IMG/VR virus record: IMGVR_UViG_3300011116_001234
Location: 2,212 to 66,211 of that record
Reading direction: 5' to 3' (one strand)
From: a virus
Lineage: Duplodnaviria; Caudoviricetes
Length of the DNA stretch: 64,000 nucleotides
Part shown: positions 1-64,000 of the stretch, in pieces
How positions within the stretch are numbered: the first letter of the stretch is position 1
How the letters are laid out: each line of letters opens with the position of its first letter
Notes under the pieces: model-generated
What the model saw: only the letters and a program-made list of their open reading frames with translations
Databases searched by the model: none
What the model was told of the DNA's origin: nothing
Program-made: the position numbers and the translations under genes

Positions 1-135
1 ATCAGAGACGGTCCCTGAAAGCTCTCCTAGTTCCAAGAGTAACCCGCAAGGGTTGAACTGGGGCAAACCTCGAAGGGGCAAACCTCGATTATACCGGGGA
101 GCGCATGGTATAAACGCTCAATCTCCAGAAAAGAC

Positions 136-176
136 TTTAATTCCAAAAGGCAATCTGGTAGAGTAGATTCAGAAAG
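136..176 (+). promoter_or_regulatory. Early sigma70-type promoter, repeat 1
   Basis: TTTAAT-17 nt-TAGAGT followed by shared AGATTCAGAAAG. Confidence 0.75.
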
Positions 177-189
177 GTAAGAAAATCAA

Positions 190-333
190 ATGTGCCGCTG
201 CTGCAACAACCCCGGTTTTTCGATCATCTTCAACGTTAGGGGAATCTCTGGGACTCGTTTCACTGGCCGTGTTTTTATCAAAGGCACGACCATCTGCAAC
301 GACTGTGCCAACCTTTTCACTAACGCTTGGTAA
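190..333 (+). CDS. Small Cys-rich protein, 47 aa (not in ORF track)
   Basis: MCRCCNN...ICNDCANLFTNAW; lies between two promoter repeats. Confidence 0.6.
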   Translation: MCRCCNNPGFSIIFNVRGISGTRFTGRVFIKGTTICNDCANLFTNAW

Positions 334-339
334 AAAGAT

Positions 340-380
340 TTTAGATTTTCAAACCCTTCTGGTAGAGTAGATTCAGAAAG
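340..380 (+). promoter_or_regulatory. Early promoter, repeat 2
   Basis: TTTAGA-17-TAGAGT-AGATTCAGAAAG. Confidence 0.75.
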
Positions 381-392
381 AGAGAAGAAGAG

Positions 393-629
393 ATGAAGAC
401 CAGCAAGAGCATCGTGGCCGAGATCACCAACACCTTCAACTTTGGCCTTGATGTGACTTACGAAACCGGTCGTCGGTGGAAGCCTTCTAAGCGTGAGATC
501 ACCAACAATGGTGTCTCTGTCACCATGGGCCACGGTATCACCACCACCATCCCTTGGTCGCACTGCAAGCTGGTTGAAGTAACCAAGGCCACCACCACCG
601 TCGTCGAAGAACGAATCATCACCGTCTGA
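393..629 (+). CDS. Hypothetical early protein
   Basis: Own promoter, C-ending codon bias. Confidence 0.75.
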   Translation: MKTSKSIVAEITNTFNFGLDVTYETGRRWKPSKREITNNGVSVTMGHGITTTIPWSHCKLVEVTKATTTVVEERIITV

Positions 630-638
630 ATAAAAGGG

Positions 639-679
639 TTTAAAAACCCAACACGGTCTGCTACACTGGATTCAGAAAG
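639..679 (+). promoter_or_regulatory. Early promoter, repeat 3
   Basis: TTTAAA-17-TACACT-GGATTCAGAAAG. Confidence 0.75.
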
Positions 680-690
680 GCAAGGCAATC

Positions 691-894
691 ATGCTCCTCA
701 AGTCGCACAAGACCATCCTCGACGCCTTCTACGCTCGCAGCAAGCAGACCGTTGTTGACTATGATGATCTGCCCGCCAGCGTCCGGTTTGCTCTCGAAAA
801 GGTCAAGAACACTGAAACGCTCTGGTGCGATTCGGTGCGATATCTGGGCGATCTGGCAACGAAGGATCTGATCGCCCTCCACGGTAGCTGGTAA
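691..894 (+). CDS. Hypothetical early protein
   Basis: Own promoter, codon bias like neighbours. Confidence 0.75.
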   Translation: MLLKSHKTILDAFYARSKQTVVDYDDLPASVRFALEKVKNTETLWCDSVRYLGDLATKDLIALHGSW

Positions 895-907
895 AAAAAG
901 AAAAGGG

Positions 908-948
908 TTTAGAACCCTTCCCCGGTCTGCTACACTGGATTCAGAAAG
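908..948 (+). promoter_or_regulatory. Early promoter, repeat 4
   Basis: TTTAGA-17-TACACT-GGATTCAGAAAG. Confidence 0.75.
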
Positions 949-966
949 CGAGAGAGAGAAAACATC

Positions 967-1278
967 ATGAGCGCCAACACCATCTGGACCGCTGACCGCA
1001 TCGTGAACCTCCTCAACACCAACAACACCGCCGTGGAGCGTGCCATCATCGCTCTCTACAATCGCCAAACCGCCGACGAAAAGATCGCCCGCAACACCTG
1101 TCACCACAATACCGTTGGCTTCTCCGCCGCCGACGCCAAGACCGGTACCTACCTCGCCAAGTGGCTCCTCTCCGGTAAACACCTCGATGGCAAGTTTCTT
1201 GCCAAGGGACGCAACATCGCCATCAAGTACCGCCGTCAACTCTCCGAGATCGCTGCCGAGAAGACCGCCGCTAGCTGA
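967..1278 (+). CDS. Hypothetical phage protein (RQTxDE...NxVGF motif)
   Basis: Own promoter, strong C-ending codon bias. Confidence 0.8.
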   Translation: MSANTIWTADRIVNLLNTNNTAVERAIIALYNRQTADEKIARNTCHHNTVGFSAADAKTGTYLAKWLLSGKHLDGKFLAKGRNIAIKYRRQLSEIAAEKTAAS

Positions 1279-1338
1279 ACCATAAACACAGAGGGGAGCG
1301 CATTCTGAAATCACGCTCAACATTATCCAGAAAAAGGT

Positions 1339-1373
1339 TTTAGAAAACCCAACCCAAAAGCTAGAGTAGAACC
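1339..1373 (+). promoter_or_regulatory. Early promoter, repeat 5 (leaderless)
   Basis: TTTAGA-17-TAGAGT-6 nt-ATG. Confidence 0.7.
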
Positions 1374-2408
1374 ATGAAGTACGGAATCGAACTGGAATGC
1401 TGGTTCCCCTCCAACGGCAACAACGCCTTCAACACCGCAGCAGATCTCATGCGTGCGGCTGGCCTCACCGGCTTTGAAGCCAAGTACGATGGTTCCCTCT
1501 ACAATGGTCCCTCCGGTTTCGCCGGAATCGAATTCGTCTCCCCGATTCTCGATTCCGACAACGCCTCGCACACCGCTCAAGTACAGGCACTCTGTGCCAT
1601 GCTCCAGAACGCAGGATGCCGTGTGGACCGACACTGTGGCTTCCACGTTCACCTCGACGCCGCCACCCTCTCGACCGACGATGTGAAGCGAGTGTTCGCC
1701 CGCTACACCGACGCCGAGGGCGAGATCGACGCCTTTATGCCGGGAAACCGTCGTGGCGACGCTACTACCTACGCCAAGAGTGGCAAGAACCATACCGCAG
1801 CAGTCAATGCTGCCCAAACCAAGACCGCCCTCGCCCGTTCCCTCCCCGACCGTTACTTTCGGGTCAACCTTGCTTCCATGGATCGTCACGGCACGCTGGA
1901 GTTCCGGCAACACTCCGCAACCATCAACGCTAACACCGTACTCCGTTGGGTTAGCTTCCTCGTACAATTCGTCAATGCCTCCCGTGTCCAACCCGTTGCT
2001 ACGGCTGCCGTTGCTGTTCCCGTGATCCGTCGTCGGGGCCGTCAACCTTCCGCTACCGGCATCCCCGCAGGTATGCAGAAGATCCTCAATGCCTTCATGG
2101 CTGCGGGCACGAGCCTTCGACTCTCCGCTCTGGTAGCAGCAACGGGTCTGACACCTAACAGCGTGCGTGCCTATATCTCCACCCTCAAGACCCAGCATGG
2201 CATGAATATTGGAAAGAGCCTGCTCCAGAATAGCTCCACCGATCCCCTGTACGTCTGGCGCAACATGGGTGCCTCGCCCCGTACCTCTACCGCTCGCTCC
2301 ACCGTTGCCACGGTCCCTGCTACCCTCACCCTCTGGTCTGGAATCGATAAGGCTATCGTCGCCCACTACCAAGAGCGTGCCATGGAACTCGCAGCCTTCG
2401 CTCGCTAG
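1374..2408 (+). CDS. Putative amidoligase (COOH-NH2 ligase) with C-terminal HTH-like domain
   Basis: GIELE, DGSL, EFVSP, CGFHVH, TLEFRQH motifs. Confidence 0.85.
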   Translation: MKYGIELECWFPSNGNNAFNTAADLMRAAGLTGFEAKYDGSLYNGPSGFAGIEFVSPILDSDNASHTAQVQALCAMLQNAGCRVDRHCGFHVHLDAATLSTDDVKRVFARYTDAEGEIDAFMPGNRRGDATTYAKSGKNHTAAVNAAQTKTALARSLPDRYFRVNLASMDRHGTLEFRQHSATINANTVLRWVSFLVQFVNASRVQPVATAAVAVPVIRRRGRQPSATGIPAGMQKILNAFMAAGTSLRLSALVAATGLTPNSVRAYISTLKTQHGMNIGKSLLQNSSTDPLYVWRNMGASPRTSTARSTVATVPATLTLWSGIDKAIVAHYQERAMELAAFAR

Positions 2409-2420
2409 AGCTTAGGTCTA

Positions 2421-2452
2421 CCCGTCCAGAGCCTTCAAACCCTCTGGACGGG
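2421..2452 (+). terminator. Strong hairpin after early cluster
   Basis: CCCGTCCAGAG...CTCTGGACGGG; no U tract. Confidence 0.45.
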
Positions 2453-3204
2453 CAACCCATCCCCTCCGTACCCTAGAACGCTCCATAACCCCAGAATTGG
2501 CGTTTTCAATAGCGCCAAACAAACGGCTTCTCCAACTGGCTCTGGCAGTATCGCTAGAGCCAATTCCTTTTCAACCCCCGCCAGAACCAGCAATATCGCC
2601 AAGGCAGCAACAAGAACGCAGATAAAGGCAAAAAAGGGATTGTTTCAAAAAAGCTTCAAATACAGATATCCCGTGAAGGTGTCCTATCCTAACCCTTGAA
2701 AACAAAAGGAAAAAAGAGCAGGGGAAAGCAGGGGGGAGGTGAAGTCCCCTAAAATCCCTTGAATCATAGCAATCCCCCCACGGCATCCTCGCCCATGGCA
2801 TCCTAGTGTACCCCCTACCACCCCCCCTCATAGCCCGCCCGTATCAGATACCCCCCGGCCCTCCCCACCTGGGGGGGAGGCCCCCCGGCCATGATATGCT
2901 GGGGCAGCAGGAGGTTTGAGGGCTAAGCCCCCGCATCTCGCAAAGACTTTTTTTCTTGGACCCTTTTTTGTTGGTTTCAATTTTTTTGGGAAAAATTTTT
3001 CTGGGGAAAAAAATCTTTTTGGAAATTTGTTATATTTAGAGTTTGATAGCTTTGTGTTTCTCTCTAAGGACTAACGGCGTCGTTGACTAGATATGAGTGA
3101 CGAGAGAGGGATAAGGGGATCAAGTCAGTTTAGGGTGGAAACCGAGCCACCATCGAGGTTAGCCCAAGGGATATAGATGCCCGAGGGCTTTAAGTGTTTG
3201 TTGT

Positions 3205-4014
3205 TTAGTCGAAGAATACAAGGGTTCCTTCGGCACCTGAACGACGGATACCGATGTTTCCTGCATGGAAGTCACGGATACCTTTGCCACGGAGTTTCCA
3301 CATACCTGTTATTAGGTTTTCGTACCAATCTGATCTTAGTCTTAGTTCTTCTCCGATATCCTTGATTAGTTCTTTTTGATCATCGTCGAAGGGATCTTGT
3401 GAGAGCAAGTCTTGGAGGTTATAACCGACGATGAACTTTTCTGCTATGGCATCTAGGAAGAGTTCCATTTCTAGTTCATTGTCTGGTATTTCTAGTTTTT
3501 CCATGATTATCCAGTTGATTTCTTGGTTATGGAATTTGAAAGTACCTTGGTCATAGATCATAGGGACGTAGTTAGCGATGCTTTCATTATTGGAAGAGGA
3601 TTCACGTACAGTTGTTTGTGTGGTTGATGGGGGAGGAGATTTTGTTGGGATTGGTTTTCCATACAGGTCTGCTGATGCTTTTTCTGCACGTTTTTTGGAG
3701 GAGAACGTTGTGTCCCAAGGAGTTTCCAGTTCAAGTTTAAGGATTTGGTTGTTTCCGAGGGTGAAGGCATCACCTTTGGAGCCACCTCCGAGGTGTTCAA
3801 AGGTTTCTGCATTTTTGGTTATTCTATCAAAGGTGTTTTTGTTTTGTTGATAGAAGTCTTCGGTTAGTTTTTGGTAGGTTGGGTAACTGTTTGCGGTGGC
3901 GATTTTTTTTAGTTCTTTTTTTGTATCGCTGTCGGAATTTTTCATCATATCTGTTAAAGCTGATATGATTTGATTATGGGTTGGGGATTCAAAGAGGAGT
4001 TTATATAGTTTCAT
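3205..4014 (-). CDS. Protein kinase-like protein with MKLYKLLFE tag
   Basis: LGGGSKG, ILK, IIMEKL, DFHAGN, terminal FFD. Confidence 0.75.
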   Translation of the reverse strand: MKLYKLLFESPTHNQIISALTDMMKNSDSDTKKELKKIATANSYPTYQKLTEDFYQQNKNTFDRITKNAETFEHLGGGSKGDAFTLGNNQILKLELETPWDTTFSSKKRAEKASADLYGKPIPTKSPPPSTTQTTVRESSSNNESIANYVPMIYDQGTFKFHNQEINWIIMEKLEIPDNELEMELFLDAIAEKFIVGYNLQDLLSQDPFDDDQKELIKDIGEELRLRSDWYENLITGMWKLRGKGIRDFHAGNIGIRRSGAEGTLVFFD

Positions 4015-4039
4015 GTTGGTATGTAGCTAATTAGGTTTT

Positions 4040-4774
4040 ATGAACAAAATTACGAATAAAGATCAACGTCGAGAGTTGGTTGATGGATTAATGAAAGGGA
4101 TAGAGTCCGAGTTCTCTGGAGTTGATATTTGGTTGTCATATGACAAGTTTACCGACTCTGTTGTGTTGTCAAAGATAGTGATTGATAAGAAGTTAAGGGG
4201 CAAGGGGATTGGTAGTGCTGTTATGAAGCGTATAACCGATTTTGCTGACAGTAATGGGATGAAGGTTGTGCTTACCCCGTCTAGTGATTTTGGTGGCTCT
4301 GTAGGGCGTTTAAAGGGGTTTTACAAGGGGTTTGGGTTTAGGGATTATCGTGGATATGAGCACAGAGAGACGATGGAGAGAGGTCCAGTTATGAAGTTAT
4401 ATGAGATATTGTTTGAAAATAAAGAAAGAAAAGATCCTAAAGAATTAATAGATCTTATAGTGTCACAATTGACGGATGATTTACGTAGAGCGCCATATAA
4501 GGGTGATCCTAATCCATTAACGGGCCATTGTTATGTTGCGAGCGAAGCTTTATTATACTTGTTGGGATCAGATGAATGGAAGCCTTGTAATATATCTCAT
4601 GAGGGAAGTCCTCATTGGTATTTAAAGAACAAAACAACTGGGGAAATATTAGATCCTACGGCTGGTCAATTTAAAACTCCTGTTCCTTATGAGTTGGGTA
4701 AAGGAAAAGGCTTTTTAACAAAAGAACCCAGTAAACGAGCAAAAGAATTGTTAAGGAGACTTAATTCTTTATGA
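4040..4774 (+). CDS. GNAT acetyltransferase fused to a tagged Cys-His-Asp domain
   Basis: RGKGIGS and FYKGFGF; internal MKLYEILFE at 4391, then GHCY, HWYL, DPTAGQF. Confidence 0.7.
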   Translation: MNKITNKDQRRELVDGLMKGIESEFSGVDIWLSYDKFTDSVVLSKIVIDKKLRGKGIGSAVMKRITDFADSNGMKVVLTPSSDFGGSVGRLKGFYKGFGFRDYRGYEHRETMERGPVMKLYEILFENKERKDPKELIDLIVSQLTDDLRRAPYKGDPNPLTGHCYVASEALLYLLGSDEWKPCNISHEGSPHWYLKNKTTGEILDPTAGQFKTPVPYELGKGKGFLTKEPSKRAKELLRRLNSL

Positions 4775-5289
4775 AACTATCAAAGATATTGTTTGAGAGT
4801 GATGTATATCGGTTAGATTCCCAGCGGATTAAGAGTTTCAAAGATTCATTGAGAACATACGCTCACTCACCGGATTGGACTGAATCTGGGATATCTGGTG
4901 AAGATGAAGAAGTTCCCGAGGGAATGCAAAGAAGCAAAGTATTGTTTGCTGTTGGGGATATAAAGGATGTTGTTCCATATATGGCTCCAAGAGAGATACC
5001 TCGCATATGGACGGAAGACACATTATATTTCAACAAGGGTGATGAACGTGTTTTAAGAGGTCACAGTGCATGGTTGAGTGTTTTTGATGGTGATCGATTC
5101 AAGTATATGGCTAACAGCAACGAATATGTTAGTGACAATCCCGGTGATCCTATAAAGCAAATGCAGGTAAAGGATGCTGTTGGTTTTATGGAATTGAATG
5201 GTTATCGGGTTGAATTTGTGGATAATGTAGGTGAGAAGGCTGCGGAGTTTGATAAGGATGGTATTGAATATAATGCAGAGGGAGTATGA
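4771..5289 (+). CDS. Hypothetical protein with MKLSKILFE tag
   Basis: ATGA-coupled to upstream ORF. Confidence 0.75.
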   Translation: MKLSKILFESDVYRLDSQRIKSFKDSLRTYAHSPDWTESGISGEDEEVPEGMQRSKVLFAVGDIKDVVPYMAPREIPRIWTEDTLYFNKGDERVLRGHSAWLSVFDGDRFKYMANSNEYVSDNPGDPIKQMQVKDAVGFMELNGYRVEFVDNVGEKAAEFDKDGIEYNAEGV

Positions 5290-5354
5290 GGTTAAGTGAG
5301 ATATTGTTTAGGGAAACGAGTTATAATCTTACTCGTCGGGATGTTGGAGGCTAG
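5286..5354 (+). pseudogene. Tag-only stub MRLSEILFRE... (22 aa)
   Basis: ATGA overlap with upstream gene; tag then early stop. Confidence 0.55.
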
Positions 5355-5385
5355 CTTCTGAGAAAAGGATCGGATATAGCTTCAT
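5329..5385 (-). pseudogene. Tag-only stub MKLYPILFSEASLQHPDE (18 aa)
   Basis: CTAGTTAT motif just upstream; tag nearly identical to those at 11034 and 16645. Confidence 0.6.
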
Positions 5386-5394
5386 GAGCTATAA

Positions 5395-6417
5395 CTAGTT
5401 TATGGGTGTGCAGCTTGTTCGAATCCATGCTGTAGTAAAATCACCTGTTCTAGAGCAAACATATGTTTCTCTATCTGTTCTACTACGCACACAAGATCCT
5501 ACGTTAATATCTCTTGTAAGAGTTGTGCTATAGCACGTTGTAGGTGTTTGTTCTGGATTTATAACGGTTAAAGGATAGCTCATTGCACAACGAAGCATTC
5601 CACGTTCCCATACCCCATCACTTGCACAGGTATACCATTGACGATCTGATCTAGCTTGCACGCAAGTATCTGCTGGAACGAATCTTGCTAGTGTTGCGCT
5701 ATGACATTGTTGTACCGGAGGAAATGAGGATGATCCTACAAAGTATATTGTTCCATCCCATTCCCAATGCCAATCTTCTGAGGGTACTGTTCTACGGAAT
5801 CCAAAGGATGCTGCATGGTTAATAAGCCAAGAATTTGCTGCTGTACCTAAATCCAACGCAATACCGGATTGGTGATTAGAGAAGCCGGGATAAGCCGCAA
5901 GGTTTCCAACACCTCTGCGATAAAGATCATAAAGATAGCGTTGTTGATCCATTGTTCTAAAGCCACTATTAAGAACAAGAGATATTCCACTGGCTCTTGC
6001 AGCATTTTGCATACGCATAAATGCTCTTGCTGTGTTTACTTCAATCAGTTTACCTTGAAGGGTAACAACACAAATCGTGCGAGGTACACCGTGATTATAA
6101 CCTTGAACAGTTCTACAGTTTTCCAGTGCTGCTGCACATTGAGCAATACCTGCTGTTAGGTTCACACAAGCTGGTGCATCATTGATTTCTGGTGCCATCT
6201 CTCTTTGTTCTTGTTCAAAATGGCTAATAGCCGCCAGGGATGGTGAACTTTCCTCATCAAGATTATTGATGATTCTAGAGTTTGCACTCTCTTGTTCAGA
6301 CAATGGATTATCCACAATTGGTGGATACTTGTTGGGGGTTGGTGTTAAAGAGGAGTCTGTTGGGGCTGCACAGGCTGTTAGAAGGAGAACTGTTAGAAGA
6401 GTGATGAGGTGTTTCAT
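5395..6417 (-). CDS. Lipoprotein M15 (VanY-like) Zn peptidase with two Cys-rich C-terminal repeats; candidate lysin
   Basis: Lipobox LTAC; SGFR, SNHQSGIALD, EDWHW; start moved to MKHL because the longer ORF overlaps tmRNA. Confidence 0.85.
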   Translation of the reverse strand: MKHLITLLTVLLLTACAAPTDSSLTPTPNKYPPIVDNPLSEQESANSRIINNLDEESSPSLAAISHFEQEQREMAPEINDAPACVNLTAGIAQCAAALENCRTVQGYNHGVPRTICVVTLQGKLIEVNTARAFMRMQNAARASGISLVLNSGFRTMDQQRYLYDLYRRGVGNLAAYPGFSNHQSGIALDLGTAANSWLINHAASFGFRRTVPSEDWHWEWDGTIYFVGSSSFPPVQQCHSATLARFVPADTCVQARSDRQWYTCASDGVWERGMLRCAMSYPLTVINPEQTPTTCYSTTLTRDINVGSCVRSRTDRETYVCSRTGDFTTAWIRTSCTPIN

Positions 6418-6466
6418 ACTTCTAACTATACCACGAAACCTTTCGGAACTACAATGTTTTTTGTTA

Positions 6467-6822
6467 GGTGGATCTAGAGGGAGTCGAACCCTCGTCCAGA
6501 AAAGCATCGAAACAAATCTACTACGCAATGTAGTTTGTCTTTATACTGTCTCATGACTTCAACAAACAAAACCCATGAGAAGCGTCTTTAGTGTCTTAAT
6601 CCCGTTTACAAATGACAAATCTAACGAGAAGCAATCTGATTGTTGACAAACCTACAACGTACAGATGGAACTTTGTAGGCCCGTCTAGGTCACTGTATCA
6701 AGCAGCGAGAGCTAGAGGTTGTGCGTTATCGTTTGCACTTACGTTTGCACATTGTTAGAGCGGCTATACCCCGCTGTTACGCAATTTGTTCTTATCTTCC
6801 CTGTCGAAACCTTTATAGACCC
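6467..6822 (-). ncRNA. ssrA: tmRNA, tag ANDNAQPLALAA
   Basis: GGGTCTA/TAGATCC acceptor with G3:U pair, TTCGACT T-loop, tag ORF 6736-6698. Confidence 0.95.
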
Positions 6823-6825
6823 TTA

Positions 6826-7254
6826 TTAGAGCTCCACATATGATCTTACAACCTGTGGTGCTCCTCCATCATCATGTCTAACGATCTCACAGATGGCTGC
6901 ATAGTTGACACCTAGTTCTTTTTTGATGTAGTCAAGAGCTAGTTTACAATCATAATCTTTACAACTAAACACATCAAGTTGAAAAAACTTTCTCATTTCC
7001 CATGTGTGGATTGAGATATGTGAAGTTGAGATAACGACCATACCTGTTGTTCCACCTTCATCCTGAAACTTTCCACCTGATTGAACTGCTGCGAGTTTTT
7101 CTGGGTCAAGTTCTACATCTTTGAACACTGGTCCAAAGATGATTTCCATGTCGAGAAGTTTTGTGAGTCCACAGAAAAAGTTGTTTAGATTTTCATGTGA
7201 GAATACTTTTGCATCTTCAACTCTTGCATCGATTGTAATGTGTCTACCGGCCAT
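6826..7254 (-). CDS. speD: S-adenosylmethionine decarboxylase proenzyme family
   Basis: GTTGMVVISTSHISIHTW, LDVFSCK. Confidence 0.85.
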   Translation of the reverse strand: MAGRHITIDARVEDAKVFSHENLNNFFCGLTKLLDMEIIFGPVFKDVELDPEKLAAVQSGGKFQDEGGTTGMVVISTSHISIHTWEMRKFFQLDVFSCKDYDCKLALDYIKKELGVNYAAICEIVRHDDGGAPQVVRSYVEL

Positions 7255-7291
7255 TTATATACCTCGTTTGATTATGGAAAACACATAACTA

Positions 7292-10200
7292 TCAATCAAT
7301 TTTATAGATCTTGTTTTGATATGCAGAAAATCCAAAATCGCTTTTATCAAACAAGCCTACGACAACATCATTTTGTGTGAGATTTACTTCACCTTTCCAT
7401 CCCCAGATAAAGCATGTGATTTCTTTGTTTGCTTCTGCGAACAAACGAAGCTTCATGTATGTTTTGCCTGTCTTGGTTTTGGCTAGACCAGCAGAAGCAA
7501 CGATGCCCCAATAGTTTCCTTTTTCACTCCAGTTATCGATTGATTCAAATCCAAGATCATCAAGTTTCTCACGGGATTCTTTTGACAGAAGAAGATCAAA
7601 ATCAACTGAACCTGCAAGTTCTTTTGTAAACTCCATTTTCTCTGCCTTGGTCCAATCTTCCATCTCTTGAACTGCGGCAATCGCTGCTTCTAGTTCTACG
7701 GTGATATGATTATTCTTCTTGCGTGAAGTGATACGCTTGAACAAATCGTTTTTCTCTACAAGTACCGAATATGCTTGCTTGTAGTTCTTGAATACCTTGC
7801 CTTCACCAACAATATCCATTGAACCAAGTGCTTCTAGTTTAATCAAAGTTGTTAGAGCACTCTTGTTAAACTTGCTGTGACGCCATGTGCCATCTGGATT
7901 AACCAACAAATCCTTCACCGAATTATATGGACGAAATTGTTGAATTTCCGAAACTGCTGTTTTACCAACATGAGCGAGCGAAGAGAAGCTGGGCACAAGA
8001 GTTTGTGGTTTGGTTGGATGAACCACGATCTCATATTCAGACACGTTAATGTCTGGCTTGGTCAACTCATATCCAAGTGCTTTTGCTTCCTTGATTGCAA
8101 TAGCCTTGGGATCTTCCTTGCCTGTTACTTTGCCCTTAGAGATTGCACAATAATCAATATATGTTGCAATCCATTCATCTGGATAATAAGTCAAGAACCA
8201 AGCGCATTGCCATGTTGTGATTGCGTAGCAAACAGCGTGAGACTTGTTGAACGAATAAGCAACAAGCTTTTCCATTTCATCAAAGATATCGCCGCAATCT
8301 TCTGCATCAATGTTGTTGGTTTTAGCGCAAGCATCAATAAAGCTCTGACGAAGTTTGTTACGCTCTGCTTGTGCCTTTTCCTTATTGTTGATTTCCTTCT
8401 TGGTGAATGCTTTACGGATACCGTCTGTGTCTTCAAGAGGAACACCAGCAAGCTTATGGTAAATCATTTGAAGCTGCTCTTGGAACACAAGAAGTCCAGA
8501 AGTTTCTGAGAACACTTCACGAAGCAGTGGATGCTTGTAAATTACATCTTCTGGATTTGAACGGTTATTCAAGAACCGTTGATCTACCTTGAGAGACAGA
8601 GGGCCGGGACGGAAGATAGAAGTTGCAACTGCAATATCTGTCACCGACGCTGGCTTCATTTGACGCATAAAGTTTTGAGTTTTGTCGTTGATGAACTGGA
8701 AGATACCTGTGTAGTTCCCATTCCAGAAAACATTCTCAAAAACTTTTGAATCAGTCATTGGGTTGTTGTCTGGATGTAGGTTATCCCAGAACCATTGCTT
8801 GATTTGTTTGAATGTTGGATGCTTAACGCCTTGCTTTTGCAAGATACGTCGCACACAGTTTTCAAACATACGAAGTGTACCAAGACCAAGAATATCGAAC
8901 TTGAGTAGACCAAACTCTTCAAGGTGACGGAAGTTTACACCTTCTGGCCAAGGAGTTTGTAGCTCACCACCTGCCTTGATAAGAGGCATACCTTCACGGC
9001 TGTTCTCTGTGATGATAACACCCCCAGCGTGCCGTGACAATCCACGCATTTGCTTGAATAACACCTTAATGGTGTTTTGGAATTCTGGATATTTCTCCAT
9101 TAGATCTTGGAACGTAGGAGAATCATTCATAGCATCTTCGAAAGTTAGCACCCATGTACCACGGTCAAACCCTGGCACAGCTTTTGCTACATCAAGCACT
9201 TCCTTTTCAATCTTACCTGTTGCAGCGTTGATTTCTTCGAATGGAAGGTTGTGTAGACGAGCAACGTCTTTGATAAGAGAACGAAGCTGGAGTTGTGCAA
9301 AGTTTGTTACAGGAATAACGTTTTCTGAACCGAAGAACTCAATGAGAAGTTTTACTGCACGATCACGGTCAGAGAAGTCAGAATCAATATCGGGAAATGA
9401 TTTTTTAGACTTAACCAAAAAACGCTCGAAAAGAAGACCAAAGCGAATAGGGTCAACCTGTGTGATGTTCAACACATAGGACAGTAGAGAACCAGCAGCA
9501 GAACCACGGCCATTCCCGATAAGCATGTGTTGCCCAGCAATATCCATGATTTTGTGATAAGTCAAGAAATACTTGGCAAAACGAAGATGCTTGATTGTTT
9601 CTAGTTCATACTTGAGACGATTTACATAAACGTCATCGGTGTTTCGATTAAGTTTACGAAGACCGTCGATAGCAAGACGCACAAGCTGCTTGAAGGCTAC
9701 ATCATCTTCAGACATGCCCGTAGAAGCCTCTAGGAGTTTATCTAGGGCATTCTTTTCAATTAGACGACCGATACCGGGAAGCTTCACAGAGCGGTCAATA
9801 GAAACGTCACCAATAAGGTTGTGAGCGATATCGTAACTTAGTTCGATAGCATCACAAATTTGTTGATCGTCATAAAATGGATATTGTTCTTTGAGTTTTG
9901 TATATTCAGACCAAATTTGATCTGCGTTTTTTGGATAGAGTTCGCACTTAAGTTCATCTACAACTTTAGGAAGAGTTTCTGGATCAATTGTTCCCTTGGT
10001 TTTAGAAGACCAAGCCATAGCCTTATAGATCTCACGTTCACGCCAATGATTTGGGTTAGAGTAGTGAGAATCAACAGTCATAACGAGTTTTAGACCTGTA
10101 CGTTTTGAAAGCTCAATAAGATGATAATTGACAAGGTGTTGAGGTCCAAGTCGATTCATCTGTAGTTCAAGATAATAGTTCTCTGGTCCACCAAGAGCAT

Positions 10201-10963
10201 CAACGAAACGATCCGTTACAGTTTTTAGTTCTGTTTGGATTTTTTCCATGTTGTAGTTGGTAACCTTCCAAGTACGCCATTCAACGTTTGGATCTTGGTT
10301 ATCAAACACAACCTTAGCAAGACGACCACCAATACAAGCCGAAGAAGCAATAATGTTGCCTTTCGCATGACGTTTGAGAATGTCAAAGTCAATACGTGGA
10401 TATCGATAAAAGCCATCAATATAGCTTTCTGATACCATCTGAAAGATGCTCTTTAGTCCAGTGTTGTTTTTGGGTAGAAGAACAAGGTGATTGCGTTGTT
10501 TGATTGGGTCATCAAACTTGTTTTCACGTTTTGTTTCGCTTTCAAGTTCTACAACGGTTCCACCCGCTTCATCTTCTGATACTTCTTTACCGTGTTTAGC
10601 ATCCATATCAGTTTCTGCATCAGCAAGTTCGTTGCCAATAGAAGCCATGGTTGTTTGAAGTTGTTTATTAGCTTTTTGAACTTGAACAAGCTTACTCCAA
10701 TCGGAGAGAGAATCAATGAAATAAGCTTCAACACCGGGAATAGCCTTGAACTTTACCCCCTTGCTTTCAAGTTTCTTTAGATGAAGCTGCTGGTGAGAGA
10801 TACCAGCCATGCTACCATGATCAGTGAGAGCAAGACCATCCATGTTGTTTGATAGGGCATAGTCAATATGCTCTTGTGGAAGCCCAATAGCATCTCCAAT
10901 AGATCCTACTGTGCTGTGTGCGTGAAGTCCTACGAAACGAGTTGGTTTAATGTTCATAGCCAT
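7292..10963 (-). CDS. dnaE: DNA polymerase III alpha subunit
   Basis: PHP LHAHS/TDHG, GRGSAAGS, PDIDSDF, KFDILGL, YSFNKSH. Confidence 0.97.
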   Translation of the reverse strand: MAMNIKPTRFVGLHAHSTVGSIGDAIGLPQEHIDYALSNNMDGLALTDHGSMAGISHQQLHLKKLESKGVKFKAIPGVEAYFIDSLSDWSKLVQVQKANKQLQTTMASIGNELADAETDMDAKHGKEVSEDEAGGTVVELESETKRENKFDDPIKQRNHLVLLPKNNTGLKSIFQMVSESYIDGFYRYPRIDFDILKRHAKGNIIASSACIGGRLAKVVFDNQDPNVEWRTWKVTNYNMEKIQTELKTVTDRFVDALGGPENYYLELQMNRLGPQHLVNYHLIELSKRTGLKLVMTVDSHYSNPNHWREREIYKAMAWSSKTKGTIDPETLPKVVDELKCELYPKNADQIWSEYTKLKEQYPFYDDQQICDAIELSYDIAHNLIGDVSIDRSVKLPGIGRLIEKNALDKLLEASTGMSEDDVAFKQLVRLAIDGLRKLNRNTDDVYVNRLKYELETIKHLRFAKYFLTYHKIMDIAGQHMLIGNGRGSAAGSLLSYVLNITQVDPIRFGLLFERFLVKSKKSFPDIDSDFSDRDRAVKLLIEFFGSENVIPVTNFAQLQLRSLIKDVARLHNLPFEEINAATGKIEKEVLDVAKAVPGFDRGTWVLTFEDAMNDSPTFQDLMEKYPEFQNTIKVLFKQMRGLSRHAGGVIITENSREGMPLIKAGGELQTPWPEGVNFRHLEEFGLLKFDILGLGTLRMFENCVRRILQKQGVKHPTFKQIKQWFWDNLHPDNNPMTDSKVFENVFWNGNYTGIFQFINDKTQNFMRQMKPASVTDIAVATSIFRPGPLSLKVDQRFLNNRSNPEDVIYKHPLLREVFSETSGLLVFQEQLQMIYHKLAGVPLEDTDGIRKAFTKKEINNKEKAQAERNKLRQSFIDACAKTNNIDAEDCGDIFDEMEKLVAYSFNKSHAVCYAITTWQCAWFLTYYPDEWIATYIDYCAISKGKVTGKEDPKAIAIKEAKALGYELTKPDINVSEYEIVVHPTKPQTLVPSFSSLAHVGKTAVSEIQQFRPYNSVKDLLVNPDGTWRHSKFNKSALTTLIKLEALGSMDIVGEGKVFKNYKQAYSVLVEKNDLFKRITSRKKNNHITVELEAAIAAVQEMEDWTKAEKMEFTKELAGSVDFDLLLSKESREKLDDLGFESIDNWSEKGNYWGIVASAGLAKTKTGKTYMKLRLFAEANKEITCFIWGWKGEVNLTQNDVVVGLFDKSDFGFSAYQNKIYKID

Positions 10964-11033
10964 AGTTTAGCACTATTTTATTCTTTTTTAAAGCCATACT
11001 TAGAAAATGGAAGATAACCAATAAGAGAGAGCT

Positions 11034-11783
11034 ATGTTGAAACTATATCCAATTCTTTTTGAAGCAATTGTTGAGCCAAAAAGAAAGAATCCAAAAGATA
11101 CTTCTCAACTTGGTATTCAGCTTGATAAAGGTATTGATAATATCAAAGCTGTTTATAACGAAGCTGAACCAGAAGAAAAAGATTATTGGGGTCGTTGGTA
11201 TCACAATGCCAAGCAAGATGTTCAAGAACTTGCTGACAAGTATGGAATAAACTTTCCTGTTATGGCAGCAGTAACCGCTGTTCTATCACCAGGAAATAAA
11301 TGGGTTGGAAACTTGTTGGCAGCAGAAAGAGTTGCAAAAAAGTTTAAAGATCCTTCTCTGCAAATAAAGATTAATTCTTATCCAATAAACAGTAACAAGG
11401 CACTTCAAATACTTCAAACAGGAGATCTTGGACTTGTAACAGGACCAAAGGTTTCTGTGTTTTTTAAGAGCCTTGTAGACCCAGATTCTGTTGCTCATGA
11501 TCTTGTGTTAGATTCACATGCAATTAATATCTGGAGAGGTATCAAAAGAAACATTAAGCAAACAGAAAAGCCATCAATCGAAACAAGACAAAAGATGGTA
11601 AATGATTATAAAGCAGCAGCTTCAGAACTTGGGATTTCTGTTCAATCTCTTCAAGCTGTTACATGGTATATCTGGAAGTATACAACAAATCCACCAATTG
11701 TGCCAGATGTAACATTGCCTGTTGAAACTAAACCAACACGTAAAGTTAAAGTATCATCTATTGATCAAACTACGGGCGGGTGA
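11034..11783 (+). CDS. Tagged phage protein, possibly DNA glycosylase-like fold
   Basis: MLKLYPILFE; WY, AVLSP, GPKV, DSHA, QAVTW motifs; function uncertain. Confidence 0.65.
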   Translation: MLKLYPILFEAIVEPKRKNPKDTSQLGIQLDKGIDNIKAVYNEAEPEEKDYWGRWYHNAKQDVQELADKYGINFPVMAAVTAVLSPGNKWVGNLLAAERVAKKFKDPSLQIKINSYPINSNKALQILQTGDLGLVTGPKVSVFFKSLVDPDSVAHDLVLDSHAINIWRGIKRNIKQTEKPSIETRQKMVNDYKAAASELGISVQSLQAVTWYIWKYTTNPPIVPDVTLPVETKPTRKVKVSSIDQTTGG

Positions 11784-11924
11784 TGGTTGTGCGAAGCAAT
11801 TTGCTTCTTTAGATCTTTTATCTCAGCTTCAAGTTTTTTAACTTCTGTTCGCAAAGCTCGGATTTCTTCCAAGATCACTCTAAGATAATCGTTTTGTTGT
11901 TTGTCGTTACGTGATAATGACATG

Positions 11925-12524
11925 TTATTCTTCCATATTCTTTAGTTGGTTTGCTGAAAACAGCTTCTTGAAAGTCTTTTTGACAATAACTTTAAGATTC
12001 ATTTTTGCTGCATATTGGCTGCTTCCATCATCCCATGCAACACGAATCATTTGGGATTCTACGTTATCGTGCCAAACTGTACCTTTGTATGTAATTCCAC
12101 AAAACTCAGCTTGTACACGTTGACCGGGAAGAAAGATAGGCCATGGTGGAATCCAGTTTGGATCTTTTACTTTGCTTGTAAAATCTGTTCGATATTCTGG
12201 GACGATCTTTTCATCATTTTCGTCATATTCAACAGGTGCGGCTGTTGGAATAGAACCCGATGCCGCCGCCTTTTGACGTTCAATTAGTTCTTTACGCAAA
12301 GCAGTTTCTGCTTCACGCTTTTCACGGGCACGAATTGCCAGCTCTGCATTTGATGGACGGCCACGCTTCTTTGGTGGAGCGGCCTCCACAACTCCCTTTT
12401 TCTTGTCTTTTGCAGTTGTCTTCTTTGGTTGTTTTGCAGCCTTTTTTTCTTCCTTTGGTTGCTTTTTTGCAGCCTTGGGTTGAGATTCGGACGCCATAGA
12501 GAACAGTTTAACAAATTTCTTCAT
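11925..12524 (-). CDS. Lys-rich AT-hook protein with SH3-like C terminus
   Basis: KKRGRPS; leaderless promoter TTTATT-17-TAAAAT. Confidence 0.7.
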   Translation of the reverse strand: MKKFVKLFSMASESQPKAAKKQPKEEKKAAKQPKKTTAKDKKKGVVEAAPPKKRGRPSNAELAIRAREKREAETALRKELIERQKAAASGSIPTAAPVEYDENDEKIVPEYRTDFTSKVKDPNWIPPWPIFLPGQRVQAEFCGITYKGTVWHDNVESQMIRVAWDDGSSQYAAKMNLKVIVKKTFKKLFSANQLKNMEE

Positions 12525-12599
12525 ATGTATGATTTTAGCAGATCGACAAAATAAAATAAAGATTTTAAAACCTAGTTATGCGGAGGAGTTATTAGAACT

Positions 12600-13139
12600 A
12601 TGAAAATTTCCGTTGTTGCACTTAAACAATTAATTCGTGAATCTCTTAAAGAAATGGGTATGAAAGAGATGAGCGAAGAACAAAGAAAAGCAATGCTTGC
12701 TAGCGAATATAGCGACGTATACAAGGAAAAAAATGGTATTCGTCCACGTTGGTTAAACTGGAAAGAAATGAGCGTTGAAGAGCTTGAACGTAAGTTGGAA
12801 GACATTCATGCAGAACCTGATATGATGGATGACGATTATTCTGATGAAAAAATGGATGCTGAATATGAAGAACTAGCTAAACGTAACAGAGAAGCTGATG
12901 AAGAAGCATCAGAACTAAAAAGAATGCAAGAACCAGAAGAAGGCGAAGAACATCCAAAACATCTAGGCATGGGTCATCATCTTCATGAAACAATCAAACT
13001 AATGGTTTCAGAAGTTTTGGAAGAAGCAAAGGCAAAAAAGTACAAAGGCAAGTCAATGCGTAAAGGTGGCGGTGATCGTTTTGCCAAGCTCGACGATAAA
13101 CTAAAAGCTTCTGGTAAAAAGCGTGCAGCTAAAAAGTGA
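12600..13139 (+). CDS. Hypothetical protein with LKQLIRE tag
   Basis: CTAGTTA motif and GGAGG upstream, terminator downstream. Confidence 0.8.
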   Translation: MKISVVALKQLIRESLKEMGMKEMSEEQRKAMLASEYSDVYKEKNGIRPRWLNWKEMSVEELERKLEDIHAEPDMMDDDYSDEKMDAEYEELAKRNREADEEASELKRMQEPEEGEEHPKHLGMGHHLHETIKLMVSEVLEEAKAKKYKGKSMRKGGGDRFAKLDDKLKASGKKRAAKK

Positions 13140-13164
13140 ATAAGAACGAAATACGATAGAAAAG

Positions 13165-13190
13165 AAAAAAGGGGCGAAAGCCCCTTTTTT
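13165..13190. terminator. Bidirectional intrinsic terminator
   Basis: A6-GGGGC-GAAA-GCCCC-T6 between convergent genes. Confidence 0.9.
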
Positions 13191-13717
13191 CATTTATGCC
13201 CATGATTATGGTTTGATTGATTAGAGTTCACGTATTCCATAATTTCTTTGTATGTGATTTCGTGCGGATTCTTTTCTTCGTCTAAAGGCATTTGATTTGG
13301 TTTTGTGCCAAAAAACAGTTTGTAATAGTATTGATACCAAACTTCTATCATTTCTGATGGAAGTGGATTTCCATGAAGCCTACGACGGTTCACAGCCTGT
13401 CTGACTGTTTTTGCAAAATAAAACATTTGGGAGTTTTTGGAAAAAGTCAACCAGTTTTCAGGTACTTCGTTTTTAGAATCTTTTCTGATGGTATCCAACT
13501 CTGGATCATGTCTACCAGTGTATCGATGTTGATGCTCTGGATCGTTTCTGTGTTTGTAATCGGTTATACTTCTCCAGAATTCACGACCTTGTTCTGTAGG
13601 TTTATAAAATTGACTACCAAGATAATCCAAACTTGTTGTTGGATCTTTGACAACTGGGATCATCGCTTCCGATAAAGCTTGTTTAATGATTGTTTTTAAT
13701 AGTTTTTGTGATGACAT
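13190..13717 (-). CDS. Hypothetical protein with LLKTIIKQ tag
   Basis: CTATTTA motif before ATG at 13717. Confidence 0.7.
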   Translation of the reverse strand: MSSQKLLKTIIKQALSEAMIPVVKDPTTSLDYLGSQFYKPTEQGREFWRSITDYKHRNDPEHQHRYTGRHDPELDTIRKDSKNEVPENWLTFSKNSQMFYFAKTVRQAVNRRRLHGNPLPSEMIEVWYQYYYKLFFGTKPNQMPLDEEKNPHEITYKEIMEYVNSNQSNHNHGHK

Positions 13718-13754
13718 GTTGGTGATAAATAGACCAAGAATTTCTTTTGTAAGC

Positions 13755-13793
13755 AAAAGAAAAAGGAGGCTATAAACCTCCTTTTTCTCTTTT
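13755..13793 (-). terminator. Intrinsic terminator
   Basis: AAAAAGGAGG...CCTCCTTTTT. Confidence 0.75.
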
Positions 13794-13828
13794 AAATTAT
13801 CGTTTTGATCTGATCAAAGAACTAATGA

Positions 13829-14077
13829 TTAAGCCGCTCCGCAGTTGCAAGCGTGCCAATCTTGCCACCAAAGGCAATCATCTGGGTGAACTTCTGCTTC
13901 TTGTTCAAATGCAGCTTGATTATCTGATTTGAGTTGATCTAGATAACTTTTTTCAACTTGATGATAAACTATAGCGTTCCATGGTCCAACCTTTGTTGAA
14001 GACAATCCAAAAATAATTTTTTCATTTGTTTCCATTGATATCCTCTTCATCGAGCGTCTTTTGCCCAATCGCCCCAA
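13829..14077 (-). CDS. Hypothetical protein
   Basis: ORF downstream of RNA ligase; start uncertain. Confidence 0.45.
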   Translation of the reverse strand: MGRLGKRRSMKRISMETNEKIIFGLSSTKVGPWNAIVYHQVEKSYLDQLKSDNQAAFEQEAEVHPDDCLWWQDWHACNCGAA

Positions 14078-14220
14078 ACCTTAAGCAGCTCTTCAGCCTT
14101 GGTTCGATGCTCCATGTAAGTTTCCCACACAACATCAGCTTGCTCTTTATTGGTAATCCCATTCCCTTCTAGTTGTAGCTCAATCAAATCTAGCTTTTCT
14201 TTCATGTTGTTCTCCTTTTA

Positions 14221-15291
14221 TCATTTCATGCAAAGATATCTGTCAGACACGTACTTCAATGCTACTCGACCATGCCGAGAATCAAAACGTTCACCATGTT
14301 CCAGTTTTACAACAATACCTTCCCGAACTTTTTGACCGGGATAAATGCTATCGTCTTCAGCAATCACTTCTAGGAGAATACCGTTGAGAGGGCCACGATA
14401 GAGAACATGAACAGTCTCAAGAAGACCATCAGAATATACAGGGTTATCAAACAACTCAGCGTTGTCAACCCACTTGCCATGATCCAAAATGTCAAAGGCC
14501 GCAAATCCGTATTGGCCTTGAGTTTTTCCATAATGGAAGTCGATTCCTTGGACGTTGGGTCCATATACTTCACCATAAATAGCCATGTTGGGATGATTTC
14601 TGCACCATTCCTCAATCCAAGGATTCTGAGATAGTGCAGTCCACCAAGCACACTCTGGAGCCGTAATGGTCTTCGTTACTTCGATACCATTCTCGTCAGT
14701 ATAGGTCACATCCTTTATATGGGTTCCCGGCTTCATCTTCCATGTGGTACGTGAACCACAATGCATCTCACCATCATGATAAACATAACGAGCATTCGTA
14801 CCGTGAACCTTTTCAGTAAGAATCACACGCTCATCCTCATTAAACAGTTTGTGAAACTTACGGAAGTTTTCAAGATCATAGTGCGGCACGGTAATGTCTG
14901 GACCCTTTGCTTGCACTCCAGAAGCCATCCCAGAGCCTTTTGGAGCGGGTGGTTCCCATCGTTCAACACCAAGTAGCTCCATGACATTATCGCCCTCTAC
15001 AGAGCCTTCTGGAGCCGGGATAAGCAATCCATATGAAGGTTCGCCACGGAACCGACGCATGGTAATACGTTGCCATTCCTTGCCCTTGCCATCGTCAAGA
15101 AAACGAAACTCATTACGAGTGATGTTTACCTTGTAATCTGGCTCGACATAGGCCATGAGCTGACCAACTTTGTGTGCTCCTTTGCGGATAACACATTGGT
15201 AGCCCCATACGTTTGTGAGTTCTAGCGCATCAGCATTGGGATGTGGCAGGATAGATTCGATGCGAATAACTTTTACTTCGTGTGTGCTCAT
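14221..15291 (-). CDS. ATP-dependent RNA ligase, DRB0094-like
   Basis: N-terminal HPNADALE OB-like domain, EKVHGTN, YGEVYG, AFDI, REGIVVK. Confidence 0.9.
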   Translation of the reverse strand: MSTHEVKVIRIESILPHPNADALELTNVWGYQCVIRKGAHKVGQLMAYVEPDYKVNITRNEFRFLDDGKGKEWQRITMRRFRGEPSYGLLIPAPEGSVEGDNVMELLGVERWEPPAPKGSGMASGVQAKGPDITVPHYDLENFRKFHKLFNEDERVILTEKVHGTNARYVYHDGEMHCGSRTTWKMKPGTHIKDVTYTDENGIEVTKTITAPECAWWTALSQNPWIEEWCRNHPNMAIYGEVYGPNVQGIDFHYGKTQGQYGFAAFDILDHGKWVDNAELFDNPVYSDGLLETVHVLYRGPLNGILLEVIAEDDSIYPGQKVREGIVVKLEHGERFDSRHGRVALKYVSDRYLCMK

Positions 15292-15330
15292 GACAGTAGC
15301 ATATCACAAGCGAATCAAGAAGTAAAGGAT

Positions 15331-15534
15331 TTATCCAACTAGGTGTCTATCGTTTTTATATTCTTTTGCAGCTTCCCAGAGGAGTTTTAGAAGAGAATGA
15401 TTGCAATGCATGTAACAATCATAGAATAGAATCCAAAGAGGCCCATCTTCTTCACGGGAGATAATACCGGGATCTTCCTGAAACAATCGAAACCAAGGTG
15501 TGTTGATATCAAAATGTGGACGAGATTTTTTCAT
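15331..15534 (-). CDS. Hypothetical protein
   Basis: ORF in co-oriented run. Confidence 0.5.
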   Translation of the reverse strand: MKKSRPHFDINTPWFRLFQEDPGIISREEDGPLWILFYDCYMHCNHSLLKLLWEAAKEYKNDRHLVG

Positions 15535-15555
15535 GGATTTAATTTACTCAACAGG

Positions 15556-15759
15556 TTAGAGATTTGTTTTGCTATTGTTGTACGCTTGAATAGCTTCTGC
15601 ACTTAATTTTACAAAATAATCGGCTTCTGCTGAAATTGCAGGATATTTTAAAATTTCTCCCGCAATCATATAAGGTGTTGCTTCAATTATTGGAGAAACA
15701 GCTTCAACAAATCGAAGTGTGTAGTTGTTTCCATTTACAATATTGCGGTAGATATTCAT
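15556..15759 (-). CDS. Hypothetical protein
   Basis: ORF in co-oriented run. Confidence 0.55.
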   Translation of the reverse strand: MNIYRNIVNGNNYTLRFVEAVSPIIEATPYMIAGEILKYPAISAEADYFVKLSAEAIQAYNNSKTNL

Positions 15760-15762
15760 GAT

Positions 15763-15942
15763 TCATACCTTTTCAAACTTGTAGCTGTTTTTGATGTTTG
15801 TGTTGAAATAATCTTCTTTTGATTGTGCGTTAGCAAGTTCGTTGAACATAAACTTTGGAACGTTGTAATAGTTGAATGATTCGTTGTTTATAGTGACAAA
15901 CAATGTTTGTTGTTTGCGACCATATGATGCTTTGTTTACCAT
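15763..15942 (-). CDS. KTSC-like protein, 59 aa (not in ORF track)
   Basis: LFVTINNESFNYYNVP...LANAQSKEDYFNTNIK. Confidence 0.65.
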   Translation of the reverse strand: MVNKASYGRKQQTLFVTINNESFNYYNVPKFMFNELANAQSKEDYFNTNIKNSYKFEKV

Positions 15943-15988
15943 CGTATTATCCCTCTCAACTCAAACTGTAACACAACCTTACAAGTTA

Positions 15989-16645
15989 CTAAACGTATTT
16001 GATTTCAAACTTCAAAACCTTGTGTACGCCTTTTGCGTCGCCTGTAAAGCTGCTAAAAGAGATTGTGCAGTCTCCCTTGAGAAGCTCCGCTAAAGGGTAC
16101 TCAGAAAAAGCGTAGGAGAGTATTGGTTTAGCCATGGAAACTTCTTTACTATTTACAAGTTCATGAACTGAAATAACTTGCTCTGGATTGTTGTAATGAA
16201 TACGGAAGTGATGTGGTTGTCCATCATTCATCTTGCGGTGAACATACTTCTTTTCAACAACAGAGTTTTCTACACGAAGAACGATTTCGTTGCCGCTATC
16301 ATTTTCTAGATTCTTGTATGTGTCAAAATTGATAACCAATCCGTCTGGCACCAATCCATCTTGGCCGCTGAAGATAAGAGAGATTCCATCTCCTCCTCTT
16401 CCTTCAGCATCTTTTAAACCTTCTGAGCTTTCGATCTGGAATACAATGTCTGCTTTCCATGAACGGTCATGTAGGTCTATTGGAGACTTGAGTGTTGCTT
16501 TACCGCTTTGATGATAATCATCTGTGAGAACGATTTCATCTCCTTCAATGCGGGCAGCATCTTCAAGTTCTACATCTTGTTCAGAGAACTTTGGATATAT
16601 TTCTTTGTTGTTGAACTGTTCAAAAAGGATAGGATATAGTTTCAT
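15989..16645 (-). CDS. L-type (legume) lectin domain protein with MKLYPILFE tag
   Basis: GGDGISLIF, INFDTYKN, DGQPHHFRIHY, SFSSFTG. Confidence 0.8.
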   Translation of the reverse strand: MKLYPILFEQFNNKEIYPKFSEQDVELEDAARIEGDEIVLTDDYHQSGKATLKSPIDLHDRSWKADIVFQIESSEGLKDAEGRGGDGISLIFSGQDGLVPDGLVINFDTYKNLENDSGNEIVLRVENSVVEKKYVHRKMNDGQPHHFRIHYNNPEQVISVHELVNSKEVSMAKPILSYAFSEYPLAELLKGDCTISFSSFTGDAKGVHKVLKFEIKYV

Positions 16646-16658
16646 GAACCATAAATAG

Positions 16659-16690
16659 AAAAACTCCAGAAGATTTCTCCTCTGGAGTTC
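16659..16690 (-). terminator. Terminator of tRNA cluster
   Basis: GAAA-capped hairpin with T tract; nearly identical hairpin at 19350. Confidence 0.75.
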
Positions 16691-16698
16691 TAAAAGTG

Positions 16699-16772
16699 TA
16701 CCGACGATCAGAGTTGAATTGATGACATGGAGCTTATGAAACTCCCACTCTAACCAACTGAGTTACATCGAC
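16699..16772 (-). tRNA. tRNA CAT (Met or Ile2), degenerate
   Basis: Cloverleaf with TTCATAA loop; several G:U pairs and a T-stem mismatch. Confidence 0.7.
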
Positions 16773-16774
16773 AC

Positions 16775-16850
16775 TGGTGGGTCATGAAGGAGTTGAACCT
16801 TCGACCAAGAGATTAAGAGTCTCCTGCTCTGCCAACTGAGCTAATGACCC
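16775..16850 (-). tRNA. tRNA-Lys(CTT)
   Basis: Canonical cloverleaf, encoded CCA. Confidence 0.95.
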
Positions 16851-16856
16851 AAACTT

Positions 16857-16931
16857 TGGCTCCTTGAGCTGGGATCGAACCAGCGACAAAACGGTTAACA
16901 GCCGTTTGTTCTGCCTCTGAACTATCAAGGA
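16857..16931 (-). tRNA. tRNA-Asn(GTT)
   Basis: Canonical cloverleaf, encoded CCA. Confidence 0.95.
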
Positions 16932-16971
16932 ATACAATTTCTATATTGTCTGTTCTATCTTATTTGTTTAG

Positions 16972-17044
16972 TGGGTTGTACTGGGATCGAACCAGTGACC
17001 AAAAAGTTAAAAGCTTTTTGCTCTTCCAACTGAGCTAACAACCC
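16972..17044 (-). tRNA. tRNA-Lys(TTT)
   Basis: Canonical cloverleaf. Confidence 0.93.
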
Positions 17045-17052
17045 TTAGATAG

Positions 17053-17125
17053 TCTGCCCACCGAGACTTGAACTCGGACTCAAGCGATTATAAGTCGCAC
17101 GTTTTAACCATTAAACTATGGGCAG
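17053..17125 (-). tRNA. tRNA-Ile(TAT)
   Basis: CTGCCCA/TGGGCAG acceptor, CTTATAA loop. Confidence 0.88.
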
Positions 17126-17129
17126 TTAA

Positions 17130-17322
17130 TAAGAGAGACACCCATCACATCAGTCGGGAACCGCACCCGAATCACGAAATTATCAATATGTGTTTTTCTG
17201 ATTCCTAGCTTTTGCTCAAGGCCGTTATTCTATAAAATTAGCTACTTACTAGGTTTAAACTACTAATCCGATGATGGACTCATTTCTTAAAATAAATCTG
17301 AATCCGTTCTGTGTCTCTCTTA
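17130..17322 (-). ncRNA. Candidate tRNA-like structured RNA
   Basis: 12-bp closing stem, T-arm-like TCGGG TGCGGTT CCCGA, promoter TTTAGA-17-TATTCT directly upstream. Confidence 0.55.
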
Positions 17323-17557
17323 CAAACATAGAATAGCAACTCGGAGATCAAATCTAAAACTTTACTTTCATTTTTTTGTCGTTTCTGCGTTTTCAAGAAT
17401 CTTTGCTGCATGATAGCACAAAACCAATAAATCCTGAGAAAAGAAATTACCTAACCCTTCCGCAATTTGTTGTTTTGTGTGCCCATAACGCATTCTTGTT
17501 CGTATTGCTTTAATGCATTCGTCAATATCTGTGTTCATATTTTCTCATTATCGGCCA

Positions 17558-17893
17558 TCAAGCACGACCATAATCGTCTTGATAACGTTTGATATCGCTT
17601 TCTTCGCAAATACCCATTTGAACTTCTATTAGTTCAACGTCTTCACTAGCAACAATCCGATGCTTGTGAGTTTTTGGAACAAAGAGGTATTGTCCTGTTT
17701 GTACTGGATGCTGCTCACCATTTAGCTCAACAACACCTGTACCGCTTACCACAACCCAGTGCTCATCTCTGTGATCATGAGATTGCAAGCTTAGTCTGCA
17801 ACCCTTTTTAACAAAGAGTTTTTTAATTTTGTAGTTTGAACCTTGTTCGATTGTTTCAAACCATCCCCAAGGTCTTTCTTCTCTTTCTTTCAT
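17558..17893 (-). CDS. Cupin, mannose-6-phosphate isomerase type II C-terminal-like
   Basis: ERPWG, LSLQSH..RDEHW, IEVQ, DDYGR. Confidence 0.9.
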   Translation of the reverse strand: MKEREERPWGWFETIEQGSNYKIKKLFVKKGCRLSLQSHDHRDEHWVVVSGTGVVELNGEQHPVQTGQYLFVPKTHKHRIVASEDVELIEVQMGICEESDIKRYQDDYGRA

Positions 17894-17973
17894 TTTGTTT
17901 CTCTTTCTTTGGAACTTGTGTTTGTGTGCGGTGTCCAACAATAGACACCTATTTGGTTGTCAACGGAGTAAAT

Positions 17974-19344
17974 ATGTCAATACAACAAACACCATCAATA
18001 AACGTTGTTGATCTACATGAGTTCGATAAACAAGGCACTTCAACTATCGAAGTTTGTGTGCTTTGGGGTTCTTCTGTTCTCCATGTATCACATATCAACC
18101 AAAACGAAAGGTTTGTGCTAGCTAGCGAAAATACTATAAAGGATTGCAATCGTTTTGTTGTTGGGTCTGATGTTATTGGTGATTTAAAAGAAGTTCCTGT
18201 TGTAGTCAACGGCCAAGATGGAGCCAAGTTTATAGTCAACCAAGAACAGTTGGAGATAAAAGCAGAAGAGCGTTATCTCGCAACCTTTGGTAACCTAACA
18301 ATCGTTGCCAAACAAGTTGTGCAAGGCAAAAAGATTCCTCGCTCCAGAAAACATGACAAAACAATGTTGATTACTAGCTTGTGTTCCGCTATCGTTGTTT
18401 TTGCAACAATACTTGCAACACATTTTCTAGTTGATATAAACAACAGTCTTTTGGTTCAAGGAAACGAAGAAGATCGTTTAAATGAACTTCGTGGCTTTAT
18501 GCAGCGTCAACAAGAACGTCAACAAGAACAACAAACTATCCCAACCGAAAATACTCAACAAGGTGCAGCAAGTGCTGCTCATACAGGTCCATCTGGTCAA
18601 ATGGGAAACCATCAAGCACCCCAAAGAAACACTCGCAGAGCCATTATAAACAATGGAGAACAGCCTCATCTAACTCGTCAAGCTGCAAGAGATGCCGTTG
18701 CTAATAGAGGAATCTTTGCTGCTCTTGGTTCTCCCGGTGGAGCATCTGGTGGTTCATCTGGTATTGTATCTCCATTCGGAGGAATGACAGAATCTGGACC
18801 AGATAATCACAACGCAAATGGCAACCTAATAGGAGATTCTATTGGAGATGCCTTTGGATATAATGGATTAGGTCCAACTGGAACAGGTTGGGGAGGAGGA
18901 GATAGAGATGAACAAACTATTGGTGCTGGACCTTTAGGTACAATCGGTCATGATGGCAATCAAAGATATGGTATAGATCGAGGAACCAATCTACGGAATC
19001 GTGACCGTCACGGCCCAATAGTTCGTGCAGCAGCCCCAAATGTGATTGGTCTACTATCACCAGAATCAATCCGTAGAGTTGTCCTTCGCAACCTTTCTCA
19101 AGTTACTCATTGCCATGAACAAGGATTGATTCAGAATCCATCTCTAGAAGGCCGTGTAGTCGTTCGTTTTGCCATTGGTGGCAATGGTACTATCCTAGCC
19201 TCTAACGTGGCAGAAAGCACCCTTCCAGAGCCTTCTGTGGCCCAATGCATTGCTGGTGCTGTAAGACGCTGGCAGTTTCCTACTCCAGAAGGTAATGGAG
19301 TTGTTATCGTAAACTATCCATTCAATCTTCAACATCCAGAATGA
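17974..19344 (+). CDS. AgmX/PglI C-terminal domain (GltG/TonB-like) membrane protein
   Basis: One TM helix, Gly-rich linker, IRRVV..N..Q..HCHEQGL..NPSLEGRVVVRFAI...CIAGAVRRWQFP; GGAG before 17974. Confidence 0.85.
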   Translation: MSIQQTPSINVVDLHEFDKQGTSTIEVCVLWGSSVLHVSHINQNERFVLASENTIKDCNRFVVGSDVIGDLKEVPVVVNGQDGAKFIVNQEQLEIKAEERYLATFGNLTIVAKQVVQGKKIPRSRKHDKTMLITSLCSAIVVFATILATHFLVDINNSLLVQGNEEDRLNELRGFMQRQQERQQEQQTIPTENTQQGAASAAHTGPSGQMGNHQAPQRNTRRAIINNGEQPHLTRQAARDAVANRGIFAALGSPGGASGGSSGIVSPFGGMTESGPDNHNANGNLIGDSIGDAFGYNGLGPTGTGWGGGDRDEQTIGAGPLGTIGHDGNQRYGIDRGTNLRNRDRHGPIVRAAAPNVIGLLSPESIRRVVLRNLSQVTHCHEQGLIQNPSLEGRVVVRFAIGGNGTILASNVAESTLPEPSVAQCIAGAVRRWQFPTPEGNGVVIVNYPFNLQHPE

Positions 19345-19348
19345 TAAA

Positions 19349-19384
19349 AGAAAACCCCAGAAGATTTCTCCTCTGGGGTTCTTT
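19349..19384. terminator. Bidirectional terminator
   Basis: AACCCCAGA...TCTGGGGTT with A and T tracts. Confidence 0.8.
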
Positions 19385-19385
19385 A

Positions 19386-19443
19386 TTACAAACTTTTTTT
19401 CATTTTCTATCTTTTCATGTATTTCGCCATGACAGTTAGAACA
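19386..19443 (-). pseudogene. C-terminal remnant of an HNH endonuclease
   Basis: Reads CSNCHGEIHEKIENEKKF; fused to truncated tRNA-Gly. Confidence 0.65.
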
Positions 19444-19444
19444 T

Positions 19445-19498
19445 GAACCGATAACATCACGTTGGAAGCGTGAGGTTTTACCATTAAACTAACCCCGC
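19445..19498 (-). pseudogene. Truncated tRNA-Gly(TCC)
   Basis: Intact up to ATCGGTTC; 3' T-stem and acceptor strand missing. Confidence 0.8.
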
Positions 19499-19501
19499 AA
19501 G

Positions 19502-19573
19502 TAGGCGCAACTAGATTTGAACTCGTATGAACAATGTGAAAAACTGTTATCCTAACCATTAGATGATGGAACC
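19502..19573 (-). pseudogene. Degenerate tRNA-Glu(TTC)
   Basis: D and anticodon arms present; acceptor and T stems mispaired. Confidence 0.7.
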
Positions 19574-19577
19574 AGAG

Positions 19578-19661
19578 TGGAGCGTCTGAGAATCGAACTC
19601 AGTAGATCGAAAGATCGCCGGTTTTACAGACCGGTGCCCCGTCCAGTGAGGCGCACGCTCC
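19578..19661 (-). tRNA. tRNA-Tyr(GTA)
   Basis: Cloverleaf with long variable arm. Confidence 0.9.
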
Positions 19662-19766
19662 AAATGACTTACTCACAGTGAAGTCAGACTGAGATGTTGT
19701 ACCTTACATCCATTACAATCAGCAAGCTAGATTGGTGCTCCATTTATTAACCGCATGGATACGGGG

Positions 19767-19851
19767 CAGAAGGTGAGGGATTCGAACCCCCGGTGCCTCT
19801 CGACACTTCGGTTTTCAAGACCGACGTTTTAAACCGCTCAACCAACCTTCT
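19767..19851 (-). tRNA. tRNA-Ser(TGA)
   Basis: Long variable arm, G discriminator. Confidence 0.93.
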
Positions 19852-19908
19852 AAGTCAACCTACCACTAACTCAATCAACCTTATTGTCAAAGAACCAAAC
19901 TACTTGAG

Positions 19909-19982
19909 TCGGAGCGACACGGATCGAACGTGCGTCATCTTCATCCCAAATGAAGTGCCTGAAACCACTAGGCTACGCTCCG
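19909..19982 (-). tRNA. tRNA-Pro(TGG)
   Basis: CGGAGCG/CGCTCCG acceptor, TTTGGGA loop. Confidence 0.92.
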
Positions 19983-20182
19983 ATATTGTTTCTGCGATTA
20001 AGTGATATGTTGTTTTGTATCCTAATCGTTTTATTGTTCAATGTCCAAATCTCACCGTTATCCATCGCACAGACATACAACAAATCATGTTCTTGTGAGT
20101 AATCGATAACTAAAAAAGCGTATCCTTTCATTTCATCTGATACACGGATTATGGGCAACGTGGGATTCAACTGAAGCATCAT
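19973..20182 (-). CDS. Hypothetical protein
   Basis: Coupled to upstream ORF; 3' end overlaps tRNA-Pro. Confidence 0.7.
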   Translation of the reverse strand: MMLQLNPTLPIIRVSDEMKGYAFLVIDYSQEHDLLYVCAMDNGEIWTLNNKTIRIQNNISLNRRNNIGA

Positions 20183-20448
20183 GGATCGATTTCATTGTCG
20201 CAATCGAAACAGTGATCACTTTCTGGTATAGTTACCAGTTTCGTTGTTCCATCTTTTTGTGGAATAACAAACGTGCAGGTTGCTGCATCATATTCAACAT
20301 CTTTGTTGCATCTTTTGCACTGATATGTTCTTGCGTCAAAGATCTTTCTACGATTGCAGTTTTTGCATTTTAATGGATCACCGCTCCAATGACTGCTAAA
20401 TGTTGTCTCTTGTTTGCAATGCTCGCAAAGTGCATTTTTATAAAGCAT
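20179..20448 (-). CDS. Multi-CxxC zinc-ribbon protein
   Basis: Four CxxC pairs. Confidence 0.7.
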   Translation of the reverse strand: MLYKNALCEHCKQETTFSSHWSGDPLKCKNCNRRKIFDARTYQCKRCNKDVEYDAATCTFVIPQKDGTTKLVTIPESDHCFDCDNEIDP

Positions 20449-20482
20449 GTTCTTGTGCTATTCTTTTTGTGGGCGACGGCGT

Positions 20483-20779
20483 TTATTTCACCTTGCAGTT
20501 AAAACAGTTGAACTCTGGTGGGTGTCCATCGTCAAAAGTTCGAGTACTATGCCAGTACCCCTCCCTGCCAGTTGAGAAGTTGATCTCGTCGGTTCCCAAA
20601 AGGGCCGACAAAGCGTTCAATTGCTGGAAGGTTAGGATATGCCCTTGTTGGGCCACAAAGGCAACACAATAACCCCTTTCTGGGTCTTTGTGCTCTGCAT
20701 AGTAGTTTGGCTTGAACCCAAACAAATCCTTGATACTCTTTTCAAACAAGTAGGCTTTAGGATTGATTGTTTGTGACAT
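20483..20779 (-). CDS. Hypothetical protein
   Basis: ORF in co-oriented run. Confidence 0.65.
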   Translation of the reverse strand: MSQTINPKAYLFEKSIKDLFGFKPNYYAEHKDPERGYCVAFVAQQGHILTFQQLNALSALLGTDEINFSTGREGYWHSTRTFDDGHPPEFNCFNCKVK

Positions 20780-20818
20780 TGGGTGTCTCTGCTCCGTAAA
20801 CTTTTCCCGTAATGTTTG

Positions 20819-20867
20819 TGCAAGCGACGGGACTTGAACCCGTATGCCCGAAGGCGAGAGATTTTAG
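20819..20867 (-). pseudogene. 3' half of a tRNA-Leu
   Basis: Begins at anticodon loop (TAAAATCTCT); long variable arm, T arm, CGCTTGC-A. Confidence 0.8.
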
Positions 20868-20942
20868 TAGCCACAGTGGGATTCGAACCCACACTTTGGA
20901 GATTTTAAGTCTCCTGCCTGCTGCCGGTTGGGCTATGTGGCC
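20868..20942 (-). tRNA. tRNA-Leu(TAA), short variable arm
   Basis: Cloverleaf, CTTAAAA loop; own TTTACA-17-TAGAGT promoter. Confidence 0.9.
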
Positions 20943-21053
20943 GTTTGTTATATCTTTACTCTAACACTTCTTTTTCAGATTGTAAATCTATTTCTTTTTG
21001 CGGTATACTTATTTATAGTGTCGAATCAATGCCTCTGCCATATGGAGTATACT

Positions 21054-21851
21054 ATGCCTAAATCTAAAACTTGGACAGATGACCAACTAATCTTTGCTGT
21101 AAAATCTTCTTATTCTATTGCTAGCGTTCTTTTGCAGCTTGGTTTGAAAGCTACTGGTGGTAACTATAAAACCATTCAAAATGCCGTAAAACGTTTGCAG
21201 CTAAATACATCACATTGGACAGGCAAAGGACATTTACGAGGAAAAACTCATAACTGGGCTCCTATGAGGGATTTTGAAGATATTTTAGTTGAAGATAGCA
21301 ACTACGTTTCTACTTTCAGTTTGAAACATCGCTTGTTAAGGGCGAATCTTTTATCTTATGAATGTTCAGTTTGTCATATATCTTCTTGGCAAGGCAAAGA
21401 ACTAGCCTTGCAACTAGATCACATAAATGGGATAAACAACGATCATCGTTTGGAAAACTTAAGGTTGTTATGTCCTAACTGTCATTCACAAACAGATACA
21501 TTTGCGGGAAAGAATAAAAAGAAGATGGTAGGGCCGGAGGGACTTGAACCCCCAGTTGCGATTTCCGCTGCTGCTCTTGAGGCAGCCGTGTCTGCCATTC
21601 CACCACGACCCCAGAATCAATGCAATAAATGTCAAAGACCTATTCAAAAACGTTCAAACAGATGCACGTATTGTAAAACAGATGAAAAGATTGTTTGGCC
21701 CTCGAAAGAGGAACTTGAAAAGTTAGTTTGGTCAACATCGTGTTCAAAACTATCACAACAACTTGGTGTTTCTGATAAGGCTATTGAAAAACGATGTAAA
21801 AAACTAGGTATTTCGAAACCTCCAAGGGGCTATTGGGCCAAACAACATTAG
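21054..21851 (+). CDS. HNH homing endonuclease with C-terminal Zn finger and HTH
   Basis: LQLDHING..NDHRLENLRLLCPNCH; GGAG before 21054. Confidence 0.92.
   Translation: MPKSKTWTDDQLIFAVKSSYSIASVLLQLGLKATGGNYKTIQNAVKRLQLNTSHWTGKGHLRGKTHNWAPMRDFEDILVEDSNYVSTFSLKHRLLRANLLSYECSVCHISSWQGKELALQLDHINGINNDHRLENLRLLCPNCHSQTDTFAGKNKKKMVGPEGLEPPVAISAAALEAAVSAIPPRPQNQCNKCQRPIQKRSNRCTYCKTDEKIVWPSKEELEKLVWSTSCSKLSQQLGVSDKAIEKRCKKLGISKPPRGYWAKQH
21526..21612 (-). tRNA. tRNA-Leu(CAA), antisense inside the HNH ORF
   Basis: Full 87-nt class II cloverleaf with CCA. Confidence 0.92.
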
Positions 21852-21881
21852 CTCCTGTGTCTGCCATTCCACCACAAGGGC
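21850..21881 (-). pseudogene. 5' half of a tRNA-Leu
   Basis: GCCCTTGTGGTGGAATGGCAGACACAGGAGCT, broken at the HNH stop; promoter upstream. Confidence 0.8.
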
Positions 21882-21937
21882 TCTGTCGTTATCTGCATTC
21901 TTACTCTAGCAGTCTCTTATTCGTTTGTAAAACTATT

Positions 21938-22192
21938 TCAGATTTTTTCTGCCAATCCTTTTTTTGTGTATACACGCTCTACTTCAACAATCTCCATCGG
22001 AGCAGAATATGGCAATGTTCGATTATGGGTTTTTGCCAGTTTGTTGCAATTGGTTACGTGTGTTTTTGCATCACCTAGACGATCCCATACACGGGCTTCA
22101 TCTACTGTAGTCCAATCTTGGATTGAATGAACATATCCAACGGAATAGAAGCCTGTTGCTGGGTTGTAGATTGCGTAGTGTTTTGTGCTCAT
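21938..22192 (-). CDS. Hypothetical protein
   Basis: ORF in co-oriented run. Confidence 0.65.
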   Translation of the reverse strand: MSTKHYAIYNPATGFYSVGYVHSIQDWTTVDEARVWDRLGDAKTHVTNCNKLAKTHNRTLPYSAPMEIVEVERVYTKKGLAEKI

Positions 22193-22198
22193 GTTACA

Positions 22199-22585
22199 TT
22201 ACCTATTCAGTATTTGATTTAGGAGTTGTTGTTCTCTAGCCCAACTATAGCTTTCACAAACGGTTTCTGGTTTAAGCCATTCACCATTATCATCTTTTTC
22301 TTCTGTTCTGATCCAGAGAGAGATACCGCCCGTTGCATCGAAATCAATCATCACTACATCTCTTGATGTTGGCGTTTCATTGTTTGCTGCAACGATATGT
22401 CCAAGATGGGTTTGTCTTGAGAATATTCTCCAGCCTAAAACGTTAAGTCTTTGCTGTAAGTATGAATATACAAACTCAGTTGATCCTACTCTTGGGTAGG
22501 TAGCTACATATCTTGTTTGGTTCATACAGCCACTCATCATTGCAATCATCAAACAAAGATACAGCGTCGTGATTTGTTTGATCAT
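22199..22585 (-). CDS. Putative lipoprotein
   Basis: Hydrophobic N terminus ending MSGC. Confidence 0.65.
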   Translation of the reverse strand: MIKQITTLYLCLMIAMMSGCMNQTRYVATYPRVGSTEFVYSYLQQRLNVLGWRIFSRQTHLGHIVAANNETPTSRDVVMIDFDATGGISLWIRTEEKDDNGEWLKPETVCESYSWAREQQLLNQILNR

Positions 22586-22597
22586 TTATCTCTTTAG

Positions 22598-22671
22598 TAC
22601 GCTCTACTGGGCTCGAACCAGTGACCTACGGCTTAGAAGGCCGTTGCTCTATCCAACTGAGCTAAGAGCGC
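22598..22671 (-). tRNA. tRNA-Arg(TCT)
   Basis: Canonical cloverleaf; TTTACA-17-TATAGT promoter. Confidence 0.95.
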
Positions 22672-22857
22672 ATTGTTTATCTCTCGTTATCGGGAGATAA
22701 TACAACTATATCAATAGTATATTCTTTTGTAAAGGTTATTTTTCTTTTCCAAGAGAAAAGAAGAAACTGATGATTAATGCCACAAAAACAAGGATATATT
22801 TTGTGACTGACATATAAGTTTTGGTGGCCTCCTAGATAAATATATGTCTTATTGCAG

Positions 22858-25314
22858 TTATCGCAAGAAACCTAGAGTATACACAAGAGGTCGCATACGA
22901 TTCTCAAACGCCTTATATGCATCCCTAAATGCCTTGAACTCCAACTTGTGATAATCCTTCCAAATCAACTTAAGCTGTGCATATCCAGCATCCCAACAAT
23001 CCAAGTGATATTCTGGATGCTGTTGAGAAACAATCTGACGCATACCAAATGACTTCTCTACAAGTTCTGTTGCCATGTCCAACACACGCTTGGCATCTGG
23101 AGAAAGCTTGTTATATACATCGTTGGCTTGCAGCAAACTTCCAGACTTAATGAACAGCATGTTGTGAACATAACGATCGTTGCCGCTATTCTTTGTATCA
23201 CGATAAAGCTCATCGTAATCATGCTTCTCCGCTAGCTCTTGCATCCTGATCTTTGGCATCCAGAAGAACTCATTCTTGATGTCATGCTTTTTGTTCTTGT
23301 AGGTTACTTGCCGCATCGAAGACTGTTGCGAACTATTGTTGAATAGTGCATATACAAGCGAGTCAGTGGCAAACTGCTGGTAGTCTGTGTGTTGTTCGTT
23401 GGGAGCAAGATATTCGTCCTTGTCATCAATCCACGTTCCCTTTACAGCTTTTCTTGCGGCGAACAGTGCTGTGGCCTTGTCAAAGTTAGCTGGAATGACT
23501 GAAAAACCTTGATGAACTGAGAATGCGCTGGAATAAAGACCGACGAGAGTTTGGTTTTGCTTAATACTGTTAGAGTCATTATGCATATACCCAATGGCGT
23601 TTGTCAGGAGTTTACCTCTTCCATGCTTGACAGACAAAGCTGAAGAAAGTTGTGGAGAATCAGAGTTTGTCTTTAATCCTTTTATTTCTTTACGCACCCA
23701 CTCAGAAGCCTCCATGCTTTTATCAAGGTTATAGAGATTCTTGACACCTTGGTTAATCACCTTGAAAGAAACAGGGTCGGTGTCCAATAGATCCACGGGT
23801 AGAGTATTTCTATTTTCCTTACCGCTCGACCACACAGAGAAATCTATTCCCCAGCTACTCGCAGTATCCGCAAAATGAGAGGCACAAAAAAGCATACCGC
23901 TTTCGAAGTGAAACTTTCTATAGAAGTTTGCTCGGAACCCAGAATAAGAGCTTCCAGTTTTATAAAGAGACTTCGCAAATACGGCAATAGTAATGTTTCC
24001 ATGTGTATTGTACTTGCTGATCTTATATAGAAATTGAGCATATAGTTGGATGGCTGCGCCGCCCCACTTTTCCTCCTTCATCAGCTTGCCAGTTAGGGTG
24101 TCGGCAATACCTGCCTTTTTAGCATCTGTAAGCACTTGATTGCCAGATGCTCCGTAGGGAGGATTGATATAGAACAACACCTTCTTCTTTGGGTCGCTGA
24201 GAGCAGCAAGCAACCCCGCTGGCAGCTTGCTATCGTCATCATTAAGAAAGTCGAACTGAAACTTTGTTGCGTTAGGGTTATACCCAGCTTGCTCGGCTGT
24301 GTCAAGATCGCTCTGTTCCAGTGTAGAACAATATAGCTCCTTGAACTGATAGTCTCTCGTTAGATTACCTGTTCCACAAGCGCAATCCCAAACAACATAT
24401 TCGTCTCTCCAATCAGGTCCAAGAGCACGGGTGATATATTCCTGAGACTTATCAACAAACGCTGTTGGAGTAAAGAACTCGCCCTTACGCCTTCGAGTAA
24501 CATCTTCGATAAGTCGATCAACGAATCCTGTTAGTTTTTCCTTTTCTCTTGGCGAATATGTTTCACCTTCATAGTGTTTGAAGAAGGAAGTAAACGAGCT
24601 ACCAATGATCTTTACTTCACCGAATGTTTTAGATAGAAGGATATTCTTCTTTTTCGGATGAACGTAGTTGTCGCTTGGATTGATGATAAGCTGAACGAAT
24701 AGGTTTGCTTCTTGATTGCTTGTAAGTCCAGAGTTCTTCGGCAGGACGTTCCTTTGGAAGTAATCGTAGATGTTTGCGATGTTTTGTTCGGTTACTCTGA
24801 CCTTGTATTCGGAGTTAGTTGCGATTGACTTGATTTTCTCGACGAGGTGTTTTTCTTCAAAACGGCTATCGATATTAAAGATAAATGGTTGAATGTCTGG
24901 GTCATTAACCATGGACAGAAGGAGGTCTGGATTGCGTCGATGTGCGTCGGACGCTGGAGTGTTCCAGTTAATAGGAGAGGTTAGATATTTGGTTAGAACC
25001 TTTGCTGGTAGCACAAAGCATTCGTTGATATCCCCGATAAAGACTGCTGTTGGCATAGTTGTGCCTTGCCCTTCAAACTTCTTAAGATAGAAGAGGGACT
25101 GAACGAGCACGTTACACTGAGCGAGTTTGCTTGTAAAGGTTTCGTTATGCTTGAACTCTAGAAGAACGCTATATCCTTCCTTTGTTTCCAGCAAACCATC
25201 AACCTTGTGAGGAGAGGTAATAGTTGATCCTGTGAAATTTTGGATAAGGCTTGCTCGGTAGATGTTTTCGACATCTTTTTCGTTGAGTGCCTTGGGCAGA
25301 TCAGTCTTGATCAT
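22858..25314 (-). CDS. Type IIG-like restriction-modification enzyme (nuclease plus amino-methyltransferase)
   Basis: VDG...LLEFK, GEFFTP, VWDCACGTGNL, NPPY. Confidence 0.85.
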   Translation of the reverse strand: MIKTDLPKALNEKDVENIYRASLIQNFTGSTITSPHKVDGLLETKEGYSVLLEFKHNETFTSKLAQCNVLVQSLFYLKKFEGQGTTMPTAVFIGDINECFVLPAKVLTKYLTSPINWNTPASDAHRRNPDLLLSMVNDPDIQPFIFNIDSRFEEKHLVEKIKSIATNSEYKVRVTEQNIANIYDYFQRNVLPKNSGLTSNQEANLFVQLIINPSDNYVHPKKKNILLSKTFGEVKIIGSSFTSFFKHYEGETYSPREKEKLTGFVDRLIEDVTRRRKGEFFTPTAFVDKSQEYITRALGPDWRDEYVVWDCACGTGNLTRDYQFKELYCSTLEQSDLDTAEQAGYNPNATKFQFDFLNDDDSKLPAGLLAALSDPKKKVLFYINPPYGASGNQVLTDAKKAGIADTLTGKLMKEEKWGGAAIQLYAQFLYKISKYNTHGNITIAVFAKSLYKTGSSYSGFRANFYRKFHFESGMLFCASHFADTASSWGIDFSVWSSGKENRNTLPVDLLDTDPVSFKVINQGVKNLYNLDKSMEASEWVRKEIKGLKTNSDSPQLSSALSVKHGRGKLLTNAIGYMHNDSNSIKQNQTLVGLYSSAFSVHQGFSVIPANFDKATALFAARKAVKGTWIDDKDEYLAPNEQHTDYQQFATDSLVYALFNNSSQQSSMRQVTYKNKKHDIKNEFFWMPKIRMQELAEKHDYDELYRDTKNSGNDRYVHNMLFIKSGSLLQANDVYNKLSPDAKRVLDMATELVEKSFGMRQIVSQQHPEYHLDCWDAGYAQLKLIWKDYHKLEFKAFRDAYKAFENRMRPLVYTLGFLR

Positions 25315-25518
25315 GATAGTTGCTACTTTCGGTGAGAGAGAGGTTTCTACCTTAGTATAGCTTATGGAAAGGGATAACTAAAGGAATAAGTTATGGTTCT
25401 GCTATGATTGTAAAAATATAGAGAACAACGAGGCCAAGATAAACGAAGAGGGCTGCTACAAGGATATAATCCAAGGAATCATCCAGTTTTTTCATGTTGG
25501 CATCTTTTCATTGTGGGA

Positions 25519-26784
25519 TTAATCTTTGCCGATTAGTTTTGCTAGTTTTTCGAAGAGCTTGGTTTGAATGATTGTTACGATTTCGTTTGGATTGTAGGTG
25601 TATGGGATTAGAGCATCTTCTTTTGAAAGAGGTTCAAGTCTCTTTAGTTTCTTTGCTCCAAAATCTTCTGGATAATTGTCATATTGTTTTAGGATTTGCC
25701 CTAATCCATAACCACCATAAGTTTCGGTTGGATGTTTTTTGTCCAATTCTTCTGGGACAAATTTCTGGCGTTTTTCTTTTGATTGTTTGGTTGACATCTT
25801 GAGTTTTCTTTCTTCAGCCAAAGTGTTTCGACTTTTATAAGTAGGGCCAGGGACATGTTTTACAGGGTTAACAATTAAACCAGAATACCCAGCAGCTAAT
25901 GGAACATCATCAGGTTCATCAAGTTTCTTTTTATAATCTTGTTGGCCAAACTCTTTTTTAATATAGTTTTCTGGTTTTACAAGAACTGTCATCCATCCAG
26001 CTTGGTTTGTAAAGTCTTGTTGGTTTGTGATGTGATTATAAGCCAAATCTCGGTTTGTGTGACCCAAGTTTTCTTTCTCTGTTTCTTTCCAACGATTCAA
26101 AGAGCGATTTCTTTTTTTGTTTAGATTCAACTCATTTCCATCTGCGTCTGGATTCATTGGGTCAAACATGTTTGTATCTGTTGAATCTCTGCTGAGTGTC
26201 AGATTTTCATTGTCATCATATGGCCCATATCCAAATGGTTCACCTCTTACGTTTTCTCTTGGAGATGGGAGAAGTTTTGGAATGTTATATCTTTCTTCTT
26301 CGGGATCTTCTTCGGGATCACGATCTGGATCTTCATCTTCTGGTACATGGCTTTTTTTACCTGCCAAAGTATTCATTGCAGGAAAACCGGGCAGATCCCG
26401 ATAAAGAATATCGGATGGTCCACGTTCGTTTAATTGATCTGGCGCATAGTAATAAGAAGGTTCTAAGTCTGCTTCTGGGTCAAGGAGTTGATCTCTTACT
26501 TCATCTTGGCCGGGAAGTAAGTGTGGACGGTCATCATATACTTCAGCAGATTCTAAAGAATCATATTCATCTTTATCGGAATCTTCTTGGGCATGTATTG
26601 CTGGCCACATAGAAGGATTATTAGGAAGGTCTTCGGCTGGGTCAGCCAACCCTGGCCACATTTCACTTGCTGCCAATTGATAACGGTTTCCGTAGCCGTA
26701 GGGTCCACCTTGGAACTTTGGTCCTCCGTGAAATCCACCGCCGTCAGCTTCGTTGGTAAAAAGAATATCGGTAAGCTTACGCAT
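25519..26784 (-). CDS. Acidic Pro-rich protein with MRKLTDILF tag
   Basis: CTACTTA motif upstream. Confidence 0.75.
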   Translation of the reverse strand: MRKLTDILFTNEADGGGFHGGPKFQGGPYGYGNRYQLAASEMWPGLADPAEDLPNNPSMWPAIHAQEDSDKDEYDSLESAEVYDDRPHLLPGQDEVRDQLLDPEADLEPSYYYAPDQLNERGPSDILYRDLPGFPAMNTLAGKKSHVPEDEDPDRDPEEDPEEERYNIPKLLPSPRENVRGEPFGYGPYDDNENLTLSRDSTDTNMFDPMNPDADGNELNLNKKRNRSLNRWKETEKENLGHTNRDLAYNHITNQQDFTNQAGWMTVLVKPENYIKKEFGQQDYKKKLDEPDDVPLAAGYSGLIVNPVKHVPGPTYKSRNTLAEERKLKMSTKQSKEKRQKFVPEELDKKHPTETYGGYGLGQILKQYDNYPEDFGAKKLKRLEPLSKEDALIPYTYNPNEIVTIIQTKLFEKLAKLIGKD

Positions 26785-26799
26785 ACCGATAAGTAGTGA

Positions 26800-27054
26800 T
26801 TACTTTAGGCGTTGATAGTTGAACTTACGAATGACGGTGTTAAAGTAACTGCCAGCAGAATTGGCATTAATAAACTCATTCCATGTAAGTTCGTCTACTC
26901 CAGAATATTCGTATTGAGTACCGTTGTGGAAGATAACCAATAAAGAGAGAGAGAAGGTATCATATGTTGCATATGCTAAGATCTTTGAATCTTTAAAGGT
27001 GTAGCGTAAAGTTCGTTCTGTGCCCAAAAAAGTTGTTGTTTGTTCATTATTCAT
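26800..27054 (-). CDS. KTSC domain protein
   Basis: F.NGTQYEY.GV....W..FINA.SAGSYFN..IR. Confidence 0.85.
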   Translation of the reverse strand: MNNEQTTTFLGTERTLRYTFKDSKILAYATYDTFSLSLLVIFHNGTQYEYSGVDELTWNEFINANSAGSYFNTVIRKFNYQRLK

Positions 27055-27091
27055 TTTTTTCTCCTAGTAGTTAAAGTCGTGGTGGAGTGTT

Positions 27092-27442
27092 ATGCCTATG
27101 GAATATGGTAGTCTCTGTCAGATAAAATGCAAGAGAAACTTGCTTGAATCATATGTTGTTGTCTACCCAGATGTAGACGAAGTGATTGAAGCAAGAACCA
27201 AACACAATAAATGGTTGCCATCCATTGTATCGCAGTCTAACATATCCGTTTCCGTAAAGCAACTAGTTACTTTAAAACCTGTAAATCAATGGTTTGCAAT
27301 AATGGCAGAGAAGAAGGACTGTTACGGAAATTTATATTATCGTTGTCTATATAACGATAGTTACGGTTGGATAATTGGTAACCGTAAAAGCTTTGAATTA
27401 CAAGAACAAAATACATTATGTCAAACAATACCCGAGCATTAA
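27092..27442 (+). CDS. Hypothetical protein
   Basis: GTAGTTA motif and GGAG upstream. Confidence 0.65.
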   Translation: MPMEYGSLCQIKCKRNLLESYVVVYPDVDEVIEARTKHNKWLPSIVSQSNISVSVKQLVTLKPVNQWFAIMAEKKDCYGNLYYRCLYNDSYGWIIGNRKSFELQEQNTLCQTIPEH

Positions 27443-27600
27443 AGCGTCTTATTGAACGCATGGAAGAATTCCTTGACGAATATAAAACGGAACTGGAAGT
27501 GGACGAAGCTGCCACTGTTGATGATACGATCTCTATCATTGATCGTATTAAAACAGATTTGGAATCTGACGAAGATGAAGATGACGAAGATTTAGATTGA
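27418..27600 (+). CDS. Small acidic protein
   Basis: Overlaps upstream ORF; acidic tail. Confidence 0.6.
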   Translation: MSNNTRALKRLIERMEEFLDEYKTELEVDEAATVDDTISIIDRIKTDLESDEDEDDEDLD

Positions 27601-28266
27601 ATCTTTAATCAGCTTATAAGGACGCTCAACACTTAGTTTTGTTGGTTCTGCATCTTGTCCGCTTAGCACCATAACTTGTTTGTTTGTCCAACTGCACGTT
27701 GCATAGAAATGTTTTCGCCGCATTGTTTTTATGTGATTTACAACACCATGGCTTTTACGATACATTACCAAATCACCAACATTTGCACTTTCATACTGTC
27801 GAACTAACTCCATTGGAATAAGTTGATTTGGAGTAAAAAACCAAGAAATATGCTGTTCGTTTGTTGGACCCCAAGGTTCCCCAAAAACATTGTTATCCCA
27901 ATCGTATGATTTATAGATTTTAATACCCACTGCAACAATTGTTGTTCTGTGACCTGTACGAATTCCTGCGATTTGTTCAAGGTTTTTAACTAACTTATAA
28001 CTTCCATAGTGAAGTACAATAAATGAATCTATTTTAGCAACATATTGATCAATATCAAGCTCACTGAAAAGCTCTAAAAGAGATCGGCCATAAGTTCCAT
28101 GAATTGTGTCACGTTTATAGTTCTTAGAAGCTCTGTTAAGTTTTTTTACTTCTCGCCACCAACTATCAACATCAAACGATTCGTGTTTAAACATCAAATA
28201 TGCACGTAACAAAATTTTCGGCTTAACTAACCTATCGAAATCTGTTAATGCAAATTTTTTTCCCAT
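27592..28266 (-). CDS. Hypothetical protein
   Basis: ATACTTA motif upstream. Confidence 0.7.
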   Translation of the reverse strand: MGKKFALTDFDRLVKPKILLRAYLMFKHESFDVDSWWREVKKLNRASKNYKRDTIHGTYGRSLLELFSELDIDQYVAKIDSFIVLHYGSYKLVKNLEQIAGIRTGHRTTIVAVGIKIYKSYDWDNNVFGEPWGPTNEQHISWFFTPNQLIPMELVRQYESANVGDLVMYRKSHGVVNHIKTMRRKHFYATCSWTNKQVMVLSGQDAEPTKLSVERPYKLIKDSI

Positions 28267-28293
28267 AGCTATAAGTATGGGAATACAAATAAG

Positions 28294-28327
28294 AGAAGGT
28301 GAAGGATTTCTCCTTCACCTTCTTTTA
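28294..28327. terminator. Intrinsic terminator
   Basis: AGAAGGTGAAGG...CCTTCACCTTCT. Confidence 0.75.
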
Positions 28328-28355
28328 GGCTGCTAGGTTTTGACTAAGTTATAGT

Positions 28356-28643
28356 TCAGCCATCATCACGGGTGTTATAGAACCGATCAAGGGTTTCATA
28401 AAGTTCCCGAGCTTGACGACCTGAGAGTGAGAGACGTGCTGCACGACGGCTACCCTTACGGCTGCGTGTGATTGGTACAACCATTTCCATACGTACAGCC
28501 TTTTTAGAGGCTGCTTGTTCAACATTTACGCCGATTGTATCGGCTTCCGCAGTTGTGAGGGTTACAAGGTTACGTGGGTTTGTACGGGTGCCAATACGAG
28601 CGAGCGAGGTGTAGCTGTTGTTTGTGGTGGTACGTTGCGACAT
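28356..28643 (-). CDS. Small basic protein
   Basis: TTTACT-17-TATATT promoter upstream, terminator downstream. Confidence 0.7.
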   Translation of the reverse strand: MSQRTTTNNSYTSLARIGTRTNPRNLVTLTTAEADTIGVNVEQAASKKAVRMEMVVPITRSRKGSRRAARLSLSGRQARELYETLDRFYNTRDDG

Positions 28644-28743
28644 ATGATTATAGACCTTTCTTTTTGGGAAGGGGTTAGTTGTTTTCCTTCCCTGTGTTCT
28701 GTAACCAATATACCGCAACGAAAACCAGAAGTAAAACTATTTC

Positions 28744-28929
28744 TCAATCTTCGTATTCTTCTTCGTCGTTGTATTCTGATTCTATTGTTGAATCAGTGGA
28801 ATCACCTAATCCTGGGTCTGCTGATTGCGATACAGATACACGCAAATATTGGGATTGATTGAAATGATTACGTTTGTAAGGACTGTTCCGAGGCCGTAAC
28901 CGTTTTTCTGTTTCACGACGAGAGCTCAT
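28744..28929 (-). CDS. Hypothetical protein
   Basis: Last ORF of sigma-factor run. Confidence 0.5.
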   Translation of the reverse strand: MSSRRETEKRLRPRNSPYKRNHFNQSQYLRVSVSQSADPGLGDSTDSTIESEYNDEEEYED

Positions 28930-28936
28930 ATGTTTT

Positions 28937-29449
28937 CTAGTTTCTACCTTTTTTTCGTTGGTTAAAGCTGCTGACTGTTGCAGCTATTTCTTCTGGCGTA
29001 ACAATAGCGGGAGCAACAGATTGCTCAGGCTCAACCGCTACAGGTTGTTCTTCTACTGCCATTAAAACTGTTTCTTCTTTTTGTTCTTCAACTGGTTTTT
29101 CTTCCGTTACTACAACAGAAGATGGAAGTTCTGGTTCTACAACCGGTTCTGGGATACTCACCGAAATTTGAAGTATTGGTTCTTCTACCACAACCGGGGT
29201 AACTGGCTCTGGTGCTATTGGTAGAATTACAGGCAATGGTTCTGGAACCATTTGAACAAAACCAGAACGAATGGAATCTAGTGTTTGATCACTAAAAGAC
29301 CATTCGTTCTGGTTTATAAAATTTTGTAATCTGGATTCAGAAGAGATCCCGTTAGCTGCACACCAATTTGAAATTGAGCGACGTTTTCTTGCTAGAAAGC
29401 TACCGAGCTCTGGGGGAAGGTTTCTTACGTTTGGTTTACCACCGGACAT
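28937..29449 (-). CDS. Hypothetical protein with Pro/Glu/Val-rich tail
   Basis: Start at MSGGKP after GAGG. Confidence 0.7.
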   Translation of the reverse strand: MSGGKPNVRNLPPELGSFLARKRRSISNWCAANGISSESRLQNFINQNEWSFSDQTLDSIRSGFVQMVPEPLPVILPIAPEPVTPVVVEEPILQISVSIPEPVVEPELPSSVVVTEEKPVEEQKEETVLMAVEEQPVAVEPEQSVAPAIVTPEEIAATVSSFNQRKKGRN

Positions 29450-29712
29450 TGGACTGTTTCCTCTTCTTTGCATAAAGTGAGGATATCTCCAATGATTTCA
29501 TGGATGTCTTGTCGCATAATCAAGTTTTTTACTTCTACATCATCCAAAGGACGACCTATCTCTGTTGCAATCCCAGATACAAACTTTTTCATACCAGACA
29601 GCAAAATGTTTCTTGCTGTGGCATGGTTCATCTTGTAACCAAGAGCGGTCATTTTGGCTGCTATAGTGCGATAATCCTCACCTTCAGTGATAGTTATGTA
29701 TCTGTAACTCAT
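29425..29712 (-). CDS. HTH protein resembling sigma region 4.2
   Basis: GEDYRTIAAKM...NHATARNILLSGMKKF; ATGA-coupled to sigma. Confidence 0.65.
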   Translation of the reverse strand: MSYRYITITEGEDYRTIAAKMTALGYKMNHATARNILLSGMKKFVSGIATEIGRPLDDVEVKNLIMRQDIHEIIGDILTLCKEEETVQCPVVNQT

Positions 29713-30446
29713 TTGTCAATCCCTTTCTTTACAATTCCTGCGCTATCAATTCCATATCTTTCCAACAAAACATGTTTCTCTCTTTCGTTTAAAGAACTGA
29801 AAACTTGTTTTGCAATAGCAACAATTTTCTTATTATCCAGCAAAGAAGATAGTTCCATGCCCTCACAAGGAATAATGTCTTTTAGTGTTTTATTATCAAC
29901 ACTTGCCGACAGTGGAGCTTCAATTGATTGAGGATTCCATGTCTTTGTCTTGTTTGCAATCATAACAGATTCAAACATTTTTTCTGTCATACCAATCTGG
30001 TCAAGAAAAGACTTGTCAATGTCTTTTAGATTGATTGAACGTTCTTTTGCTGCGTTATAAACTTTGTTACGTGCTGTACGAATATGGCTTGGAATATGCA
30101 ACATAGGCTCGTCATCCAAAAGAAAACTGTTTACGCTTTGGCGAATCCACCATGTTGCATATGTGGAGAACTTAAATCCTAGCTCTGGTTTAAATCCATC
30201 AATCGCATCAAACAAACCAAGATGGCCTTCTTGAAGTAGATCGCTTCGGAGTTCTTTGTGTTTTTGTTTCTTGGAATAAAACTTGTTGATGACAAAGGTA
30301 ACAAGTTTTGCATTCCGTTTAGCTAAGTCGTTTCTTAGTTTTTGATCTGTTCTTATGATCTTGCCGTTTTCATCTAGTATTTTTGTTGTTTGATAGCGTT
30401 TGAAAAGTTCCAAATCGCTTTCGTTTGTTTGGGTTTGTTGAATCAT
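29709..30446 (-). CDS. RNA polymerase sigma70-family factor, C-terminally short
   Basis: DLLQEGHLGLFDAIDGF...KFSTYATWWIRQ; LNEREKHVL..RYG; GGAG before 30446. Confidence 0.92.
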   Translation of the reverse strand: MIQQTQTNESDLELFKRYQTTKILDENGKIIRTDQKLRNDLAKRNAKLVTFVINKFYSKKQKHKELRSDLLQEGHLGLFDAIDGFKPELGFKFSTYATWWIRQSVNSFLLDDEPMLHIPSHIRTARNKVYNAAKERSINLKDIDKSFLDQIGMTEKMFESVMIANKTKTWNPQSIEAPLSASVDNKTLKDIIPCEGMELSSLLDNKKIVAIAKQVFSSLNEREKHVLLERYGIDSAGIVKKGIDK

Positions 30447-30460
30447 GGGTTCTCCGTTGG

Positions 30461-30886
30461 TTATTTCTTCAAGATCTTGCTGTAAGATTGAATGTGGGTT
30501 CTCAAACATCTGGACTTCAAAAGTTGAAACTTCTCTTGATCTAGAGGGATTTTCAAACTCTTCGCCGCTTCTTCTCCATAATGCCATGCTAGCACCTCTT
30601 CTTCGATTGCTAAAACCTGTTCTGTTAACATGTTACGAGCGTCACGATCAGATATCGCCTTGAACTTTTTACTCAAACTTTCATTCTGAAACAGATAATG
30701 ATGTCCATATTCATGGAACAAGATATAAAGCTTGTTTTCATCAGTTCTACGGCTATTGATTTTAATCAACTTGATATCGGTATCGTATTCGTCGTTTGTT
30801 CCCGATTTGAAAACAATCTCGCTCACACCTTCTGCCTTGCAGAAAGCAATGAATTTTTCCAAGTGAGTTGAGACGTTTTCGATCAT
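30461..30886 (-). CDS. HExxH metallopeptidase (ImmA/IrrE-like)
   Basis: ILFHEYGH, EEVLAW. Confidence 0.75.
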   Translation of the reverse strand: MIENVSTHLEKFIAFCKAEGVSEIVFKSGTNDEYDTDIKLIKINSRRTDENKLYILFHEYGHHYLFQNESLSKKFKAISDRDARNMLTEQVLAIEEEVLAWHYGEEAAKSLKIPLDQEKFQLLKSRCLRTHIQSYSKILKK

Positions 30887-31033
30887 GTAAACGAGTATAA
30901 TATCACATAATCAAACAATCAAGATGTATTCAATACAATTTTTGTTTTCCTTTAAACAAGACGGAAATCTACCATAAACACATACTAACAAACCGAATCA
31001 AACAACATATCTATTACATTATAGGAAACCACC

Positions 31034-32632
31034 ATGGCTAAAATAACTCTTAACCTAGATCCAAAAAACGATCAACTTGTTCCAATTGAAGCGTTAGTAA
31101 ATTTTTCTGATGCTTATTTGACTGAAGATGCATCGAAAAAAAATAAAAATAGTTATGAAAAATTAAAAGCTTTTTTTCAAGACAAAGAAAAAGCCAAGAA
31201 AATCAATCAACTCCACAATGTTATCAATAACCTTAAAGGTAAAGGTGGCAGAGTTTGGTTTCAAAAAACATTCTTAGTACCTTTTGGCGGTTCAAAAGAT
31301 AAATTGGCTCAAGAAGTGTTTGATACTCTTTCAAAAGCAAAAGCTTTTGATCAACTGGAACAAGAAACAGCAGAATATAATGCAAAAATAAGACCAGCGA
31401 TTGATGAAGCTGCAAATGCTGCTAAAGCTTTAACAGATGTCATTTCAAACGACAGCAATGGACTTTCCTTGCTTATAGGAAACTTCAGCAGAGCATTTAT
31501 GGCCGGTCCCGGTAAAGCAGCAGGAGCAGGAGCTTCCCCAGCACCACCAGCAGCAAAAGTTTTATCAAAAGCGGATCTTAAAGCAAGAATAGACGCATTA
31601 AATGCGAACCAGCAACAAAAGTTTTATAAAAGCTTTGGGGTTGACCCAACCAAAGTAAGAACTGTCGATGATATAATCCTAACTTTATTAGCATATGCAC
31701 AAAAGCCAGCCGCAAGCAGAAATCCAACAAGTGATGCATATATCAATACCACATTAGGCGGCATTGCAACTCTTGATGACATAGCAAAACAAACCGCAAT
31801 AACAGAATCAACCAAAGAAAAAATCAGTAAAGAGTTGTTTCAAGCCAAAAAACTCTTAGAGCTTGGTTTGATTACAAAGGGTGAATACACCGCAAGTCTT
31901 GTAAAAACAAAGAAACTCCTTAAGGAAGGAACACCACCTACCACCCCAGACCCAAAGGATATTGAAGTTGTTAAGGCTGCTATCACAACCATCATGGGAT
32001 CTGGTAGTGGAAGCGATGGAGCTTTGTCTGTGTTATTAACAGCTTCGGCTGAGATACAGCAAGGCTTAACCGATTATTCAAAAAGAATTGTTGCAGAAGG
32101 TAAAGCCGAAAACGAACTAACAAAAGCTTACATTAAGAGAAAAATTCTTGAAGGATACAAGGAAACAAAAGATCAACAAGAAAAACCTTATCTTAATGAG
32201 TTTTTAATTACCATGATTGCTGCTGCCCTAGCCGCACTAGCTGGTTGGGTAGTTGGTAAACTAAAAGGACATTATAACGGGGCTGCTACAGGTGTTGCAG
32301 CAAGTCATCCAACCGCAGCAATAGACAAAAATGCAACAACCAATCTTCTTGGAAGTATTGATCGTGGTTTAAACGCTAGCGGCATCCCTGTAGACGCTGC
32401 TGGTAAACCTGTTCCAAGTTTTGAAGAAGTCTTAACCAAATATCAAGCTAATTTGGTTGGACCATCAGGAAATATAAGAGCAGCTTATAATGAAATTAAA
32501 GAAGTTATGCTGAGAATAACAGATGCAAATGTTGTAACTGCTTTTAGTAAGATGAACGATTTTAATGGTAGTCCATTAGGTGAAACTAATGCTTTGATTT
32601 TAAGTTTACAAAAACTTGCAAAAATGATTTAA
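31034..32632 (+). CDS. Ala-rich helical protein with one hydrophobic segment; candidate internal virion protein
   Basis: Long ORF; LITMIAAALAALAGWVVG; several L/IxE sites. Confidence 0.75.
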   Translation: MAKITLNLDPKNDQLVPIEALVNFSDAYLTEDASKKNKNSYEKLKAFFQDKEKAKKINQLHNVINNLKGKGGRVWFQKTFLVPFGGSKDKLAQEVFDTLSKAKAFDQLEQETAEYNAKIRPAIDEAANAAKALTDVISNDSNGLSLLIGNFSRAFMAGPGKAAGAGASPAPPAAKVLSKADLKARIDALNANQQQKFYKSFGVDPTKVRTVDDIILTLLAYAQKPAASRNPTSDAYINTTLGGIATLDDIAKQTAITESTKEKISKELFQAKKLLELGLITKGEYTASLVKTKKLLKEGTPPTTPDPKDIEVVKAAITTIMGSGSGSDGALSVLLTASAEIQQGLTDYSKRIVAEGKAENELTKAYIKRKILEGYKETKDQQEKPYLNEFLITMIAAALAALAGWVVGKLKGHYNGAATGVAASHPTAAIDKNATTNLLGSIDRGLNASGIPVDAAGKPVPSFEEVLTKYQANLVGPSGNIRAAYNEIKEVMLRITDANVVTAFSKMNDFNGSPLGETNALILSLQKLAKMI

Positions 32633-33384
32633 GATTTGAACTGAATCCCTTTGCTATTGATCTCATACGGGAAGTAAAGACCACCGCTACCAAAGCGATT
32701 TTTTTCAACGCAGGCAATTCGTTCTCCCCAGCTTTCACTACGTCGATCTGTATCTAGATGCAAGGAGATATGCATGTCAACAGCGTGTTTCACTTCTTGC
32801 TTCCCAGCAAAGGTTCCATCTTTGGTTACTTGACCAATGATGATAGCATTCGTGTAGTTCTTTTTAGACCACTCAGCAAGTCTCCAAGCCGCTTGGATTG
32901 TTTGAGCTTGGTGAGAATAAATTTTCCCTGTCTTTGGATCAATTTCATTGCACTCAATTGTTTGAAGTGAGTCAATAAACAAGAATAGTTGTTTGCCGGG
33001 GTTCTCTGCACGAATAGCATCTGCATGAGTTAGAATATCATTTACATCATTATGATATGATGGGATAAATCCGTGTTTTAGATCCATTCGTTTTGCTGTG
33101 CGACGTACTTGATAAATGCTCTCTTCACAAGTGTTGTAAAGAGCAAGGTTGCCTGTACTTGTAATAGCATCTGCCAGTTGCACAGCAAAGGTTGTTTTAC
33201 CTGCACCGGGAAGACCTGTAAGGATTGCTACTGTAGATGGAATCATACCATCACCAGCACAGAGAGCGTCGAAGTGTTCCCATCCTGTTGGGACTGCGTT
33301 TTCTAGTTCTGTTGGAAGGCCAATGTCGAGAATGTTTGTTTTGGTTGTAACTTCTGGGTTACCTACATTGATTTTATTTGACAT
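32629..33384 (-). CDS. RadA/Sms-like ATPase (RecA fold only)
   Basis: GLPGAGKTT, IDSLQT, GQVTKDG, KNRFG. Confidence 0.88.
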   Translation of the reverse strand: MSNKINVGNPEVTTKTNILDIGLPTELENAVPTGWEHFDALCAGDGMIPSTVAILTGLPGAGKTTFAVQLADAITSTGNLALYNTCEESIYQVRRTAKRMDLKHGFIPSYHNDVNDILTHADAIRAENPGKQLFLFIDSLQTIECNEIDPKTGKIYSHQAQTIQAAWRLAEWSKKNYTNAIIIGQVTKDGTFAGKQEVKHAVDMHISLHLDTDRRSESWGERIACVEKNRFGSGGLYFPYEINSKGIQFKS

Positions 33385-33459
33385 GATAGAGATCTCCTGT
33401 GAGCCTTTTATAGCTCGATTATAGGGAATGATTAATGGAATATAAAACAGTTTAGACGA

Positions 33460-35112
33460 TCAGGTATAAAGCCACCAGAACTCTTTACGGAGCTCTAGAT
33501 CAGCTTTAATAGATTCTTTTCGTACGCCAAATGGGAGAGGTTTGCCTTGGATTTTTTGGTTGATGTCTTTGTAACCACGACTCATACCTTTTAGCATTGC
33601 ATAAGCTAATCCTTGGTTTGCTGCTTGCATTCCAAGATAACCTTCTTGTGCTGCCATTGGAGTAAAGACTTGTAAACCTATTGCCATTGCCATGATAAGA
33701 TCGTCATGACGTTTTTTGATTGCTTGTCCACGTTTACCGTTCCAGATAAACGTTTCCATTTGTTCAACAAAGCGTAGGGAATAAATCTTGAGTTGATGAT
33801 TACGAATGACCTGTTCTAGATTTTCTAGGATTTTTTCTCTGTTTTTTGGTGATACTGTGAATCCCGGTAGTACGTCCTTTTTTTCATCCGGTAACATTCC
33901 TAACATTTTTTCTTGTAGATCTGGATCATAATAAACAGAAGGGTATTCGGCATCTCTCAGCTTGATCGCTGTTGCGATACCTACCGTGTTCTTTTCATTA
34001 ATGATCAAGGCATTGTTATATCTTTTGCCAATTTCTATGAGCCATTCTCCAAATCTGTCTGGAGGTATTTTGCCCATATATTCAGCAACGACTTCACTTT
34101 CATTTGTATCGAACACATGAAAGGTACTATAGTCTTCTGCATCTCCACGGGCAACGTCCGCAGAGATAACATATTTGTGGTCTGGAACTGCTGTCTTCCA
34201 GATGTGCAAGTCTTGTCCTTTGCCATTTGGTCCTGTATAACCAATTGGTGTCTGTGATAGGTTACGCACATAATCAATACAAGCTTGAGAGAAGAAGGTA
34301 AGGGTAGAACCTTCAAAACCACACAAGAGTTCTTGTGCAATACCTCTTGCATCCATTGGCTTGGCTTGATCTTCAAACCATTTTTCATCACGTTCTGGGT
34401 GAACATGCCAAGGTAGTTTCACGCCATGGAAACCATTTTTGCCTGTACCTTTACAATGTTGACCGACTCTGTTTTCTTCCCATTCTCCTGTTTCTGCTCC
34501 CATCCACATTTGATAAAAGAAGTTCTTACCTGCTGGAGTAGAGAATACGATAGCTCTACCACCCGTTGATAGGGTAGGATAAAGACCTAGCCACAGTTCT
34601 TCTAAGTTATCAATATGAGCAGCTTCGTCAACGATAAGGAGCGTTACAGCTTCACCACGACCAGCATCTCCAGAGGTAGGAATGGCTGTAATACGTGAGC
34701 CGTTATTAAAGCGAATATATTTAACCGATTCAGCTTCTGGATCTGTTAGTTCAAGAAGGTTCAACATCCAAGGTGGAAGCATTTTAAAGGCTGTTCGGAT
34801 CTTTTGGATCATGAACTTGCCGACTTCCAATTTTGTTGCCATGACAAGGATGTTTGCGTCTCTACGGAACAACGCCATCCAGAGACAATAAGCCGAAGTT
34901 GTTGTTGACAACCCTAGCTGACGAGATTTGAGAACAATGTTAAATTTGTAGTTCAAGAACGCATCAACACACTCTTCTTGAAATGGGTAGAGCTGAAAGG
35001 GAAGACGACCTTTGATTGGGTGTTGAATATAAAGATACTTTTTAATGAAGTAGATGGGATCTTCCCCACACTTCATAATTTCATCTATTTGTTCTTTTTT
35101 TGTAAAAGCCAT
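33460..35112 (-). CDS. terL: Terminase large subunit (T4 gp17-like)
   Basis: LYPFQ, KSRQLG, LIVDEAA, STP, DVARG, HDDL. Confidence 0.96.
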   Translation of the reverse strand: MAFTKKEQIDEIMKCGEDPIYFIKKYLYIQHPIKGRLPFQLYPFQEECVDAFLNYKFNIVLKSRQLGLSTTTSAYCLWMALFRRDANILVMATKLEVGKFMIQKIRTAFKMLPPWMLNLLELTDPEAESVKYIRFNNGSRITAIPTSGDAGRGEAVTLLIVDEAAHIDNLEELWLGLYPTLSTGGRAIVFSTPAGKNFFYQMWMGAETGEWEENRVGQHCKGTGKNGFHGVKLPWHVHPERDEKWFEDQAKPMDARGIAQELLCGFEGSTLTFFSQACIDYVRNLSQTPIGYTGPNGKGQDLHIWKTAVPDHKYVISADVARGDAEDYSTFHVFDTNESEVVAEYMGKIPPDRFGEWLIEIGKRYNNALIINEKNTVGIATAIKLRDAEYPSVYYDPDLQEKMLGMLPDEKKDVLPGFTVSPKNREKILENLEQVIRNHQLKIYSLRFVEQMETFIWNGKRGQAIKKRHDDLIMAMAIGLQVFTPMAAQEGYLGMQAANQGLAYAMLKGMSRGYKDINQKIQGKPLPFGVRKESIKADLELRKEFWWLYT

Positions 35113-35129
35113 AAAAAACTATTTGGTTA

Positions 35130-35579
35130 TTATGACACACTCGCAATGCAATGGAGATGATAAAGGCAGGTTTTATTGGTACGATATGCACTCATAGAAA
35201 CATGTTCAAGCCATTCACGAATTGAGTGGTTATCTACAGCAAGTTTAACGCTTTTTGCTGCCTCTTCTTCGTAGCGTTGCTCTGTGACGTTGCCAGCATT
35301 TTCTTTTTGCTCTAAAGCACGTTTATATTCTTCTGAGATACGTTCCAGGCGTTTCTTGATCATCTCTAGGAGTTCTTCACGATATTTAACACGCATTTCG
35401 TTATAAACGTTTGGGCTTGCAATGTTAACAATGATTTGTGCCTTGATTTCAATAGTGTTTTCAAGTGGCATTGTCATCTTGATAAAGTGGTTTGGATATT
35501 GTTTTTCTGAGCTACGTCCAAACGATGTATCAAGTAAGCTGGCGAGAGTTCTATAGCGAGCACGCTGTTGAATAGGCAT
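35130..35579 (-). CDS. Hypothetical protein upstream of terminase
   Basis: ATACTTA motif upstream. Confidence 0.75.
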   Translation of the reverse strand: MPIQQRARYRTLASLLDTSFGRSSEKQYPNHFIKMTMPLENTIEIKAQIIVNIASPNVYNEMRVKYREELLEMIKKRLERISEEYKRALEQKENAGNVTEQRYEEEAAKSVKLAVDNHSIREWLEHVSMSAYRTNKTCLYHLHCIASVS

Positions 35580-35613
35580 GTTGAGTGTATCCTTTAAGGG
35601 ATAAGTATACGGT

Positions 35614-35907
35614 TCACTTGAACTTTATTTGTGGTAGAAAAGCCATATGACGGCGTTCCATATACAGTTTCCATCTTTCACTGCTTTTGTCTGGATCTGT
35701 TCCACTTCTTGCCCAATACAACTCGCACATACTGCAACATTTATAGTTGCGAAAGCTCTGAGCATCATCGGCTGTTTTCATTGGATATTCACATATAGGA
35801 CAAAAGAATGGAACAATGATCTTATCATTGTTTAATGGAGATAAAACAACAACTTTACCGTTATGAAGAACTTTGATTTGCTTGCCGTTGTGAATTAATG
35901 AATTCAT
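35614..35907 (-). CDS. Zn-finger protein
   Basis: CPIC...CCSMC. Confidence 0.7.
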   Translation of the reverse strand: MNSLIHNGKQIKVLHNGKVVVLSPLNNDKIIVPFFCPICEYPMKTADDAQSFRNYKCCSMCELYWARSGTDPDKSSERWKLYMERRHMAFLPQIKFK

Positions 35908-35946
35908 AGAGAGTATATATTAAGTGTAAGATAGTTGGAGTTTATA

Positions 35947-37470
35947 ATGAAACTAAAAGATTTGTTGTTTATAACTGAAAACAACGAAGAAGAAATTGCT
36001 AGTATCGTTTTTGGAGACGATAACTCTATTGATCCAGAAGATGTACGGGATACTAAAACAACTGAAATAAAATCAGTCAAAGTTGCTGTTCCTGAAATTC
36101 CAAATCCTTCAAAGGAAATTATTTCAATTGGCAATTTAACCGCCGATACAGATCAAATTGAATCTCTAAAAGAATCCAGAATCAAAGATGACAATAAAAA
36201 GGAAGAACTTTTTCAAAGCATTTTATCATTAGCTCAAGATAATTCTGGAGCCCGGATTTTTGAAGAACAGAAATCTAGTAAAAAAGGTTTTTTTAGAATT
36301 AAACCAGTTGAAAATCTTAAAAAAGACCTCATTAGTCGAAAAATAACAAAACAAAAATTTCTTGAAATTTTAAGACAAGCAAAAGAAAAAATGTTTGAGG
36401 GTTTAATTGTAAAAGAATTTGAGAAAGGACATCCAGAAGGAGGCAGTGGAACTTTTTCAACATATTCTATAACAGATCTTTCCTCTAATGTTGAAAATAC
36501 TATTAAGATTGTTATTGCGTCTGGTGGCAATAAGGGCCATGACTTTGAAAAAGAAGTAAAAATGTCAATTCAAAATCAATCAGGACTAATTTGGGATAAT
36601 TTAATGTGCTTTCTTATAGAAAAAGGAAAGATTGAAAGTATCAATGATATTGAAGATTATTCTGTTGTAACAACAGCCCATCAAATTAAAAGACCATTTA
36701 GTAACAAAATTCAAAATATTGGAAGCTTAGTTTCAGATTTAACTTTTAATCTTAAAGATGGAAATTTTATATATGTTAGTCTAAAAGGTGAAAGAGGAAC
36801 TACTTTCTCCAATACCGGATATTCAGGAGTTTTTAAAATAGAAAAAATCATAGAAAATGGAGAACCAGCAATCAAAATAAATACATTTAAATCTTCTAGT
36901 AATGCTGGTTTATTTCTTGATTCATTAGGAGTTGATTTGAATAAAATCGCAAGAGGTTTTGAAGCATATGGAAACAGTTTACTTCAAAATGGAATAAAAT
37001 ATCCATACAAATCAATTGTGGAACCTATAGATAAATCTAAAGGAGCTGATTCTTTAGATTATTTGGCTTCTCAGCTTGGTTATGGATACGTTTATTTTAG
37101 ACGACGAAAATCTGGAGGTTATAGAATACTTGATCTAAACTCAGAGCAGACAACTAGAGACGTTTTTGGCGAATTTATTTCAGGCAATATTAGATATCCT
37201 TTTTATGAAAATGAAAACAGTAAAAGTAAACAATGTACAATTAGAATTAATACATCTACGGCAGATTATTACGTAGAAATAAGAGGGACGCAAGGTTTAA
37301 CTGGACCATTTGATTTCTTAAGTGGTTTACAATGTAATGTAAGTGTTATTAATATTAAAACAGAAGATTTTAAATGTGATACACCAGATTGGAGAGAAAG
37401 GTTGATTGGGGTAATTCCAGTACAAGAATCAAAAACAGATACTTTAAATTTAAAAAATTGGCTCTATTAA
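35947..37470 (+). CDS. Tagged AT-rich protein with possible PD-(D/E)XK nuclease core
   Basis: MKLKDLLFITE; NKGHDFE...SDL...YVSLK. Confidence 0.7.
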   Translation: MKLKDLLFITENNEEEIASIVFGDDNSIDPEDVRDTKTTEIKSVKVAVPEIPNPSKEIISIGNLTADTDQIESLKESRIKDDNKKEELFQSILSLAQDNSGARIFEEQKSSKKGFFRIKPVENLKKDLISRKITKQKFLEILRQAKEKMFEGLIVKEFEKGHPEGGSGTFSTYSITDLSSNVENTIKIVIASGGNKGHDFEKEVKMSIQNQSGLIWDNLMCFLIEKGKIESINDIEDYSVVTTAHQIKRPFSNKIQNIGSLVSDLTFNLKDGNFIYVSLKGERGTTFSNTGYSGVFKIEKIIENGEPAIKINTFKSSSNAGLFLDSLGVDLNKIARGFEAYGNSLLQNGIKYPYKSIVEPIDKSKGADSLDYLASQLGYGYVYFRRRKSGGYRILDLNSEQTTRDVFGEFISGNIRYPFYENENSKSKQCTIRINTSTADYYVEIRGTQGLTGPFDFLSGLQCNVSVINIKTEDFKCDTPDWRERLIGVIPVQESKTDTLNLKNWLY

Positions 37471-38393
37471 TCAATTCCATTTCTGAGTTTTAGAACTGCC
37501 AAATTTTTCATCTTGGCTTCTACGTCAACATCAATTAAATCATTAATCAATCCATCACGCTGACAATCTGGAACATAATGAATATACTGGCTGTGTTTAC
37601 GACGTTCTGTAAATGATCCACCCTCTGACCCGTCCTCGGTATTTGAGAGGTGCTGTAGAGGCTTACAAGCGGTGTTACGCCATGTGAATAGCGACAAACC
37701 ATAAGCGTCGTCAAGAGACAAGCCGCCGTCGTTAAAGCTGTGGTGATGGCTATCCCAACAAATTGGTACACCTGTTGCTTCGTAAGCAGGTAGCAAATCT
37801 ATAAGGCTGTAACAACTTTCATCATTTTCGAGTGTAAGCCTATTGCGTGCATTGTTTGGTAGAGAACAAATACCATCAATAAGTTGCGCCATCCGATCAC
37901 GCTTCCCACCATGAATATTAATGGCTGCATTTGGAGAAACTGGAAGCCCCATCTGATCAAATACCCAAGCATGATTTGTAAGTTCACGAATCGCATTTTG
38001 CACAGTTTCTTTGTTATCACTAGATAGTACGGTAAACTGACCGGGATGCGTTGTTACACGAATACCAGAAGATACAAAAGCATTACCAACTTGACGAAGC
38101 AAACCAACAAGCACCTCGTCATCCTTGATCATACCTTCATTAAACTCAAAAAGAGGAAGTAGACCGCTAGACAAACGGAATGAACGAATATTGTTTGCAA
38201 CAAGCTTAGGAATGAGACGAATAATCTCTCGCACGTTGTTACGATAAACATCACGAATAACAGCGGTACTATATGCACCGCTCTTAAACCTACCTAGTTG
38301 CAAGGTACGTTCATCGATAGAGTTGATGTGTTCTACAGAACCGTCACGCTTTGTATACGGCTCCAACCATTGGCAGCATACGCCTAGACTCAT
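37467..38393 (-). CDS. uvsE: UV damage endonuclease
   Basis: FRLSS, HPGQF, INIHGG, LTLENDE, DSHHH, EAK. Confidence 0.93.
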   Translation of the reverse strand: MSLGVCCQWLEPYTKRDGSVEHINSIDERTLQLGRFKSGAYSTAVIRDVYRNNVREIIRLIPKLVANNIRSFRLSSGLLPLFEFNEGMIKDDEVLVGLLRQVGNAFVSSGIRVTTHPGQFTVLSSDNKETVQNAIRELTNHAWVFDQMGLPVSPNAAINIHGGKRDRMAQLIDGICSLPNNARNRLTLENDESCYSLIDLLPAYEATGVPICWDSHHHSFNDGGLSLDDAYGLSLFTWRNTACKPLQHLSNTEDGSEGGSFTERRKHSQYIHYVPDCQRDGLINDLIDVDVEAKMKNLAVLKLRNGID

Positions 38394-38437
38394 ATCTAGA
38401 ACATACTACTTGGCGTTGAGAAAGTAAAATAATATTT

Positions 38438-38917
38438 TTACATTGCGTTGCATGACGCAGGGGCAGCCATGCAAAGGTTTTGATGCTGATGTTCAATACG
38501 TGAACGCAAACGGTCAACCACTCGCAAAGCTGCTCTGGAATATGAAGAACCAGATGGGGTTGGACGACATAGACCTGTGCGAAATCTACGTGCAGCACCT
38601 TCCCAAGTTCCACAAACTTCATAACCATGCCAAAGGGCTGTAGCTGCTTGAAGAGGAGTTCCTGCGGTATGACGTTGGGTTGGAGAGATTGGAGCTCCCC
38701 AGTTGCCTCCCTCGCCAGAATCGCATCCAAGATGGGTTTCCATGAAACCTACTGCTGCAATCATTTCCATTGGCATTTCTGGATAACGTTCTTGGGATGC
38801 AACGAGAACTTGTTCGATTTGTTCTCTGTGGTTGATAATGCATTGACGATTGTTACCGGACATATAAGGGTAAACTGCTAGAATGGCAGTTACAATATCT
38901 GCTGCTGAAATCATCAT
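38438..38917 (-). CDS. Possible lysozyme/transglycosylase-like protein
   Basis: IAAVGFMET resembles the catalytic Glu helix; weak. Confidence 0.55.
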   Translation of the reverse strand: MMISAADIVTAILAVYPYMSGNNRQCIINHREQIEQVLVASQERYPEMPMEMIAAVGFMETHLGCDSGEGGNWGAPISPTQRHTAGTPLQAATALWHGYEVCGTWEGAARRFRTGLCRPTPSGSSYSRAALRVVDRLRSRIEHQHQNLCMAAPASCNAM

Positions 38918-39129
38918 TCTTTTCCTTTGTTTATCGATTTCTAGCGTAACATACGCTTTTTAAAATCGAAAGCCATATTGGCTACATATATATAGTGCTC
39001 TCAAAATCAAACTTCTTTTTGGCCTCTACAGCTATATAACGAGGATTTTTTGGCAAGATTTGTTTGGGGGGGGGTTCTATATATTGTTATTGGGTAAAGT
39101 GTAGATCCCAGCACAAGGAGAAATATTTT

Positions 39130-39516
39130 ATGAGATTAACAGTAAGACAACTAAAAGGTTTGATTAGAGAAGCGATGGAAGATGCCACCTCTGGTGGTTT
39201 TGCCTTGTTTCTTGGCCATAGTAGCACAAATATTAGTGATATTGTGGGCGTGTTTGAAACAAGAGCAGAAGCAGAAGCAGCAAAACAAAAATGCGGTGGT
39301 GCTGGCATTATTGTAAAAGCACCAATCAACCCATCAGACGAACAAATCGCTGCCCACCTTGAAGATAAAGGTCACTTCAAAGCAGCAATGAAGCTCAAAG
39401 GTGATACCGAAGGTTTGGCATCATGGGAAAAAACGGAAGCCGAAAGATACGCCGCTGGAGAAGCTTATAGAGCAAATCTAGCAGCTAAGAGAGCAGCTAG
39501 AGCAGCAAAACGCTAA
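39130..39516 (+). CDS. Hypothetical protein with LKGLIRE tag
   Basis: AAGGAG upstream, terminator downstream. Confidence 0.8.
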   Translation: MRLTVRQLKGLIREAMEDATSGGFALFLGHSSTNISDIVGVFETRAEAEAAKQKCGGAGIIVKAPINPSDEQIAAHLEDKGHFKAAMKLKGDTEGLASWEKTEAERYAAGEAYRANLAAKRAARAAKR

Positions 39517-39541
39517 ACAATACTCTATAAAAGAAAATAAC

Positions 39542-39574
39542 AAAGGCACCAAGGTTATCCCTTTGGTGCCTTTT
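39542..39574. terminator. Bidirectional terminator
   Basis: AAAGGCACCAA...TTGGTGCCTTTT. Confidence 0.85.
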
Positions 39575-39584
39575 CTGTTTTATT

Positions 39585-39635
39585 TGGAGCCGAGTGTGAG
39601 ATTCGAACTCACGGTGTTTATATTCCAGTTACCAA
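39585..39635 (-). pseudogene. 3' half of tRNA-Thr(GGT)
   Basis: TTGGTAA CTGGA...GTGAG TTCGAAT CTCAC ACTCGGC T CCA. Confidence 0.8.
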
Positions 39636-40168
39636 TTTTTACCTTGCCGATAACGTTCCATACGTTTAGAACGTCCGTTTCCTTTGTTTAGATTGCGATA
39701 ATTTGGTGTAAGAGAATGATGATTTGGACAAAGCAATTCTAGATTAGATGCTTCTTTATTATCAGCGTTTCCATCGATATGATTTAGTTCAATAGGCACA
39801 GTGCCAGTTATCGGATGAACTTCGCACCAACCACAATTCTCTCTCATACATTTTGCTCCATATAAGTTTATGAGATGCCTACGTAAAGCAGGATTTGATA
39901 ACTTCAACAAGTCATCTTTTGTTCTGGTGTTCTTTACGAAATTTTGCTGACATTTATTGTCACAATAAACTTTTTTATTGTGACTCAGTTCACTCTTACA
40001 AAAGAGACAAAATTTTATCTCTTTTGGAGTGAGATTTTTATCTCTCAATCCTTTTGGGAATCTTCTTTTGCCGCTATATCTTGAAGCGCAACTTTGTTGA
40101 CAAAACTTCCTATTCTTTTCTTTTGCATTGAATGCATTCCCACATTCTAAACAGTCGAACTTATACAT
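39629..40168 (-). CDS. HNH endonuclease with N-terminal Zn fingers
   Basis: IELNHIDGN..N...SNLELLCPNHH; CTAGTTA motif upstream. Confidence 0.9.
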   Translation of the reverse strand: MYKFDCLECGNAFNAKEKNRKFCQQSCASRYSGKRRFPKGLRDKNLTPKEIKFCLFCKSELSHNKKVYCDNKCQQNFVKNTRTKDDLLKLSNPALRRHLINLYGAKCMRENCGWCEVHPITGTVPIELNHIDGNADNKEASNLELLCPNHHSLTPNYRNLNKGNGRSKRMERYRQGKNW

Positions 40169-40221
40169 AAGACCTCTTGTGATATAACTAGTGGTCTATC
40201 TGACTTAAGTAATAAGAAAAA

Positions 40222-40296
40222 TGGAGCCCACTATCCGACTTGAACGGATGACCCCCTCATTACAAGTGAGGAGCTCTACCACTGAGCTAAGTGGGC
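40222..40296 (-). tRNA. tRNA-Thr(TGT)
   Basis: Canonical cloverleaf with CCA. Confidence 0.95.
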
Positions 40297-40308
40297 TAAA
40301 AACTATAA

Positions 40309-40341
40309 AAGTGGTGCAATCGACCTCTATGCAAACCCGGC
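40309..40341 (-). pseudogene. 5' half of tRNA-Thr
   Basis: GCCGGGT pairs with ACTCGGC of the 3' half; D arm GCA TAGAGGTCGAT TGC. Confidence 0.72.
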
Positions 40342-40350
40342 TTAATGTTG

Positions 40351-40421
40351 TGGACCGTGGCAGAGTCGAACTGCCGAAAACTGGATGCAAACCAGCTATT
40401 TTCCCACTAAATTAACGGCCC
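40351..40421 (-). tRNA. tRNA-Ala(TGC)
   Basis: G3:U70 pair, TTTGCAT loop. Confidence 0.88.
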
Positions 40422-40501
40422 AACAAAGGAGAAGCTTTTTGTTTCGACAGCGTAATGGCTGGTTTCCAGCTTCCCCTTTATGTATCATCTAAGTAGTGTG
40501 A

Positions 40502-40834
40502 TCAGAATGATTCTGCTCGTTCTTGTAGTCTTTGTGTAATAGATTCGACAGCTTCGTTTAGTGTTGCATCACTTCCATGAAGACGATAATTACTCCAACC
40601 ATCTGTTAGACAACGATATTCATAAGTTGTTAGCTGTGGACTAATTTCTTGTAGAAGATGAACAGCTTCAATCTCGTTGCTATGATTTACAGTTTCCCAA
40701 GTAGAATGCCGTGCTCGGATACAGAAACGTCCAAGAATTTCTAGAAGGTTCCGATCTGTTTCGGAGAGCTTGCCAGTATTGCGAGTCGAACGAGCTACGG
40801 ATGCAGACTTTGTTGCCATTTTTTTATCTTTCAA
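40502..40834 (-). CDS. Hypothetical protein
   Basis: ORF; start uncertain. Confidence 0.6.
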   Translation of the reverse strand: MKDKKMATKSASVARSTRNTGKLSETDRNLLEILGRFCIRARHSTWETVNHSNEIEAVHLLQEISPQLTTYEYRCLTDGWSNYRLHGSDATLNEAVESITQRLQERAESF

Positions 40835-40919
40835 TCAAGAGTTAAAGTTAGGTAGCCGTCATCAGCTACAGATACAATCTAACACACATAGTTTTGAAAA
40901 TAAAACAATATCTATCCGT

Positions 40920-41972
40920 ATGCTAAAAAATCTTAAAATCCTTTGGGAAAGCCTACTAGAAGGCGGTTGGGATACTGCCGCCACGCAATCTACCGTCATT
41001 CGTCCATCTACTGTTAAAAAAGCTCTTGATATAGCTAAAACTTTGATTGATGGCTTCAACTCCTTTTTAGATGAAAAAGGAATTCCACACGTTAGAATTG
41101 GAACACCTCTTGGTAGCTCCACTTATCACGAAGTAGACCCAGAAGATAAAATCTATGGAGATATCGACTTACAACTTGTTGTTCCAGAACTACCAGAGCA
41201 TAATAAACTAACGGTTAGTCAAGTTCAAGGTTACTGGGGCGGACTGTTAAAAGAATACACAACTCAAGCTAATCTTGATTTTGTTCATAAAGACTCTGAA
41301 TCCGGTCATCCAATTCTAAAGATTGGTGAAGATCAATGGGTCCAAGTAGACATGATTATTCATCAAGAATCTTTAGAGCGTTGGGGCAGATATCGTGCAA
41401 CACCAGAAAGAGGCGTTAAAGGTCTTTTGATGGGTAACATGTTTTCTACTCTTGGCTCTCTCCTTGATATGAGTATTCAACATGCTGGAGCTCAATATAA
41501 GCTAGGAACTAAAGATCAAACAAGAAAACCATATGCAACCACTCGTAAAGATTATGAGATGGTAACTGTCACATCCGATCCAGAGAACTTCGTTAAAAAT
41601 ATCTTTGATCACGAATATCAACAAATAACAGGAAAAGATCCAAGAACGGCAAGAGTTGATAAAGCTCTTCTTCAAAACCCTGGTGTTGATGTGGAGAATA
41701 TCAAGGTTGCTACCTTAGTTAAAGCTGTGAAAGGTTTAGCTGTAAGTTTTGCTATGAACAACATGTACGGCAAAGGTTCTCTTGCCAAATACAATTCGCT
41801 AGAACAATTCTTGTCTGAATTTATGCGGGTTTATGAAGGTAAAGCTGAGAAGGATATTAACTCAGCTAAGAGAGATAAGGCAACAACTCCAGAAGCTATT
41901 GCCAGAGCAGAGAGCGACAGAGAAAAAGTTCGCTCAGGTTTAGAGATGATCAAAGGACTTTTTAGCAGTTAG
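40920..41972 (+). CDS. Pol-beta-superfamily nucleotidyltransferase-like protein with N-terminal tag
   Basis: MLKNLKILWESLLEGG; LGSS...YGDIDL; VQVD. Confidence 0.75.
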   Translation: MLKNLKILWESLLEGGWDTAATQSTVIRPSTVKKALDIAKTLIDGFNSFLDEKGIPHVRIGTPLGSSTYHEVDPEDKIYGDIDLQLVVPELPEHNKLTVSQVQGYWGGLLKEYTTQANLDFVHKDSESGHPILKIGEDQWVQVDMIIHQESLERWGRYRATPERGVKGLLMGNMFSTLGSLLDMSIQHAGAQYKLGTKDQTRKPYATTRKDYEMVTVTSDPENFVKNIFDHEYQQITGKDPRTARVDKALLQNPGVDVENIKVATLVKAVKGLAVSFAMNNMYGKGSLAKYNSLEQFLSEFMRVYEGKAEKDINSAKRDKATTPEAIARAESDREKVRSGLEMIKGLFSS

Positions 41973-41996
41973 TATTTATTACTAGGAGATTACAAC

Positions 41997-42218
41997 ATGC
42001 ATATAACAGTAGAACAATTAAAAGAACTTATTAAGGAATCTGTTCAAGAAATCCTTCAAGAAAAAAAGGTTGGCAAAGGTTCAAGTGAAAAGATGCGTAA
42101 ACTTGCAGCAGTAGCCCATCCAGAAGATGAGCTAGATGCTGAAGATTTTAAAGAATTGGGAAGAAGAAGCAAAGCAAAGGCTGAATCTAAAGAAAAAACT
42201 GTAAAGAAAAAGAAGTGA
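41997..42218 (+). CDS. Small protein with LKELIKE tag
   Basis: TATTTA motif and AGGAG upstream. Confidence 0.75.
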   Translation: MHITVEQLKELIKESVQEILQEKKVGKGSSEKMRKLAAVAHPEDELDAEDFKELGRRSKAKAESKEKTVKKKK

Positions 42219-42221
42219 TCT

Positions 42222-45200
42222 TTAACAGTTAACGTTACTTTCCACTCCGTTATCATAAATTGTCAGAATATTATTTGCCGCTTCTTTGATCTCTTCAACG
42301 TGAGAGATAATCAAGATACTCTTAAACCGATTCTTAATCGTTTGAAGCAACTCAATAACTTTCGCACAGTTTGAACTATCCAAAGCTCCAAAGCTTTCAT
42401 CGATAATAAAGATATCGGGCTTAGGAAGGCTTGAGAGGCTTATTAGAGCCACACGAATAGCAAGTGAGGCAATCATCTTCTCCATGCCGCTAGCAAGCTC
42501 TATAACCCTTCTAGAGTCCTTATCCTCGATAAAAACATCCAGAGTATTGCTACCTACTTCTGTTTCTAGGAAGATACGGAATGAAACAATACCTGCAAGA
42601 ATGTTGTTTAGCTCTGCATTAATCTCAGGAAGCTTGTTCTTCAATACGTAAGCTGGGATACCGTTCTTGGAGAAGGCTTGAACGATAGAATCATATACCT
42701 TTTGCTCTTCGACAATCTTCGCAGCTTCTTGTGCTTCTTGATTAAGTTGTTCAAGTTTGTTGGTATATCCACCCAGTTTGACATAAAGCTGTTGAATCTT
42801 GTTCTCCATGTCACGGATTGTAGCTTCTAGAACACGTTCTTCTTCGATACCAGCACCTAGATCCTCTTGCTTGTTTAGCTCCTCTACAAGAGCTTCATGT
42901 TCTACTTTAGTAACTTCAAGTTCTTGTTGGAGAGATGCGATGATATCAACGCAACCTTTCATCAAAGTTTCGGAGAATGAAAGCTTTTGCTCAATGTTTT
43001 CAAGTTCTTTTTCTCGTTGATGATATGTCTTAATCTGCTCTTCAATCTTTTCCTTTTGAAGAGAATAGAAGTCTGTTTTTACAGCTTCATATACTGAGAG
43101 AATATCTTCAACAAGTTTCTTTTGAGCTTCGTGAGTAGCCTTGTCTGCATGGCTATCCTTGATATAGTGACAAGTTGGAAAGTTATCACCGCAAGGAACT
43201 ACATCAAGCTTCTTGATGCTTTTTACTTGAGCATCGAGCTTTTGTTGTTCTTTAGAAACTTCAACTTTTAGGTCGCTATAGTCTTGGCTGAGTTTTCTTA
43301 GTTTTGCTGCTTTTGTTTCAAGGTCAGCAAGTTGGATGCTTGCCATTTGATCTTTGGCAGCTTGCATACGATCACGCAAGCTATCACAAGTGTTATTATG
43401 ACTGTCAAGCTCTACTTGACGCATTGTAATCTTACCTTGAAGACGCTCGCTCTTATTAGACGCTTCTGCTACCTTGCGACGAAGATCAGCTTGTTTATCT
43501 GCACCATGTTGTTGTAGCCACCCACGAAGCTTTTCACGCTTTGTTTTCTTAGCTTCTAGTTCATCTTTTGCGGTGAGAATATCTTGGTTGCAAGAATCGA
43601 TTAAAGATTCACAATCCTTCTTAGCTTCATCCCAGTTAACAGTTTGAAACTTCTTGCTAACCGTTTTGAAACCTTGCATTTCATCGTTTGCCATCTTGTA
43701 TAGTTTTTCAAACACATCAAGATCAAGGAAACGATTAAGGATTGCCTTACGTTGTGTAGCACCTTCATCAATAAAACGGTTCATTCCGCCTTGGTTTGAA
43801 AAGGCAGTGAGCAAGAAGTCTTGTGATGTACCAATAAGCTTGCGAATAACCTTGTCGGTATCTGTTCTGGATTCACTGTTTTCAGAGACAAGTTCTACTT
43901 CTGTTCCATCGCTTTCAATACGAGATAGACAGAGTTTTGTTGCAGCCTTTTCTTCATCTACTTTACCGCCACGTTTTGAAGATTTAACAACTGTTCTTAC
44001 AACAGAATAATCTGTACCGTTTACATTGATTGTAACTTTAGCTGAACCTTCACGTTTATTCTTGTTGATGATGTAAGCACTCTTTACCGGTCCTCGGTCT
44101 GTTGTGTTGAACAACCCAAACATAAGAGAACCAACGATAGAGCTTTTGCCTACCTTGTTTGGCCCAAAGATTCCTGTGATACCGTTGAGGCCAGAGAAAT
44201 CAATACGGTTATCTTCTCCATAACGATAAAGATTAGACCATTCCATGTCCTTAATAGACCATACAACATCTCTGGCAACATCATCTTCTGATTGACGTAC
44301 CTTGTCAAGAGAAGACTGAATATGGTCTTTTGCAAGAACTTGCTGTTGTTCTGTTAGAGCAATCTTATAATCCTTTTGAATGAAAGATTCATATAGCTCT
44401 GATAGAACTTCTGGAGTGTTTCGTAGGCTTGAGGTTTTTTGATGTGTTTCATGGTCTGCACCAGACTCAGAAACAACTTCATCTTCTGCCTTAAACACTA
44501 CTTCAAACGCTTTGTATTTGTTTTTTAGTTCATCATACAGTTCTTTTTTCTGTAGATCAAAGATAGTCTGATTAGATGAAATCCTGATGCGTTTATGAAG
44601 AAGTTTTCTTCCTGAAATTTTAAGAGCTTCTTCGATTGTATCAGCAATAGAACTTTGCCACTTGATTGTCAAAAACTGATAATCGTTTTCGATTTGATGA
44701 AAGGTTACATCCCAATCGTCATTTGATCGAATATCCCAAACATGATAACCTTTGACTGTATCTTCACCATAGTTTTGTTGGACTAGCGAGCCGGGATAGC
44801 CAATCCAAGGCTTCATGTCTCCTGTAACACCATTATGGCTTCTGTATCCAAGAAATTGTTCTTTGTGAATGTCTCCGAGAAGAGCAAAATCAAAACGTTC
44901 GAACATGGAGATTTCAGCTTCTCCATGAGTCATAACCCAATCGCTATCTGTTGCACAGCCTCTTACAGAACCATGGAACATAGCAACATTGATTAGATCA
45001 TGATCTGTTTGAACATCATTCCATCCGGCTTCGTCAAAACAAGAAAGAATACAAAGATTGATCAGAGTGCCTGGGATGATATGATTTCCACTCTTTTTGA
45101 AGAGTGTGATACGTGGATCATTCATTGCTGTGATGATTGGAGAGATAGTATCCTGACGGTTATCGTTTGTTAAGTTTCCATCATGGTTGCCAAGAATAGA

Positions 45201-45440
45201 ATACACTGGAGCAATGGATGCAAGTTCTTTAAACATCCATGTAATCTTATCAATTACTTCGGGTGTGATACCTTGGGTCTTAGTATGGAAAATATCTCCA
45301 CCACAAAGAATATAATCAGGTTTAACTTCTTCACGCAATTCAGTAAAGAGTCGATTAAACACTTGAGTATATTCGTCGTGGCGTGTGATACCTCGCCAAT
45401 GTACATCCGACAAAAAACACAAACGATAACCTTTTTTCAT
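42222..45440 (-). CDS. Fused SbcD/Mre11 nuclease - SbcC/Rad50 ATPase
   Basis: SDVH, GDIFH, GNHD, GDIH; GPNKVGKS, coiled coil, ASGME, IIDE, ISH. Confidence 0.94.
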   Translation of the reverse strand: MKKGYRLCFLSDVHWRGITRHDEYTQVFNRLFTELREEVKPDYILCGGDIFHTKTQGITPEVIDKITWMFKELASIAPVYSILGNHDGNLTNDNRQDTISPIITAMNDPRITLFKKSGNHIIPGTLINLCILSCFDEAGWNDVQTDHDLINVAMFHGSVRGCATDSDWVMTHGEAEISMFERFDFALLGDIHKEQFLGYRSHNGVTGDMKPWIGYPGSLVQQNYGEDTVKGYHVWDIRSNDDWDVTFHQIENDYQFLTIKWQSSIADTIEEALKISGRKLLHKRIRISSNQTIFDLQKKELYDELKNKYKAFEVVFKAEDEVVSESGADHETHQKTSSLRNTPEVLSELYESFIQKDYKIALTEQQQVLAKDHIQSSLDKVRQSEDDVARDVVWSIKDMEWSNLYRYGEDNRIDFSGLNGITGIFGPNKVGKSSIVGSLMFGLFNTTDRGPVKSAYIINKNKREGSAKVTINVNGTDYSVVRTVVKSSKRGGKVDEEKAATKLCLSRIESDGTEVELVSENSESRTDTDKVIRKLIGTSQDFLLTAFSNQGGMNRFIDEGATQRKAILNRFLDLDVFEKLYKMANDEMQGFKTVSKKFQTVNWDEAKKDCESLIDSCNQDILTAKDELEAKKTKREKLRGWLQQHGADKQADLRRKVAEASNKSERLQGKITMRQVELDSHNNTCDSLRDRMQAAKDQMASIQLADLETKAAKLRKLSQDYSDLKVEVSKEQQKLDAQVKSIKKLDVVPCGDNFPTCHYIKDSHADKATHEAQKKLVEDILSVYEAVKTDFYSLQKEKIEEQIKTYHQREKELENIEQKLSFSETLMKGCVDIIASLQQELEVTKVEHEALVEELNKQEDLGAGIEEERVLEATIRDMENKIQQLYVKLGGYTNKLEQLNQEAQEAAKIVEEQKVYDSIVQAFSKNGIPAYVLKNKLPEINAELNNILAGIVSFRIFLETEVGSNTLDVFIEDKDSRRVIELASGMEKMIASLAIRVALISLSSLPKPDIFIIDESFGALDSSNCAKVIELLQTIKNRFKSILIISHVEEIKEAANNILTIYDNGVESNVNC

Positions 45441-45562
45441 TTTTCTAGATCCTTTTCATACAAAACTCGAACATATCCGACACGAACACAAATTTAGTCA
45501 TGGTATTACTTCTCCAGCTATAGATTAACAATGAAAATAGGGAAAGTAAACTATTTACTTTC

Positions 45563-47662
45563 ATGAATCAGCGACTACTCAAAACAATAATCAAACAAGT
45601 TCTTTTGACCGAAGCTCCTATTGATCTTTGGAAAACAAAAAACCGAAGTTTGCCAAGCGAACAACTGTCGCAAGCAGAAAAATACTTTATTGATTTGAGT
45701 GGAAAATATAATGCGTTGTTGCATCCAATAGCAAAAGATTTAACCAACCTAAATTTCGAACAACTCGAAACTCTCTATAAAGCTGTTGAAATGGCCAAGA
45801 GCAAAAACTTGAAAGCTCCATTTGTGCAATGGCTTACTAAAAATCTAAAACAAAAAAAACTAAACCTCCAACAAGTTATTGAAGATTATATTCCTCCGCT
45901 TCTTTCCCTGCAAAAGAACAAAGAAAAGTTCGAACCAAACTTTCTGCAAAACCTAGAATCAATTGAACAGTTAAATCAAACTCTTAACCAAAAAGTTTCC
46001 TCTGATGATTTGGCTGTTTCTGAGGAGCAGCTTGGGAAAATTGCAGAAGAAAATGGTTGGGTTTTGTATATGCCACATACCACAGAAGCAAGCTGTGAAA
46101 TTGGTAAAACAGGAGGAAGAAGAGATACAACGTGGTGTACCACCAGATCAGATTCAAGCAATATGTTTTTGAATTACACAGCTAATTCAGTTAAAAACAT
46201 TATTTTGTTTTATGTTGTAAAAAAAGGTATTAATGCAGAAACAAATCCATTTGCTAAAATGAGTGTTGGTTTTATTGATGGAAAACCTTTGTTTGATAAT
46301 GGTGATGGTGGAGTGAGTGTTAATGCGGACAACGGTAATTTAACCCAAAAAAAATTCGAACAAGTTCTTGGAGAAGATTTAGCAGATAAATTTCTTGGTT
46401 TAATGCAAGAAAAAGCAAGTAGTTTGGGCGGAGAACATCCTTCGAAGGAGGAGTTCCGTAAGTTAATTAAAAATCCAAAAGCACTACGAGCAAAGATTGA
46501 TAGTTTTGCAAAAGATGAAAATGGACAAGAATTAAGAACAAATTTCATTAACTCAGTTTTTGATTATCGGAATTTTTTTTCGCCAGAAACTTTAAACGTT
46601 TTAGCCGGGTTAATAGAAGAAGATGATGCATGGGTTCGTCGTGAGGTAGCTCAGCATCCAACGACACCTTCAGAAATTTTGAATATCTTAGTTAAAGACA
46701 CAAATCTTACTGTTAGAGAAGAAGCCGCAGCGCATCCAAACTTACCAATAGAAAGTTTAAATGACTTGGCGAATGATAAAGAACCACATATTCGTAAGAT
46801 GGTTGCAGGCAGTTTAAAAACATTTCCAAAAACATTAAACTTTTTAGCGGCAGATAAAAATTATGATGTACGATTGAATGTTGCAATTAATCCAAACACA
46901 CCTTCGGAAACTTTAGATTATCTAACCGGACAAAATAATATATATGTCACTCGTAATGTTGCAACAAACCCAAACACACCTTCGGAAACTTTATCTCGCT
47001 TAACACAAGACAAAAATTCTGATATTGTAATGGCTGCGGTTTCAAATCCAAGCACACCACCAGAAACTTTGTCTGCTTTAGCCGAAACCAAATTAACAGG
47101 TGGTGTCCTTAAAGCTATCGCAGGAAATCCAAGCACACCTTCGGAAACTTTATCTCGTTTAGTAGCTAAACATCAAAACAATGTATTTATTTCTTCCACT
47201 GTTGCAAGAAACCCCAGTACACCAATAGAAACTTTAAATGATTTAGCGAATAATACTGATTCATTTGTTCGAAGTTATGTTGCAATTAATCCAAGTACAC
47301 CTCCAACAATTTTATCTAAATTGGGCGAAGATGCTGATCACTATGTACGATTGGATGTTGCATTGAATAAAAATACACCAATAAAAACTTTAAATCTTTT
47401 AGCTGCCGATACCTCGTATCAGATTTCCAATGCTGCTTCACAAACTTTAAAAATAAAATCTAATAATTTAACTGAGTCCTTGATGTTAGAGAAAATAATA
47501 AATGAAAAAACACCACCAAAAGTTTTAGCTGCTTTGTCTAAAGATAAATATAAAAATGTTAGAAACGCCGCCGTAAAAACTCTAAACGTTCTGAAAACCA
47601 AGCCGGTTGTTGAAGCTATCATAATGGAGAAAGTATGGAGAAAGCTCCTAAAATCTATTTGA
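45563..47662 (+). CDS. Tagged protein with leucine-rich-variant (HEAT-like) repeats
   Basis: MNQRLLKTIIKQVLLTE; TTWC motif; many VR..VA.NP.TP.ETL..L repeats. Confidence 0.85.
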   Translation: MNQRLLKTIIKQVLLTEAPIDLWKTKNRSLPSEQLSQAEKYFIDLSGKYNALLHPIAKDLTNLNFEQLETLYKAVEMAKSKNLKAPFVQWLTKNLKQKKLNLQQVIEDYIPPLLSLQKNKEKFEPNFLQNLESIEQLNQTLNQKVSSDDLAVSEEQLGKIAEENGWVLYMPHTTEASCEIGKTGGRRDTTWCTTRSDSSNMFLNYTANSVKNIILFYVVKKGINAETNPFAKMSVGFIDGKPLFDNGDGGVSVNADNGNLTQKKFEQVLGEDLADKFLGLMQEKASSLGGEHPSKEEFRKLIKNPKALRAKIDSFAKDENGQELRTNFINSVFDYRNFFSPETLNVLAGLIEEDDAWVRREVAQHPTTPSEILNILVKDTNLTVREEAAAHPNLPIESLNDLANDKEPHIRKMVAGSLKTFPKTLNFLAADKNYDVRLNVAINPNTPSETLDYLTGQNNIYVTRNVATNPNTPSETLSRLTQDKNSDIVMAAVSNPSTPPETLSALAETKLTGGVLKAIAGNPSTPSETLSRLVAKHQNNVFISSTVARNPSTPIETLNDLANNTDSFVRSYVAINPSTPPTILSKLGEDADHYVRLDVALNKNTPIKTLNLLAADTSYQISNAASQTLKIKSNNLTESLMLEKIINEKTPPKVLAALSKDKYKNVRNAAVKTLNVLKTKPVVEAIIMEKVWRKLLKSI

Positions 47663-48614
47663 TAATATTTCGTAAGTAATACATTTCGTCATATTCCACG
47701 GTGTTTTCCTCACGTAGTTTCAGAAACTGTTCTTGTGATATCTCGCCGGGATCTTTGATATCTTCTGGCAGTTCCAAAACTCTTACAGGAACACTGTAAC
47801 TGCTTAATAGCTTTGCCACTTCTAAACTGGCACGTTTTGCATCATTGTCAAGACACAACAAGACAGGTGTATTGTTCGTAACAATCTTATGGAACAACGC
47901 ACAGTTTTTTGTTAACTCTTTACCCAACAAACAAGTTGCGTTGTCATTAACCTTGAACATATCGAACGGACCTTCAACAAGCGTTAGTTCTTCTGACCAA
48001 TCTATGTTCAGTTCATTAAACACAACTGTTTCACGATGAAATTTTGGATTGAAATATTTTGGTTTGATGTTTGGTTTGTAACTTCTTGCTGTAAAAAAGT
48101 TCAAGTTGCCTTCCATGTCATGTGAAGGTATGATTATTCTATTGTTATAAGCATTATCTAAGATCGTTACACCAAACTTAAAATACCAAAACTCACGTTC
48201 TCCAAGACCTCGCTTACGAAGATAGTTGCTTGCTTGACGAATATAAAACGGCACATCATCTGCGTTCAAATATTCTGCAAGCAACTGAAACCCACGGGGT
48301 AATTCAATAGCCTCTTGCTGGCTTTTAAATGCCTCTTCCTCGGCATCAGAGACAAGAGATGCACCATCGAACTGTAGAATAAATTCTTCGGCGTAAACGG
48401 GCTTATAACGCTTTAGAAGACCATAAATGCTACGAGCTTTATAACCACAAACCCAACATTTTGTAAGCCAGTTGTCTGTACGAATAGCAAGTTTCTTTTT
48501 GCTAACATCGCCACATACAGGGCAGCAAACGTTTGCATTTAGGCCAGCATTCGTTAGTTTTGCTGGACCAAAGCAGCGTTCAATAAATGTTAGAGCTTGA
48601 CCTTGAGTGTGCAT
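47655..48614 (-). CDS. DNA primase (Zn finger plus TOPRIM)
   Basis: CPVC...CWVC, KYFNP, LVEGPFD, CLDND, KDPG. Confidence 0.92.
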   Translation of the reverse strand: MHTQGQALTFIERCFGPAKLTNAGLNANVCCPVCGDVSKKKLAIRTDNWLTKCWVCGYKARSIYGLLKRYKPVYAEEFILQFDGASLVSDAEEEAFKSQQEAIELPRGFQLLAEYLNADDVPFYIRQASNYLRKRGLGEREFWYFKFGVTILDNAYNNRIIIPSHDMEGNLNFFTARSYKPNIKPKYFNPKFHRETVVFNELNIDWSEELTLVEGPFDMFKVNDNATCLLGKELTKNCALFHKIVTNNTPVLLCLDNDAKRASLEVAKLLSSYSVPVRVLELPEDIKDPGEISQEQFLKLREENTVEYDEMYYLRNIIK

Positions 48615-48653
48615 GAGAACAGATTATAACCTGATTAAAAAAATAATCAAGAA

Positions 48654-48941
48654 TTATTTTATTCTCTTATAGCCTTTACCTTGTTGAATATGGTAACGCA
48701 TGGCTTCTTGATGACTTGGAGGAGAGGCAGACTGTAAAACCTTTTTAGATTCAACTTCCATGATCAACTGATTCTTTTTGGTTTTAATAACCGGCCAAAT
48801 ATCAAGATACCCAGTGTATCCAGCTTCATAAGATTCAGCCAAAAGTTCTTCTGTTGCTTTTTGTAGCTGGAGTTTTAATGTGTACTGAGCACGTTCTACT
48901 TCTGTTATAGGCTTTAACATCGTACAGTGGAAGATAACCAA
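48654..48941 (-). CDS. Hypothetical protein
   Basis: ORF in co-oriented run. Confidence 0.55.
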   Translation of the reverse strand: MVIFHCTMLKPITEVERAQYTLKLQLQKATEELLAESYEAGYTGYLDIWPVIKTKKNQLIMEVESKKVLQSASPPSHQEAMRYHIQQGKGYKRIK

Positions 48942-49107
48942 TAAAGAGAGAAAAGACTACTTCTTAATATAAGCATTCTTCAAGTAGAGAAAAAGTAGGG
49001 CTTCAACCGCAACAAACCACAAGTTTCGACACCAACCATAATGGTATGCTGCTAAGTTGAAGCCAAAGAAAAAGATTGCAGGTGCAAGCTTACAAGGCCA
49101 ACAGATT

Positions 49108-49461
49108 TTAAGAGAGTTGTCCATGAATAAGGTGCATGTGATCTTGATGAACAAATGCCGTTTGTTGGTAGTAATCAAAGCGTACTGGGAAAATCATGAT
49201 GTAATCTAACCCTCCTACACTTTTAACCGCTCCCGACATTCTTTCAATATATGAACGTTGAACTTTAATTGGATCTCCTGCAATCTTTGCTATTGAGCCA
49301 CCTTTTACACCACCAATTGCTCTTGGATAAGCGCATCCATTAATATCCCAACGAATATTACCACGCTCATCACGCTCAAGATCAAACACGGGTACATTGT
49401 CTGTTGAAACCCCGTGAATAGCACTACCATGACCAATACGTACCGAATCACCTACAGCCAT
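49108..49461 (-). CDS. Hypothetical protein
   Basis: GGAGG before ATG 49461, directly after groEL. Confidence 0.7.
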   Translation of the reverse strand: MAVGDSVRIGHGSAIHGVSTDNVPVFDLERDERGNIRWDINGCAYPRAIGGVKGGSIAKIAGDPIKVQRSYIERMSGAVKSVGGLDYIMIFPVRFDYYQQTAFVHQDHMHLIHGQLS

Positions 49462-49463
49462 TT

Positions 49464-52232
49464 TCAGCCTCCATTTTCTATTACGACCACACAGTTTGTA
49501 GTCAACAACAAACCAACAACCGAACAAGCATGTTCAAGAGCATAACGTTCCACTTTGAGAGGATCGATTACACCACGTTCAATCAGATCGCAATAAACAT
49601 GACGACTTGCATCATAACCTTGACGTAGACGTTTCGTGAGAAGGTTTTCAACCTTTTGTTCTACAACTTCTTCTGGGCGATTTGTTTTTCCTGCAATATC
49701 GTTTAGAACTTGAATAAATCTACCATTGTCATGCGAACGAAGTTCGTTCATTACAACATCTGCACTTTTACCTGTATTCTCTACAATCACACGTAGAGGC
49801 ATACGGCAAGCTTCATAAATAACTTTTGCACCGGCTAATTCATCTTCTGACATATTATCGGCGTTATTTGCCATTTCCTTTTGCAGCCATTCTGAGGCAT
49901 AGAAAAGAGCTGTACCACCACCGGGAAGGATTCCTTCTTGAACAGCCGCTACAGTGGCGTTTAAAGCGTCTTCAACACGGTCTTTCTTTTCAAAAATCTC
50001 TACCTCAGTTGAACCACCAACTTTAATAACGGCGATACCACCAGCTAGCTTGGCAAGACGTTTCTTGGTATTCTCACGCTTGAGATCATCAAGACCAATG
50101 TTTGCTGAAAGAAGAGCACGAAGTTGGTCCACACGTTCAGTGATAAGTTCTTTACGTGAACCTGTATCGTCACCAACAAGAGTTGTTGAACCTTTGCTAA
50201 TGATTGCACGTTTACATTGACCAAGATCAGAAAGTGTTGCGTTTTTGATTGACTTTTCTGATGCTGCATCAAAAACTTTGCCACCAGTTACAAGAGCAAT
50301 ATCAGAGAGAACATCAACACGATTTTCTCCGTAACTTGGAGCCTTTACCGCACAAGAGAAAAGAACACCTTTCATTTTGTTAACAAGAAGTGTATGAAGA
50401 GCTTCTCCTTCAATTTCATCGCCAATGATTAAAAGAGGACGATTAGCATTTGCTGTTAGTTCAAGTACAGGTAGCAACTCTTGAAGAGAATTGATTTTCT
50501 TGTTAGTGATAAGAACGTAAGGTTCTGTTAGTTCGCAGGAAAGTTTCTCTTGGTTGGTAACAAAATAAGGTGAAACGTAGCCACTTTCAAACTGCATACC
50601 TTCAACAACATCTAAAGTTGTTTTAACGCTTTTAGCTGGTTCGATTGTAATGATGCCATCTTGACCAACTTTGGAGATTGCCTCAGATAATAATACACCG
50701 ATTGACCTATCGCCGTTAGCAGAGATAGTTCCAACGTTGATAATATCTTCATTGTTTCGTACAGGAATAGAATGTTCTTTTATCCAACTGATAACTTGTT
50801 CTGTGGCCCATTCCATTCCTCTTTTTACAGAGATAGATGATCTACCTGTTGCGATCATCTTAACTCCTTGTTGAAGCATCGAATAACCAAGAACGGTTGC
50901 AGTTGTTGTATTATGTGTAGGAACATAGTCGTTAGTGATATACAAGCAATCCGAATTGCTGACCTTGATACACATCATCTCAGTCTGTTTGTCAAGCTTC
51001 TCAATATCAACGATCCGCATTCCGTACTTGTTACCTTTTAGTTCGGTAATTCTATGGATTGGGTTGTTGCTATACGACCCATCGTTATGTTTTCTTGTAT
51101 ATGTACGTACATTGATTGCTTTTCCAAGGCTGCGACACAACTCAACGACATCTTGACAAAGTTGATCGCTAGCAGTGCTATACTGAAACAGTCCTCGCCG
51201 ACCAACGCTGCCATCTGTATCAATCAAACCCTCTAAAAGTTTTTGTCTGGTGCTTATCGACGAATAAAGATATTGTTTTGGAATAAACTTTGTATGGCTT
51301 GTTGTGCCTAGTAAACCAAGCTGTTCTAGTGCCTTTTTGATGATAGACTTTGATTCACTTTTTTGTTGCCCAGCCCGACGACTTCCTGTAACTGTAGCTT
51401 TTATGTAGTGCTTTGTGGAGGTGTAATACTTTCTTCGAAGACTGCAACCTCTTGGTAGATTCAATTGGTTGAGTATGTGGTCTTCTTTGAGTCCAACTGA
51501 AATATCAACTTCATGCTTCTGTGAGAGACTGCCATCTCCAAGCAAAACGCCGAGCAAATATGGATCTAAAGGTAAATTCTCTGGGTTTGTAAACTCAGTG
51601 GGTGTTGGCTTGACAAAGAATCGACCACGCCGGTCATCAGCAAACCCAGTTTCAAGTAGTTGTTTTGTGGTCATCAAACGAGATGCACCATAATATGTAA
51701 CCACACTCCACAAGTGATCTTCACAACACTCTACTGATCTAGATCTTGTTTTACGGTTGCCATCCGAGAGAACAACCCTGTATATGTCTTTGTTGCCCTT
51801 TGGAAATATACCAAGTACTTTTTGAACAGTACCGTGTGTACCGCATATATCGTCACCAGTACGAAGTTCCCCCATTGTTGACCAACCAGCCGGTGTTAAT
51901 ACCTTTGCATACAACGGCTGCGGCCCATCCCCAGCAAGTTCATTTGTCTTACTAGCAACTTCCTTGATAAGTTCTGCTCCAATAGAAGGCAGTTTGTCTT
52001 TCAAGTTGATAGACTTTGCAACGGTAACACCATCTTTGGTGATTAGAGGTGCTGTTTGGCCATTGTCAATAATGACATTAAGACCTGATGGACCCATTGT
52101 GCTTTTAACGGCACGGTACAGAATTTCTGCACCTTCAAGCAATTGCTTGTGTGCATCTTGACCAAAAGTTACTTCTTGTGTTGGAGTACGTTGTGCAAGT
52201 TCTGCTGCAACCATTTGTCCTGCTTTGCTCAT
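49464..52232 (-). CDS. groEL: Chaperonin GroEL, intein-containing
   Basis: ITKDGVTVA, AGDG/TTTAT, ISANGD, KDRVEDALNAT, PGGG, GVIDP. Confidence 0.96.
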   Translation of the reverse strand: MSKAGQMVAAELAQRTPTQEVTFGQDAHKQLLEGAEILYRAVKSTMGPSGLNVIIDNGQTAPLITKDGVTVAKSINLKDKLPSIGAELIKEVASKTNELAGDGPQPLYAKVLTPAGWSTMGELRTGDDICGTHGTVQKVLGIFPKGNKDIYRVVLSDGNRKTRSRSVECCEDHLWSVVTYYGASRLMTTKQLLETGFADDRRGRFFVKPTPTEFTNPENLPLDPYLLGVLLGDGSLSQKHEVDISVGLKEDHILNQLNLPRGCSLRRKYYTSTKHYIKATVTGSRRAGQQKSESKSIIKKALEQLGLLGTTSHTKFIPKQYLYSSISTRQKLLEGLIDTDGSVGRRGLFQYSTASDQLCQDVVELCRSLGKAINVRTYTRKHNDGSYSNNPIHRITELKGNKYGMRIVDIEKLDKQTEMMCIKVSNSDCLYITNDYVPTHNTTTATVLGYSMLQQGVKMIATGRSSISVKRGMEWATEQVISWIKEHSIPVRNNEDIINVGTISANGDRSIGVLLSEAISKVGQDGIITIEPAKSVKTTLDVVEGMQFESGYVSPYFVTNQEKLSCELTEPYVLITNKKINSLQELLPVLELTANANRPLLIIGDEIEGEALHTLLVNKMKGVLFSCAVKAPSYGENRVDVLSDIALVTGGKVFDAASEKSIKNATLSDLGQCKRAIISKGSTTLVGDDTGSRKELITERVDQLRALLSANIGLDDLKRENTKKRLAKLAGGIAVIKVGGSTEVEIFEKKDRVEDALNATVAAVQEGILPGGGTALFYASEWLQKEMANNADNMSEDELAGAKVIYEACRMPLRVIVENTGKSADVVMNELRSHDNGRFIQVLNDIAGKTNRPEEVVEQKVENLLTKRLRQGYDASRHVYCDLIERGVIDPLKVERYALEHACSVVGLLLTTNCVVVIENGG
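50910..51923 (-). mobile_element. Class-3-type intein with LAGLIDADG endonuclease, 338 aa
   Basis: Starts PQP, ends THN, +1 Thr; LGVLLGDGS and LEGLIDTDG; DHLW, MMCI and YIT motifs. Confidence 0.92.
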
Positions 52233-52237
52233 TGTTT

Positions 52238-52747
52238 TCAGCCTTGTGCTAGATTAATAGAAACCTTACGAATGGTTCCATCATCCATGATAACTTCTCT
52301 TGTATTCAAATCTGGTTCTGCCATCGCTGCTCGTAGGTTGTTTAAATTTGGACCTTGTTGTTTAAAACCATTTTGCTGTTGACCAACTTCATTCAACAAA
52401 TCTGAAGGATCTAATCTTCCTGCTGGAGAAGTAGCTTGTGCAGGTCGAGAACCTGTTCCGTACCATTGGTTGACTCTTTCATTCGTTGTTTGACAAAGAT
52501 CATCAACAAATGAAGTTAGTTTTCCGATCAAGATTGATCTTACTTCTTCAAGAGAGCCAAAAACTTCTCCATCAACAGAGGACAAATCAACAATACGTTG
52601 TTTATTTTGAGGTCCAATTGCAATCTTATAAGAAACATTTTCACCGTTTAGTGAGCGGTAATGAATCTCTTCTTGAACGATCCCAGGCAAAACTGTTTGT
52701 GTTTTGTTGCTGAGAACGTAAATAATTTGTCCAATGTTATAAGTCAT
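52238..52747 (-). CDS. Hypothetical protein
   Basis: Coupled run upstream of groEL. Confidence 0.75.
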   Translation of the reverse strand: MTYNIGQIIYVLSNKTQTVLPGIVQEEIHYRSLNGENVSYKIAIGPQNKQRIVDLSSVDGEVFGSLEEVRSILIGKLTSFVDDLCQTTNERVNQWYGTGSRPAQATSPAGRLDPSDLLNEVGQQQNGFKQQGPNLNNLRAAMAEPDLNTREVIMDDGTIRKVSINLAQG

Positions 52748-53157
52748 GTGGGCGAACCTTGCAAAGCCTTGGTGTAATCTTGAGTTAGAATGAGAATTGT
52801 TTCACCTTTGTTTTCGCCCAACTTGCGCTCGTATGGAGTAAAATCCATTGTGCTTAAACAGTTACGCAACTTTTGTTCGGTTTCATAACCGCTGAAAAGA
52901 TCAAAATAATACATGATCTTTTCAAAAGCTTTTGGATGAAGAGCCATTGGAATAATGTTGTTTGTTGGTAGTCTTCTTTGAATTGCTTCTTGAAGATATT
53001 TTTCTGCATCAACAAGTACCATGTCTCTACGGTCGCCAACATAAATTGCATAGCGTTTAACACTTAGCATTTCACGAAGTTTGCGCTCAGATGCATGACC
53101 GCCAAAGTTACGGCAGTTCAGAATAATATTCTCGACAACACTTGGATGGAAATTCAT
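52744..53157 (-). CDS. Hypothetical protein
   Basis: ATGA overlaps on both sides. Confidence 0.75.
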   Translation of the reverse strand: MNFHPSVVENIILNCRNFGGHASERKLREMLSVKRYAIYVGDRRDMVLVDAEKYLQEAIQRRLPTNNIIPMALHPKAFEKIMYYFDLFSGYETEQKLRNCLSTMDFTPYERKLGENKGETILILTQDYTKALQGSPT

Positions 53158-53642
53158 TGCTTTTTATCCTCTTCCATATCTTTCTTTAGGGTTTCTTCAT
53201 ATTGTGTTTTACGGTCCTGTTGTTGTTCGTAAGTTTTTGCTGCAATTTCGTTTGCTTTGGCAACAACACGATCAAGAAGTTCATTGCCTTCTTTGCGAGC
53301 TTTGGCAAGAGGCTTCATTCCCAAACCAACTCTAATTTTATCAACTGCATCTCCCATGTGTAGGTTTGGAAAAGTTTCATGCAAAACTTCTTCAAGATGT
53401 TTAAAGTCGATAAACATGTGAGGGTGTGGACCATCCATAATTTCTTCTGGCTTTCCAGAATCACCAACTTCAAAGTCGCCTGTTTGCGTATAACGCATGA
53501 TGAAAAGACCGACAGGCATATCTTTGTCTTTTGGAATAACCACATAAGGAATAGGTGATACTTTTTCACCGGGATAACTTGGTGATTCGTAAAGAATTTC
53601 TGGAGGTGCGTTTAATTTACGGTTTTGTTTTACTGAGCTCAT
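53154..53642 (-). CDS. Hypothetical protein
   Basis: ATGA overlaps on both sides. Confidence 0.75.
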   Translation of the reverse strand: MSSVKQNRKLNAPPEILYESPSYPGEKVSPIPYVVIPKDKDMPVGLFIMRYTQTGDFEVGDSGKPEEIMDGPHPHMFIDFKHLEEVLHETFPNLHMGDAVDKIRVGLGMKPLAKARKEGNELLDRVVAKANEIAAKTYEQQQDRKTQYEETLKKDMEEDKKQ

Positions 53643-53923
53643 GGTTCATCTCTTTCTAGAATCTCAAGGAAAAGATCAAAATAATGCTTATGCTGAACCT
53701 TCTTTTTGAGATCCACCAGACGAAGAGCAAGTTTAAGAGTTTTTGTGTCTAGCTTTGTAGAATATTCTTCAACCAGATCTTTTTTTGCTTCACGAAGAGT
53801 TGTTTCTTCGTGTTCCAGTGTACGCATCCGGTCAACAAATTCATTTACAATTGGTTTGAGCTCAGATAAATTCTCTGGCATTTCATCTGCGCCAGTATCT
53901 TCAGAACGTAGGCGTTTCGGCAT
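53639..53923 (-). CDS. GapR/T4 DsbA-like dsDNA-binding protein
   Basis: FVDRMRTLEHE...KKDLVEE...LDTKTLKLALRL. Confidence 0.7.
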   Translation of the reverse strand: MPKRLRSEDTGADEMPENLSELKPIVNEFVDRMRTLEHEETTLREAKKDLVEEYSTKLDTKTLKLALRLVDLKKKVQHKHYFDLFLEILERDEP

Positions 53924-53987
53924 GATATGGTATCCCTTGTTTGGTTAACCATATCATAAAAGTCTGCCTTTCTGTTTGTATAATAAT

Positions 53988-55241
53988 CTATTGTTTGTTT
54001 GTTGGTGCGGGAGCAGCTACAGGTTGAGTTGCTGGTTGTTGCGGTGCAGAAGTTCTTGTACGTGGGCCTGTTTGACGCATAGCTTGAACGGGTTGGGCCG
54101 GTGAAGGTGGTTGGATTTTTGCTGCTTCTTGAGAAGCTTTTTGAACACCGGCTTTAAATGCTGGGTTGGTTTTTAAATCTTCTTCCGAGATTTGTATTCC
54201 TTTTTTCTTTGCTGATTCAATTACAATCTTGGAAAGATAACCTTCCAAATTTTTTTTCATGGAATCAACTTCTTGAGCGTTTACTTTTATTTCACCTTTA
54301 GAAATAGCAGCAGAAATGTCTTTGATGATTGCAGCAAGTGCGGCTTCCATTTCTGGTGCCATCATTTTTTTACCAGCTTCTATTATTTCGGGATTTTTGC
54401 TTGCTTTGGTTGCAAGTTGTTTCAAAGTTTCTTCTGAGCCACCAGCAGCTTCAAATTTCTTTATTGCTTCTCCAAAACTTTGAGGAGAAGCTTTTAGTTT
54501 GCCAGCCATAGCTTCACTAAAAGCTTTACCAACATCTCCCTTTGGCGCAGGTTTTGGTTGCTCTTCTGTCGCAGTTTCGTTAACGGATCTACCTCCACCT
54601 GGGGTTAGATCTTCTATTGCTGCTTGCAATCTCCCACCGGATAAAACATTTCCAACACTGAGAGCGGCATCTAAACCTTTTTCTGCCGTGATTGCGGCTG
54701 CTATCGCATTTGCTGGTGACGCAACAAATCCAATACCCCAAAAGTCATCTTTAAAATGGCCCCAATCTTCTTCGATCATTTTCATGCCGTTAGAAAAATG
54801 TTGATCCAAAGCACGTATTTGAGCTTGTTCCCAGTTTGTAATTCCATCAAGAAGTTTTTTTGTCGCTATTGGATCATTGAACGGCAAGATAGCAGAAATG
54901 GTTCCTAAAACTGCTTTTTTAACACCGCTTATAGCTTGCGTACCTAATTGTGTTATACCTTTTCCAAGAACCGTTGTTATTTTTGGTACGATATCACCTG
55001 TTAAAGCACTTGCGGCAGAGCCACGCATCCAAGGATAAAGAACTCCTCCACGACCATCTCCTCCTCCCCCGCCACCACCTCCATATCCTCCACCAAATCC
55101 CCAACCGCTGCTATAATGCACACCGCCGCCTCCAGCAGCGCCAGAATCATAGCTACTATCATACCCGCCGTCGCCACCATCATCTTGTTCGGAAACAAAG
55201 CGTTCGATTTCTTCTTCAATGATAGCTTTAAGGATCTTCAT
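53988..55241 (-). CDS. Gly-rich tagged protein; candidate internal virion protein
   Basis: MKILKAIIEEE; poly-Gly segment; Pro/Gln tail. Confidence 0.75.
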   Translation of the reverse strand: MKILKAIIEEEIERFVSEQDDGGDGGYDSSYDSGAAGGGGVHYSSGWGFGGGYGGGGGGGGDGRGGVLYPWMRGSAASALTGDIVPKITTVLGKGITQLGTQAISGVKKAVLGTISAILPFNDPIATKKLLDGITNWEQAQIRALDQHFSNGMKMIEEDWGHFKDDFWGIGFVASPANAIAAAITAEKGLDAALSVGNVLSGGRLQAAIEDLTPGGGRSVNETATEEQPKPAPKGDVGKAFSEAMAGKLKASPQSFGEAIKKFEAAGGSEETLKQLATKASKNPEIIEAGKKMMAPEMEAALAAIIKDISAAISKGEIKVNAQEVDSMKKNLEGYLSKIVIESAKKKGIQISEEDLKTNPAFKAGVQKASQEAAKIQPPSPAQPVQAMRQTGPRTRTSAPQQPATQPVAAPAPTNKQ

Positions 55242-55584
55242 CCTTTGTTCTTGTAGCTTCTTCTTGTAGAATTTTTGTTTTGCCACCATTTAACGCCCAT
55301 CCTCTTGGTCTAGACACCCAGTTTGAATCATGTGTTCTTGTAGGATCAATAACTGGTTTGATACCTGTAAGTAGTTCCCACAGTTCCATCGCTTCTTTTT
55401 CGATATCGTTCATTATCATTTTCTTGGTGCTTCTATGTCTTTTTGTAAAACCGACATATGGACGATGGTGCCCAGGAACCTGTCTAACGATTTCTTTTTT
55501 GATCAAATACCAATCTGTGAGTGAGCCTTGAACATATGAGGCTACATACTCGATCTTTTCTTTTAGAATATTTGACAGTGGCAT
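55228..55584 (-). CDS. Hypothetical protein
   Basis: CTATTTA motif upstream; divergent from portal. Confidence 0.7.
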   Translation of the reverse strand: MPLSNILKEKIEYVASYVQGSLTDWYLIKKEIVRQVPGHHRPYVGFTKRHRSTKKMIMNDIEKEAMELWELLTGIKPVIDPTRTHDSNWVSRPRGWALNGGKTKILQEEATRTKDEDP

Positions 55585-55639
55585 AATACCTTAGAAGTGC
55601 CCTAAATATAAATAGCTGCGAAAAGAGCACAGTTGTACT

Positions 55640-57676
55640 ATGGCTAAAAAAGAAAAAAGTTTCTATCAACGCTTGACGAGATTGTTTCGCTCAGGCCCAG
55701 CTATCCGTCGTAAGATCAAAGGTCAAGATTACAAGAACTTCTATGATTCTCAAGTAGTTCAGAACAACCTTGGATATTATGGTGCTGCTGGATTTAAACG
55801 TGAAGCATCGCCATTCTCTGTCATGGGCGCATACGGCATTCTTGATCGCATGTCCAGATATGCAGAGTTTGCTGAAATGGAAAACTGTGCGGAAGTAGCA
55901 TCTGCACTTAATGTTTATGCTGATGAATCGTGCGCTCAAGATGAAACAGGTAAAACGTTTCACATTTATAGTGACAATCAACAAATCCAAAAAGCATTAG
56001 AAGAACTTTTTTATGATGTTGTAAATATTGAGTTTAATGCTCGCCGCATGATTAGAAACCTTGTTAAAAACGGGGATTACTTCATGTATGTTGAAGTTGT
56101 ACCAGACTATGGTGTAATCAACGTAGAACCTCTTCCGGTTAACGAAGTAGAGCGTGAAGAAGGATTTGATAAACACGATCCATATGCTGTTAGATTCCGT
56201 CTTATCACAAGAGGCGGCAAGTATCTTGAGAACTGGCAGATGCTTCACTTTCGTATTCTTGGTAACGACTTATTCCTGCCATACGGTACAAGTTTTTTAG
56301 AATCGGCTAGAAGACCATGGAGACAACTTACCATGATGGAAGACTCCATGTTGGTGTATCGTCTTGTAAGATCTCCAGAGCGTAGAATTTTTTATGTTGA
56401 CGTATCTGCTATTCATCCAAACGATGTACCTTCTTACATGGAAGCGGTTAAAGAATCAATGCGTGGAGCTTCTGTTATTGAACAACAGCAAGGCCGTCAA
56501 GACTTTCGCTACAATCCTCTTGCAGTAGACGAAGATTACTTTCTACCAACCCGTCCAAACAGTCAAACAAAAATTGAAAACATTGCTGGCGGTCAGAACA
56601 CAACAGCAACTGAAGATGTTGAATATATTCTGAAAAAGCTTATTGCTGCACTCATGGTGCCAAAAGCTTATTTAACTTATGATGAAGCTATCAGTTCCAA
56701 GGCTACATTGGCTCAAGAAGATATTCGTTTCTCCAGAACAGTAGCAAACCTACAAAAGATTGTTCTTGCTGAGATGAATAAGTTGGCAATCATTCATCTT
56801 TATTCTCTTGGATTTTCTGGCGATGACTTGATTAACTATGAACTGAAGTTTTCTAACCCTTCCACTGTTGCTGTTCAACAAAAACTTGCTCTTGTAAGCA
56901 GTCGAATTGAAATTGCAGCAAAGGCTTGGGAACTGTCAAAAGAAACTGGGATTTATTCAATGAATTATATTCAAAAAGAAATTCTTGGACTGCGCCCAGA
57001 AGAAATAAACATCATCAAACAAGAAGCCAAACAAGATCAAGTTACTATGGCTGAATTGAAAAAGATTGCAGAAAATCCACCATTTGATAACAGTATAGAA
57101 AGTAGCATCGATATTTTTGACAAGAGCAATTATGACGTTCCAAGTTCCCCATTTGCCCCAGATAAAAAAGAAATCACAAAGGTTGAACGTCAAAACCAAG
57201 AAGACGAAAGAGAATATCAGGCAAAACGTGCCAAAGAACGTGAAGAAAAAGGTTATACTTCGGGTCGAGGAGCTCCAATAACCTTTAGCCCAACTCCAAA
57301 TCTAGATAAGAGCTTCCGTAAAAGTGAAAGAAAGAAAACATTTACAGGTGATCGGGCTCTCTCGCTTCCAAACTTTAAAAATATGTTGGATGCAAACAAC
57401 AGATATGCCAAAGATCCATATGATATCAAAGGCATGAAAAAATTTGTTCTTGAGTCTGATGACAAGATGCAGCGTGAATTGTTGGGAGAAAACTACACGG
57501 GCGTACCTCTATATGGATTGAACAAAGAAATTCAACATGCACTACGTAAGATGCATGAATCCCTTATGAAAAGGACTGTGGATATAAAGGGAGTAGATTT
57601 AATCACCGAAAATGAAGATGAAGATTTTGTTGATGAACTATTCGTTATTGAAAATGAATTGAAAACAAAAGAATAA
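55640..57676 (+). CDS. Portal protein (T4 gp20-like)
   Basis: MMEDSMLVYRLVRSPERRIFYVDV, EDYFLP, VPKAYL. Confidence 0.96.
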   Translation: MAKKEKSFYQRLTRLFRSGPAIRRKIKGQDYKNFYDSQVVQNNLGYYGAAGFKREASPFSVMGAYGILDRMSRYAEFAEMENCAEVASALNVYADESCAQDETGKTFHIYSDNQQIQKALEELFYDVVNIEFNARRMIRNLVKNGDYFMYVEVVPDYGVINVEPLPVNEVEREEGFDKHDPYAVRFRLITRGGKYLENWQMLHFRILGNDLFLPYGTSFLESARRPWRQLTMMEDSMLVYRLVRSPERRIFYVDVSAIHPNDVPSYMEAVKESMRGASVIEQQQGRQDFRYNPLAVDEDYFLPTRPNSQTKIENIAGGQNTTATEDVEYILKKLIAALMVPKAYLTYDEAISSKATLAQEDIRFSRTVANLQKIVLAEMNKLAIIHLYSLGFSGDDLINYELKFSNPSTVAVQQKLALVSSRIEIAAKAWELSKETGIYSMNYIQKEILGLRPEEINIIKQEAKQDQVTMAELKKIAENPPFDNSIESSIDIFDKSNYDVPSSPFAPDKKEITKVERQNQEDEREYQAKRAKEREEKGYTSGRGAPITFSPTPNLDKSFRKSERKKTFTGDRALSLPNFKNMLDANNRYAKDPYDIKGMKKFVLESDDKMQRELLGENYTGVPLYGLNKEIQHALRKMHESLMKRTVDIKGVDLITENEDEDFVDELFVIENELKTKE

Positions 57677-57741
57677 AGCTATTTATCCATAGCTAGTAGC
57701 AAGCAGCTATCAAATATATCTGTAATGCAAGGTAAAATAAA

Positions 57742-58617
57742 ATGCAACAAAAGCTAAAACATAACAAGAAACGCAACACCGGCCTTCTCTATGAATTCTT
57801 TACTCGTTATATTGGTAAAGCCATTTTAGAAAACAGAGATGGTGATATTGTAAAGGCTAAATCTCTCTTGAAGAAACACTTCAATCGTGGGACTGATCTT
57901 TATAAAGAATTAAAGCTTTTCAAAGCTTTAACAGAATCAAAAGTTTCAAGTCGTGATCAAGCTGTGCATTTGATCAATCGTGTTCGTGAGGCTGTCAAAT
58001 ATCAAAGCCAAGCACGTTTGGACCTTGAGAAAACATCTCTTATCCATGAGATCAATTCAAACTTGAACGCCGATCTTTTTTTTGAAGAAGCTATTCCAAA
58101 CTACAAACAACTTGGAACTATCCAAGTTTTATTGAATACTTGGCGTGATGAAACTCTTAAAGAAAGTGCTGTTGGAGAAACGGTTTTTCTTGAAGAAAAA
58201 TTGATTGAGTTTATGCTGGAATCCAAACAACATGAACAAGTTCAAGAAACTCTCCAGATGACACCAGCAGATGTAGATCGTCTTGTTGTAAGCATCATGA
58301 CAGAAAAGGTTAACAAAAAATATAACAACCTTGATCGTGAACAAAAAGAAATTATTCAACTCTACGTGTTCAGCAAGGATAACGCTGAAGTACAAGCTCG
58401 CTTAACAGAAACATTGAACAATGTTAAGCGTCGATTCATTGGAACTCTTGCGGCTAATCAACATGAGTTTGAATCGGACAAGGTTCTAATGAACAAACTT
58501 CAAGAAATTCGGAAAGAACTCCAAGAAAGCTACAGTGACCCAGCCGTAATCACCGAAGATATGGTGAGTTTTTATCTAGGTCTTTCAAAACTAGAACATG
58601 AGGTCAAAGCAAAATGA
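57742..58617 (+). CDS. Head-module hypothetical protein
   Basis: KHNKKRNTG N terminus; between portal and protease. Confidence 0.8.
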   Translation: MQQKLKHNKKRNTGLLYEFFTRYIGKAILENRDGDIVKAKSLLKKHFNRGTDLYKELKLFKALTESKVSSRDQAVHLINRVREAVKYQSQARLDLEKTSLIHEINSNLNADLFFEEAIPNYKQLGTIQVLLNTWRDETLKESAVGETVFLEEKLIEFMLESKQHEQVQETLQMTPADVDRLVVSIMTEKVNKKYNNLDREQKEIIQLYVFSKDNAEVQARLTETLNNVKRRFIGTLAANQHEFESDKVLMNKLQEIRKELQESYSDPAVITEDMVSFYLGLSKLEHEVKAK

Positions 58618-59225
58618 ACGATAAAAAATTCTTACTCAAAGAGTTTACAGCCTTTGAATATAGCGACGATGAAGCAGCCAAACACGAAGAAGGTAAGCCA
58701 CTTATTTTAAATGGCATTCTTCAAAAGGCAAACACACTCAACCAAAACGGTCGTGTGTATCCAAAACATATTCTAGAACGTGAGATTCGTAACTACGAAA
58801 AACTCATTCGTGAGAACCGTGCATTTGGTGAATTGGACCATGCTAATGAACCAATCGTCAACATGAAAAACATCTCTCACGTTATTCGTGAGATCTGGAT
58901 GGAAGGTGACGTAGTGTATGGCAAGGTAGAAATTCTTCCAACTCCATCTGGGAAGATTATCGAAGCTCTTATCTCTCGTAAGTGCAAACCTGGAATCTCC
59001 AGCAGAGCCTTGGGTTCATTGCAACGTGAGAATAATGTCAACGTTGTTCAAGATGATTTACAGATTATTTGCTGGGACTTTGTTAGCGAACCAAGCACTC
59101 CCGGTGCATTCATGATGGCCGAAGCAAAGCAATATGATGCAAACGTTGTTAAAAGCATTTTTACCAAGAGTGATCTTGTTGATCGTGCAGCAAACGAAAT
59201 ATTATCACTTCGTAAAAAAATCTAA
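58614..59225 (+). CDS. Prohead protease (T4 gp21-like)
   Basis: NQNGRVYP, GELDH, ISH, GISSRALGS, DFVSEPS. Confidence 0.95.
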   Translation: MNDKKFLLKEFTAFEYSDDEAAKHEEGKPLILNGILQKANTLNQNGRVYPKHILEREIRNYEKLIRENRAFGELDHANEPIVNMKNISHVIREIWMEGDVVYGKVEILPTPSGKIIEALISRKCKPGISSRALGSLQRENNVNVVQDDLQIICWDFVSEPSTPGAFMMAEAKQYDANVVKSIFTKSDLVDRAANEILSLRKKI

Positions 59226-59294
59226 ACGTTATTTGGTCAAATCAAAACTTTCTTGATTATATAAGATAACAAAGATTAAGAAGTGAAGAGTGAT

Positions 59295-59816
59295 ATGAAA
59301 ATTCCAAAAACAGAATTCAAAGCCATTATCAAAGAGTGCCTTAAAGAACTTGTTGCTGAAGGTGCTTTAGATCATATGGTTTCAGGAATGGTTAACGAAC
59401 GTGCAGTAACCATTCAACAGCAAGCCGTGATGCAAGATCCAAGAGTAATGGCAGCAGCAATGCAATCCGCTGGTGGTAACCCACAACAAGCACATTTAAT
59501 GCAACAGATCTTTGCTGATACTGCGGTTAATTCACTTCCACAACATATGCGTAATGAAGCTCCCGGTGGAGGGATGGGAGTTAATCTTTCTATGATTAAC
59601 GAACAACCTTTAGCTCCTTCTACTGGTTATCTTCCACAACGTAATCCATTACCCCCAAGAGATGCTGTTCAACAAATGGTAGCAGGTCCACAAGCATCAG
59701 CAAACACACGTTGGGCTAACCTTGCTTTTAATTCACCAATAAGTAACCGTCCCGGTGGATCAACAACCAGTGGAGCAGGTTTCTTACCCGGATCGAAAAA
59801 AGGTAACTTCGAATAA
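59295..59816 (+). CDS. Prohead core-like protein with FKAIIKE tag
   Basis: Position in head module; Gln/Met-rich. Confidence 0.7.
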   Translation: MKIPKTEFKAIIKECLKELVAEGALDHMVSGMVNERAVTIQQQAVMQDPRVMAAAMQSAGGNPQQAHLMQQIFADTAVNSLPQHMRNEAPGGGMGVNLSMINEQPLAPSTGYLPQRNPLPPRDAVQQMVAGPQASANTRWANLAFNSPISNRPGGSTTSGAGFLPGSKKGNFE

Positions 59817-59877
59817 TCTCCACATATTTCTCATTTTGGTCATAGTTATAGCTGTAACCCTATAGGAGAACAGCACT

Positions 59878-60486
59878 ATGCCAATGTTAGAAGATTCCAT
59901 CGCTATTAATCCACAGTTCGGTGTTAGAACTTACGCAGAAGGTTTTAAAGGTAACCGTGATCAAACCGGTTTACAACAAGCTTTTGCAACCTCGCCAATT
60001 CTAAGCGGCGATTATAATGCAGACAAAGCTGCTGCTGCTTTTGAAGGTCATGGTACAACACTTGGCGGCGCTCCACTTGAAGATAACGGTGCAAACCCTG
60101 ACTTCAAATACTATCGTCGTAACTTTATTCCACAAGACGGCGCTTCAGAACCAAGCGATCCAGCATACCAATCGCCAAGAGACAAGAATGCTGTTCCAGT
60201 AGGTACTGGTACAGGTCTTGGTACAGGTTATTCGCCAACCATTGCATCCCCAGGCGAAGGCGAAGGTACAAACTATGCGGGCGTCCGTAGCGTTTCAGGT
60301 CGTCTTCCATTAGCTGTTGACACAGATGCAGAACGCCAAGCTCTTAACCCACCACGTTATATCAACGTAGCCTCTGATGGAACACCAGATGTGAGAACAG
60401 TTGGTACAGTAACAGACGGTCGTGGCAACCTTCGCAGATTTAGACTCGGCGTTGGTTCTGCTGTCGGCGTTGACCGTGCTCGCTGA
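59878..60486 (+). CDS. Hypothetical structural protein
   Basis: ATAGTTA motif, AGGAG; head module. Confidence 0.75.
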   Translation: MPMLEDSIAINPQFGVRTYAEGFKGNRDQTGLQQAFATSPILSGDYNADKAAAAFEGHGTTLGGAPLEDNGANPDFKYYRRNFIPQDGASEPSDPAYQSPRDKNAVPVGTGTGLGTGYSPTIASPGEGEGTNYAGVRSVSGRLPLAVDTDAERQALNPPRYINVASDGTPDVRTVGTVTDGRGNLRRFRLGVGSAVGVDRAR

Positions 60487-60565
60487 ACACACCTATAATA
60501 TCTAACATTTTGGGTGTGAAACCATATATAAAGAATAGAAAGAAAAATATTAGGAGCTTTATCTC

Positions 60566-62710
60566 ATGACAACCCCTCTATTCCAAGAAGCATTAATCGA
60601 AGCAAAAAAACTACGTGAAGCTGCTGCCAACGAAGCAAAAAACGCTGTACTTGAAGCCGTTTCTCCTCTTATCAAACAAATGATTGATAAAGAAATTTCC
60701 GGTGTTATCTTGGAACAAGAGGAACCACCAGCACCAGAAACTGCTCCAATGGATGCACCACCTCCTGCACCCGCTGCCCCATCGCCAGATGCAGGAGCAA
60801 CAGGACCAGTAACCCCAGCACCAGCAGGGGGCGCAGAACCTCCACCACCATCACTTCCAACAATGGCACCAGCAACAGCAATTGGTGTCGGTGCTCCTCC
60901 AATCGTACCAGCAGGAACACCTGTTGAAACAAAGATTGAAGCAGATCCAACAACCGGTGAACCAAAAATTGTTATTGATGTTTCTTCAATTTTTGCTCCA
61001 CAAACCCCAGGAGCTGCTGCAAAAACCCAAGAAGTTGCTCCACCTCCTGCTCCAACAGCAGAATTGCCACCAGCACCAGAAGCTGCTCCCGGTGCTCCTG
61101 CTGCCTTGGAAGAAATTTATCGTGCTGTTCAAAAACTTTTAGCTGAGCAACAAACACCACCGGCTCCTCCTGCCGCACCAGCAGACCCAGCAGCAGCAGC
61201 AGTTCCTCCAGCAGCACCTCCTGCTACACCGCCCGCTGCTCCACCAGCACCACCAGTTGATGCAGCAGCAACACCGCCCGCCGCACCGCCCGCTGCTCCA
61301 CCAGCACCGGGAGCTCCAGTGTCGGTAGATGCAACTGTAGCTGGCGCAGCAGGGACACCTCCACAAACTGTTCCAGCGCCTGTGCCGCCAGCAGCCCCAG
61401 CAGACGCCGCTGCTCAACAACCTCCTGCAACACCACCTCCTATTGCTCCACAGCCAAATGCAGCGGCTCCAGCAGCAGGAGCAGTGCATGAATATAGACA
61501 GTTTAAAAACAAACTAAAACAACTTGAAGAGTCAGTTACTCTTCTAGAAAATGGAAATCGTTCGGTTTTAGCCAAGCAATCTCATGAAAGAGTTATGTTT
61601 TCTCTATATGAATCGCTTGTTGGTTTAAAGAATAAGAATGCAATATCCTCCCGACTCTTTGCTAGTAATGAAGGAAGACTGGATTTGCTGCACGAAAATC
61701 TAAATTTGATCTATAGTTATACCCAAAATCCACTAACAAAGGGAAAGACAATGAAAAAGAACTCACTAAAAGATTTTGCACGTTCACTTTTTGAAGGTGC
61801 TGAAGGTTTCGAAAAAGAAGTCGGTCACGTAGACCCAGCAGGTGACTCTGAAGGCGGTTCAGCAGAACATGCCCATCACGTTTCTGGTAATCCAAAAGGC
61901 CACAAGGCCGATGCGGAAAAGGCTCCATTCGCAACAAAAGAAAAAAGCGAATGGCCAGGAAAGCCAGCACCAACTTCTCTTCTTGAACAACTTGAAGAAG
62001 AAATTGCTGAAATGATGAGCAGCATGGAAGAAGAAGAAACCGTTGAAGAACAAGCTGAAGGCGATGACATGGAAGAAGCAGTCTTCGAAATTTCAGACGA
62101 AGAAGTAATGATGGAAGCACGCAAAGCCCGTGCCCGTCTCAAAGCTCTTCGTGAACAAGCCGAAGAAGAAGCCGACATGGAAGAAGGTGACGATGATCAC
62201 CTTTCCCTAACAATTGATCTTGATGGCGTATCCGGCACAGAAGTATCAAATGTCAATGTATCGCTTGATGGCGAAGAACTCGACGTTGATATGGCCGGTG
62301 AAGAAGGTATGGGCGAAGAAGAAGAAGAAGCAGCCCAACCAGAAGAAGGCGAAGAAGAAGTCGCAATGATGCAAGAAAACAAAGTTCTTCGTAGCCAACT
62401 CGCAGAAACACAACTTCTTACAGCACGTTCGCTGTATGTAAACAAGCTTTTCGTTCGTGACGATTTATCTAGTGGTCAAAAGCGCAAAATCGTGGAGTAC
62501 CTAGATAGTGCAAGAACGCTAGCCGAAGCTAAGGAAATCTACAACCGTGTTGTTCGTGTACTCAACACCGCCAAGAAAAATGGCATGGTAACAGAATCTG
62601 TAACATCACGCCCAACACAACTTCTTGCTGAAGCAGCAGGAATTGTAGAACCAAGCTTCGATACCTCACGTTGGCAAATTCTTGCTGGTGTGAAGAGAAA
62701 CGCAAGATAA
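60566..62710 (+). CDS. Scaffolding protein (gp22 position) with Pro/Ala-rich linker
   Basis: Directly before capsid gene; acidic coiled coil; ends RWQILAG. Confidence 0.85.
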   Translation: MTTPLFQEALIEAKKLREAAANEAKNAVLEAVSPLIKQMIDKEISGVILEQEEPPAPETAPMDAPPPAPAAPSPDAGATGPVTPAPAGGAEPPPPSLPTMAPATAIGVGAPPIVPAGTPVETKIEADPTTGEPKIVIDVSSIFAPQTPGAAAKTQEVAPPPAPTAELPPAPEAAPGAPAALEEIYRAVQKLLAEQQTPPAPPAAPADPAAAAVPPAAPPATPPAAPPAPPVDAAATPPAAPPAAPPAPGAPVSVDATVAGAAGTPPQTVPAPVPPAAPADAAAQQPPATPPPIAPQPNAAAPAAGAVHEYRQFKNKLKQLEESVTLLENGNRSVLAKQSHERVMFSLYESLVGLKNKNAISSRLFASNEGRLDLLHENLNLIYSYTQNPLTKGKTMKKNSLKDFARSLFEGAEGFEKEVGHVDPAGDSEGGSAEHAHHVSGNPKGHKADAEKAPFATKEKSEWPGKPAPTSLLEQLEEEIAEMMSSMEEEETVEEQAEGDDMEEAVFEISDEEVMMEARKARARLKALREQAEEEADMEEGDDDHLSLTIDLDGVSGTEVSNVNVSLDGEELDVDMAGEEGMGEEEEEAAQPEEGEEEVAMMQENKVLRSQLAETQLLTARSLYVNKLFVRDDLSSGQKRKIVEYLDSARTLAEAKEIYNRVVRVLNTAKKNGMVTESVTSRPTQLLAEAAGIVEPSFDTSRWQILAGVKRNAR

Positions 62711-62772
62711 GCATATATTTAGAGATTACATACCGATAACAGGTAAAAAATAGGATAAAAGGAGTCTAGAAA

Positions 62773-64000
62773 ATGTCACGTACACTAACACTAACACAAC
62801 TCGCTGAAGGTATCAACCGTCAGCAATCGGCAGGCGATGATCGCATTGTCGGTAAATGGTCGAAGACAGGTCTTCTTGAAGGTCTTTCGGCTCAAGGTCG
62901 TCAAAAAATGGCCCGCCTTTTGGAAAACCAAGCTGTTGCAGTTCTCCAACCCGGCAACCAAATGCTCGCAGAAAACCTCGCTCTCTCAACCGGCGGTGCA
63001 AGCCTCGCAGGTTCGGGCCAAGTAGCAGGCTTCACAAACGTAGCATTCCCAATCGTCCGTCGTGTGTTCGCTGGCCTCGTTGCCAACGAAATCGTCTCGG
63101 TACAACCAATGTCGCTCCCAAGCGGCCTCTTGTTCTACCTTGATTACACCTACGGCTCGTTCGTCGGTGGTGATGCAGGTACAGCAGCAAACCAATACTC
63201 GACAACCGCAGCACAATCGGCAGCAACCTATGCTCGTACAGATTCGATTTACACCAACCCATCGGGTTCGGCAATCCGTACATCGGGTTCGCTCGCAGCA
63301 GGTGGCCAATACAACCTTATTGGTTCAGGTTACTCCAAGGTTCACGTTGAAGGCAAACTCCCAACAGGCGTTGTTGCCCTCGGCGCATGGACCGGTGGCA
63401 GCACATGGCTAACAGGTTCAGCAGTATCGGCTTCAGCAGGCTTCACAGGTTACAACGCACGTTTCGTTGGTTATGATCCACAACTCCAAGCAGACGTGGA
63501 ACAAAACCAACTCGATTACTTGTTCCTCGTAGTATCGGCTTCTGCTTTCTCGTCGTGGACAACCGCAGGCGTTGCAGCAGACCTTACCTCGGTCGAACAA
63601 ATTGCCGTTGTTGGCCTCGGTGGAGGCGCAGGCAACGCAGTTGCAGTACCAGCCCGTTACCAAGGTGGCGTAGGCGTACTCAACTTCCGTCGTTACAACC
63701 AACGTGGCAACTGGGTAGATGCAGGTACAGCATCAACATTCCAAGTTGATCCATTCAACGGTTCGCACGTTCTCTTTGCTCTCGCAGTATCAAATGGTGG
63801 CGTACTCCCAGCAGACCTTGGACAACCAACCACAAGAATCACAGCATCAGCACCAATCGCTGATACACTCAGCGCAAATGCAGATGGCTCGGTACTCACA
63901 ATCCCATCGTTTGAATCAAACTTCAACGGTGCAGATTCGTCACCACGTATCCCAGACGTAGACATCAAGATCGATTCAGTTGCAGTAACCGCAACAACCC
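62773..64000 (+). CDS. Major capsid protein (T4 gp23-like), runs off the window
   Basis: KWSKTGLLEGL, AFPIVRRVF..LVANEIVSVQPMSLPSGLLFYLDY; AAGGAG upstream. Confidence 0.96.
   Translation, partial: MSRTLTLTQLAEGINRQQSAGDDRIVGKWSKTGLLEGLSAQGRQKMARLLENQAVAVLQPGNQMLAENLALSTGGASLAGSGQVAGFTNVAFPIVRRVFAGLVANEIVSVQPMSLPSGLLFYLDYTYGSFVGGDAGTAANQYSTTAAQSAATYARTDSIYTNPSGSAIRTSGSLAAGGQYNLIGSGYSKVHVEGKLPTGVVALGAWTGGSTWLTGSAVSASAGFTGYNARFVGYDPQLQADVEQNQLDYLFLVVSASAFSSWTTAGVAADLTSVEQIAVVGLGGGAGNAVAVPARYQGGVGVLNFRRYNQRGNWVDAGTASTFQVDPFNGSHVLFALAVSNGGVLPADLGQPTTRITASAPIADTLSANADGSVLTIPSFESNFNGADSSPRIPDVDIKIDSVAVTATT

Follow-up and report, generated by a model that had tools for sequence, protein, structure and literature searches.

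Two neighbouring tRNA-Leu genes of an uncultured giant phage are both broken in the anticodon loop, and the space between their remnants is occupied by a cassette that contains an HNH endonuclease gene, a substitute tRNA-Leu(CAA), a second promoter and a tRNA-Leu(UAA) with a short variable arm. We think it probable that a homing-type HNH cassette overwrote the junction of the two genes and supplied a substitute for each. The locus lies in a window of 64,000 nucleotides (the whole stretch of DNA that was analysed), which is part of a genome of ~245 kb. A sequence-only reading of the window had described tRNA-Leu halves flanking an HNH gene and two intact tRNA-Leu genes. That observation is confirmed: ARAGORN, Rfam and comparison with the syntenic genome L167 place every element where that reading had put it, with the tRNA parts on the minus strand.

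Structure of the cassette and its junctions

L167 holds the empty syntenic allele. It has the same promoter, an intact class II tRNA-Leu(CAA), 4 nt, and an intact class II tRNA-Leu(UAA). Its flanks are collinear with the window at 82-98% identity, and a search of the whole 260,466-base record for a match to the HNH protein found none. Collinear BLAST matches between the window and L167 stop at 20866 and resume at 21852, delimiting a cassette of 983 bp (20867-21849, no strand assigned). Relative to L167, the cassette stands in for ~88 bp: nt 34-84 of Leu(CAA), the 4-nt spacer, and nt 1-33 of Leu(UAA).

What is left of the resident class II tRNA-Leu(CAA) is a 5' remnant at 21850-21881 on the minus strand (nt 1-33, with one stem base lost), with 29/30 identity to nt 1-30 of the intact gene in L167. 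It ends at C32-U33 of the anticodon loop, and the same remnant is present in the relatives L083, L085 and L165. The resident class II tRNA-Leu(UAA) survives as a 3' remnant at 20819-20866, also on the minus strand (nt 34 to A73), which begins at U34 of the anticodon and is identical to nt 34-81 of the L167 gene at all 48 positions; L085 has a whole Leu(UAA) gene in this place. In the window, each of the two anticodon loops is interrupted between nt 33 and nt 34. The HNH gene ends in a TAG stop codon at 21849-21851, whose final two letters are complementary to nt 32-33 of the tRNA. The right-hand junction consists of a whole tRNA, one C, and then nt 34, which is not what a simple homologous crossover would give.

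The sequence CTAA, which the sequence-only reading had noted at both junctions, is present at each and is the residue of the two anticodon loops. The two halves also pair at only 4 of 7 positions in the acceptor stem, as that reading had cautioned, because they come from two different genes. The halves are not one split gene: the 5' part is Leu(CAA) and the 3' part is the adjacent Leu(UAA), in line with that reading's caveat of two genes or nested events. In L085, the two breaks are seen to be separable.

Misassembly does not account for the junctions, because contigs from other public runs span them. The junction between the HNH gene and the 5' half is bridged by X6 record 21 (21368-21868, 1 difference) and by X2 record 8 (21513-21886, 2 differences), each from another public run, and that between the short tRNA and the 3' half by X2 record 4 (20818-20930, 1 difference). 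These sequences are contigs and are uninformative on transcription, RNA ends or strand. Two further joints in X2 (20993 to 21857 and 20942 to 21513) were not counted as empty alleles, because their sides are only 30 letters long and the two promoter-like sites of the locus are alike. Among 50,697 named phage records, DNA matches, near or distant, were limited to short HNH and tRNA stretches covering at most 7% of the query.

The HNH gene

The HNH endonuclease gene (21054-21851, plus strand) encodes a protein of 265 aa, P0001. GGAG lies 7-10 nt before the ATG, there is an alternative start at 21042, and a weak promoter-like site precedes the gene (20980-21009, plus strand; TTGTAA-18-TATACT, 9/12). 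An AlphaFold2 model and alignments give the protein an N-terminal helical part with an HNH/zinc motif (C104, C107, H123, N135, C140, C143 and H144), a linker (~residues 157-186), and a C-terminal zinc ribbon with a helix-turn-helix. The family phrog_10822, annotated 'HNH endonuclease', matches residues 1-249 with an E-value of 4.7e-55, and Pfam PF01844 scores 21.2 bits, just below its cut-off of 21.4. Comparison of the model with the PDB by Foldseek gave no match at E <= 0.001; the top rows, all at E >= 0.1, are the HNH nucleases McrA, Cap5, Cas5-HNH and T4 endonuclease VII. The one match from a profile search of PDB sequences was to an Lrp-type helix-turn-helix, at residues 222-261 (E 4.8e-4).

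By its sequence, the enzyme looks alive, because all invariant residues are kept and the gene has diverged from that of L083, an 81% identical relative, without gaps and with a codon-position pattern typical of a protein. P0001 has all 11 invariant columns of an 80-sequence alignment of relatives, including the motif residues from C104 to H144; it belongs to a family of homing endonucleases and its catalytic residues are in place. The comparison with L083 is gapless over 798 nt, and identity at codon positions 1, 2 and 3 is 85, 89 and 56% in the N domain and 83, 92 and 69% in the C domain. The codons on either side of the tRNA gene that lies within this frame thus show protein-level selection. 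Association with tRNA genes is common in the family: 121 of 161 loci encoding a relative (the window's own included) have a tRNA within 300 bp.

A tRNA gene nested in the HNH reading frame

A point that the sequence-only reading missed is that the HNH frame passes through tRNA-Leu(CAA) on the opposite strand. This substitute tRNA (21526-21612, minus strand; ARAGORN, and Rfam at 50.5 bits against a gathering threshold of 29) is a class II tRNA-Leu of 87 nt with a long variable arm, A73 and an encoded CCA. It lies antisense and in frame in the interdomain linker of the HNH protein, where it is read as VGPEGLEPPVAISAAALEAAVSAIPPRP. Only one of the three plus-strand frames over the tRNA is open, and it is the HNH frame. 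That frame is open in the window, in L083 and in the relatives P0003-P0010, and in-frame changes have led to divergence of the tRNA-like stretch in P0008-P0010.

The nested tRNA is, on comparative grounds, also selected as RNA. The window and L083 are identical at 85 of its 87 positions, with conservation at all codon positions. Third codon positions are identical at 28 of 29 sites within the tRNA compared with 61% in the flanks (binomial P ~1e-5). An antisense tRNA gene in an HNH reading frame is new here. In a search of titles and abstracts, we found no report of a tRNA gene inside the frame of a homing endonuclease, nor any of an HNH cassette that interrupts a tRNA gene and carries a replacement with it.

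The anticodon stem of the nested tRNA differs from that of the broken target at 6 of 13 positions around the break, and the acceptor and T arms of the intact cassette tRNAs are unrelated to those of the remnants. Upstream of the broken tRNA-Leu(CAA) is a promoter-like site, P1 (21903-21931, minus strand; TTTACA-N17-TAGAGT with TG before the -10), whose counterpart precedes the intact Leu(CAA) in L167. Transcription of the nested substitute tRNA now probably starts from P1, with a leader of ~290 nt.

The short tRNA-Leu(UAA) and its promoter

The second substitute, with a UAA anticodon (20867-20942, minus strand; ARAGORN, and Rfam at 60.4 bits against a gathering threshold of 29), is 76 nt long and has a short variable arm, which is the class I shape and not the long arm of class II. 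Leucine is predicted as its amino acid from two features, the UAA anticodon and A73. Over 18 nt, its anticodon arm is identical to that of the resident Leu(UAA). An exact 21-mer from this tRNA, sought in viral contigs, gave 0 matches. A second promoter-like site, P2 (20958-20986, minus strand; TTTACA-N17-TAGAGT), lies ahead of this gene and has homologues in L085 and in a further relative, L174. The promoter scan is weak taken alone, because it found 7 sites compared with 5.1 expected in shuffled sequence; the P1/P2 motif also occurs upstream of tRNA-Arg.

Empty, occupied and decayed alleles

Syntenic genomes differ in the presence of the cassette, which lies outside any intron or intein. L167 and L164 are empty; the window, L083 and L165 are occupied. 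L164 is the empty allele of a second lineage, in which Leu(CAA) is intact. In L083 and L165, the 5' part ends at U33 and is followed by the HNH gene with its nested tRNA and then by the downstream flank of L164; the HNH unit of L083 is without P2 or the short tRNA. Other alleles appear to be later stages of the same element. In L085 and L174, parts of the HNH gene are lost and the nested tRNA is kept; both have the CAA break and P2, and their Leu(UAA) gene is whole. In L163, the cassette is gone and a 5' stub alone is left. In L083 and L085, Leu(UAA) genes with AGACTTAAAATCT in common remain intact beside an HNH gene. L174 has, in addition, a group I intron after U34 of Leu(UAA), one base from the window-type break; it scores 48.6 bits against a gathering threshold of 50, and was found in an E-value scan after being missed at the Rfam gathering threshold.

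A model for cassette spread and alternatives to it

We postulate the following history. The ancestral operon would have consisted of a promoter, a class II tRNA-Leu(CAA), 4 nt, and a class II tRNA-Leu(UAA). The minimal mobile unit would be the HNH gene with the antisense class II tRNA-Leu(CAA) in its linker, as it stands alone in L083. We infer that HNH-free relatives are cut by the enzyme within or close to the sequence that specifies the tRNA-Leu anticodon loop, and that the break is resected and then repaired by gene conversion from a cassette-bearing genome. Part of the recipient's tRNA would be lost and the cassette's divergent tRNA copied in, so that Leu decoding by the phage would stay complete even as the target site is lost. 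The nested tRNA presumably cannot be cut, because its anticodon stem differs around the break. In the lineage of the window, the minimal unit is joined to a second promoter and the short-arm tRNA-Leu(UAA). This history would have taken two or more steps, in which the break in CAA preceded that in UAA. The free-standing cassette now fills the interval between nt 34 of Leu(CAA) and nt 33 of Leu(UAA), and both resident genes are dead; the composite could spread as one unit after a single cut.

On possible immunity of a carrier genome to its own enzyme, the observations are mixed: the cassette has destroyed the CAA target and its nested tRNA has diverged around the break, but the short UAA tRNA keeps the resident's 18-nt arm unchanged. 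We considered the anticodon arm alone as the recognition site and dropped this possibility, because the short tRNA-Leu(UAA) keeps the 18-nt arm and the Leu(UAA) genes of L083 and L085 are intact beside an HNH gene. The UAA break may not be a cut made by this HNH enzyme.

It is unlikely, in our judgement, that the HNH gene is a passenger in a cassette moved by mosaic recombination, with breakpoints produced by microhomology joins. The two resident Leu genes of L167 do share a stretch of ~17 nt in the anticodon arm, AGGAGACTYAAAATCTC, and the short substitute tRNA has its 18 nt in common with the resident. Nuclease genes are also known at exchange boundaries (PMC10448857). However, chimeric tRNAs would be the product of a crossover in the shared arm, and the junctions instead show a stub that runs into an HNH stop codon and a complete tRNA with nt 34 after it. 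The left junction recurs in the lineage of L164 and L083, where the anticodon stem is different, and unrelated HNH families repeat this layout at nt 33 of other tRNAs, as in L030.

An origin in one step, in which both adjacent Leu genes were cut at once and the composite cassette was inserted whole, seems to us slightly less probable again. Both breaks are at the same loop position, and in P0005 (87% identical) an N-terminal read-through translates an antisense short tRNA at the same place, so that the composite also exists in a diverged relative. Yet L085 and L174 combine the CAA break and P2 with a whole Leu(UAA) gene, and the unit in L083 stands without P2 and the short tRNA.

Recurrence in other phages

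Independent recurrences of the arrangement are found in other phages, at Glu(CUC) in L006 and L148, Ile(GAU) in L122, and Ile(UAU) in L030 and L032. The sequence-only reading took the cassette to be a general one that replaces tRNA genes by homing. The core of this view, a homing-type HNH cassette that breaks tRNA genes and carries intact tRNAs for the same amino acid, is supported by the empty alleles L167 and L164 and by these recurrences, with homing itself as the putative mechanism. That reading also proposed a test of whether the enclosed intact tRNA matches the broken one in amino acid more often than chance, and a survey supports this rule on a small scale: 10 of 15 tRNA fragments within 300 bp of an HNH gene have an intact tRNA with the same anticodon within 1.5 kb, compared with 3.16 expected, in a sample of few and partly related events (window/L083/L085; L006/L148) in which short fragments were typed by best BLAST match only. 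At the Thr locus of the window, the 3' remnant occupies the place of an intact tRNA-Thr in an HNH-free record; its isotype is not readable from its own sequence, and an exact search for it gave 0 matches.

Clusters of tRNA genes do hold decayed copies, and the 173 sequences surveyed contain 94 tRNA-like fragments, many of them distant from any HNH gene. Even so, it is very improbable that the locus arose by decay of tandemly duplicated tRNA genes, with the halves left behind by simple deletions that had nothing to do with the HNH gene. L167 and L164 contradict this. Duplicates played no part, as the empty allele shows, and the exchange of ~88 bp for 983 bp is bounded exactly by two loop positions. 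The matching count also exceeds expectation.

Comparison with other elements at tRNA genes

Group I introns occur in the anticodon loop of tRNA-Leu(UAA), and in 'collaborative homing' free-standing endonucleases target intron insertion sites, so that an interrupted target is immune. The cassette resembles the tRNA-Leu(UAA) intron in its choice of gene and loop, as the L174 intron illustrates. Unlike the intron, the cassette is without a ribozyme, and function is rescued by a second gene and not by splicing. Integrative elements at tRNA genes can have a breakpoint in the anticodon loop and leave a displaced tRNA 3' part beside an intact tRNA. Unlike them, the cassette has no identified integrase, and its intact tRNA is a foreign gene and not the old 5' part completed. 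It is hardly credible that splicing would join the halves as exons of a single tRNA gene, split or interrupted by an intron, or that the locus is an integrase product at a tRNA attachment site: despite the intron in L174 and an RNA-library contig, X18, in which the end of that intron is joined to the window-type 3' exon, a search for group I introns (RF00028) in 16000-42000 of the window gave no match at E <= 1, the poorly paired halves of two genes enclose no ribozyme core between exons of one gene, the HNH gene, the one cassette ORF that was scanned, is the only one identified as a gene and nothing points to an integrase, there is no repeat of the tRNA 3' end, and no duplicated 3' part completes the old 5' part.

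Among the closest known systems is SegB of phage T4, a free-standing GIY-YIG homing endonuclease encoded in a tRNA gene cluster. As described in PMC2330249, the SegB gene is absent from otherwise homologous relatives, and SegB cuts within their tRNA genes, drives preferential inheritance of its own tRNA region, and is thought to be tightly limited in expression by tRNA processing. Like SegB, the window enzyme is encoded by a selfish nuclease gene within a phage tRNA cluster that is absent from homologous relatives. SegB, however, is a GIY-YIG enzyme that recognises T-arm DNA, whereas the window enzyme is of the HNH type. SegB is encoded between tRNA genes that are intact, and no gene is broken by its presence, whereas both resident Leu genes are broken here; it has no tRNA in its frame and no same-anticodon spare travelling along, and the window cassette has both. 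HNH endonucleases in phage tRNA clusters were described in 2004 as variable among close relatives (cited in PMC2330249 and PMC10644984); as far as the citing passages say, their genes are intergenic, with no mention there of split tRNAs or a nested tRNA.

Implications

We speculate, with considerable doubt, that the antisense nesting is an evolved design that welds rescue to damage, lowers nuclease expression, and belongs to a general engine of tRNA turnover in an arms race with introns. If this is true, the element kills the resident tRNA-Leu(CAA) and yet carries its only replacement inside its own reading frame, so that deleting the whole selfish gene would remove the tRNA, an addiction-like hold on the phage. 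P1-driven transcription of the tRNA, head-on to the nuclease mRNA, would keep a dangerous enzyme low. Cut-and-replace cassettes would be a main engine by which phage tRNA sets turn over and diversify, including the odd short-arm Leu tRNAs, and would compete with group I introns over one position in the anticodon loop.

Known free-standing homing endonucleases in phage tRNA clusters are intergenic passengers, whereas here the element destroys tRNA genes and repays the phage with divergent copies. This is a third route, besides introns and inteins, by which a selfish nuclease could occupy an essential-type gene at no cost. The locus offers an unusually complete natural series of empty, occupied, nuclease-decayed, fully deleted and intron-protected alleles. 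It is also a rare and clean case of dual coding, in which the same 87 bases serve on opposite strands as a functional tRNA gene and a protein linker, each under a selection of its own. If such cassettes are general, they may help explain the variable tRNA sets and non-canonical tRNA shapes of phages, and they could be a source of sequence-specific nucleases whose targets can be read from the genes they broke.

Organization of the tRNA-Leu locus

The virus record comprises 66,211 bases (of which the window covers 2212-66211) and is 27% complete according to CheckV, so the phage genome is probably about 245 kb. No close relative of the window was found among 50,697 named phage records. The window has a G+C content of 40.6% and contains 13 tRNA genes and a tmRNA gene (6467-6822, tag ANDNAQPLALAA), every one on the minus strand.

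Read down the minus strand, the tRNA-Leu locus begins with P1, a promoter-like TTTACA-N17-TAGAGT site starting at 21931, followed by the 5' half of a class II tRNA-Leu (21881-21850; 32 bases resembling positions 1-33). Next come an intact tRNA-Leu(CAA) (21612-21526), P2, a promoter of the same type (20986-20958), and a tRNA of 76 nt whose anticodon is UAA and whose variable arm is short (20942-20867), hereafter the short tRNA. The locus ends with a 3' half: 48 bases that follow one C, beginning with U34 in a UAA anticodon and extending to A73 of a class II tRNA-Leu (20866-20819). On the plus strand, an HNH open reading frame ends in a TAG stop (21849-21851) that uses the complement of positions 32-33 of the 5' half. 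The sequence-only reading had listed these elements, and all are present at the positions it stated. It had also reported CTAA at both junctions; the left copy consists of C32-U33 and cassette bases, and the right copy of the cassette C and U34-A35-A36. Contigs from other public runs span both junctions with 1-2 differences (X6 record 21; X2 records 4 and 8), so the layout is not an assembly artefact. Across 29 long ORFs in the window, 384 of 1213 leucine codons are TTA or TTG, and both tRNAs are thus plausibly useful to the phage.

Several other features of the region were observed. These phage clusters often contain tRNAs of 74-79 nt that combine a Leu anticodon with a short variable arm (for example, window 20867-20942, L012, L023, L075, L118 and L147). 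The 632 bp at 20183-20814 hold two small ORFs, one of 89 aa with many CxxC pairs and one of 98 aa; this stretch is also in L085 and is missing from L167, where Leu(UAA) adjoins the next gene directly. An X2 contig omits 20449-20817. Rfam tRNA-like matches at 19502-19573 and 19436-19491 (36.5 and 24.8 bits) were not called by ARAGORN. The first lies at the position occupied by tRNA-Glu(UUC) after tRNA-Tyr in L167 and L174, and may be a decaying or unusual tRNA.

Origin of the two halves

Bases 1-23 of the 5' half, searched for as an exact match in viral contigs, occur at 6 loci. Two (L166 and L168) are from unrelated phages whose tRNA-Leu(UAG) has the same 23 bases; the other four are decisive for the origin of the halves. 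The L167 record (260,466 bases, 70% complete) is collinear with the window near the locus, at 82-98% identity, and contains no match to the HNH protein. There, the same P1 precedes two intact class II genes, tRNA-Leu(CAA) and then tRNA-Leu(UAA), which lie 4 nt apart. The 5' half in the window corresponds to nt 1-33 of L167 Leu(CAA) (29 of 30 bases identical over nt 1-30, one stem base missing), and the 3' half to nt 34-81 of L167 Leu(UAA) (48/48 identical). The halves therefore derive from two adjacent genes. That origin accounts for the pairing of only 4/7 bases in their acceptor stem, for which the sequence-only reading had allowed either two genes or nested events. Relative to L167, about 88 bp between the halves has been exchanged for 983 bp, and each break separates position 33 from position 34 of an anticodon loop.

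A tRNA gene within the frame of the HNH gene

The HNH ORF (P0001; 265 codons, 21054-21851, plus strand) passes uninterrupted through tRNA-Leu(CAA) on the opposite strand, which the sequence-only reading had overlooked. Only one of the three plus-strand frames across this 87-nt nested tRNA is open, and it is the HNH frame. P0001 has an N-terminal HNH/zinc motif, a linker (about residues 157-186) encoded by the antisense tRNA, and a C-terminal zinc ribbon and helix-turn-helix. It matches PHROG 10822 ("HNH endonuclease") over its full length (E 4.7e-55) and Pfam HNH at 21.2 bits, slightly below the 21.4 cut-off.

Comparison with L083, a metagenome contig whose HNH protein is 81% identical to that of the window, suggests that both overlapping genes are functional. 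The two 798-nt ORFs align without gaps. Identity at codon positions 1, 2 and 3 is 85, 89 and 56% in the N domain and 83, 92 and 69% in the C domain, the pattern left by selection on the protein, here in the domains to either side of the nested tRNA. Within the tRNA, 85 of 87 bases are identical, including 28/29, 29/29 and 28/29 at the three codon positions. Given 61% in the flanks, at least 28 identical third positions of 29 would be expected with P ~1e-5 (binomial), so the 87 bases are constrained as RNA while the frame is kept open for protein.

The P0001 family is very large (7397 proteins at E <= 1e-5 among 8000 candidates scored). Most members have an unrelated, K/P-rich linker whose length varies, and the antisense-tRNA linker is restricted to the clade closest to P0001. 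It is almost unaltered in P0003-P0007 and has diverged through in-frame changes in P0008-P0010; P0012 (57% identity) has a different tRNA-like stretch in its linker. In other relatives (P0033, P0042, P0096, P0105, P0110, P0112 and locus L003), the HNH gene ends within or directly next to an antisense tRNA, which suggests a way in which a read-through fusion across a tRNA could have come about. An AlphaFold2 model of P0001 built with 80 relatives (mean pLDDT 89.7, pTM 0.49) has its lowest confidence (67 and 58) at residues 151-170, in keeping with two folded domains joined by a tolerant linker.

Other alleles and the order of events

The left junction recurs in a second lineage, for which L164 is the empty allele. 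In L164, Leu(CAA) is whole but its anticodon stem is different. In L083 and L165, nt 1-33 of the L164 type are followed by the HNH gene with its nested tRNA and a ~65-nt HNH leader, and then by the downstream flank of L164; the old 3' part of Leu(CAA) is absent from both. L167 and L164 carry whole the Leu gene or genes that are broken in the window, L083 and L165. The structure of L083 and L165 defines the HNH gene plus the nested tRNA as the minimal unit.

Some alleles have decayed. In L163, nt 1-29 are fused directly to the flank, and cassette and tRNA are gone. In L085, whose flanks are 96-97% identical to those of the window, the 5' stub and nested tRNA remain, as does the HNH C domain, but ~500 bp of the HNH N domain is deleted. 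P2 is followed there by a complete class II Leu(UAA), with no short tRNA. In L174, the HNH gene is reduced to a short remnant; the nested tRNA is present and is followed by P2 and an interrupted Leu(UAA) (7488-7799). The ~245-nt insert follows U34, one base from the break in the window, and matches the group I intron model RF00028 at 48.6 bits (gathering 50; E 1.7e-11); this insertion point is the classic intron site of cyanobacteria and plastids, occupied in this case in a phage. In an RNA-library contig (X18), the end of an L174-type intron is joined to a 3' exon identical to the 3' half in the window. An initiation-factor-3-like ORF, identified by eye only (L174, ~6740-7300), lies directly upstream of the nested-type tRNA-Leu(CAA) and stands in place of the HNH C domain, stub and P1.

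From L085 and L174 it follows that the CAA break came first. The short tRNA took the place of Leu(UAA) nt 1-33 afterwards, in an event that is separable from the first and lies at the same position in the loop. In P0005 (87% identical), an N-terminal read-through translates an antisense short tRNA at the same place, so the composite is present in a diverged relative too.

Similar arrangements in other phages

The survey covered 161 loci with a gene for an HNH relative (80 from viral contigs, 80 from metagenome contigs and the window's own). One or more tRNAs are present at 137 of them, and at 121 a tRNA lies within 300 bp of the match. After 1036 intact tRNAs were masked in 173 sequences, a search for leftover pieces found 94 fragments. 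We retained 5' or 3' pieces of at least 22 nt, within 300 bp of an HNH match and not cut by a contig end; 15 remained after deduplication by sequence. An intact tRNA with the same anticodon lies within 1.5 kb of 10 of these, compared with 3.16 expected from pooled anticodon frequencies (simulated P 5.5e-5), a count that falls to about 7/12 when related events (window/L083/L085 and L006/L148) are merged and that includes short pieces typed by best match and clusters with tandem isoacceptors. This small count lends support to the matching of broken and intact tRNAs proposed in the sequence-only reading.

Several inspected cases repeat the layout, two of them (L006/L148 and L122) in unrelated phages. 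In L006 (1890-2593; mirror image in L148, 1470-2173), an antisense HNH gene lies between a 5' piece of Glu(CUC) and an intact Glu(CUC); the two differ in sequence, which argues against a duplication. In L122 (4221-4787), an intact Ile(GAU) is followed by a sense HNH gene and a 3' piece of a tRNA with that anticodon. In L030 (110-695) and L032, tRNA-Ile(UAU) is split after nt 33 by ~510 bp containing a tRNA-like gene (anticodon TAT, long extra arm) and a small HNH ORF of another family, with similar short AT-rich words at both ends; L031 has this Ile(UAU) whole (2605-2678), matching the halves 100%. At the Thr locus of the window (39596-40349), a short 5' piece, an intact tRNA-Thr(UGU) and a sense HNH gene (P0002, 39629-40168) are followed by a 3' tRNA remnant of unreadable isotype directly before a terminator hairpin; the HNH-free record G001 has an intact tRNA-Thr(UGU) before the same hairpin. 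L021, L033, L034, L072 and a Val piece in L122 do not fit.

A possible mechanism

SegB lies in the tRNA cluster of phage T4, cleaves within tRNA genes of SegB-free relatives and drives inheritance of its own tRNA region (PMC2330249). The window locus probably reflects intronless homing of this kind. Unlike SegB, the window element would enter a gene itself and make good the loss with a divergent spare. Over 13 positions about the break, the nested tRNA has 6 differences from both resident CAA alleles, and these would make it immune, provided that the break marks the target site. For the complete composite to be copied into a genome of the L167 type, one cut in Leu(CAA) would be enough if resection then crossed the 88 bp and reached the homologous 3' part of Leu(UAA).

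Two observations speak against a simple form of this mechanism. The short tRNA has exactly the resident's anticodon arm (18 nt), and L083 and L085 have whole Leu(UAA) genes with AGACTTAAAATCT next to the HNH gene (partly deleted in L085). Thus, recognition must exceed the arm, or C34 must matter, or the UAA break must have had another cause. The nested tRNA has no promoter of its own between 21613 and 21850; P1 probably drives its transcription, in which case its leader would include the dead stub and it would be transcribed head-on to the HNH mRNA.

Free-standing homing endonucleases in phage tRNA clusters are of a kind already known. In the literature searched, we found no paper whose title or abstract concerned cassettes of an HNH gene and spare tRNAs, or a tRNA gene in the frame of a homing endonuclease. 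What sets this locus apart is that the cassette bridges two genes and brings two spares, that 87 bases are dual-coded, and that the allelic series is full and includes an intron-bearing allele.

Follow-up and report, generated by a model that had tools for sequence, protein, structure and literature searches.

An association of homing endonucleases with tRNA arrays is described for phages T4 and T5. SegB of T4, a GIY-YIG endonuclease, recognises a conserved motif of tRNA genes and propagates both itself and the tRNA genes next to it, and its mRNA is thought to be cut beside the stop codon as the adjacent tRNA matures (PMC2330249). The same paper describes F-TflI and F-TflII, as well as F-TflIV, as site-specific endonucleases of the T5 tRNA cluster. 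Co-location with tRNAs is widespread among SegB homologues, and amplification of tRNA segments is driven by SegB (PMC13096335). In two other systems a tRNA gene overlaps a protein gene. In Alphaproteobacteria, selC, which encodes tRNA-Sec, is nested in the selB reading frame, with remnant tRNAs in relatives; this nesting was proposed to couple the expression of the two genes and was described as the first case of a tRNA nested within an ORF of bacteria (PMC8124441). In mycobacteriophage Fionnbharth, tRNA-Lys(UUU) overlaps gene 37 on the opposite strand, and lysogeny is tRNA-dependent (PMC10865867).

We analysed a stretch of phage DNA of 64,000 nucleotides (the window), in which a tRNA-Leu(CAA) gene lies antisense inside the reading frame of an HNH endonuclease. 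In the open-access full-text literature we found no description of a homing endonuclease ORF with a tRNA nested in it on the antisense strand. The hegA product F-TflIV of T5 and BF23 is homologous to the window protein over the HNH domain, the Zn ribbon and the helix-turn-helix (HTH) (aa 85-256, about 30% identity, E 1e-15), and hegA is likewise a free-standing gene among the tRNA genes of a phage array. However, the identity is low, and hegA has no internal tRNA, shares its strand with the neighbouring tRNA genes and encodes a short linker. SegB is also a homing endonuclease of a phage tRNA array, but its fold is GIY-YIG rather than HNH, its tRNA is adjacent on the same strand and not nested, and its paper reports no preference for an isotype, in contrast to the enrichment of tRNA-Leu here. 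The selB/selC pair shares with our locus a whole tRNA gene within a protein ORF. There, however, the tRNA is read on the sense strand as a C-terminal extension, which is not the case for the window tRNA: it lies antisense and in mid-protein, where it separates two folded domains of a mobile nuclease. Fionnbharth differs in that an integrase mediates integration into a host tRNA gene, whereas here a homing endonuclease resides in a phage tRNA array.

The endonuclease frame and the tRNA inside it

The reading frame and its parts are as follows; L082 is a metagenome locus with the same nesting.

21054..21851, plus strand: long-form HNH homing endonuclease ORF, 265 aa and stop (PHROG, Pfam and T5/BF23 homology)
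21054..21524, plus strand: nuclease module, aa 1-157 (alignments, AF2 model, dN/dS 0.067 against L082)
21526..21612, minus strand: tRNA-Leu(CAA), type II, with A73 and encoded CCA (ARAGORN and Rfam; the plus strand encodes endonuclease residues 158-186)
21612..21848, plus strand: DNA-binding module, aa 187-265 (alignments, AF2 model, dN/dS 0.12 against L082, weak PDB sequence matches)

The plus-strand frame is free of stops from 20928 to 21851. Translation from the ATG at 21054 gives 265 aa; a second in-frame ATG lies at 21042, and the SD-like GGAG at 21044-21047 would favour the start at 21054. The protein matched PHROG 10822 ('HNH endonuclease', E 4.7e-55), and the Pfam HNH model scored 21.2 bits over aa 104-146, which is 0.2 below the cut-off of 21.4. 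The HNH motif precedes the tRNA, and a four-Cys ribbon and an HTH follow it. That is, the nuclease module consists of an N-terminal three-helix bundle (H9-47) and an HNH core ending in GKNKKK, with C104, C107, D122, H123, N125, N135, C140 and C143 invariant among 33 sequences, and the DNA-binding module consists of a Zn ribbon (C190, C193, C204, C207) and a C-terminal HTH (H218-251). An HNH catalytic core with flanking Cys pairs is thus present, as expected of a protein like PHROG 10822 and T5 F-TflIV.

The AF2 model (pTM 0.38) predicted folded modules on either side of a linker whose residues 151-190 had pLDDT values of 53-78. Foldseek returned no match at E <= 0.001 and only weak matches to HNH enzymes (best E 0.067), and a sequence search of the PDB yielded no more than weak matches to HTHs and Zn ribbons. 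We found no conserved start codon for a separate C-terminal product, since 5 of 9 relatives have R, L or S in place of M158. The full-length protein is probably made, and it may cut DNA near tRNA-Leu genes.

On the minus strand, ARAGORN called a tRNA-Leu(CAA) of 87 nt, and the Rfam tRNA model scored 50.5 bits there (gathering score 29, E 9e-09). The 3' end carries A73 and CCA, and the variable arm is long. The embedded gene could be aligned with free-standing phage tRNA-Leu(CAA) genes, and in an alignment with 10 other such phage genes U8, A14, G18, the anticodon and the T-loop positions were kept. With its cloverleaf, long variable arm, A73 and CAA anticodon, it qualifies as a bacterial-type class II tRNA-Leu, and it is likely to be transcribed and charged. 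The minimum-free-energy fold of the 87 nt was no better than that of shuffles (z -0.08), a comparison that is uninformative for tRNAs. ARAGORN found no second Leu(CAA) gene in the 64 kb; because this contig is only 27% of the estimated genome, another may exist elsewhere.

One of the three antisense frames of the tRNA is open, and it is read as residues 158-186 (MVGPEGLEPPVAISAAALEAAVSAIPPRP). The original prediction, that a complete tRNA-Leu(CAA) lies antisense in the HNH frame and is read through in 87 nt between the HNH domain and the Zn ribbon/HTH, therefore holds. It had also proposed an alignment of homologues, and this alignment showed the linker to be an insertion: in the long forms among 32 relatives, T[FY]xGKxxK is followed by 0-18 residues and then by the Zn ribbon, and compared to them the window protein has 29 extra residues, exactly those encoded by the tRNA, between the HNH domain and the Zn-ribbon/HTH.

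The nesting also occurs outside the window. The linker was present in 8 of 8 protein clusters (70-100% identity over aa 140-215), and the tRNA of L082 (656-742) lies within an ORF at 184-978. Contigs from two further studies span the nesting, X2 over 20901-21938 with 20 differences and X3 over 20700-21938 with 27. One may suppose that an assembler collapsed repeated tRNA sequence and so spliced the tRNA into the ORF, since tRNA arrays are rich in repeats and some places, e.g. 20876-20919, are covered hundreds-fold by unrelated contigs. However, the recurrence of the same nesting in independent assemblies (L082, X2, X3 and the 8 protein clusters, from several sources) leads us to reject such a chimera, to which we give almost no credence.

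We also considered how often such an arrangement arises by chance. Among the 729 distinct tRNAs of the collected loci, 676 of 2187 antisense frames (31%) were open, and 228 of the 729 tRNAs had a length that is a multiple of 3. From these rates, a random antisense tRNA insertion leaves the host ORF intact in about 1 of 10 cases. A single in-frame case would thus prove little, and the argument rests on the conservation data, from which it is clear that the nesting is neither a chance read-through nor an assembly artefact. Megablast of 20400-22600 against the phage database gave no match, IMG/VR held no relative of the nuclease above 56% identity, and the flank protein at 20486-20779 had no relatives in IMG/VR.

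Conservation of the tRNA and of the two protein modules

The comparison at the DNA level used one full relative, L082, which is 81% identical, and the partial locus L084. The relatives P0002-P0009 are protein sequences only, and the state of their tRNA was deduced from codon sets.

Between the window and L082, the N-terminal module showed 76.6% nucleotide identity, with dS 1.83 and dN/dS 0.067, and the C-terminal module 81.4%, with dS 0.88 and dN/dS 0.12. Purifying selection thus acts on both protein domains. The tRNA block was 97.7% identical, with dS 0.04 against 0.9-1.8 in the flanks. It differed at 2 of 87 nt, both in loops, where 18.9 differences were expected (binomial P 1.7e-7), and at third positions 1 of 29 differed in the block and 94 of 236 in the flanks (P 2e-5). 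The limits of the conserved block coincide with the ends of the tRNA. Dual coding had been part of the original prediction, and it is borne out by the frozen synonymous sites in the tRNA, the purifying selection on the flanking domains and the fused ORF throughout the clade.

The protein relatives fell into two states. For P0002-P0006 and L082 (six relatives), none of the 23 stem pairs is necessarily broken, and the changes forced on the tRNA fall only in loops or at G-U-compatible positions; the embedded tRNA has thus evolved in a way that preserves its structure. For P0007, P0008 and P0009, 8, 4 and 7 of the 23 pairs are necessarily broken, respectively. In these three the ORF is open and the N- and C-terminal modules are 76-87% identical, and only 14-19 of the 29 linker residues are identical. 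P0007 and P0009 have separate in-frame gaps of 2 aa, whose placement depends on the alignment, and P0008 has no gap. Because the ORF and both modules persist with a broken tRNA, the protein must be under selection of its own, and because the peptide drifts fast where the cloverleaf is lost, the linker peptide is only weakly constrained. The four ribbon cysteines and the HTH were retained in 9 of 9 relatives.

The opposite state was seen in L084, which retains the tRNA and lacks the nuclease module; its flanks are near-identical to those of the window, and the C-terminal module is common to both. The clade is visibly mosaic. P0003 equals the window protein from about aa 95 onward and is diverged upstream of that point, and the nearest relatives differ by module (L083, L086 and L090 for the N-terminal, L087 and L096 for the C-terminal one). 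A recent exchange of the tRNA alone between lineages could mimic purifying selection.

The family in tRNA arrays and the pieces around the locus

Among 141 distinct relatives, 56 had a tRNA that overlapped the 3' end of the ORF or lay within 50 nt of it. tRNA-Leu accounted for 39 of the 130 tRNAs next to these ORFs but for 61 of the 719 remaining ones (odds ratio 4.6, P 4e-10). The family inhabits phage tRNA arrays, and this branch lies preferentially beside tRNA-Leu genes. Common short forms of about 150-170 aa stop at GKNKK, adjoining a tRNA exactly where the window tRNA begins; in L003 the stop codon adjoins the CCA end of an antisense tRNA-Leu. Because short forms abut a tRNA at the same point, the GKNKK joint appears to be a recurrent point of recombination. 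L004 and L005 show a variant in which a sense-strand tRNA forms the C-terminus. In short-form loci, a tblastn search with 10 C-terminal queries against L002-L081 for remnants of this module behind the tRNA found none at E <= 1e-3 in 58 loci, and the short forms are therefore not merely a frame-broken version of the window state. The nesting may have originated when a long-form linker captured a tRNA, or when a short form became fused, via the tRNA, to a C-terminal module.

Around the ORF lie further tRNA pieces and promoter-like sites.

21852..21881, minus strand: decapitated tRNA-Leu with the 5' strand of the acceptor, the D arm and the anticodon stem's 5' side (L082 and L084 conserve it)
20867..20942, minus strand: tRNA called Leu, anticodon UAA, 76 nt, with a short variable loop (type I shape) (ARAGORN; Rfam 60.4 bits)
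20819..20866, minus strand: 3' half of a type II tRNA-Leu(UAA), with anticodon loop, variable arm, T arm and acceptor 3' strand
21903..21931, minus strand: promoter-like TTTACA-17-TAGAGT with extended TG (consensus match only)
20986-20958, minus strand: promoter-like TTTACA-17-TAGAGT, for the UAA tRNA (consensus match only)
20980-21009, plus strand: promoter-like TTGTAA-18-TATACT, for the endonuclease, divergent from the 20986-20958 site (consensus match only)

The decapitated tRNA-Leu breaks in the anticodon loop, directly at the stop codon of the ORF. It shares 19 nt exactly with the embedded tRNA (21588-21606 and 21857-21875), a word that occurs only twice in the 64 kb. The broken 5' half named in the original prediction is real. 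An intact counterpart of the tRNA-Leu(UAA) 3' half occupies the same place in L084. The UAA tRNA, on the opposite strand, is the immediate upstream neighbour of the endonuclease gene, and an N-terminal extension of P0004 reveals the same neighbour in a relative. Around the ORFs of the 34 closest relatives, clear tRNA-Leu fragments of 19-22 nt were confined to the window and L082; L146, L033, L021 and L132 have a few weaker ones, and the flanking halves are therefore not a signature of the whole family.

Of the minus-strand promoter-like sites upstream of the embedded tRNA, that at 21931-21903 is the closest, and the same element precedes other tRNA-Leu genes; the region holds 11 promoter-like sites, and shuffles of it hold 8.0 +/- 3.2. 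From an RNA library (X15), contigs that are uninformative on transcription, strand, ends and level cover 20948-21495 and 21472-21865. Candidate joints in X5 that skip part of the locus (20942>21513 and 20993>21857), and an opposite-strand joint in X3, have sides of only about 30 nt at 80% likeness and may derive from other organisms or repeats, and they were set aside. The phage-database, IMG/VR and contig searches recovered no clean empty site, that is, no endonuclease-free allele.

Explanation of the nesting and its meaning

We think it probable that 21526-21612 is bifunctional, serving as a tRNA-Leu(CAA) gene on the minus strand and as the 29-residue linker of an HNH homing endonuclease on the plus strand. 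The data above show the anatomy, the insertion, the conservation in the clade and selective constraints that act separately on the tRNA and the two protein domains. The tRNA would be a working member of the minus-strand tRNA array of the phage. Its transcription probably starts at the promoter of the decapitated tRNA-Leu, about 290 nt upstream (21931-21903), and the usual tRNA end-processing enzymes would then excise it. Read in the one antisense frame that is open, the plus strand would supply a flexible linker that joins the nuclease and the Zn-ribbon/HTH in one polypeptide, a free-standing homing endonuclease of the T5 F-TflIV/PHROG 10822 family. We infer that the tRNA travels with the endonuclease gene on homing and that a clean loss of either is harder. 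The tie between the nuclease and a useful tRNA proposed in the original prediction is a reasonable inference, but the two can be separated either way, because L084 keeps the tRNA and lacks the nuclease half and P0007-P0009 keep the ORF and have a broken tRNA. Since the nearest promoter-like site is that at 21931-21903, the tRNA transcript would cross the C-terminal coding part of the nuclease antisense. That this convergent transcript lowers endonuclease expression, as the original prediction proposed, agrees with the promoter geometry but is a speculation and the weakest step of the explanation.

Two alternatives each deny one of the functions, and we consider both improbable, to the same degree. 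The fusion might be fortuitous, with only a short-form nuclease at work and the C-terminal Zn-ribbon/HTH a dead relic of a long form that is in frame by chance. The short forms ending at GKNKK are common and evidently viable, a stop-free in-frame passage through an antisense tRNA occurs by chance in about 1 of 10 cases, and the two modules have different nearest relatives. A dead module, however, does not agree with a dN/dS of 0.12 at dS 0.88, with the ribbon cysteines and HTH kept in all nine relatives, or with a linker frame that stays open in P0007-P0009 without the tRNA constraint, two separate in-frame deletions of 2 aa included. Conversely, the tRNA might be a non-functional relic whose conservation comes from recent exchange, from gene conversion with tRNA-Leu copies or from constraint on the linker peptide. 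The mosaic clade, the loss of the cloverleaf in three of its members and the D arm shared with the 5'-half remnant over 19-22 nt, a possible mediator of conversion, fit such a relic. Yet the conserved block ends where the tRNA ends, the freezing of synonymous sites goes beyond any peptide constraint, and the peptide drifts fast once the cloverleaf is lost; moreover, the 64 kb hold no second Leu(CAA) donor, and L084 keeps the tRNA after losing the nuclease half.

Group I introns occur in the anticodon loop of tRNA-Leu(UAA) in cyanobacteria and plastids. The endonuclease could accordingly be the ORF of such an intron with exons at 21881-21852 and 20866-20819, because tRNA-Leu 5' and 3' halves, each interrupted in its anticodon loop, stand on either side of the block in the order and on the strand that exons would have; in addition, an X15 variant of the 5' half has an acceptor strand complementary to the 3' half of the window. 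Against this, no intron family was among the 20 Rfam matches at E <= 1 in 16000-24000, and the ORF, the complete tRNA and a promoter spacer of 111 nt fill the block, so that a ribozyme core would not fit. In the window, only 3 of 7 positions pair between the acceptor strands of the halves, and the ORF is antisense to both halves. We therefore rejected the intron as very improbable, only slightly less so than the assembly chimera.

A wider reading of the dual-function explanation is that the nesting is no tolerated accident but an evolved alliance between a selfish endonuclease gene and a tRNA. In this view the endonuclease would cleave the tRNA-Leu genes of rival phages, at which the halves broken in the anticodon loop at the ends of the block may hint, and repair would install a package of tRNA-Leu(CAA) inside the nuclease gene and the UAA-reading tRNA beside it. 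The enclosed tRNA would shield the selfish gene from deletion and gain super-Mendelian spread; the convergent tRNA transcript would keep nuclease expression low; and the tRNA-encoded linker would set a new distance between the cleavage module and the binding module. Taken as a whole, we regard this reading as rather unlikely.

It is rare for genes of a structured RNA and of a protein to overlap on opposite strands, and the constraints on them are difficult to separate. The present clade shows three states, with both functions intact, with the tRNA but without the nuclease half (L084), and with the protein and a decayed tRNA (P0007-P0009), and therefore the cost and the benefit of dual coding become directly measurable. 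For annotation, the locus is a warning that a tRNA call within an ORF need not mean that the ORF is false. It also indicates that the inter-domain linker of a modular nuclease is able to absorb a whole gene, and it extends the association of homing endonucleases with the tRNA arrays of phages, known from T4 SegB and the T5 F-Tfl enzymes, to a large HNH family that prefers tRNA-Leu.

The embedded tRNA gene and its reading frame

In the 64-kb window (G+C content 40.6%; the whole record, of an uncultured virus, has 66,211 bases and an estimated completeness of 27%), ARAGORN called 13 tRNA genes and one tmRNA gene, every one on the minus strand. The original prediction stated that a complete tRNA-Leu(CAA) lies antisense within an HNH reading frame. 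The two features concerned are as follows.

21054-21851, plus strand: endonuclease ORF from its ATG, 265 aa, with GGAG at 21044-21047 ahead of the start
21526-21612, minus strand: tRNA-Leu(CAA), Rfam tRNA model 50.5 bits (gathering score 29)

The tRNA gene was called by both ARAGORN and Rfam, and it has 87 nt, A73, an encoded CCA and a long variable arm. The open plus-strand frame runs through it, and the peptide that had been quoted as its translation is residues 158-186 of the ORF. The 19-nt word that it was said to share with a broken 5' half at 21857-21875 is identical in both places, and the window has no third copy. That is, the observation was confirmed in all its details. TTG accounted for 17% of the leucine codons of the long ORFs.

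The protein matched PHROG 10822 (HNH endonuclease) over residues 1-249 (E 4.7e-55), and residues 104-146 matched Pfam HNH with 21.2 bits, slightly below the cut-off of 21.4. By tblastn, 228 cultured-phage records were matched by the endonuclease; hegA of T5 and BF23, which is annotated as H-N-H endonuclease F-TflIV and is located in the tRNA region of T5, matched residues 85-256 with about 30% identity (E 1e-15). An AlphaFold model built from 33 sequences (mean pLDDT 83, pTM 0.38) was a string of four folded pieces.

aa 9-47: N-terminal three-helix bundle
aa about 74-154: HNH core
aa 188-210: 4-Cys ribbon
aa 218-251: C-terminal helix-turn-helix (HTH)

Over residues 151-190 the block pLDDT was 53-78, with a single short helix at 172-181. 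Searches of the PDB by structure and by sequence gave HNH, HTH and Zn-ribbon matches, all of them weak.

Conservation of the nested genes

When residues 140-215 were searched against 5.8 billion proteins, 8 clusters of 264-326 aa were found with 70-100% identity within this interval, and all 8 contained the linker. In the metagenome locus L082, whose protein is 81% identical, tRNA-Leu(CAA) at 656-742 lies within the ORF at 184-978, and contigs of two further studies span the full arrangement with 20 (X2) and 27 (X3) differences. Because L082 and these contigs show the same arrangement, an assembly artefact was excluded. The window and L082 sequences could be aligned codon for codon without gaps.

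Comparison of the endonuclease gene between the window and L082
N-terminal module: nucleotide identity 76.6%, dS 1.83, dN/dS 0.067
tRNA/linker: nucleotide identity 97.7%, dS 0.04, dN/dS uninformative (1 synonymous and 1 non-synonymous change)
C-terminal module: nucleotide identity 81.4%, dS 0.88, dN/dS 0.12

The tRNA differed at two positions, one each in the D and T loops, against 18.9 expected per 87 nt at the rate of the flanks (binomial P 1.7e-7). Third codon positions differed at 1 of 29 linker sites and at 94 of 236 flanking sites (P 2e-5). Since peptide constraint cannot freeze synonymous sites, this pattern is, judging from the sequence comparison, explicable by the RNA gene and not by constraint on the peptide. 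The proposal of dual-coding DNA was supported by the frozen synonymous sites of the tRNA together with the dN/dS values of the two modules.

For relatives known as proteins only, each of the 23 stem pairs was tested for any synonymous codon choice that preserves pairing. None of the 23 pairs is necessarily broken in P0002-P0006 and L082, where the forced changes are in loops or are G-U compatible, whereas at minimum 8, 4 and 7 of the 23 are broken in P0007, P0008 and P0009, respectively, and P0007 and P0009 carry in-frame 2-aa deletions. The linker agrees with that of the window at 26-29 of 29 residues in the former group and at 14-19 of 29 in the latter, and the N- and C-terminal modules are 76-99% identical in both. 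Within the protein, the linker thus ranks highest in conservation when the cloverleaf is intact and lowest when it is lost. Because the frame is still open after decay of the tRNA, selection acts on the full-length protein in its own right, as the comparison of these sequences shows. In alignment A1, P0003 diverges strongly from the window protein (P0001) up to about residue 90 and is nearly identical beyond, which suggests a recombination breakpoint within the nuclease module.

The opposite uncoupling was observed in L084, a close relative of the window phage whose neighboring genes are the same. Its left flank is near-identical to that of the window as far as an intact type II tRNA-Leu(UAA), and near identity holds too for the tRNA-Leu(CAA), the C-terminal module and the 5'-half remnant, but a spacer of about 100 nt stands where the window has the nuclease module. 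At 833-1328 of L084, the linker tRNA has no encoded CCA and the ORF of the C-terminal module has no ATG start; this region resembles an endonuclease gene in decay or one altered by recombination.

The joint between HNH tail and tRNA in the family

Alignment with 32 relatives from viral contigs showed the linker to be an insertion. In the long forms of the relatives, the HNH domain ends in a conserved T[FY]xGKxxK tail, and 0-18 residues separate this tail from the ribbon's first CxxC; in the window protein, 29 additional residues stand there, which correspond precisely to the 87 nt of the tRNA. The short forms, about 150-170 aa long, stop at the same tail, and no C-terminal remnant was found behind the tRNA in their loci. 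In locus L003, an antisense tRNA-Leu(UAA) directly meets the ORF stop codon with its CCA end, a joint that is the same as in the window although the frame differs.

Of the 141 distinct family ORFs in the loci examined, 21 had a tRNA overlapping the 3' end, 23 had one 0-10 nt away and 12 had one 11-50 nt away; the ORF strand carried 38 of these 56 tRNAs and the opposite strand 18. Only the window, L082 and loci L004/L005 had a wholly internal tRNA; in L004/L005 a sense-strand Leu(CAA) stands in place of the HTH. The L004/L005 ORF (2977-3657), whose N-terminal module is 53% identical to that of the window, keeps the Zn ribbon and reads on through the tRNA (3563-3644) to a stop 13 nt beyond. A 10-nt overlap between tRNA-Leu and an HNH ORF in the annotation of Salmonella phage Arash is a cultured-phage case of the same contact.

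Among the 130 tRNAs within 150 nt of family ORFs, 39 were tRNA-Leu, against 61 among the 719 remaining tRNAs of these loci, an enrichment with an odds ratio of 4.6 (P 4e-10, overstated because the loci are phylogenetically non-independent). A tRNA-Leu neighbor was present for 19 of the 33 closest relatives and 15 of 107 more distant ones. In loci L086 and L090, a short form with 57-58% identity is flanked by tRNA-Leu(UAA) on one side and tRNA-Leu(CAA) on the other, and the three genes share one strand.

Surroundings and proposed origin

Other features of the window are listed here.

21881-21852, minus strand: tRNA-Leu 5' half, broken in the anticodon loop, starting right at the endonuclease stop codon
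21931-21903, minus strand: promoter-like TTTACA-17-TAGAGT ahead of this 5' half
20958-21009, both strands: divergent promoter-like sites upstream of the endonuclease ORF
20867-20942, minus strand: UAA-anticodon tRNA of type I shape, 76 nt, called Leu, short variable loop, Rfam 60.4 bits
20866-20819, minus strand: 3' half of a type II tRNA-Leu(UAA), directly behind the 76-nt tRNA; intact form in L084
6467-6822, minus strand: tmRNA gene, tag peptide ANDNAQPLALAA
22858-25314, minus strand: 818-aa ORF with an NPPY-type motif (…INPPYG…), from the ORF listing

The 5' half is conserved in L082 and L084, and TTTACA-17-TAGAGT is also found ahead of the other tRNA-Leu genes in these loci. As no further minus-strand promoter-like site was found between 21931-21903 and the embedded tRNA, the latter would derive from a precursor whose predicted leader is antisense to the C-terminal coding part of the nuclease. 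In the window, the acceptor strands of the two tRNA halves are mismatched; in a contig of an RNA library (X15), the 5' half bears an acceptor strand matching the 3' half. Reading the block as an intron was rejected, for Rfam gave no intron match, the space is too small for a ribozyme, and the ORF runs antisense to the tRNA halves.

The motif of the 818-aa ORF points to either an N6-adenine DNA methyltransferase or a fused restriction-modification enzyme. Two more minus-strand matches came from Rfam, a tRNA at 19502-19573 whose 36.5 bits exceed the gathering score and a partial tRNA at 19436-19491 (24.8 bits, model positions 8-63); ARAGORN called neither, and they may be an extra tRNA and an extra fragment of the array. 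Short 'Leu' tRNAs of 74-78 nt are called in relatives too (e.g. L009, L018, L019, L033, L059, L072 and L077), and a tmRNA near a tRNA array occurs in L019 and L021. Arrays holding nuclease relatives also contain CUA-anticodon tRNAs (called Pyl by ARAGORN; amber-suppressor-like) and tRNAs with enlarged anticodon loops, reported as 'taaa' (L011/L012 about 5797-5870; L056 2866-2955; L026-L031).

Homing endonucleases in phage tRNA clusters are already known: passages of PMC2330249 describe that T4 SegB recognizes the tRNA T-psi-C motif and spreads neighboring tRNA genes, propose a cut of its mRNA at the adjacent tRNA, and mention the T5 F-Tfl enzymes together with SegB. Wide co-location of SegB with tRNAs and amplification of tRNA segments are described in part of PMC13096335, and a phage tRNA overlapping an opposite-strand gene in Fionnbharth in part of PMC10865867. 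For selC in selB, complete nesting of a tRNA within a bacterial ORF is predicted (PMC8124441, in part); that tRNA is sense and C-terminal, whereas the tRNA of the window is antisense and mid-protein. Searches of open-access full text gave no earlier account of a homing endonuclease with a tRNA nested antisense in the middle of its ORF.

We propose that one DNA yields two selected products, tRNA-Leu(CAA) from the minus strand and the linker of a modular homing endonuclease from the plus strand. The nesting probably arose at the recurrent recombination joint between HNH tail and tRNA end, and would have survived because the tRNA has a length divisible by three and one open antisense frame, about a 1-in-10 event. 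A long form may have captured the tRNA, or a short form may have been joined to the C-terminal module via the tRNA; the nearest relatives differ between the two modules, and the clade is mosaic. By this nesting, the inheritance of the nuclease gene and that of the tRNA would be coupled, each may be resistant to deletion, and antisense tRNA transcription may damp nuclease expression.

What the first reader, a model, noticed from the sequence alone, without database searches (positions are those of the whole stretch)
39585..40341. tRNA-Thr split at its anticodon loop by a cassette of intact tRNA-Thr plus HNH endonuclease
Seen, minus strand: tRNA 5' half (40341-40309), complete tRNA-Thr(TGT), TAGTTA motif, HNH gene, then a tRNA 3' half ending in CCA. 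The halves form a 7/7 acceptor stem (GCCGGGT/ACTCGGC, one G:U), and the HNH stop codon lies in the GGT anticodon loop. The anticodon stem pairs only 3 bp. Known: free-standing homing endonucleases such as T4 SegB sit in phage tRNA clusters. Inference: a non-intron mobile element that breaks a tRNA gene and offsets the loss by bringing an isoacceptor; alternatively the insert is removed at RNA level and the halves are ligated.
Basis: partly seen in the sequence, partly recalled or inferred. Interest (0 to 1): 0.88.

Follow-up and report, generated by a model that had tools for sequence, protein, structure and literature searches.

The report
Nuclease cassette with spare tRNA splits tRNA-Thr
A selfish DNA-cutting-enzyme gene that travels with its own threonine tRNA gene sits inside this water phage's original threonine tRNA gene and has broken it, while sister phages still carry that gene whole or have already lost the enzyme and kept only the spare tRNA.

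Summary
The layout is real. On the minus strand lie a 35-nt 5' piece of a tRNA, an intact tRNA-Thr(UGU), a 179-aa HNH gene and a 48-nt 3' piece ending in CCA.

The broken gene read UGU, not GGU. Eight of 8 related loci carry it whole at the same place. It is an unusual 81-84-nt tRNA-Thr(UGU) with an 11-12-nt variable region, scoring 51.6-54.3 bits in Rfam.

Three states of the locus exist:
- empty (the 8 loci);
- occupied (the window, plus 11.7- and 14.9-kb contigs from two other studies);
- enzyme lost (L101), with the same spare tRNA (75 of 75 bases) and a 25-nt 3' scar.

No group I core is present, although the same searches find one beside a relative of this enzyme. Joining the pieces gives a 6-base loop or a wrong anticodon.

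In 40 of 70 distinct relatives the nearest tRNA is tRNA-Thr(UGU). One relative splits a tRNA-Gly(GCC) in the same way.

Best reading: a free-standing homing endonuclease that breaks a tRNA gene and brings a replacement. I found no paper on this. This scan has noted the same layout on other DNA.

The parts
40350..40421 (-). tRNA-Ala(UGC), the upstream neighbour. It gives the context and synteny with the relatives.
   Evidence: ARAGORN. Rfam 58.4 bits. The same gene lies upstream of the intact tRNA-Thr in L003, L012, L015 and L016.
40307..40341 (-). 5' piece of the resident long-variable-region tRNA-Thr(UGU): acceptor strand, D arm, 5' strand of the anticodon stem and the first three loop bases.
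   Evidence: The first 27 nt are identical to the intact genes in L002 and L003. A 25-nt core is found in 6 metagenome loci. BLAST gives 40341-40304, 38 nt at 94.7-97.4%.
40297..40306 (-). 10-nt junction spacer between the 5' piece and the spare tRNA. Its first three bases resemble the lost loop, so the break point is ambiguous by 3 nt.
   Evidence: Sequence; alignments.
40222..40296 (-). Intact canonical tRNA-Thr(UGU) carried by the insert (the spare).
   Evidence: ARAGORN. Rfam 67.5 bits. It is 75 of 75 identical in L101, where it stands without the nuclease.
40169..40221 (-). 53-nt spacer holding the TAGTTA hexamer (40190-40185) and a Shine-Dalgarno-like AGAGG (40177-40173) ahead of the ATG.
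   Evidence: Sequence. No sigma-70-like site on the minus strand here.
39629..40168 (-). HNH endonuclease gene: 179 aa, two N-terminal zinc ribbons plus an HNH core. Its last codons and stop overlap the start of the 3' piece.
   Evidence: ORF. PHROG phrog_1271 'HNH endonuclease', E 1.7e-15. Pfam HNH_3 scores only 14.7 bits, below the 24.8 cut-off. His130, Asn142 and His151 are invariant in 20 aligned homologues. 242 homologues.
39585..39632 (-). 3' piece of the resident tRNA-Thr(UGU): the end of the loop, the 3' strand of the anticodon stem, the 12-nt variable region, the T arm, the acceptor strand, the discriminator and CCA.
   Evidence: Alignments (39630-39534, 84.5-93.8%). nhmmer hit to a tRNA profile covering the 3' half only.
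39542..39573 (.). 13-bp hairpin followed by a T run on both strands: the terminator after the tRNA. It is conserved in the relatives.
   Evidence: alignments.

Best explanation
A free-standing (intron-less) HNH homing-endonuclease gene, linked to its own canonical tRNA-Thr(UGU) gene, lies as a 673-674-bp insert in the anticodon loop of the phage's resident tRNA-Thr(UGU) gene. The resident gene is an unusual form with an 11-12-nt variable region.

Shown:
- the insert splits the resident gene;
- relatives carry that gene uninterrupted at the same site;
- other relatives carry the same occupied allele;
- one relative has lost the nuclease and kept the spare tRNA plus a scar.

Inferred:
- the enzyme cuts the DNA of the uninterrupted gene in or near the anticodon loop during mixed infection;
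- the break is repaired from the occupied allele, with the two tRNA pieces serving as homology arms, so the cassette is copied in;
- the broken tRNA is dead, and the spare tRNA with the same anticodon makes the disruption harmless. It plays the part that self-splicing plays for intron-borne relatives of the same enzyme;
- nuclease and spare tRNA are transcribed with the tRNA cluster up to the hairpin at 39573-39542, and excision of the spare tRNA from the transcript would free the nuclease mRNA.
For: 1. Empty allele. Eight of 8 loci found with 5'-piece patterns hold one contiguous tRNA-Thr(TGT) and no insert (2 in viral contigs; 6 in metagenome contigs; read). Rfam tRNA scores are 54.3 and 51.6 bits against a cut-off of 29. 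Among these alleles two stem pairs change on both sides at once: 30:40 is C-G or G-C, and a T-stem pair is G-C or A-T.

2. Synteny. tRNA-Ala lies upstream and the same hairpin lies downstream. For all 7 relatives tested, the two BLAST matches abut in the relative and lie 673 nt apart in the window.

3. Occupied allele elsewhere. An 11,677-nt contig in run X2 covers 39562-40341 with 8 differences. A 14,886-nt contig in run X7 covers 39585-40341 with 11 differences. The two runs belong to different studies. Both contigs hold about 1.5 kb of other DNA between the 5' piece and tRNA-Ala (tables 5 and 8). In X2 the three differences inside the ORF (40004, 40028, 40163) are third-codon-position and synonymous by my reading.

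4. Enzyme-lost state. L101 is syntenic with the window over about 10 kb (flanks 67-80% identical). It has the spare tRNA (75 of 75 identical), no nuclease, no 5' piece, and a 25-nt 3' remnant 11 nt after the tRNA.

5. No intron. No Intron_gpI hit at E<=10 in 39400-40600. The same tool finds a core (49.2 bits, E 1e-9) next to a relative of this enzyme in L083. A profile of that core finds L071 (E 2e-55) but nothing in the 64-kb window at E<=10. The ORF stop abuts the 3' piece, and only 63 non-tRNA, non-coding bases lie in the insert.

6. The junction does not restore the gene. Joining gives a 6-base loop, or a 7-base loop with the middle anticodon base changed. The window's stem has a C.C mismatch.

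7. Family habit. Of 70 distinct relatives of the enzyme in viral contigs, 68 have a tRNA within the 1.5-3 kb flanks. tRNA-Thr(TGT) is the nearest tRNA in 40 of the 70 (starting within 30 nt after the stop, or ending within 400 nt before the matched part), though it makes up only 54 of the 403 tRNAs in those loci.

8. Second case. In L080 a resident tRNA-Gly(GCC) has nt 28-40 replaced by [HNH + a different tRNA-Gly(GCC)]. Relative L099 has the gene whole at the same site.
Against: - No cleavage or homing was observed, so the target site is inferred from the position of the insert only.
- Both pieces are otherwise well kept, and in X2 and X7 the anticodon stem pairs 5 of 5. This is what a still-used split gene would also show, although the overall divergence is too low to tell.
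- By one reading the 5' exon ends in T and the insert ends in G, as in group I introns.
- The phage encodes an Rnl2-type RNA ligase (PF09414, 76.8 bits).
- All records are fragments (13-35% complete), so a second intact copy of either tRNA elsewhere cannot be excluded.
- The Pfam HNH match is below its cut-off and the fold search gave no match at E<=0.001.
- High identity of the spare tRNA between backgrounds may reflect selection on a tRNA and not recent transfer.
Confidence: 0.78

Rival explanations
1. The layout is a by-product of nuclease-provoked rearrangement between two tRNA-Thr genes of one phage or of co-infecting phages. Examples would be microhomology-mediated repair or segmental duplication, as described for SegB. 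On this view it is not a cassette that homes as a unit, and the nuclease may target another site or be inactive.
For: - An imperfect 6-base repeat of the loop flanks the insert, as microhomology-mediated joining would leave.
- SegB-driven amplification through microhomology between a tRNA gene and segB is documented (PMC13096335, passages read).
- Lone tRNA fragments lie beside relatives of the enzyme in L004/L005, L035, L019 and L056.
Against: - The same occupied allele, with both pieces, recurs at 98.5-99% identity in contigs of two other studies whose flanks differ.
- An enzyme-lost derivative exists in another background with a different T-stem type.
- An independent tRNA-Gly case has the same layout.
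Confidence: 0.12
2. The insert is removed at RNA level and the two pieces are joined into a working tRNA. This would need an unrecognised ribozyme, or host or phage nucleases plus the phage RNA ligase.
For: - Acceptor helix 7/7, and the anticodon stem 5/5 in X2 and X7.
- The T before and G at the end of the insert, in one register.
- An Rnl2-type ligase gene at window 14248-14829.
- Relatives of the enzyme do live in true group I introns at position 34/35 of phage tRNA genes (L083; L076 and L071 carry such an intron beside the enzyme).
Against: - No ribozyme core by Rfam or by the family-specific profile, and no room for one.
- Joining gives a 6-base loop or a changed anticodon.
- The window's stem has a C.C mismatch.
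- L101 lost most of both pieces and kept the spare tRNA.
- In the tRNA-Gly case the anticodon itself is deleted.
- No RtcB in the record, though the record is only a fragment.
Confidence: 0.05
3. The pieces are kept for another use. The acceptor/T-arm mini-helix formed by the two pieces could bracket the nuclease mRNA as an RNase P / 3'-end processing or stabilising signal.
For: The 3' piece keeps a perfect T arm, CCA and terminator. The acceptor strands pair 7/7 across the insert. The pieces are unchanged between the window, X2 and X7 except at one base.
Against: Divergence among these alleles is too low (about 1%) to show selection. L101 and L080 show that such pieces erode. There is no direct evidence.
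Confidence: 0.05

Closest known systems
Phage T4/T6 SegB, a free-standing homing endonuclease in the tRNA gene cluster (PMC2330249: abstract and passages read; PMC13096335: abstract, section 10 and passages read)
   Same: Both are free-standing nuclease genes among phage tRNA genes. SegB cuts inside tRNA genes of phages that lack it and is inherited with the neighbouring tRNA genes. Both families are statistically linked to tRNA genes.
   Different: SegB is GIY-YIG, whereas this enzyme is HNH. SegB recognises the T-arm motif and sits between genes. Here the gene sits inside a tRNA gene, at the anticodon loop, and brings a tRNA with the same anticodon as the one it destroys.
Group I introns with homing endonucleases in bacterial tRNA anticodon loops, e.g. 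the tRNA-fMet intron endonuclease of Bonocora & Shub 2001 (seen only as a reference in PMC3984707)
   Same: Both insert in the anticodon loop of a tRNA gene with a nuclease gene aboard. Relatives of this very enzyme family are found with such introns in phage tRNA genes (L083; L076/L071).
   Different: No ribozyme core is present here. Harmlessness would come from a spare gene, not from splicing. The 2014 review states that all phage introns then known were in protein genes (passage read).
Genes split by free-standing homing endonucleases, e.g. the ribonucleotide reductase gene split by mobE in an Aeromonas phage (recalled from memory; not seen in any call)
   Same: A free-standing nuclease gene lands inside a conserved gene and leaves it in two pieces.
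   Different: There the two protein halves still assemble into a working enzyme. Here the split product is an RNA that most likely cannot work, and a replacement gene travels with the nuclease.
Archaeal split and intron-bearing tRNA genes (PMC4390854: search listing only)
   Same: A tRNA gene in two pieces, broken in the anticodon loop.
   Different: Those are joined by a dedicated splicing endonuclease and ligase acting at a bulge-helix-bulge. Here nothing suggests joining.

Membership tests
HNH (beta-beta-alpha-metal) endonuclease | Significant match to a curated HNH profile | tested here: inconclusive
   PHROG phrog_1271 'HNH endonuclease' E 1.7e-15, with three further HNH PHROGs. Pfam HNH_3 scores only 14.7 bits against a cut-off of 24.8.
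HNH (beta-beta-alpha-metal) endonuclease | Catalytic His...Asn...His with flanking zinc-binding Cys/His | tested here: met
   His130, Asn142, His151 and Cys107, Cys112, Cys147 are invariant in the alignment of 20 homologues.
HNH (beta-beta-alpha-metal) endonuclease | Beta-beta-alpha fold resembling solved HNH nucleases | tested here: inconclusive
   AlphaFold model with mean pLDDT 76.8. The best Foldseek PDB hits are HNH nucleases (ScoMcrA, E 0.043), but 0 hits reach E<=0.001. A PDB sequence search found no HNH chain.
Free-standing homing endonuclease gene (intron-less homing) | Presence/absence polymorphism of the gene at one locus among related genomes | tested here: met
   Empty in 8 of 8 loci. 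Occupied in the window and in X2 and X7 contigs. Enzyme lost in L101.
Free-standing homing endonuclease gene (intron-less homing) | Not embedded in a self-splicing intron or an intein | tested here: met
   No group I hit and no hit to the family's own intron-core profile. The positive controls were L083 and L071. Group II introns were covered only by the Rfam scans.
Free-standing homing endonuclease gene (intron-less homing) | The enzyme cleaves the allele that lacks it, and the occupied allele is immune | not testable with these tools
   Needs purified protein and DNA substrates.
Free-standing homing endonuclease gene (intron-less homing) | Co-conversion of flanking markers | tested here: inconclusive
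   The window combines a 5' stem strand of one allele class (as in L012) with the 3' strand of the other (as in X2, X7 and L003). This is one base only, so a point mutation is not excluded.
Group I intron in a tRNA gene | Conserved ribozyme core (P3-P9) | tested here: not met
   Only 63 non-coding, non-tRNA bases lie in the insert.
Group I intron in a tRNA gene | Exon junction restores a normal tRNA | tested here: not met
   Joining gives a 6-base loop or a changed anticodon. ARAGORN calls the homology-based join with an abnormal anticodon.
SegB / GIY-YIG Seg family | GIY-YIG catalytic domain | tested here: not met
   Pfam lists only DUF2116 and HNH_3. The PHROG hits are all HNH or of unknown function.
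Archaeal-type split tRNA or bulge-helix-bulge intron | Bulge-helix-bulge motif at the exon-intron borders and a splicing endonuclease | not tested
   No fold of the borders was made. The window carries a tmRNA gene; that this points to a bacterial host is my inference.

The most novel reading that the evidence does not exclude
A large guild of HNH homing endonucleases colonises phage tRNA genes by 'break and replace'. Each enzyme cuts the anticodon-loop DNA of one kind of tRNA gene. It is inherited together with a differently built, presumably cut-resistant tRNA of the same anticodon. The spare gene does for these elements what self-splicing does for introns. The same enzyme family switches between this way of life and true group I introns at position 34/35 of phage tRNA genes. 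The cycle of invasion, fixation and enzyme loss steadily swaps one tRNA design for another in phage tRNA clusters.
Probability: 0.5. Interest if true: 0.8.

Novelty: new variant of a known kind. Interest (0 to 1): 0.7.

Why it matters
Homing endonucleases are thought to live in essential genes only if an intron or intein removes them from the product, or to sit between genes. Here a third solution appears: occupy a conserved RNA gene, destroy it, and carry a replacement.

This would explain several things:
- why nuclease genes and tRNA genes are so tightly linked in large phages;
- why phage tRNA clusters hold tRNA fragments and duplicate isoacceptors;
- how differently built tRNAs, here a canonical and a long-variable-region tRNA-Thr, replace one another.

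The three states found at one locus make the homing cycle directly testable with two PCR products and one expressed protein. The family also gives a natural set of enzymes that may recognise specific anticodon-loop DNA.

Tried and rejected
- ARAGORN with introns up to 1500 nt did not call the split gene. At an 80% threshold it gave only implausible calls.
- The first join script gave no answer and was rerun smaller.
- Phage GenBank records hold no close relative. 79 records matched, none over 80% of the 2-kb query. The matches were tRNA genes and a 151-nt stretch of an HNH gene at 70.9%.
- The exact 3'-piece pattern found nothing in viral contigs.
- The relatives' records G001 and G002 lack the spare tRNA and the nuclease, but they are 35% and 15% complete.
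- Promoter scan: no sigma-70-like site ahead of the nuclease on the minus strand, and the counts are no higher than in shuffles.
- PDB sequence search: no HNH chain. Foldseek: only weak HNH hits.
- Two core motifs of the L083/L076 intron: 0 matches, and 2 chance-level matches elsewhere in the window.
- RtcB: none in the record. The T4 Rnl1 family search rang in no control genome either, so it says nothing.
- No RNA holder is listed among the public runs, so expression and any ligated junction could not be examined.
- Parts of 39300-40700 without cover in the laid contigs are not used as evidence.
- Earlier-findings look-ups by place and by sequence returned nothing.
- Seven literature searches found no description of a nuclease-plus-tRNA cassette inside a phage tRNA gene. 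The neighbourhood tables of PMC13096335 might list similar fragments.

Full report
**What is in the sequence.** All features lie on the minus strand:
- tRNA-Ala(UGC), 40421-40350.
- After 8 nt, a 35-nt stretch (40341-40307). It has a tRNA acceptor strand, a D arm, the 5' strand of an anticodon stem and three loop bases.
- A 10-nt spacer.
- An intact tRNA-Thr(UGU), 40296-40222 (ARAGORN; Rfam 67.5 bits).
- A 53-nt spacer with a Shine-Dalgarno-like AGAGG.
- A 179-codon ORF, 40168-39629.
- A 48-nt stretch (39632-39585) that overlaps the ORF's last codons. It holds the 3' strand of an anticodon stem, a 12-nt variable region, a perfect T arm, an acceptor strand that pairs 7/7 with the 5' stretch, a discriminator and CCA.
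- A 13-bp hairpin with T runs (39573-39542).

The window is part of a 66-kb viral record estimated to be 27% complete. It carries 13 tRNA genes and a tmRNA gene.

**The pieces are halves of one real gene.**
- A 27-nt pattern from the 5' piece found two viral contigs. A 25-nt pattern found six metagenome contigs.
- In all 8 loci the 5' piece runs straight on into the 3' piece. Together they form an 81-84-nt tRNA-Thr with anticodon TGT and an 11-12-nt variable region. Rfam scores are 54.3 and 51.6 bits against a cut-off of 29.
- The locus is the same. tRNA-Ala lies upstream (directly in L012, L015 and L016; after a small ORF in L003) and the same hairpin lies downstream.
- For all 7 relatives tested by BLAST, the two matches abut in the relative. 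In the window they lie at 40341-40304 and 39630-39534.
The anticodon was UGU, however, not GGU. The 'GGT' belongs to the last codons of the ORF.
- Among the intact alleles two stem pairs differ on both sides at once: 30:40 is C-G or G-C, and one T-stem pair is G-C or A-T. This speaks for a working tRNA.

**The break point.**
- Exact homology of the 5' piece ends at 40307, after the first anticodon base. It resumes at 39632, one A short of the original loop.
- Alternatively the 5' piece runs to 40304 with the middle anticodon base changed, and the 3' piece starts at 39630.
- Either way the insert is 673-674 bp and is flanked by an imperfect 6-base repeat of the loop.
- Either way, simple joining gives a 6-base loop or a wrong anticodon.
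- ARAGORN called a tRNA in 102 of 462 script-made joins. All were about 82 nt or longer, and the homology-based join got an abnormal two-base anticodon. In intron mode it does not call the gene at all.

**The ORF is an HNH endonuclease.**
- PHROG phrog_1271 'HNH endonuclease' matches at E 1.7e-15. Pfam HNH_3 is below its cut-off, at 14.7 against 24.8 bits.
- Among 242 homologues, an alignment of 20 keeps the His-Asn-His residues and the zinc-binding cysteines invariant, behind two N-terminal zinc ribbons.
- The predicted fold (pLDDT 76.8) has HNH nucleases as its best PDB matches, but none at E<=0.001.

**It is not an intron.**
- Rfam found no group I hit at E<=10 in 39400-40600.
- The method works for this family. 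In L083 a relative of the enzyme sits in a group I intron (Intron_gpI 49.2 bits, E 1e-9) that interrupts a tRNA-Ser(UGA) between anticodon positions 34 and 35.
- In L076/L071 an ORF-less intron with the same core interrupts a tRNA-Arg(UCU) at 34/35, directly after the nuclease gene.
- A profile of this core finds L071 at E 2e-55 and nothing in the whole window at E<=10.
- In the window the ORF's stop abuts the 3' piece, and the insert holds only 63 bases that are neither tRNA nor coding.

**Three states of one locus.**
- *Empty:* the 8 loci above.
- *Occupied:* the window, plus contigs of independent public runs.
  - An 11.7-kb contig in X2 covers 39562-40341 with 8 differences. A 14.9-kb contig in X7 covers 39585-40341 with 11. 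The two runs belong to different studies.
  - Both contigs have about 1.5 kb of other DNA between the 5' piece and tRNA-Ala. Both run on unlike the window beyond the hairpin (tables 5, 7 and 8).
  - Shorter contigs in X3 (39610-40280) and X11 (39589-39999) cover parts of the insert.
  - In X2 and X7 base 40311 is changed, so the two stem strands pair 5 of 5. The window carries the 5' strand of the other allele class and so has a C.C mismatch. This is what a short co-conversion tract would give, but a single base cannot prove it.
  - The three X2 differences inside the ORF are synonymous by my reading.
- *Enzyme lost:* L101 is syntenic with the window from about 32.6 to 42.9 kb, with flanks 67-80% identical.
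  - It has the same spare tRNA-Thr (75 of 75), then 11 nt, then a 25-nt remnant of the resident gene's T arm and acceptor strand.
  - It has no nuclease gene and no 5' piece.
  - Its 29.7-kb record holds no other copy of the long-variable tRNA.
  - Its remnant has the other T-stem type, so the spare tRNA is seen with both allele classes.

This series is what the cycle of a homing element predicts: invasion, fixation and loss of the nuclease. It also shows that the spare tRNA, not the broken one, is what is kept.

**The enzyme family lives with tRNA genes.**
- A profile search of viral contigs found 531 relatives, of which the best 80 were fetched. Another 5 came from a single-sequence search.
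- Of the 85 loci, 83 have a tRNA in the 1.5-3 kb flanks.
- After removing identical proteins, 70 remain, and 68 of them have a tRNA in the locus.
- In 33 of the 70 a tRNA starts within 30 nt after the stop.
- tRNA-Thr(TGT) is the immediate neighbour in 40 of the 70, and tRNA-Gly(GCC) in 13. tRNA-Thr(TGT) is only 54 of the 403 tRNAs in these loci.
- Many of these neighbours are long tRNA-Thr(UGU) genes of 81-88 nt with the same D arm as the window's broken gene.

**A second, independent case.** L080 reads: 5' piece, nuclease, intact tRNA-Gly(GCC), 3' piece (Rfam 66.3 bits for the intact tRNA). Its relative L099 has, at the syntenic site, one whole tRNA-Gly(GCC) made of exactly these pieces. In L080 nucleotides 28-40, anticodon included, are replaced by the cassette, so rejoining cannot restore that gene. 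Again the tRNA brought in has the anticodon of the tRNA destroyed. Lone tRNA fragments lie beside other relatives (L004/L005, L035, L019, L056). I did not analyse these further.

**How it most likely works.**
- *Shown:* the insert, its absence in relatives, its recurrence, the loss of the enzyme, the absence of a ribozyme, and the family's link to tRNA genes.
- *Inferred:*
  - The enzyme cuts the DNA of the uninterrupted tRNA-Thr gene in or next to the anticodon loop.
  - Repair from an occupied genome copies the cassette in, with the two pieces as homology arms.
  - The broken gene is dead, and the spare tRNA-Thr(UGU) makes the insertion harmless.
  - The nuclease is transcribed with the tRNA cluster, and its mRNA is freed when the spare tRNA is cut out.

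I put this reading at 0.78. The rivals are:
- a one-off rearrangement provoked by a nuclease, not a unit that homes (0.12);
- RNA-level removal and ligation (0.05). The phage does encode an Rnl2-type RNA ligase, but the junction, L101 and L080 speak against it;
- a remaining use of the pieces as processing signals (0.05).

**Comparison with what is known.** It works like intron-less homing by free-standing phage endonucleases.
- The nearest case is T4/T6 SegB. It sits among tRNA genes, cuts tRNA genes at the T-arm motif and is inherited with its neighbours (PMC2330249, abstract and passages; PMC13096335, abstract, section 10 and passages).
- It is not a member of that family, because the catalytic domain is HNH, not GIY-YIG.
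- It shares its site with group I introns of bacterial tRNA genes, but fails both tests of an intron.
- A 2014 review states that all phage introns then known were in protein genes, despite the many phage tRNA genes (PMC3984707, passage). L083 and L076/L071 are therefore notable in their own right.
- Seven full-text searches found no paper on a nuclease-plus-tRNA cassette inside a tRNA gene. Supplements were closed.
- This scan has noted the same 'split and replace' layout on other DNA: 72 notes in at least 66 genomes hold the search words. I did not check those.

**Verdict.** It is a new variant of a known kind of element.

Noticed in passing
L024 1195-1275; L035 882-966; L036 1219-1300; L046 1379-1462; L048 1177-1259 and 2048-2131; L050 845-929; L061 1988-2069; L071/L076 756-840 and 1160-1247; L072 612-697; L082/L092 2088-2171; L090 1928-2011: A recurrent phage tRNA-Thr(UGU) design of 81-88 nt. 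It has a long variable region, often a small hairpin, and a shared D arm. The window's broken gene is of this kind. It often stands next to the HNH gene, sometimes together with a canonical tRNA-Thr(UGU).
   Followed up: partly
L083 1395-2160: A tRNA-Ser(UGA) gene of a phage contig is interrupted between anticodon positions 34 and 35 by a group I intron (Rfam 49.2 bits, E 1e-9). The intron carries a relative of the HNH gene near its 5' end. A 2014 review said no phage intron was then known in a tRNA gene.
   Followed up: partly
L076 and L071 2005-2290: An ORF-less group I intron of about 210 nt, with the same core as in L083, lies in a tRNA-Arg(UCU) gene at 34/35. The gene starts directly after the stop of the HNH gene. 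Rfam did not report this intron at E<=0.1.
   Followed up: partly
L080 1392-1987; L099 7643-7716: A second split-and-replace case. A resident tRNA-Gly(GCC) has nt 28-40 replaced by [HNH + a different tRNA-Gly(GCC)]. The gene is whole at the syntenic site in L099.
   Followed up: yes
window 20928-21851 (+): A second HNH endonuclease gene (phrog_10822, E 2.9e-55) lies in the main tRNA cluster, on the strand opposite to the tRNAs. Its ORF overlaps, antisense, the predicted tRNA-Leu(CAA) at 21526-21612.
   Followed up: partly
window 19444-19499 (-): A tRNA-Gly(UCC)-like sequence has a good 5' two-thirds but no matching T arm or acceptor strand. It is probably a truncated tRNA pseudogene. It lies next to a weak tRNA at 19502-19573 (Rfam 36.5 bits).
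   Followed up: no
window 14248-14829 (-): An Rnl2-type RNA ligase domain (PF09414, 76.8 bits) lies in a 360-aa open frame, about 2 kb from the main tRNA cluster.
   Followed up: no
window 6466-6822 (-): A phage-borne tmRNA gene (Rfam 127.2 bits) with tag peptide ANDNAQPLALAA.
   Followed up: no
L004/L005 about 2866-2891; L035 2062-2098; L019 2017-2049; L056 1968-1998: Lone tRNA 5' or 3' fragments lie directly beside relatives of the HNH gene, with no partner piece found. They may be scars of earlier insertions.
   Followed up: no
L082/L092 1068-1233: A tRNA-like gene whose acceptor, D-arm and T-arm parts are separated by an insert of about 65 nt of unknown nature, just upstream of the HNH gene.
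   Followed up: no
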